From: Aplysia californica
Lineage: Eukaryota
DNA length: 55,946 nucleotides
Reading direction: 5' to 3'
Assembly (NCBI RefSeq): GCF_000002075.1
Contig: NW_004797466.1
Span: 146,231-202,176 of the forward strand
Part shown: in pieces, positions 1 through 55,946 of the stretch
Numbering within the stretch: the first letter of the stretch is position 1
How the letters are laid out: each line of letters begins with the position of its first letter
Notes under the pieces: model-generated
The model's input: only the letters and a program-made list of their open reading frames with translations
What the model was told of the DNA's origin: nothing
The model's database searches: none
Made by a program: the position numbers and the translations under genes

Positions 1-11800: not shown

Positions 11801-14800
11801 GCGTTTGGGCCTAATGGCACACACTGAAGGCTGCTGTATTCCTATTAACAAAAATTTCTCCTCATTCATATTACTCACATCACTCACATGATAATGGCTA
11901 TAACATTTATATGTTTGAGAAGGCATAACAAAACTATTTGAAAGGTAACAAAAGAAAAGAGTCACGATGGCGAAAACACAAATAGTGACGTACGCAGCAA
12001 TATGTGCACAAACAGAAAACAAAGAAGCAAAAAACTGATATTGACCTTGTGTGGGGTTACCTAGAGTTGTTACCAAATACCCTTCCGTTTTACCTGGACC
12101 GAGACCTAGAGCGTCTCTTTCTACTGTTGGAACGGGACCTCCGTCCGCTGCGAGATCTTGACCGCCCGCTGCGGGACCGAGACCGAGAGCTCGACACTCT
12201 GCCTCTAGATCCCGACCTTGACCTTGACCGAGAATCTGAACTTGAGCTTGATGAGCTAGAGCTAGAGGACCGGGATCTTGAGGACTTTGACGACCTGTCT
12301 GATTTCTTTACATTAGAAGAGGAATTGGAATCATTTGCTTTTTTCTTCTCCTCCTCCTCATCACTATCGTCCAACTGATATTTCGAGAGGTCCCCATCTT
12401 CATCTTCATCCTCCTGTAATACAAAGATGTAGGGTAACATCAATAGCAATGATCATAAATTACATTTGCATGGTAATGTGGTGAAATTTTGTTTTTTTTA
12501 TTCACAATCTTCAACGTCAATTTAAAACACATTTCTGCGTAGATTTTTACTGAATTCGTTAGAGAATCATAAAAAATGTCAATTTTCCCTTTCCAAAGAC
12601 TCTCAAGCTATATCAGTCGCCAAACTTTGGCGGCTATTTTCTCGCTAATTTTACCTGTAACACTATGATGTGACCCCACCTCCTGCAATCGCAAATATCT
12701 CGACATCTATTCAAGAAAAATGGGTAGTTTTTAAATCAAAAGCAAGAAAAATAAACAAGCTTTATGATGATAACAATAACTCCACATGCTAAAAAATTTA
12801 CGAGTGCTTGTTCCCACCTCCGATGACACATTTATTATTTATCCCATTTCCACTAAGAAAGAGCTCATTGCCCTTTACAATAATACAAAGAAGAAAGTTC
12901 AATAGTGATCCTTTCACTCCCCCTCTCTNNNNNNNNNNNNNNNNNNNNNNNNNNNNNNNNNNNNNNNNNNNNNNNNNNNNNNNNNNNNNNNNNNNNNNNN
13001 NNNNNNNNNNNNNNNNNNNNNNNNNNNNNNNNNNNNNNNNNNNNNNNNNNNNNNNNNNNNNNNNNNNNNNNNNNNNNNNNNNNNNNNNNNNNNNNNNNNN
13101 NNNNNNNNNNNNNNNNNNNNNNNNNNNNNNNNNNNNNNNNNCACCCATCACTCCCTCTCTCTACAGTTTTACTAGCACATTGATCAAACATGCTTTTCAA
13201 ACATGCCTAAAATCCCTCTAGATCATGACCTGGAACAAAAAAAATCTTGCTTTCATAGGACCACACACAAATCTGTTCTCTCTTTTCCAAGTCGCTGTCC
13301 AAACAACTGAAAACTGAAGTAATTTAGTTTCAGTTTTCGTAGAGGTTTTACGGCGCTCGCAACTGCATAAGGTCATATGAGCGCCAGAAGATTAGAGGTG
13401 TTACAAGAGAGTAACAAACCTAAAAAAGAACTAAAAAGAACAAGGGGAGATAAGGACGAAAGATGTTTGATAGGAAAGGAGCAAACTGCACCAGAGCACC
13501 CGCCAACCACCCAATGAAGTAATTACAATTCCCCAACCACTTGTATGGTAAGAATTACCAAGATAAGAATTTAAATTTGCAGAAAAGACGTCTGCATTAA
13601 AATACTATGCCCGTACAACAAGTGTGCATACAATGTTATCTACAAGTAAACAAATATATGACAAAATATTGATAAAAATGTGACACGTAAATACCTCATC
13701 AGAATCCAGTTTGTACTTTGAGACATCTTCATCTTCTTCCTCCTCCTCTTCTTCCTCATACACTTTTGACCTCGGAGGTTCCTCTTCTCTACCTTCAGTG
13801 CTGTTCCTTGAGCGGAATTTTTTCTTTTTTCGTCCGAACTTTTTTAACAAGGAAGTAAGAAAGAAAGAGAGATTTAAAACAAACAAATGAGACTGCTTGC
13901 AGCAAATCAGACCTAAGTATGAAAAGCCGAAATATATCAAAGCTCAGCCATAACATAAATATTGATCTGTCTATCCCATTTAAACAAAATAAGCTTTTAA
14001 ATATGAATTATAGAAAAAAGATTACAGTGCAGCCTCAAAATAACGACTTTCGATATAACGACATCCTCTCTATAGAGACATAGTGCCCGAGTCCCGATTT
14101 TTTCCTTATATTCATTAGTACTTTTTGGTTGCCTCTCTATAACAACTCTCTATAACGACATTTTTTTTCTGGGCCCGATAATTCGTTATAGAGAGGCTGC
14201 ACTGTATTCTTGTTAGACAAGGAAAGAGGTTTTTAATTCCTATCTGCAAGAACAGCAAGTTTAACCCTTCCACCAGAACGACACAGAGTGTGTCTTTTCA
14301 CCTCCACTAATCAAATACACTTTCACTCAGTCCTCAAAAATCCATGTTGATAAGTTAAAAATAGAAATGACACTTTTTTGGGAGGTATCACCAACAATTT
14401 TCAATTTAAAGAATTCGAGTCACTTTCCAGTCAAGATTGCTAATCAAATTCCTCTACAACACCTGCTTTTTCTGCATTCAATCTCAGCCTTCACTTCAGC
14501 AGTGTTGCCATTGAAATGTTAATTTTATGGCATGATGAACGAGATGTATCTTGATCTAAAGTTGTCGGTGATACAAAAACTTAAAAACCACACCTGCCAC
14601 TCTATGAAATCTAAAAATCAGGATCTCAGGGGGGAAAAAATCGGGACTTTGTGAAAAAAATCAGGATCAAGAAACAAGCCGACTGCCAAGCCGACTTAAA
14701 AATTGTCCAGGGGTGTCCGTAAATATATGCACTCTGTGTGTGTGAGTTTGTGTGTGTTTGTATTATCATTATCATTTTCTAAATCCTGACGCATCACGTC

Positions 14801-17800
14801 AAGCACTGTAAGTCAAGTGTCTACCACCCCACCCACCCCAAAACAGCAAGTCCCGAATAACACTTCAACCAGTGTTCACGAACTTAATTTGACCCCGTCA
14901 ACGGATTGTCCCCGACACACGCGGAACTCACACACCAAAGTCATGTTGCGGGATGCGAATGCGCAATTGAAACAGTTTTACCGACAGGCTCGACTTATAC
15001 CGGGTGCCCATTGCAGATGGGACCGGGTCGGGTCGGAACGGGATGATCACCCGACTCGTCGTCTGAAAACAAACGCGTTTGTTTCGTGGGCGACAAGTCG
15101 GGCGCGATCGGTTTGTGCCACGATAGCCACTTTACGCCCTCAATCAGGCTAGCAAACCGACCCGACCCAACCTGATCCCCTAACGGGCACCCAAACTCTC
15201 GAGCAACAGTCGTTCTAGGGTAACGACAACGGCCAACCGACCAAATGTACCAACAAATCTCTTATCCCTCATATGTTTTTAGACCAAAGCAACGACAACG
15301 ACTGAGGGTAAGTCTTGTCAGCCCAGTTACAGTATAATCCACTTATATCAACATCCGATTTATCGACATTTTAACATATCGACATATTTTCCAATTACGA
15401 AATTTTTCCTAACAATTTCCTTTATATCAACTTTTTTTTCGGCTCACTCTGCTTTATCGACATGCTTCCTGCGTATCTGGAGAAGCCCACGAACATAAAT
15501 GGGGGGAAAAGCCATGCTAACGGTCAACGCATTAGTTCTTCATTAAGTCCGCATTCCCCAAAGTAACCTATATTGACATACCAGACTTTAGAAGGTCATG
15601 TAAGGCCTACACAGTGTAGTCTCCAACATAGTATAGTGCCTCACAGACGTGAGCGTCTGTCTCGCGTGCTGGGCATCACCTCCCTATCCCCACTCCCGAT
15701 CGCTCACTCCCCTTCCCCCTGAGGGAAAACAGAGTTCATGTATCTTTCATACTTACTTCATCGTACTCATCATCCTCAGAATCCTCTTTCTGTTTGTACT
15801 CCACCACCTCATCCCTCTCCATGTAGCCACCACCAAAGCCTGTGCGCTGCTCCACCCGCCCGTACTTCGGGGCATTGCACATGTTGCAGGTCATTCGACG
15901 AGCCCAGTTTACATTGCCGCAGCTGGGGAAAAGGAAGTATCACTTTGTAAAGGAAAAAAAATACACCATTAGTGTTATAATATAATATAATTTGAATTAA
16001 CCTTTTAGAGGCAGTAACATACTGTTTCCTGGTTCATTCTGAAATTTGCATCACACATATTTTCATGAAAGACAGAAACATTTGACATACAGAAAACTAT
16101 GATTTAAAATATATAAATTTTGAGCATTTTCAATAGTTTAAAAAGTTAGCAATGAGATACACACACACACTTTTAGGCCAACTACTCTGCAACTATATCA
16201 GGCTATGAACACAACACTATGTGCAGAAATACTAACAAGCCTTAAGCAGTGTTGGCAGCTTGAATTGCAACACCAGCGACATAAAAAGATAAGAAAAGTA
16301 AAGTCAGATCACAAAAAAGAACAAATCTAAGCAAAAATGATACTGCCATTCACAAGTAAATCCAGGTGAACAAGTTTCACTTTCAACCCTTTTAGTCATA
16401 GTTTAGGCATGCCTTATCATAACAAAGCATAATATGGATTAAAATGATGTTATTTAATGACTTTGCCTCAACAACTTAAGAATCTTTCTGAAAATCACCT
16501 AAATGGATCAATGGTATCAAAGATCATAGGGCATGTGACCAAAAAAACTCTCAAACTACAATTTTTGGGGATGTAACATAACTTTTTGCCTTCCCCTTAA
16601 CAACCCCCCTTCCTGCGCCTAATCCAAAAAAAAAAAACAGCTTCAAGCAAACCCCCTTTTCTACATCTTTTGCAAACATTGTTTAAATCTTCTTAAAATC
16701 ATATACCCTCTACACATTCACAAATCCCCCAATCATCCTACAGACATTATAATACTCTTGTCCAAGTAATCAATATAAAAAAAGAGACGACTTATTTTGA
16801 TATGACAAGACAGCAAAATAAAAAAAAATGACACAAATTTCACAATCAAGGTACTTGTCACAAATACATTTTTCCTCGCTAAGGGCCCGGTGAATCCACC
16901 TACCTCTTACACTGCCAGTCCTCAGCACTGAATAAGCCTTTACTTTTTTCAGCCAGTTGTTTACCAATTTCAGTGCCTCCTTTTTTGAAGACTGTCCCTT
17001 CTTTTCGATCTTAGTGAAGATAAGATAAAAATATAAATCATAAATATTAAAGGAATAACATTTTAAGACATATGTTCAACCTTTCAAACATTAATTATAG
17101 GTACAATACGATCTATTAACCTTGTTCAGCGCTAAGCACTGATCGTCATACACTCGTCAAGAAGCATACATTATTATCATTGTGATTTGGTAGCTGAAAC
17201 AATCAAATACCACCAGCTGTATCACTGTGTAAATGAATAGAAAGAATAACCCTGAATGGGCCAGTTTTATAATACAGACACTCTGACCAATTGAGAGGAA
17301 AGGGACTAAGATATTGTATCCGTTAATAAACCACTTAGTGATTGACCCATTCCACACAGCATGCCTGCCTAAGAAAATGTGTAAGTGTACATCATGTAGT
17401 GTGCCGATATCATTATCCACTAGTCTATGCTAACCCACTTTCCTAATTTAATCCCCAACTCTCTCAAAGTATGATAGAGTGTGGAGAGTAGTTCAGAAAA
17501 GCTTACATAGTGCTCAATGACTGAGCTCAAACTGGGTTCTAAGGGGGTTTAACCATCCCTCAATGTATACAAATAAAAATTTGACACAAAATACCAAAAT
17601 CCAAAGAAACAGGAAAATGGCATGTTAATTATCTTCTTTTTTTTAAATAGTAGAGGGCTTTACGGCGTTCACAACTGCATAAGGTCATATGAGCGCCATG
17701 TTAATAATCAATTTTTGTTATAAATGGCAAATAGTCTGCAAAACTATGACAAAGAATTTTAAATCTAGGATATTTCAGCACTTTGCAAACAAGACAACAA

Positions 17801-20800
17801 CAAAATTTGTTTAAGACACAAAACATAAAATAAATATATATCAAAAGCAAAAAACATTGTATGTGTCATGACGCCATGGAATCAGGTGCTCTGTCAATTT
17901 TTGGGCATGTGGGGTTATTGGTATCATATAAGAAAGCTTATCCCTTTGCCTTACTTTCACTTTCACTGAAAAAAATACCAGGTATCTTCAAAAATAAAGT
18001 CGAGATATTTGTTATTGAAGGCGATGGCGTCGCTTGGTTTCAATGGTAAAATTAGCAAGTAAATGGCCGCCAAAGTTTGATGATTTCAATAGCTTGAGAG
18101 TCCTTGAAAACGATAAAATTATATATATTGTGTCTTTAATAAATGTTTTTCGATAGAATTCATATGGCAATAAGTTTTTATATAAGAAAAGTGTTGAGAA
18201 AAAGAAACAAAATTCAACATAAACTGCTAAACTGGCGAAAAAATGCCAATTTCTGTATTTTGATGAGCGCCTGATTTCACCATGCTGCCTCACATGTGTC
18301 CTCACCATACTAGTCAAACCTTTACGTTCTTTACCATTTTTTGTCATTTGGTGAGAGAAAATGTGAGGCAAAGTGGTGAAATTAGGCGCTCGTCAATATA
18401 TTTAGAAAGTGAAGAGACCGACATTTTAATTTTTCCACAGGTGCGGGAATTTTTATCACATTTTTTATTTTCACCTCAACACCTTTCATGTCCATTTAAA
18501 GAACACATTGGGGGCTCTCGTGGCCAAGACGTTAAAGTATTCGCCAAAGGTCCCGGGTTCGAACCTGGGTACAGATGGAAAAATTTTCTTCTCTACAAAT
18601 TGTCTCCTTTCACCTCCTTTCCTGCTCTCTAACAATGTTCTGTCGTCTGCTTTCATCTCCACTTTCTGCCCCCACCCCGTCACCTCCTTTGCCCCCTCCT
18701 CTGGGCTCCTGACTCTTTCTGCAGCCTTTCTACTGCTACTCCTTGTCTCCTTCTTACTGCTGCTTTTCTTTCAGCCACACCCCTGATCTTCTGGAAGGAA
18801 AGACCAACACACACCTAGCCTTCTCAGACAAGGGCGAAAAATCTCGGAGGTCCCATGTGCAAGTTGTGCGCGTTAAAGATCCCTTGGTGGTCTAAAATCG
18901 ATAAGAGTAGACTTCGGCCGCCACCGGGGCAAAATTCAAAATTTCCTACAAACTGAAAATGTTTGGTGTGTCCCACGTGCTCATATGACCTTATAATGCA
19001 GTTGCGAGAAATAATAATTTAATTTTGACGGCCATTTTCTCGCCATTTTTTTACCTCTGAAACCAGGCGACTCCCACCTATTTCAATCTCCAATATCTCG
19101 ACTTGTATTCAAGATACATGTTGGGTTTTTTTTCATCCAAAGCAAGACAAATGAGCAAACTTTAAGATGATACCACAATATCTTCACATGCCCAAAAATT
19201 GATGAGTGCCCGGTTCCACCGCGTCCTTACATAAATGTCTACGGAGATCTACAGAGATGAATTCTTCATTGTCCACAACCATTCTAATACAGTAGGGTTG
19301 GGTCGGGCTTGCAAAATTAGCGTCCGCGAATAACGAACTACCCGCTGGCATTACCCGCAAACGAGCAGAAGGGTAACGAACCGTCCGTTTGTGAAGAGTA
19401 GTTCGCTACTCGCTACACATCGGACAGAGACAACAGTTCGTTTAGCGAGCGAGCGGACGGGCCCACTGAGAGACTCCATGCATTCGAGCGGGCGGGCGGA
19501 CGGACTGGAACGACTCCTTCCATTGCCTACAACTTTTAAACCCCCCGCCCCCCCCTAAAAAAAATAATTAAAAAATCACCTTCCTGCCTCACATTGTAGC
19601 TAGGGTGTTCATGACGGAAATTTCCGCACCCCCCCCCCTCCCCCGGCCTTTGAGATAATTGGAACGTACACAGTGTGCCCCACGCACGAGGTGAAAGGTT
19701 ACACACATAGTACTACGTGACCAGCCTCTCTCACTCCCTGTGGCACCGCTAGTGGTTTGAAACATCAAGCCTAATTAACAAACAACAGACGACGGGTCTA
19801 ATCTCGCGTCGAGTATCTCGTCTGCTAGAGTTCGTCCGTTCGCCCGCCCGCCCAGTGAATAAAATTGTGGAGCGGACCCAAAAAACGAACTGACTTGAGG
19901 CTTGAGGCTTGAGGTCCGCAGTCCGCTCGCTGAGAGAGTCAAATTGTGGAGCGGACCCAAAAAACTAACTGTCTTGAGGTTCGCAGTTCGCTCTCATGGC
20001 CGTCCGTTACCCGTTAGCTCTGACTGAGTCCGCGAGTAGCGAACCCGTCCGTCCGCTCGCCCCAACCCTATAATACCGTATTACTCAGAAAGAGTACCCA
20101 TACCATTACATTTGAGATTGTTTGGGTCATTTTTCCTTCATTTTACCAAATCAATTAACTTGTGTTTCTTAAGAAGAAAAGGTTTACTTTTTCCACATTT
20201 GTTGCACTCTGGTCTTCTTGCAAAGTTCACATTCCCACACCTGAAAAAAAAAAAGTGAATATTGAATACATAACAATAAAAATAAAGTTTACATGATTTA
20301 ATTTGGAAAACATAGCAGAATCAACAAGTTGTCAATTTCATATTCATCTATCATTATGTCAGTCCCTTCAATGGATGATGAAACAGTCATGTTGCTCAGG
20401 TCGCTCCCAATGCTTACGCGAGTTGACCAATGGGTAGCAATAAATTTTCAGCAGCTGATAAGGGAAGCGCGTGATCCGTCATAAGCTAAAAGCCCTGCCC
20501 TCAACTCAGTCCTAAACCCGGTCCATAACAATGGAAGTCAACACAAACTCGCAACAGAAGTGTCGCTCGTTCGCCGAGTGGTGGCGACCCGATTCTTTGT
20601 TTTACTATGGCACTTGGTCTTTCTCGTCTGACACATTTCCTTTTGTTTTGACCATTCATGGAACTAAATCTTTTTTTAACCTTACCAGTACAACGTCGGG
20701 TCAAAATGACCCAACCACTGTATTATTTACAATATCTTTAAAAAAAACTAATAGCCTTAACAAATTGTTCTTTTGGTTAGTTATGTTTTTGTCAACCATT

Positions 20801-23800
20801 TTTACAAATAATATCGCAATTTGACATGCTTCAGACAAAATCAAGCAGAAAAAATTTGACGCGTGTAAAGATGTCACTATGCTTGAACAGGGTCAGGTCA
20901 TTTTGACCTATAGTCATCTCAGTGCTAAGAACATGAATATGTTTCCATCGAAGCTTGTTTTTGATCTCCAGTCTGGTGAAACAATTGTCAGGTGTGCATT
21001 CACTCGCAACCACATTTTGAAACTTTGAAACTGTCTTCGATTTGATGACAAATCTTCCAGAGATCAAAGACCAGAACATGATCTATTTGCCCCAATTCGT
21101 GACTTGTGGGAGAAATTTCTTACGACTCTACAAAGGCACTATGTTCCAGGCTTGTCGGTAACAGAAGATACTAGTTCCTTGGAGAGGCAGGTGTACTTTC
21201 TTACAGTACCTAGCTTCCAAGCCTGAAAAGTATGGTTTGAAAATCTTCTGGGTTGTACTCGTAGACTCTGAGACATTTTTTTTTACACCAGTGCAGTGTT
21301 ATTAAAAGTCTAATTTGTTACGGAACTAAATTACCCCCCTACTTTTCCTCCCAACACCATTCCTTTGTTTTTGAAATACTAATTGAAACTTAAATTGTGT
21401 CTCTTTATGGCTCTCTACTATGTCAACTTTACACACATGATAACATTCAGAGAAATATTTCCTCTTTGAAGGTATATATGGGCATATGGGTCAAAATGAC
21501 CCGAAAATGTACTCGAATAAAGTCAAACGACCTGGTACTGGTAGGGTCAAAATATCAATAATGAAATTAACAACAAAAAGTCCAACAAAAACTGTCAGGT
21601 AAGCTTTATATATATCCTCTCCCCCCTTTCAAAAGAAAAAAAATAACAAAACCAAAAAACCCATTTTTATGAGCCCAACCGCAGTCCTAAGCCTGCGACC
21701 ACCCCCATTTGAGAACTTAGAAGTCTCGTAATAATATAAATGGTTTGTTTTCTTTTTCTTTTTTATCCATTTGATCCTCCATATGACGGCCACCTGCCTT
21801 ACAGCCACTTTTCTCCTCGACAATGCGTGGCTGTCTTAAACACAGGTTCGACTGTATATTAAAAATTAATTTAATAAATCACAAAAGTTAGATTTATAAA
21901 GTCTCATAAACTTAAGACCTATATGATCTAACATATTAACGAACTGTCGAACAGGTTCCATAATCCTTGACGATCGTAGGGGCGCTGTATGATATGATAG
22001 AGAGCCTCATCATGGGCCTCCACTTTAAACTGATTGCCAAATTTGAATAGAATGCTTTAACTCTTTATCTCCTACAAGCCGCTCCCAGCAGCTCACGGTC
22101 GGAACGCCAGTGTCGGTGAGCCGCTGACGGCTCGGGCACATTCCTTTACAACGACTTCGACATCAAATTTCGGCAATTGACAAAAATAGGTCTCTTATAC
22201 CTGAAGTTCATTCATTAGATGAAGAACTATCAAAATAGGTTTGCTAGTTTTGATTTAATGACCCATTTAATGACAATTTTGTCATTTTTAGATTTAGCAC
22301 CAAAAAAGGGCCCTGGCGTAGTGGGTTTACCGCCCTCGGAGATAAAGTGTTAATTCAATTTAAACTTGATTTTTAAATAATAATTACAAAAGCCCATTTT
22401 TTAAAAAGCACCATGATTTTAATTAAAATGACAGGGAAAAGTTCTATTTTATCAATGCTGTAAAAAGTTGTGTAAAGTGTATAGATATAGGCCTACTGAA
22501 ATCAAATACAAACTAAAATATTGAACTTTGTTTTTAAAAAAATGAAGATTTTAATAATTCGACATGATTTTATTCCTGAACATAAAGAGTAAAATCTTAG
22601 TCTTAGGCATTGTTTCAAATATAGACAAAGTGTTTCATTCACGAAAAAACACTTGAAATATTACTGCTGATTTTAAACTGAAAAATAGCAGATATTGCCG
22701 CCTCCAACTCTCTTCCACTTCCAGTTCCCCAATGTTTGGTTCCAATTTTAAATCAATTGCCTGATTTGTTGAGAGGCGAAAGAACGGCAGACAGCATATC
22801 TCTCGCCCTCTTTTGATATAACATCGATACGTTGCCCAAGGCAGAGTTGAAAATGCGTTCCAAAAATTTCGTAATTATTGGTCAAATAAAAAATTTAATA
22901 AGATTTTCGTGATCAGTGACCCAAAATAACATAGTTGCTGGATTACCAAGATAATTTTTTGGGTGTATTTTGTCTAGGACTGACACTTTAGGATAAAAAA
23001 CTGTACGTCTAATTTATGGAACTCTCATCGACAAACTTTCAGTTCAACGATGACCCAGATCTAGTATCTGTCGGTCAAACTGTCAGTCTGTCGATGAATT
23101 AAAACTGTACGTGTAAAGGGTAGAGCTGGATCCTGCTCGCCAAATCTGAGAGTGGCGATTCGCGATTCAGTCGGCTTCTAAGAATCAGGAGTTTGCGAGC
23201 CCTCGTGGATCACTTTATCTAACTGAAACGGAACAGTCAGTGTCATATCAACGCCACTTTGCGAGCACAAGTTACACTCTTGTTGTCCCGCAGCCCGCAA
23301 TCCTCTCCACCCCCACCCAAGTTGTACTGCTCGGCGGCACGATCCCTTCTGTCCATTGGTTGGAATCCGTTCATTTTGTTTTATAGGGGGGTTGGACTAG
23401 ATAGAGGCCTACCATCTTAAATTGTAAAATAAGGGGAGCCGTGCCAAGTGTTTCGCTCCGTTCTTGCGCTCACGACATACGAGTAGCACTAGATCAAGGC
23501 TTTAGAGATCAGATAGAGCTACAAACAAGCTGCATGGTGGTGACAGCGACAGGGGAGTGAATTGGAAGGCAGTGACTGAGTGAGTAGGCCCTACTGGCGT
23601 TCCGCTGAAGTGAATCGCGTTCCGCTGAAGTGAATCGCGTTCCGCAGGGAAGAGTGGCGATTCAGTTCCGTTTTCGCGCTTGCGACCCAACACTAGTAAA
23701 GGGACCCTCAATAGATTTAGAAACTCTAGTTTTAGTGCCCATCATGTAGATCTAGATCTATGATTTGCACTGCGGGAGTGTATACAGACCCGGTAACCAG

Positions 23801-34081: not shown

Positions 34082-34425
34082 CAAAACATGGGTCCCCCGT
34101 CCCCCGTTCCCCGTCCCCCGTTCATCATCGTTCCAAGAGCATCACACAACCAATGGTTTCAAAACCTACAAAGTCCATTGACACCGAATGACATTTATTG
34201 ATTTTATGATTGTGATTGAAAAAGTCCCAATTTGTTTATGACATTTTACAACTATGTGTATGTTACTGCGTTAAAAATGATTAAATTTGAGTAAATATAT
34301 ATGTTCCATGAGTTCTTTTTTCATTCAAATGTAGGCTTATTTGTCACCTGCGCTCTTGGCAAAAATATCAAGTATTTTTCTGGCCTTTGAGTGTTTATTC
34401 TTCGATATCGGACTCTTATTCCATT

Positions 34426-34604
34426 CTGTCCCCGTGGTTTTATCCACCCCCGCATAATTTAGCAAAATTTGATCATTTTTTGTATAATTTCTTATTATTT
34501 TCCGTTATCATTTTTGTTATAATTAACAGAATCGCATAATTTCACAGTTTTGGGCTCAGTTGGCATAATTTCAGAATTTTTCTGGCATAACACGACGGGG
34601 ACAG
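34426..34604. mobile_element. Small MITE
   Basis: TIRs CTGTCCCCGTGGTTTTAT / ATAACACGACGGGGACAG, internal GCATAATTT repeats, flanks TCCATT/TCCATG. Confidence 0.7.
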
Positions 34605-34869
34605 TCCATGTATCCTCAAGCTGGTTTCCAAAAATTCATATATTCATTTGACATAACATTTTAACATGTCAGACAGAGTCCATGGAAACTGTGTCACTTT
34701 TCCTGACTACCAGGTGTGTTACGCCCGTATAGACAGGAAAATATTATTTTTTTCTTGAGTTTGTCACGTGTAGTAAATTTTGAAATGTAAGAATAATGTA
34801 CAGAGTCTTTCAATACCTGCCCCCCCCCCCACCCCCCACCCAATGGCCAGCTGAATTAAGAGGGTCTTT

Positions 34870-35275
34870 ATATAAATGAAAACCCGTTTATCGTTTGAAG
34901 ACTTATTTATCCCTTAGCTCAAATCCAACATTTTGTAGATCTACGTCAAGTTCTCCCCATCATAAAAGCAATTCTAAGCAAGATGGAACGTTCGAAAATC
35001 GCCGGGAAAAGGGCCACTTCATTCAGAACGGACATGGCTCTTCTCAAATCGATGGATAAGGTTGTGTCGTCTGCATACTGACTAATTTTAATAGACTCCA
35101 AACCCGGATACATTGTAGGTGTTGATACCGCTTATGGAGTTGTTCTGGATTATTTTTTTAGCTAAAATTTCCGCAGCAAGAATAAATAGTTGTGGTGAAA
35201 TCGGACAGCTTTGTCGGAGACCGTTATTCATTGGAAATGTCCTCGAGACATAACCTCCATTTTTTTTATACCCGA
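34870..35275 (-). mobile_element. L1/Tx1-like RT fragment
   Basis: NGGYVSRTFPMNNGLRQSCPISPQLFILAAEILA...ISQYADDTT. Confidence 0.8.
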
Positions 35276-36150
35276 GGGTCTTTCTGTATTTAATATATAA
35301 CAATAAAAATAAAGAAATTAAGCTGCAATATTTTAGACACTGACTGGCACTAGATCTAATTAGCATTACCGACGACACTGAAATCGTCATTTATTTTCAG
35401 TGTTCTTTGTTGTGTCTCATTGGTCATTATTCGAGGTAATAAAACAGCACTTAACACAGTCCTTTCTTAAATCTATTAACTAACTATACAGTATGCATTT
35501 AGTTGGCCGATTTAATTTACTAAAATTAACATGCCAGTATCGTAATCTTAATTTTATAAGCCATTATATATTTCTCCCAAATTGTCCATTTTTTTGGTTT
35601 GTATCGGATGATCGTTGTAAAGCGCACAGAGCACGCTGTAGAGCATNNNNNNNNNNNNNNNNNNNNNNNNNNNNNNNNNNNNNNNNNNNNNNNNNNNNNN
35701 NNNNNNNNNNNNNNNNNNNNNNNNNNNNNNNNNNNNNNNNNNNNNNNNNNNNNNNNNNNNNNNNNNNNNNNNNNNNNNNNNNNNNNNNNNNNNNNNNNNN
35801 NNNTAGGTAAATAGGCCTTCTAGTTGTGCTCACAATCTGAAAATTGCTCAAATAATTGAACAAGGGAATGACATGAATCATGAGCGATCTGATTAGTTTA
35901 AGTAAGAATTTTACAGCACTTGCAACACAATTCAGATCGTATAAGCGCTGAAAATTAGAGGTGAAACAAGATTATGTAGTAGTAGTAGAGTAAGGTCAGG
36001 GGCGCGTCCATCATTAGATCTATAGATTAGAAACCATATATTATAATTCAGCTATTTAAAATTTTGGTATCGATCCAAATTTTGAAAGTGTCGGCATGGC
36101 CGGCAGAATCGGACGCATCACCAGACAAAGTTATCATCTCAGTATGCTTT

Positions 36151-36324
36151 TTTTAGTAGAGGTTTTGCGGCGCTCGCAACTGCATAAGGTCATATGAGCG
36201 CCGGAAGATTAGAGGTGTTACAAGAGAGTAATAAACATAAAAAAGAAGAAGGGGAGATAAGGACGATAGATGTTTGAAAGGAAAGAAGAAGCAAACCACA
36301 CCAGAGCTCCCGCCAACCACCCAC
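36151..36324 (-). mobile_element. Short retroposon, same family
   Basis: TSD TCTCAGTATGCTTT at 36137-36150 and 36325-36338. Confidence 0.88.
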
Positions 36325-38450
36325 TCTCAGTATGCTTTCACAGACTTCATTCTACATTGTATTTCAATGTATCCTACTCTATGGTCTGGACTAGTGACGC
36401 ATCCATGACTTTGCTGGTGAGTGCGTCCGCTAGGGTTGGTGACTGCCACCAGGGTTGGTGAATGCGTGTGCCACCAGCTCTACACAAACAACTTGAAGAG
36501 AAATTAGAGAGTATGGTGAAGGAAAATGTTATAACACAAGTGGATCAACAGACAGAATGGGTCAATAGTCTCGTGATTGCCCAAAAGTCAAATGGAGACT
36601 TGCGTTTGTGTTTGGACCCAAAAGATTTGAACAAGCGTATCAAAGGGGAAGAGTTTGAGATCCCCACTTTCGACCAAGTCGCCTCAACACTAGGAGGAAA
36701 GAAAATCTTTATAATATTGGACCAGGAAGACTCGTACTGGTAAGTGCGGCTTGATGATGAAAGCTTATATGTGACCACTTTTAATACATTAATTGGCAGG
36801 TACAGATTTTGCCGCACGCCATTTGGGATTAGCAGCGCCTCGGAAATTCCACAAAAACAAGCTTTCAAGACATTCGAAGACATCAACTGAGTCTATTGTC
36901 TGTCTGATGATACGCTGATGGCAGCTGCCTCGGATGATGAGCATGATGAGATCATTAACAAAGTGATGCAAAGAGCCAGAGAAAGGGGAGTCAAATTCAA
37001 TCCCAGGAAGGTCCAATTCAAGAAATCCGAAGAGAAAAAAACAACATGGGCAGACACATATCAGCAGAAGGAATCAAGCCAGACCCACAAAAAATCAAGG
37101 CACATTAAGACATGCTAAGGCCAACAAATGTCAAAGAGACCCAAAGATTGCTTGGGTTGGTGAACTTCTTGGCACCCTGTATCCCTAACATGTCACAAGT
37201 GACCAGTCCTCATACGCTTCATTGACCCACATTCACGGACAGCTCACCCGGTTACTACACCGTCACCTCCGGTACAGACTGTGACCCCGTCCAAGGCAGA
37301 AAAGGTCAAACGCTCACATGTATAAGCTGCTGGCACGAGCAAGGAATTGGCATACTTTCTTAACAGATGGTCCGACTACAAAAAGGCAACCCTCAAAAAG
37401 AAAGTCATAGACGACACCATTATGTGGTCAGACACCACTGAAGAATGTTTCCTCCAGGCCGCGGAATGGCTTGACCTATGTGGACGGAACGGAATCATCC
37501 TCAACCCCAGCAAGTTCCAATTTGCGGGAAAAACCGTAACATATGGAGGTTTCGAGATCTCATCAAACTGTGTGACACCATGCCCACAGACTCAGGAGGC
37601 TACAGAGAAATTTCCCACTCCACAAAACATTACTGACATACGCTGTTGGTTCGGCCTTGTCAACCAGGTTTCATACGCATTCACATCTGTAGAGAGGGTG
37701 CAACCTTTCCGTTCTCTGTTAACCAAACTCACGCTTCACATGGACGCCTCGCCTGAATGATCTATTCACTGAAACTAAAACAGTTGATCGTCGATGAAAC
37801 CAGAAAAGGTGTGGAGATTTTCGATGGAAACCTGCCCACCTGCCTTGCTACTGACTTCAGCAAGGAAGACCTGGGTTACTGGCTATTTCAGAAACACTGT
37901 CTGCGCGAGTCTCAGCGACCACTTTGTTGCAGCACTGGATGGCGAATAACATTGGTTGGAAGCCGCTTCACCTCGTCAGCTGAATCCAGATACGCCCTAA
38001 TTGAGGGTGAAGCACTAGCAGTGGTGGACGCCCTCCAGAAAACACGTCACTTCGTCCTTGGTTGCCCCAATCTCATAGTCGCAGTACACCACAAATCCCT
38101 TCTGAAGGTATTTGGAGACAGAAGCCTAGACGCCATATCGAACCCTCGCCTCCGGAATCTCACAGAAAAAACCTTGCAATTCAGGTTTCGCATAGTACAT
38201 ATTCCAGGAATGCGTCTCGCTGCTGCCGATGCCATTTCGGCCTCCCAGCACACTTGCCACTACCCGACGATGCCATGCCAGTGCTAGACGGGGCACAACC
38301 GACGCCAACAATGCCATACAACTTCATCATGGCCATTAGGACACATGAGGACACATCAACAGTATGCTCTGGCGAGGATGCTTGCCTAAGCCCCAGTTCT
38401 CTGACATGGGACGGCGTGCGCCTTGCCACGACAGTTCAATGAACAATCTA

Positions 38451-40839
38451 GAGTAGCTTGACCCCCTCGCGGCCATAGCTGGGGTGCGGCCAGTTCTCAT
38501 AACTCGCATTCCAGTTGCTTTAAGGCTATGAATAAACCACAGTAGCTTCTTTTGGGTCTGCCAATGCTTTCACTTTCATTTCCTGTCTTTCCCGCTTTTC
38601 CGACACACGCGATGCGAGTTTGAACTTTTCAACCCAGAAAACATCCCTTTGTGAAGTTTCAGGTGAGTTTGTCATTAGCTCTTACCACAACCTAAATATC
38701 ATTATTTTGTCAACCAAGTGAGGTTTCTGTATTTTAAAATGCATGTTTTTAAGCCTAACATTGTATAAATATCGCTCATAAACAAACTTTAGGAGAAACG
38801 TCGATGGCCGCACCCAGGGCAGGGTAATTTTTCATGTGGGCCCACATGTGGTCGAATCGGCCGCACCGAGGACGGGCTCTACAGTAGAGGTCCTGGCCGC
38901 GGCCAGCGTCCAAAATGATAGATAGCCCTGGTCAAATGAAGGCTAAGGTATTGAGACAGAATCTAGACCTTGTTCTTGACAGAGGTAGGCTGTTTGCAAA
39001 GCTTAATAAAGCTACATCTAGATCTACTGGTAACAAAACAATACGATATTTTCAAGCATGGTACCGATCTCAGTGGCCTAGTGGTGAGGCGTCCTCCTCG
39101 GAAATGGAAGATGGTGGGTTCAATTCCCGACCAAGTCATACCGAAGACTTAAAACAAACTGGCAATCTAGGTCTAGTAGCTGTCCCACTTGGTGTCGGCA
39201 TTATGGGACTAGTGCTATGACAGGTTGGCCCGGGGTTAGTACACTGTGACTGGATGGGATAATAAATTCTGTTACATTGCATATCCCAGTGTAACAGCAC
39301 GTTGATTTGCCTAAATGACCTACTGGTTTTAATTAGAGACTTTAAACGCCAACTCAAACAAAAACTCAAGTATGGCATGGAGTGAACACTAATCTATCCC
39401 CCAAAAATGTGTTTTCCCAGGTCTCAAAATGAGTGGGAAACCGAAGGGGACAAAAGAAGCTTTATACAATGTGTAACAAGCAGTCAGTGAAGGGATGGGG
39501 AGACGCCAAGTCAATCTGAGACTGAAAGATCCCTTCGTTCTTCCTACTTTGCAACGCAGGAGTAATGGCAGCAAGAGAAGGACATCGCTGGAAAAGCTTC
39601 CATCGCTCATCAGTGGACAATAATTTATTTACTCTCTAATCAACAAGGAGAGGAAGATCAAAAGGAAAGCAGAGATGGAAATGAGAAAAACGGACAGAGT
39701 ATAGCCAAAATGGAAGAGGAGAAATGGAAGACGGGAAAGGAAAGAGAAAAACAGCGAGAGGAACTAAAGAAGCAAAGTGGAGAAAGAAAATAGAAAGAAG
39801 ATGCAAGAAGAGAGGAGACTAGCCGAGGAGAAGGGGACGGAGAATAAGAAGAAGCAAAAGAAAAGAAGTACAAAGTGAAAGGAAACAAATCCAAGATGAG
39901 GTTGAGCGATTCAGACTATGATACAAGTACAGATATAATTGAAAGTGAAATGATACTGTTTGAGGAAGATGACATGCAGTTGGAAGATTTCATGGAAGAA
40001 GAATGTTCAACTGAGGAATCCATGTTTGCCGAAGTGGGGGTTGTGGAAGGATATATGAAACTCCACAGAGATGACACATGGACAATGAAACGCCTGCACT
40101 TGATGCGGACTACAGACGGAGAGAAATAGAAACAGTGTTGCTGCTGACAATGAAGGCATATGAAACAAAAGACAAGTGGTTGAAGCAGAAGAAACAGAAA
40201 GAAAAGACATGCTTGAGAGTGACGGAGATGGGAACACACAAAAGACCAGTGGTTGGAGTAGAAAGAGAATAATATGCTATGCGTGAGATGAATGAAGAAG
40301 AGGTGGAGGACTGCAAAATGGTCGGAACTGGAAACGAAATGCCAGCATTGGCTGAAGTGGAAGGAAAGCCAGACACTATGCACGAGAGTGGGGATTCACT
40401 TGGTCAGCATGGCGGTGGAGATCGTACCTTGAGGCCAGAGACGTGAGACTTGTCCGTTCTGTTCTTATCAAGAGTAGACGTAATCTAGATCTAGATCTAC
40501 CATCCTTGCACTTTTTTGCATAGATCTACGCTGTCATTGATTTCCATTTTGTTTGCATGCTCTGATCAAAAGTAGACCGCATAACGGTCATGGATTCGGC
40601 CACACTTAAGTCAGGTGGCCGCACCGTTGGCTCGTCGTCGGCCGCACCCAGGGCTGCCGGCCGCCAAGTGGTACGCCGAAGTTGTGCACCCTATAATTGA
40701 AGTCTTTAAATTCCCGGCCAGGTCAGAGCCCTTCCTGCAGCTTTTTTCTCCACAAAAATCAAGTTGGGAATCTCTTAGTGCAGAAGCAGTGCTAGCTAGG
40801 GGGAATGTTCGCTCGTGGCCGCAAGTGGTCAAGTTACTC
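38451..40839 (+). mobile_element. Internally deleted pogo-like (Tc1/mariner) DNA transposon inserted into Gypsy B
   Basis: TA-GAGTAGCTTGACC...GGTCAAGTTACTC-TA. Removing it restores the Gypsy frame MNNLLNLVENGF. Subterminal GGCCGCACC repeats; psq-like HTH start (TKEALYNV*QAVSEGMG) joined to a K/E-rich C-terminal remnant. Confidence 0.8.
39063..39365 (+). mobile_element. tRNA SINE (Meta/MESC-like core) nested in the pogo-like element
   Basis: A box TGGCCTAGTGG, B box GGTTCAATTCC, core GTCATACCGAAGACTT...GGTTGGCCCGGGGTTAGTACACTGTGACTGG, tail GACTTTAAACGCCAACTCAAAC. Confidence 0.8.
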
Positions 40840-43800
40840 TACTTAATCTTGTGGAGAACGGATTCTCTCAGATGAAAAGTGACCCCCCGGACGAACTCAA
40901 GAGTTTATTATATGGAGACAACTTGAACACTTTTGACGGAGTGGTCCTTTATAATGACCGCATTGTCACCCCCCTAGCCTTTGTGACAAGGTTCTGCGAT
41001 CACTACACTTTGCCCACCAGGGTGTGTCTCAAATATGCTCCCGCGCGAATGCCTCATTCTTTTGGCCGGGCATGACTTCTGCCATTAACGAAATGCGTCT
41101 CCATTGTTCATCCTGCCACCGAATGGCGCCATCACAACCGAATGCCCCATCAACTCCGCCAATACAACCTTAGTACCCGTTTCAATGTTTTTGTGCCGAC
41201 TTCTTTCATCATGCAGGCCACAACTACCTGGTCAAAGTCGACAGATATAGCAACTGGCCAATTGTAGAAAAGGCTGCCAATGAGTTACAAGGACTCATAT
41301 CCAGCTTGCGTCGCACATTTGCTACCTATGGTATCAGCGATGAACTTTCCTCTGATGGAGGCCTTGAGTTCACTTCGCTGGCCACCAGAACCTTTCTCAG
41401 GGATTGGGGAGTAAACCAGCGACTGTCATCAGTGGCGTTTCCACACGCAACAGTCGGGCTGAAATCGGAGTTAAAACTGTCAAACGGAAGATTGTCGACA
41501 ATACGGGCCCTGGTGGCAGCATCAACACCACCCTCTTCCAGCGTGCGATACTACAATACCGGAATATCCCAGACAGGGATACCCGACTATCCCCTGCCAT
41601 GTGCATATTTGACCGACCCATTCGCGATTTCCTTCCCATTCACCCTGAGAAGTACCTTCCCCATCCGACGTGGCAAGAGACCCTATCCTCTAGAGAAAAA
41701 GCCCTCAGGAATCGTTACACGAGGGATGCCGAAAGACTGTCTGCACATACCAGGGTGTTACCTCCATTGGTAGTCAGCGATTGCGTCCGTATTCAGAACC
41801 AGACAGGTCCCTTTCCCCACTAAATGGGACAAAACAGGCATCGTGGTAGAGGTTCAACAGTTTGAAGAGTACATCATCAGAGTGGATGGATTGGGCAGAG
41901 TGACACTACGAAACAGGAAATTCCTCCGCAAGTAGGCCCTACCTATCCGTGATAACAAGATCACCCCCTAGCCATGATTCCAACGTCCCATGCTCACACC
42001 TTAGTGCACCAGACCAACGCGTCTCCTGATCCCCCAAGACACGCCTTGTCAATCACCGGCACCTGTGCAACCGCCTACACCTGCCGACACCAGCGTTGAA
42101 GGGGTGCCCATAAACGGTGATAGTCCATCACAACAAGCAGTTGCACCCATGGCGAATGAGCCCCCCGCAGCTATTACCACATCGGCAGAACCAACATTAA
42201 AAAATGTTGCGGCAGAGCGTACTACTGCACCGACCACACCCATATATGGCGAGAACCACGAGCCCTGAGAGCCCTACAACCATTCAACAAACCTGGCTTT
42301 AAAAAAAATATACTTTATCTGTCACGAAACGTGCAACTAGATCAGAAACCCCATTATACAATACAAGTGACATTATGGTTCACGCACCTAGCCCATGGAC
42401 ATGAAGCACGAATTGATTCTATGTTCAGTTGTCAGTCCATGACTACGTTTACCACGACTGGTGTTTCACCTCCTTGTTGGTTCACCATACCCTGTTGATA
42501 TGTCCGATTGTCAGCCTATGTTTTTGTGCTCAGCACAGTCGTTGGTTTCATTTTGTGGACTTTTGTTTGTTTACTTGTCAACAAGATACGTTACTGGTTC
42601 AAATTCTTCCACTTCATTTTTCATACCTGATACCAGGAATTATTCTTTTGTTTACGACTGTCCCGTCTAACTTTCTTTCTCAGTCTTTGCCTCTCACAAG
42701 TGTGGCCTGAAATCACATCTGTATCGCAAAGAAATTGGGGGAGCATAGATGACTGTACATTGTGATGCTTGTTAGTCTATGTGAGTTTACATGTCTTTCA
42801 TCTTATCAGTTTCAGAATTGTGAACATTGCTGATCGATCCGATACTCTATAAGCAAATACCCCAAAGTTATCTAGATACCACACCCTGTCTCAGATGCAC
42901 CTTGGATAAAATTAAGGGCAGTATGGTGGAAAAGATTTTCCTGTAGTTGTCGACTACTTCTAAATATGCAGAAGTTACTGAGTTAAAGCAAAAGACAACA
43001 CTAGCAGTCATCACAGGGCTCAAACCAATCTTGGCAAGACATGGGACCCCTGAACAAGTCATAGCGGACAACAATTCTTTTGGGAGTCTGGAAATGGAAG
43101 AGTTTGCAAAGAGTTGGAACTTCAGAATCATAACCAGCAGTCCAAGATACCCCCAACCAAATGGACAAGCAGAGCGCTTCCTCAGGATCTTCAAAGACAT
43201 CCTCAAGAAAGCAAAGGATCCTAATGCTGCACTTCTGGCATACAGGAATACTCCAGTTACAGGCTTGGACTACTCTCCAGCAGAAATGCTTATGGGACGT
43301 AGGCTAAGCGACCTTGTACCAGCAGGTCTGAATCCAACATCCAAGCAAAACGACATGAAAGAGAAGCTGAAATAAATCCAAACAAAAGCCAAATCCTACT
43401 ATGACAGGAAGACTAGGCAGAGATTACCATTTGAAATTGGAAAGCCAGTAAAAGTCAGGATCCACCCTGGGCACTGGGAAAAGGCAGCTGTCATCAGCAA
43501 ATATGACAATCCAAGGTCATATGATGTGACGACTGAAGATGGAACAAGCCTTTGACGCAATTCTCCTTTTCCGCGCAAGAGCTATCACATCCCAGTTACC
43601 CAACCATCCTCACCAGATGATCAAGACAATCAACCTCAGCGCAGTGACCATGCCAATAATCAGTCCACCGGCACAGAGTCACAGGTCGAGTTCTCATGCC
43701 CACCTACCCAGCAGGATATTGCCTCGAGCAATCCTGTGCTCCCTCGCACAGCAGCAGTGAGCTCTCAGGCAAACGCACCATGCACTAGTAGATGGCCGAG

Positions 43801-44973
43801 TGATTAAAAAGCCCAATAAAAACACTCTGTAGGGATGAAATCGAAAAGGGCTACTAAGGCCATTACACTTGCAACTCACACTAGACTCCAACCCTTTACA
43901 CTTATTTGTAAAACCATTACGGTTGTTTAGAATTCAAATTTCCTACTTTGTTATTTTAGTACCAGTGTTAAAAGCAAACACACAGATTCAATTGATTCAA
44001 AGTTTTGGAATTGGACATCATTCATAGAATACAACACCTCAAATGAACTTGATGTACCAAGCCCTAAAGTTGGAATTCCAATTACTCTAAAAGCTACGCT
44101 TTACATCCCTTGTCGTAATAAGTGGACAATTAAAATTTATCTCAAAAAGTAGGGAAGTTATATAATTGTCCATAATAAAGCTTAATTAAAGTAAATCATT
44201 GCTGTACACAACAGTGCCAGCAGTTTTGCAATCATTGAAACAATAAACACACGTTTCCCAGTCAACATCCTTGTTGTCCTGGTTAATTCTTAAGTTGTCT
44301 GAAGTCTGTAGGACTACTAACATAACAGACTTGGGGCAAGTTTGTCAGAGGACAAAATCTTGCTGGGGTTGAAGGGGTAAATGCCACTGGCACTAAACCC
44401 TTTCAAGGCTATATTATATCTACAGTTGCGGTTGAGGACCAGCTAATAAAAAGATAGAGGCAAGTAAAATATAATTTATGAGAACTAATACTCACATCTA
44501 AAAAATATCTTACACAATGACAATCAAACTTGTTAGCTTGTTTCCACAAGATTCTTGTTATGCATAAGCACAGTTTGGAGGACAATATATACAAAGTACA
44601 AGAACACTACAGTAACATAAAGAAGATACAAAGAGAGATAAAATCATTCACAATCCTAAAGCGGAAACTCAGCGAGCATTAACTTTAAGAAATCATTTTT
44701 TTTCTTAACATCAATGTCACATGGTTGATCACACTTTGGTACACATTGAATGAAAGACGTTTCGGGTTTTCCACTTTATAAAAACACCATAATTGGTTCA
44801 AACTTTCCTGACAAACATACAGACATTATATTAAATTTTTCATCATGAATATTTAGATAAAATTGTATGCAGAATCCTAGAAAATAGTCTTGCTTCACTC
44901 ATTAATTAATTTAAGAAAAACCATACATATATTATATTATATATATACTATATACCTTTCTTGTCAAGAGTCT

Positions 44974-45496
44974 TTTGTTTTTGTAAAGTGTTTTACGGTG
45001 CTCGCAACTGCATAAGGTCAAATGAGCGAGCGGGACACACCTAATATTTTTCAGTTGGTAGGAAATTTTGAATTTTGCCCGGGTGGCAGCCAAAGCCTAC
45101 TCTTATCGATTTTAGACCACCAAAGGATCTTTAACGAGCGCAACTTGCAGACGGGCCCTCCGAGATTTTTCGCCCTTGTCCGAGAAGGCTAGGTGTAGAT
45201 CTTTCCTACCAGAAGATCAGGGGTGTGGCTGAAAGACAGCAGTAAGAAGAAGCGAAGGAGTAGCAGTAGAAAGGCTGCAGAAAGAATCAGGATCCCAGAG
45301 GAAGGGGCAAAGGAGGTGAGGGGGTGGGGGAAAAAAGAGGAGACGAAAGCAGACGACAAAACATTGCTAGAGAGCAGGAAATGAGGTGAAAGGAAACAAA
45401 TTTAGAGAAGAAAATTTTTCAGTCGCTACCCCGATTCGAACCCGGGACCTTTGAATGAGAAGCTAACACCTTAACCTCTAGGCCACGAGAGCCCCC
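44974..45496 (-). mobile_element. Full-length copy of the same tRNA SINE
   Basis: Reverse complement of 18510-19008; TSD TGTCAAG(A/G)GTCT at 44962-44973 and 45497-45508. Confidence 0.88.
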
Positions 45497-45955
45497 TGTC
45501 AAGGGTCTGCACAAAGTAAGCTTTTCTTATGGTGGGTAATTTTCATAGGGAAATTAAACATCACAGTTCTGGAATCAAGTAATCAAGAAGGATTATCTTG
45601 TTTGGTACTGTACTGGAAAGTGGGAAGACGTGAAATAATATCAAGATGCTAGCCCAGGATAAGGAAAGGAGAAAAGTGTTTGTGGCCCATATTCTGATGC
45701 AGGGTGAGAAAGGCAATGATGATGATGACTGTACTGGACTAAAAAAGACGCTACGCCGGTTCAAATACCTCAAGGGGCTTTCTTGAACTTTGGATATTCG
45801 TACTGGGTAGTCAGGAGTAAAAACTTGAAAATCCTTAAATCATTTTTAAAGCAAAGCCCAAAGCAAATCTAAAAAATACATATGACACAAAAAATAGCAT
45901 TTTGTCTCATACAGAGTAGGCTATCTAAAAAAAATTACAGATATAATTCCTGTGG

Positions 45956-49938
<3,983 letters not shown>

Positions 49939-51019
49939 TTCTCTTGTCTTGACCTGTGAGAAAAGTAAAATGGTCATTATCTTTCCATTGCCATGTTTCC
50001 AAAAATTACACACATCAACATCTAGAGAATTGAAACAATGGTAAAAATGTGCTACCTTGCAGTTTAATAAACATCACATTATATAGCGTGTACCAATGTA
50101 AATCTGTATACACACAGCCTATGGGTCTTCTATAGATACTCACGGTAACAAAAGCTATCAAGCGCAAACAGCTCAGAGCCACGGGCTATGATAAATATAT
50201 CACGGCCTCGAACAGTAAGCCGCTTTCTTCCACCAACTCTGATGATTTCACTGAGTTGCCCCACTAATATGCTTTCAGACATTTCTCTTGTCTTGACCTG
50301 TGAGAAAAGTAAAATGGTCATTATCTTTCCATTGCCATGTTTCCAAAAATTACACACATCAACATCTAGAGAATTGAAACAATGGTAAAAATGTGCTACC
50401 TTGCAGTTTAATAAACATCACATTATATAGCGTGTACCAATGTAAATCTGTATACACACAGCCTATGGGTCTTCTATAGATACTCACGGTAACAAAAGCT
50501 ATCAAGCGCAAACAGCTCAGAGCCACGGGCTATGATAAATATATCACGGGCTGATTAGGCAAAGCATTTTCTGTGATCTTAGACTTAGACAGGTAAAAAT
50601 CGTTCAAAAGGAAGGAATTTCTCTTAAAAATCTGTTTTCATTGGCGTTAGGCAGGTTTACGTTTTATACAGCAAATAATAGAGTGATTTATCACTCGGGG
50701 AGCGAGGTGATTCCACTTTGACAGGTTTCAATCTTACACAGGTTTCCGTTAAAAGGGTGGGTTCAACCGTATTTCCAAAGATGGGATAACAAACACATAA
50801 ATAGTCGTATATAGGAAATCAATTGCAACCATCACTATCTTTACATATTTACATTAAAATTACATCATTCCATTTGTTTTGCAGGCCTACAAATTTTATG
50901 AATTTTCAACAAAGGCCCTACTTCTTCTGCAGAGGTCAATGCAGTTCTGCAAAGCAAGCCTTGCGCGGAATAATATATATTTTTTTAAGAATTAGAATGG
51001 GGAATCTTGTGGTCAAGAG

Positions 51020-51505
51020 GTACAGTGTTCACAATTCTCCTTCGATATTTCCCAAGTTCGAAACCTGACAGCAACGGAAACTCTTCTTCTCTAAAAAATT
51101 TTCTCCTTTTGCCTCTTCCTGCTCTCTAACCATGTTCTGTCGTCTGCTTTTGTCTCCACTTTCTGCCCCCTCTGGGCTCCTGATTCTTTCTGCTGCCTTT
51201 TTGCAGCTACTCCTTGGCTCCTTCTAACTGCTGTTTTTCAGCCATACCCCTGAACTTAGGGTAGGTAAGATTTGACACCTGGCCTTCTCAGATAAGGGTA
51301 AAAAATCTCAGTCTCGTGTGCAAGTTGTGCACGTTAAAGATCTATCCCTTGCGCATTCATTGCAGTTGCAAGTGCGCCTTGAAACACTTACCAAAACAAA
51401 AATCACAAAAAGATTGTCTTCGGTGGTTCTAAATCAATAAGAGTAGGCTTTCGTTGCCACCCAGGCGAAATTCAAAATTAATTCCTTACCAAACTGAAAA
51501 TGCTC
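51020..51505 (+). mobile_element. Degraded third copy of the tRNA SINE
   Basis: Shares the pyrimidine-rich body and the GCACGTTAAAGATC...AAGAGTAGGC core. Confidence 0.75.
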
Positions 51506-51550
51506 ATTTTTATAAACCATAGAAAATAAACTTAGAATGGTCAGAATAAA

Positions 51551-52297
51551 GGGAGGAATTCTGTAACGAGCGACCACTATGAAAATGAAATACAGTATAG
51601 AAGAATAGAGTGTTAGGGTAGAGGCTAAGGTTAAGGCAGTAGGGTTTGGGTTGGGTTAGGGCTAGGGTGGTGGGTGATCTTGTAGTTCCATTCGTTAAAG
51701 TCCACGATCCATTTGTTTACATCCAGAGAAGAAATCCAGAAGTCTTGATGACCAAATACTATTTGAAATAGGCTACACAAAGAGCAGGGATGCAAACTAA
51801 TAGCAAAACATCAAATTAGGATTTATAATTCAGGGGGGCATGCCCTTGCCCTTATTAGGTCAGGTCCCTCTGAAACCCCCTACTCTTGAATTTAATACGG
51901 GGTGCCCACTACGGCTGGGATCGGCTCAAAAACAAACATGTTTGTTTTCAGTTTCAGGCGATCAAGTCGGGCGATCTGCCCGATCCAGCTGTAGTGGGGA
52001 CCCCGTATAACGAACGAAACTACAACATACAACAACGTTTATTTTATCATGTCATAAAGTAATATTCTTATTATCTCGTGTAGGAGGTATTCTACCAAGT
52101 AAATCATTGAAAATGTGAGACGTTCAATCACAGACTGACAGTTTAGATCTCATTATTACAACCAACCAAAGGCCAAAGAAGAAGGACTTCAACGACAACG
52201 AGCGACCACCCCATCAAACACAATAAAGAAGAGGCCTAACCCTAACCCCTCAATTCTGCTCTGTCTCATAGTGATCGCTCGTTACGGAAGTCCTCCC
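51551..52297. mobile_element. Non-autonomous element with ~32-bp TIRs and telomere-like (TTAGGG/CCCTAA) subterminal repeats; contains the palindromic MITE at 51896-52008
   Basis: GGGAGGAATTCTGTAACGAGCGACCACTATGA versus TCATAGTGATCGCTCGTTACGGAAGTCCTCCC. Confidence 0.7.
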
Positions 52298-52331
52298 TAA
52301 CTATGTTCTCACTCTCTTCTTTGATCTCAAA

Positions 52332-52480
52332 TTACCTGAATTTACCTGATAGTCATCCATCAGCCTTCATCATTTATAAATGGAAAACGAAACTACTTTT
52401 TGATTGAACATTAGGAGTTACCTTTCTTTGTTGTTATGGCAAAGAGAAGTGGGTTGCAATCGGGAGTCATAGATATATAT
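52332..52480 (-). other. Candidate RFESD 5' non-coding exon or promoter region with several AG|GTAA donors (52347-52342, 52337-52332, 52423-52418)
   Basis: The ATG exon has an acceptor 15 nt upstream of the ATG, so an upstream exon is needed. Consensus donors lie here, next to a CpG-containing CCGGAA region at ~52576. Confidence 0.35.
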
Positions 52481-52929
52481 ACATTTATAGAGAGATCACT
52501 AACGTCAGGGCATTTTAAAATCCCGTAGTGGTAACAACCAAGGCAGTTTATGTTATGAGACTCGCTAATGGTTGTCCGGAAAGTGTTGCTGTACCCTTGT
52601 TTATATTGTCGGCGTCGTCTTTTCTGGTGTTTTTGGACCGTTAGCCAAATAAAATTGCTATTTACTTAATTAATTATTGCATTCTTCAATTGTAGGTATC
52701 ATACTTCCGTCTTACAGAATCAATATATACCTTTTTCCCTTTTCTAACTTTACTAATATAATGGGACTATATATTTCGTCGGCCAGCTGATAACATTTCA
52801 CAAGCCAAAAATTTGTAATTTTCTTTTTTTTTAAATTGTAGCTTCTTGGCTTATGGTATTGGCTGCATATGTGTTTTTACTTAGCCCGCTTACTTAGTTG
52901 GAGAAAAGAATCGGAGAGCCTATCATTGC

Positions 52930-53925
52930 AGGCGGTAAAATGTCATAGCTGCTTACTCCCTCCTCTCCAGAAGATCAATGAAGGGATGCGGTTTGCTGAT
53001 CGTGCCAGTTATAAGCAGCTATTAGATATTTTTCTGGTTTTTCCACACAGGTTGCTGTACCTCTCCCCGGCCATCTTGAGTAACCAGCTCCCCTCAGTCT
53101 TTACATTGTGTGAGATATGGAGCCTTCATCTTTTCTGTGGTAATTGAACCATGCTGTAAGTGCTGCTATGACTGTTGGTGGACATATTATAGGCCTAATT
53201 GAATGGTGCCGCCATTCTCAACCTGGCGGGCTAGTTTATCAGCACGTTCATTGCCTCGAACTCTTCAATGACCAGGGCTGAAGATCCATACAATCTTTGT
53301 GGTGAGTCTGCTGCTTCGCATCGCCTCTCGCCAGACTGCATACATCATCATGCGCTTCTTCACTTTTTCGATGGTACTCATCGTGTCAGTGACCAGACTG
53401 ATGCCCTGTCGCCTTAAAATCCAGTTTAAGGCCTCCATCTGTGATGGCTTTCATATCCATGCACATGTTGAACGTGGTTATACTAGTTGCCCCTGTCTGC
53501 TCTCTCTGTACATGATCCCCATTAAACAGTGGCGCTGAAAGCCCATCCAGATTTGACCCCACGCTGTACTGATCCATCTGTTCACTGTTGTTCTCTATCA
53601 GCGTCTCTACCTCGGCATTGGCTGCCCCCTCTGGCCACTCACGACATTCTCTGCCTAATAGCTAAGTTTACACTACGGTACCCGAGTATGGCCAAGTGTG
53701 TCGGTGACGCTGACCCATTCGCTGCTCCTTCGGATGTCTTGCATTTTACAGTACCATATTTAACCAAAGTCGTCGCTGCCTCTTTCAACCATTCAGCCCC
53801 TCTACGTTGACGTGGGCGTAGTTATTCCCATCTTGTCATGATATGGGTGATGAGCATCGGCGATGACTCCCAAATAGGCCTACGCTTTCACCTGAGCAAT
53901 CTTGTGGCGTTCTACCATGCCTGGA
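52930..53925 (-). mobile_element. LINE (Ingi/I-group) 3' fragment with RNase H
   Basis: TDGSVQRGVKSGWAFSA...VTDTMSTIEKV...KIVWIFSPGH*RVRGNERADKLA. Confidence 0.82.
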
Positions 53926-55644
53926 CTTAGTTCAAGTTGCGTCTTACTCTTAGAGAAAGTAAAGGGACTTCTGAGACTAACCTGAACATGAAGACCTTGC
54001 GGTAAATACTATCTTTGGATCCCCTTAGTGCATAGAAAGAGCATGAAAATGAGCGCCATCGTAACATAGCGAAGATGAGCACAGGGATTACGTTTTTTTC
54101 TTCTGGCAACAGTGTGACTGATAATGGTTTGAACAGCTGTGTTCCAGTATTGGCCCGTACATGTAGGGCCTACATTATTGTATTTGTGCGATATGGTACA
54201 GGCAATACACATATCAGACTCAGACGAACAATTGCCGATTAGTCCTCAAGAGCAGGACATACTTCGGAAAACATCCATACTAACAAGGCAATATTATGTA
54301 AAACTTGTGTTGGAGTATGAAGCAGTACAGTGAAATAAAATACTGTACAATAATCCATGTAGACTAAAAAATGGTCAGAGGCCTACTTCATTATTGTCCC
54401 TTTACATGACGTAAAAAACAAGATTCATTCATAACTCTATCAATCTGTCTAAACAAATGCAAGGACATGTATGTTTAAGTGACCTAAGACCACACTACAA
54501 CATAACGTATCTACCCTTCTCTTTCTTACCCCAGTCGTCCATTCCCTGCTTTCCACGATTACTTTTCTTTAAAATAGCTTCTTTGTTTTGAGTCCAAGCG
54601 GCAGTCATTTCCCTACTTCCCTAAAAACAACAACAACTGCTTACCTACTTTTACTTGTGGAGAGGCAGTTGAGTAAAAGTTAGATTTGTCTACTGAGCTT
54701 AAATGCTTCAAACATTTAAAAAAATCATAGCAAAGAAAAAAGAAAAAAAAAGACAAAGAAAAAGGACTCTTAACGTACACTCTGTGACGCAGACATTTCC
54801 GATGAGAATAAGAGGCGGATGATATCAAGAGCCAAATCGAAAATGACGCCACGCATGAGCACATTTCGTGAGCTAACTGCGTCAGTGGCCATGGCAGCTT
54901 CCGTGAAGACTACTACTTTTCGATCAAAGTTCCTTAATGATGTCAGTACTTGCTGGCGTGGCCCAGTTGCGCTGCAGGACTGTAGGAAGCATTTTTTTTC
55001 GACATGTAGATTTATTACTTTTATGTATTACCGATGATCCAGATTTGATCAAAGCTCCCCACAGACTTTTCCAATTAAAAAAAATAAATTTTTATACTGT
55101 TTGGCATTCTTTGACTGAAGGATAATATATAATTATATGGGTAGTTGCTGTTGATGTACGTCTTGTCATGTTCTCAACGTTTTGACCCTTCAGTCGGTCA
55201 TATAATAATATGACGGAAACAGTCAAGTTACATCATCCAATCATCGTCGTAACTTGTGCTGATAAAGAATTTCTTAACACCAAAGCTAGGGCTGGACAGG
55301 TTTCCGACCCTACACGCACCGTAGGCGGTGTCATTACCGGCACCAGTCCGCTTGAACTGGTACTATTGGGAAGGTGCCACCATCTCTGAATCTGAAGCTA
55401 AACTTCCCCTCAATCTTAACACTACACAGAGGACAAACATTTTACTGGCTCCCCCGCCATGACCTTGTTTGTAGGACTCTAAAAACTTAGAAAAGCAAAG
55501 GGATTTCATAGTCTCTTTCATACTTTCACAAAAGCAATATAAGATGAAAAGATGTACTTTCACTTTCACCGGGGCAACAGACCAGACAAAAGTCAGGAAA
55601 GGTGTCCACTGTCTACAGCCTCCGCTCCTCATTGTGAAATTATA

Positions 55645-55896
55645 TAAGGACAGAAACGTGCAGTACAGGAAAACAGCTAAAGATGTCAAGAAATCAATAA
55701 GAAAAGACAAGGAGGAATTCATAAACAGACTAGCAGAGAAGGCAGAGGAAGCACTGAAGCAGCGATAGGAGGGCACATGCGAATCCTTTACCATACCACA
55801 AGGACACTTGCTGGAAAATATGGGAAACCTGAAGTACCTGTAAAGGACCAAGACGGGAAAAGCATTTTTGGAAAGGAAGCTCAGTCTAAGCGATGG
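55645..55896 (+). mobile_element. RTE-clade LINE fragment (endonuclease-RT linker)
   Basis: YRKTAKDVKKSIRKDKEEFINRLAEKAEEA...LYHTTRTLAGKYGKPEVPVKDQDGK...RW. Confidence 0.8.
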
Positions 55897-55946
55897 GGAG
55901 GTATTCTACCAAGTAAATCATTGAAAATGTGAGACGTTCAATCACA

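Follow-up and report, generated by a model that had tools for sequence, protein, structure and literature searches.

Why should a ZRANB2 gene carry, at the donor of one of its own exons, a dense cluster of the GGU motifs that ZRANB2 itself binds, and what could such a cluster do there? The binding motif has reportedly been known since 2009. The case considered here lies in a stretch of 55,946 nt of Aplysia californica DNA (GCF_000002075.1, NW_004797466.1:146,231-202,176), called the window, whose coordinates are used throughout. Judged by its predicted product, the gene on the minus strand of the window is ZRANB2: the protein has two RanBP2-type zinc fingers, an acidic region and an RS domain, its best matches are named ZRANB2, the closest named ones come from heterobranch gastropods, and in a tree of the zinc-finger region it clusters with Bradybaena and Elysia. 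Finger 2 has the equivalents of the GGU-contacting residues W79 and N86, and also of R81, R82 and N76, which we take to be the remaining ones. The fingers match human ZRANB2 structures (2k1p/3g9y for finger 2), including the RNA-contacting residues W, R, R and N. W79, N86 and their finger 1 equivalents have been named as RNA-contacting in ZRANB2 (PMC11789483; here and below, papers are cited by PMC number for the parts of them that were available). The DNA of exon 6 is single-copy in the 927-Mb genome.

The gene model comprises eight coding exons, all on the minus strand. Exons 1 (ATG to donor, 25475..25533), 2 (zinc finger 1, 20188..20240) and 3 (linker and start of zinc finger 2, 16904..17009) come from the exon model; exon 4 (zinc finger 2, 15757..15922) is also marked by a PF00641 match in that finger and by protein matches, and the 3' end of modelled exon 5 (basic and acidic region, 13695..13838) is joined to exon 6 in the RNA contigs of runs X5 and X8. 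Exon 6 (acidic region and first part of the RS domain, 12094..12413) and the frame-neutral RS exon 7 (111 nt, 10141..10251) appear in both the model and RNA contigs. Terminal exon 8, with its RR-stop end and the 3' UTR (5550..8821), is defined by its junction in X7 and X8 and by a peak of 3'-end reads in X19-X21, which places the ZRANB2 3' ends at about 5550-5870. Between these last exons lie intron 6 (1842 nt, 10252..12093), which is retained in RNA contigs, and intron 7 (1319 nt, 8822..10140), which contigs read through. Full splicing of the model gives a protein of 321 aa, a stop at the exon 6 donor 283 aa, skipping of exon 7 284 aa and read-through of the exon 7 donor 330 aa.

At the end of exon 6, four motifs fall within 39 nt of the minus strand, at the positions originally reported: AGGTAA at 12095-12090, GGTAT at 12081-12077, GGTAA at 12074-12070 and a second AGGTAA at 12062-12057. 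The first is the exon 6 donor itself (GGTCCAG/GTAAAA, 12088..12100, the slash marking the splice site), whose use is indicated by a 12094>10251 junction in X5 and X8, by conservation and by pairing; it is without a G at +5, forms the best U1 duplex within ZRANB2 and makes zero U6 pairs. The GGU cores stand 3 nt apart across this donor and 4 nt apart at 12081/12074, and ZRANB2 prefers a spacing of 2-5 nt (PMC11789483). By its spacing and conservation, GGTAT-N-GGTAA at 12070..12081 is likely a bipartite ZRANB2 site. Nowhere else in the window do 40 nt combine one AGGTAA with two GGTAA and three GGTA (0 of 53,919 such segments on the minus strand and 0 of 54,020 on the plus strand); a looser criterion, AGGTAA plus a second GGTAA, picks out five places in the window, two of them inside ZRANB2, and the composite pattern has no second occurrence anywhere in the genome. 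A conserved RNA structure at the cluster was looked for and rejected (no consensus pairs; z from +0.41 to -1.58), and the lack of a shared structure suits single-strand binders. The predicted minimum-energy fold of 12082-12052 (minus strand) places the site at 12061 within a small stem, with a stability no better than that of shuffled sequences, and one sub-threshold bacterial match in Rfam was taken as chance.

Reading through the exon 6 donor gives AGG TAA at once, with the stop at 12092-12090 in the exon model, as had been predicted. This immediate stop is not special to intron 6, because introns 1 and 3 of ZRANB2 are phase 2 too and run into an immediate stop too; being generic for phase-2 introns, it was dropped as a special feature. 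The shortened RS domain that was foreseen does follow from it, since the 283-aa product has 36 RS/SR dipeptides as against 53 in the 321-aa product. Only 29 nt separate the stop from a junction made downstream of it at 12061, so that the 50-nt rule would be satisfied solely through the exon 7/8 junction, 140 nt away, and with intron 6 retained it is 1949 nt upstream of the last junction; both of the latter distances exceed 50-55 nt, provided that intron 7 is spliced. Skipping of exon 7 was rejected as a route to nonsense-mediated decay (NMD): the stop would then be inside the last exon, and skipping was also not observed. The mammalian introns that look like this one belong to the detained introns, a class reported to be nuclear and UPF1-insensitive (PMC4281565), and NMD is a putative fate of the Aplysia form.

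How far the cluster is conserved was judged from 80 ZRANB2-related loci found in a metagenome scan, of which 13 distinct genomic ones extend as far as the donor at the end of the matching RS exon: bivalve-like L026 and L041, termite-like L034, insect-like L023, annelid-like L027, L061 and L072, and other animals. The phylum labels apply except for L050/L066 and L043/L046/L048, which are placed at animal level. Loci such as L028, L031, L047, L052 and L057 were left out for want of sequence through the RS exon or a recognisable intron, as were the near-duplicates L022, L038, L049, L070 and L079. The intronic motifs, the conservation of which had been proposed as a check on the original prediction, have persisted: GGTA occurs within +2..+60 in 11 of the 13 other loci versus 4 of 35 control donors drawn from these genes (p 4e-6, a value that overstates certainty, as do the other p values here, the loci being non-independent and representing about ten lineages when the window and L010 are counted). 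Without the two loci first found by motif scan the figures are 9/11 versus 4/32, and two or more GGTA are present in 6/13 versus 1/35. A G at +5 is found in none of the 14 matching donors versus 27 of 40 others. Upstream of the donor, the last Arg-Ser codons read NGG-TCN in 10 of 10 cases versus 44 of 131 internal RS pairs, and the same holds at the following donor, the match of the exon 7 donor (6/6); this codon bias suggests selection on the RNA sequence within the exon. Pairwise conservation scores exceed all 81 control windows in 14 of 15 comparisons. The matching donor can thus be described as AG/GTAAM without +5G, with an exonic GGU in synonymous codons upstream and with GGUA repeats and a GTCNNTATC element downstream, features that bivalve-like, termite-like, crustacean-like and further animal loci share at the matching intron. 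These sequence comparisons confirm a donor cluster conserved far beyond expectation.

The best-conserved intronic block, AAGGTCAATATC at 12048-12037 (minus strand), is outside the coordinates originally considered. Written as a donor, this block is AAG/GTCAATATC (12037..12048), with its GT at 12045-12044, and would extend exon 6 by 48 nt; it is singled out by its conservation and by its U1/U6 pairing. In 414 kb of locus sequence all eight sense matches to AGGTCNNTATC fall in this intron, with no antisense match and three matches to a reversed-pattern control, and the 9-base element is common to gastropod, clam-like, termite-like and other animal copies. Conservation in homologous introns, which is a mark of ultraconserved pseudo-5' splice sites, is found for its core GTCNNTATC, present in 10 of 14 loci and also, at +227, in L010/L011, and missing from L023, L033, L061 and L072 among the 14. 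A second GGTCNNTATC copy is seen deeper in the same intron in L026 (3335) and L050 (11322).

With respect to the snRNAs, positions -2..+2, +4 and +6..+8 of this block pair with the genome's own U1 (8 of 11 positions), with interruptions at +3 and +5; taken as a continuous duplex, the U1 pairing is weak (-4.1 versus -11.6 kcal/mol), and the C at +3 is invariant. In the case of U6, again that of this genome, the pairing involves +6..+9 and the bases immediately 5' of the ACAGA box, and visual comparison with this U6 shows +2 and +3 to be complementary to the box as well. Positions -1 and +5 form a seesaw: six loci have G at -1 and a non-G at +5, four have T at -1 and G at +5, one has both and none has neither (Fisher p 0.015, from two to three independent lineages). 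A -1/+5 compensation of this kind has been described for real donors (PMC11732430). The block looks like a non-canonical or decoy donor that is complementary to the ACAGA box of U6, and if a conserved second donor exists, its predicted place is 12046/12045. One can go further and imagine, as a decidedly speculative and rather improbable scheme, a split donor present across animals, in which the real donor fits U1 and U5 and not U6, and TC-NN-TATC, 30-95 nt downstream, captures U6 and stalls the spliceosome, with ZRANB2 bound on the GGU array setting the outcome; TC-NN-TATC matches the complement of the U6 ACAGA box at 8 of 9 bases in L043 and L046. Read as a U6 decoy, the block would be an autoregulatory device conserved since at least the protostome ancestor.

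The RNA data comprise eight of 24 matching runs that were aligned, namely five contig sets from five studies (X2, X5, X7, X8 and X15) and the raw reads of one further study (X19-X21). The runs were retrieved with an intron-rich query, which biases them towards retention; none of the 24 is recorded as RNA, so that the RNA nature of the contig runs is a prediction backed solely by spliced joints, and contigs drop rare or NMD-degraded forms, leave molecules unphased and do not give levels. X7 is almost uncovered around the exon 6 donor and was excluded there, leaving four informative sets (X2, X5, X8 and X15), and the raw reads cover essentially just the ZRANB2 3' end and a repeat and are silent on junctions. 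Spliced status was judged by exon 5/6 joints, missing coverage of intron 5 not being counted. X5 and X8 represent spliced RNAs, because their loose end at 12415 matches the end of exon 5; the contigs of X2 and X15 show the same break at 12415 with about 750 further letters, which we infer to be exons 1-5.

The sole joint spanning intron 6 in the five contig sets is 12094>10251 (X5, X8), and in all four informative sets contigs run continuously over 12094-12037 from exon 6 into intron 6. Of the events listed in the junction check proposed with the original prediction, the ordinary junction and intron 6 retention are thus seen, and no 12061>10251 joint occurs in the four informative sets, from which rare forms could be lost. 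With the same reservation, no 12046>10251 joint occurs in them. The exon 7/8 junction is present in X7 and X8, and intron 7 is read through in X2, X5, X7 and X15. Intron 6 is found in transcripts with other introns spliced, as is characteristic of detained introns, in contigs that an intron-rich query had retrieved. Rough contig depths are 910 for the junction and 409 for the retained path in X5, and 12.8 and 5.4 in X8, figures that cannot rank the parts of the gene. A stretch of intron 6 with no variant places (12093-11937, as against 28 elsewhere in the intron) was set aside as too weak, some 2.4 being expected.

Several other observations were made in passing. The AATAAA sites of introns 6 and 7 have no 3'-end read peak in X19-X21; three of them lie at 9830-9917 (minus strand) in intron 7, two within a short duplication, and coverage by X15 and X5 stops at about 9840 and 9570. 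A short interspersed repeat has copies at 8870-9020, 11540-11660, near 13350-13500, 4460-4600 and 3680-4100; the RNA runs contain it in great abundance, and it overwhelms the mapping of reads. Repeat artefacts fill the table of joints. A tandem array with a unit of roughly 30 nt occupies about 1270-1770.

The same event is visible in other animals. In a crustacean-like lineage, splicing is complete in L005; L010 still contains this intron without the following one, and L011 contains the two together. Mytilus trossulus, Ruditapes, Zootermopsis and Logan clusters have both longer isoforms and proteins that end exactly at this donor, protein ends alone being the same for retention and for a distal donor. 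Termite and related proteins (P0057, P0169, P0167 and P0058) have three ends: full, donor-stopped and two residues short. The last form (P0057, P0169) fits a putative exonic AG/GTC donor 6 nt upstream (L034 9321-9328). In the retained intron of L007 (881-922), about 30 nt past the donor, there is a stretch like the 5' end of U1 that could pair with the donor in cis.

The exon 7 donor (GGTCGAG/GTTTGA, 10135..10147) is weak and is conserved in homologous loci and proteins: its intron begins GTTTGA in all seven loci that reach it, and reading through it gives an RF[E/D/G] tail in snails, oysters, scallop, annelid, nemertean and Takifugu. It is likely a second regulated donor, coupled to that of exon 6. 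The same site, read at 10147-10135 on the minus strand, matches the intron 9 retention event of primates. Right after the stop in exon 8 there is a tandem AGGTAAAGGTAA (8804-8793, minus strand), through which the X7 and X8 contigs read; it has no counterpart after the stop in L002 and L041 and seems less conserved than the intron 6 cluster.

How, then, might the cluster act? We lean towards the view that ZRANB2 binds its own pre-mRNA through the conserved element with which intron 6 begins and thereby restrains splicing at the exon 6 donor, cutting full-length protein when ZRANB2 is plentiful. The two ZRANB2 fingers would sit on the GGU pairs at the donor and immediately after it, and the bound protein would compete with U1 or delay the hand-over to U6, with the downstream element likely to serve as a competing or decoy donor. 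The outcome would be a nuclear transcript of the detained type, with intron 6 and often intron 7 kept, and where intron 7 is removed NMD would act as a second line of control. Surplus ZRANB2 would in this way divert its own transcripts to a retained pool. The whole is likely a regulated-retention switch, protostome-wide or older, that serves ZRANB2 feedback. The GGTAA motif doubles as U1 bait, and the related fingers of FUS, TAF15 and RBM5 type could be alternative binders. ZRANB2 promotes the donors that its motif overlaps in ECT2 exon 5 and MAST2 exon 13 (PMC7049692), so that the direction of the effect could be opposite or could run through the downstream donor.

Among the other readings, the one that survives best, and which we nevertheless consider unlikely, takes the site for a sensor of splicing capacity that is not specific to ZRANB2: a weak-U6 donor with its pseudo-donors would answer to U1 snRNP, U6 m6A/SNRNP27K, LUC7, the state of the SR kinases or fingers of the FUS/TAF15/RBM5 type. 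It has precedents in the AG//GUNNN class of donors (PMC11732430), to which this one belongs, lacking U6 pairing, in the ultraconserved pseudo-5' splice sites of ENOX1, which silence through U1 (PMC13100119), and in the many detained introns that are regulated by Clk activity (PMC4281565). However, with such a sensor it is hard to see why a synonymous GGU should stand one codon pair before each of the two donors, or why GGU pairs at a 3-4 nt spacing, within the range preferred by ZRANB2, should lie inside the ZRANB2 gene itself, and most of the conserved GGTAA cores are without the AG of a U1 site.

Next in order, and unlikely as well, would be a poison donor at 12046/12045, to which ZRANB2 or another factor shifts splicing 48 nt downstream; NMD would clear the product, its stop preceding that junction by 44 nt and the last junction by 155 nt, and retention would be a by-product. 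The element is indeed in donor register, with both U1 and U6 pairing, the seesaw at -1 and +5 is what a real donor might show, the two-residue-short termite proteins fit use of an exonic donor nearby, and in its known targets ZRANB2 is an activator (PMC7049692). Yet the contigs lack the joint and are unbroken there in 4 of 4 informative runs, the +3C does not vary and the continuous U1 duplex is weak.

The original prediction, that 12061 is itself a used, ZRANB2-responsive alternative donor yielding an NMD substrate, has fared much worse, and we now regard it as very improbable. TAG/GTAACC pairs fairly well with U1 (-9.0 kcal/mol), and contigs could miss an NMD target, but the AG/GTAA form recurs in only one of the 13 other loci, the conserved cores being TGGTAA, CGGTAA or GGGTAA without the AG, and there is no joint in contigs that are unbroken at the site in X2, X5, X8 and X15. 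The AGGTAA at 12057..12062 is better read as one more GGUA motif. Finally, a chance cluster beside an ordinary slow intron deserves hardly any credence: the donor AGGTAA and its immediate stop are ordinary and the runs were picked by an intron-rich query, but the donor, codon, pairwise and 9-mer conservation tests largely refute it.

Returning to ZRANB2 feedback through retention at the exon 6 donor, how does it compare with known systems? Introns 8 and 9 of mouse Zranb2 are among 3150 detained introns, and both halves of human ZRANB2 intron 9 are in the human detained-intron file (PMC4281565, Boutz 2015); primates retain ZRANB2 intron 9, which yields an FGFL tail, and have a LINE-derived exon (PMC3384923, Park 2012). 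As here, the mammalian introns are the last two of the RS region and flank a frame-neutral exon (about 159 nt in mouse, 111 nt here), intron 6 being matched to mouse intron 8 by position only. The tails made by last-intron retention are FGFL in primates, RFGFL in the Takifugu model and RFE in the window. A GGU array close to the donor, the GTCNNTATC element and autoregulation are all absent from the available parts of PMC4281565 and PMC3384923. The ECT2 and MAST2 targets are similar in having a bipartite motif that overlaps the 5' splice site, but there ZRANB2 promotes inclusion, whereas negative feedback in the window needs repression or redirection (PMC7049692). The Enox pseudo-donors are likewise short donor-like motifs in homologous animal introns with a conserved splicing event; that of ENOX1, however, is a consensus U1 site, whereas the window element has a +3C and its invariant bases fit U6 and not U1 (PMC13100119). 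ZRANB2 itself has no match in the main text or searchable supplements of PMC13100119. In the poison exons of SR proteins and in SMNDC1 autoregulation there is also a conserved non-coding element with the factor's own motif that would cut productive mRNA, but the window shows no cassette exon of the poison type; what is seen there is retention of an intron, and the factor's motif coincides with the donor. The searchable supplement text of two ENCODE-based surveys of unproductive splicing that include ZRANB2 knockdown (PMC6547761, PMC10123112) holds no row for ZRANB2 self-regulation, and a literature search that left subscription journals largely outside turned up no description of this element and none of ZRANB2 regulating itself. 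Last-intron retention is already known in mammals; the conserved donor element seems to be new.

The system would be of the kind in which splicing-factor homeostasis is achieved through unproductive splicing. Few direct targets of ZRANB2 were found in the literature, and the intron 6 element is a natural and evolution-tested substrate, some 60 nt of intron kept across gastropod, bivalve-like, termite-like and crustacean-like genes, suited to asking if donors are blocked or promoted by ZRANB2. The element may also explain the detention of the last two introns of mouse Zranb2. If it is true that the 9-mer works by pairing with U6, it would be an unusual kind of splicing silencer.
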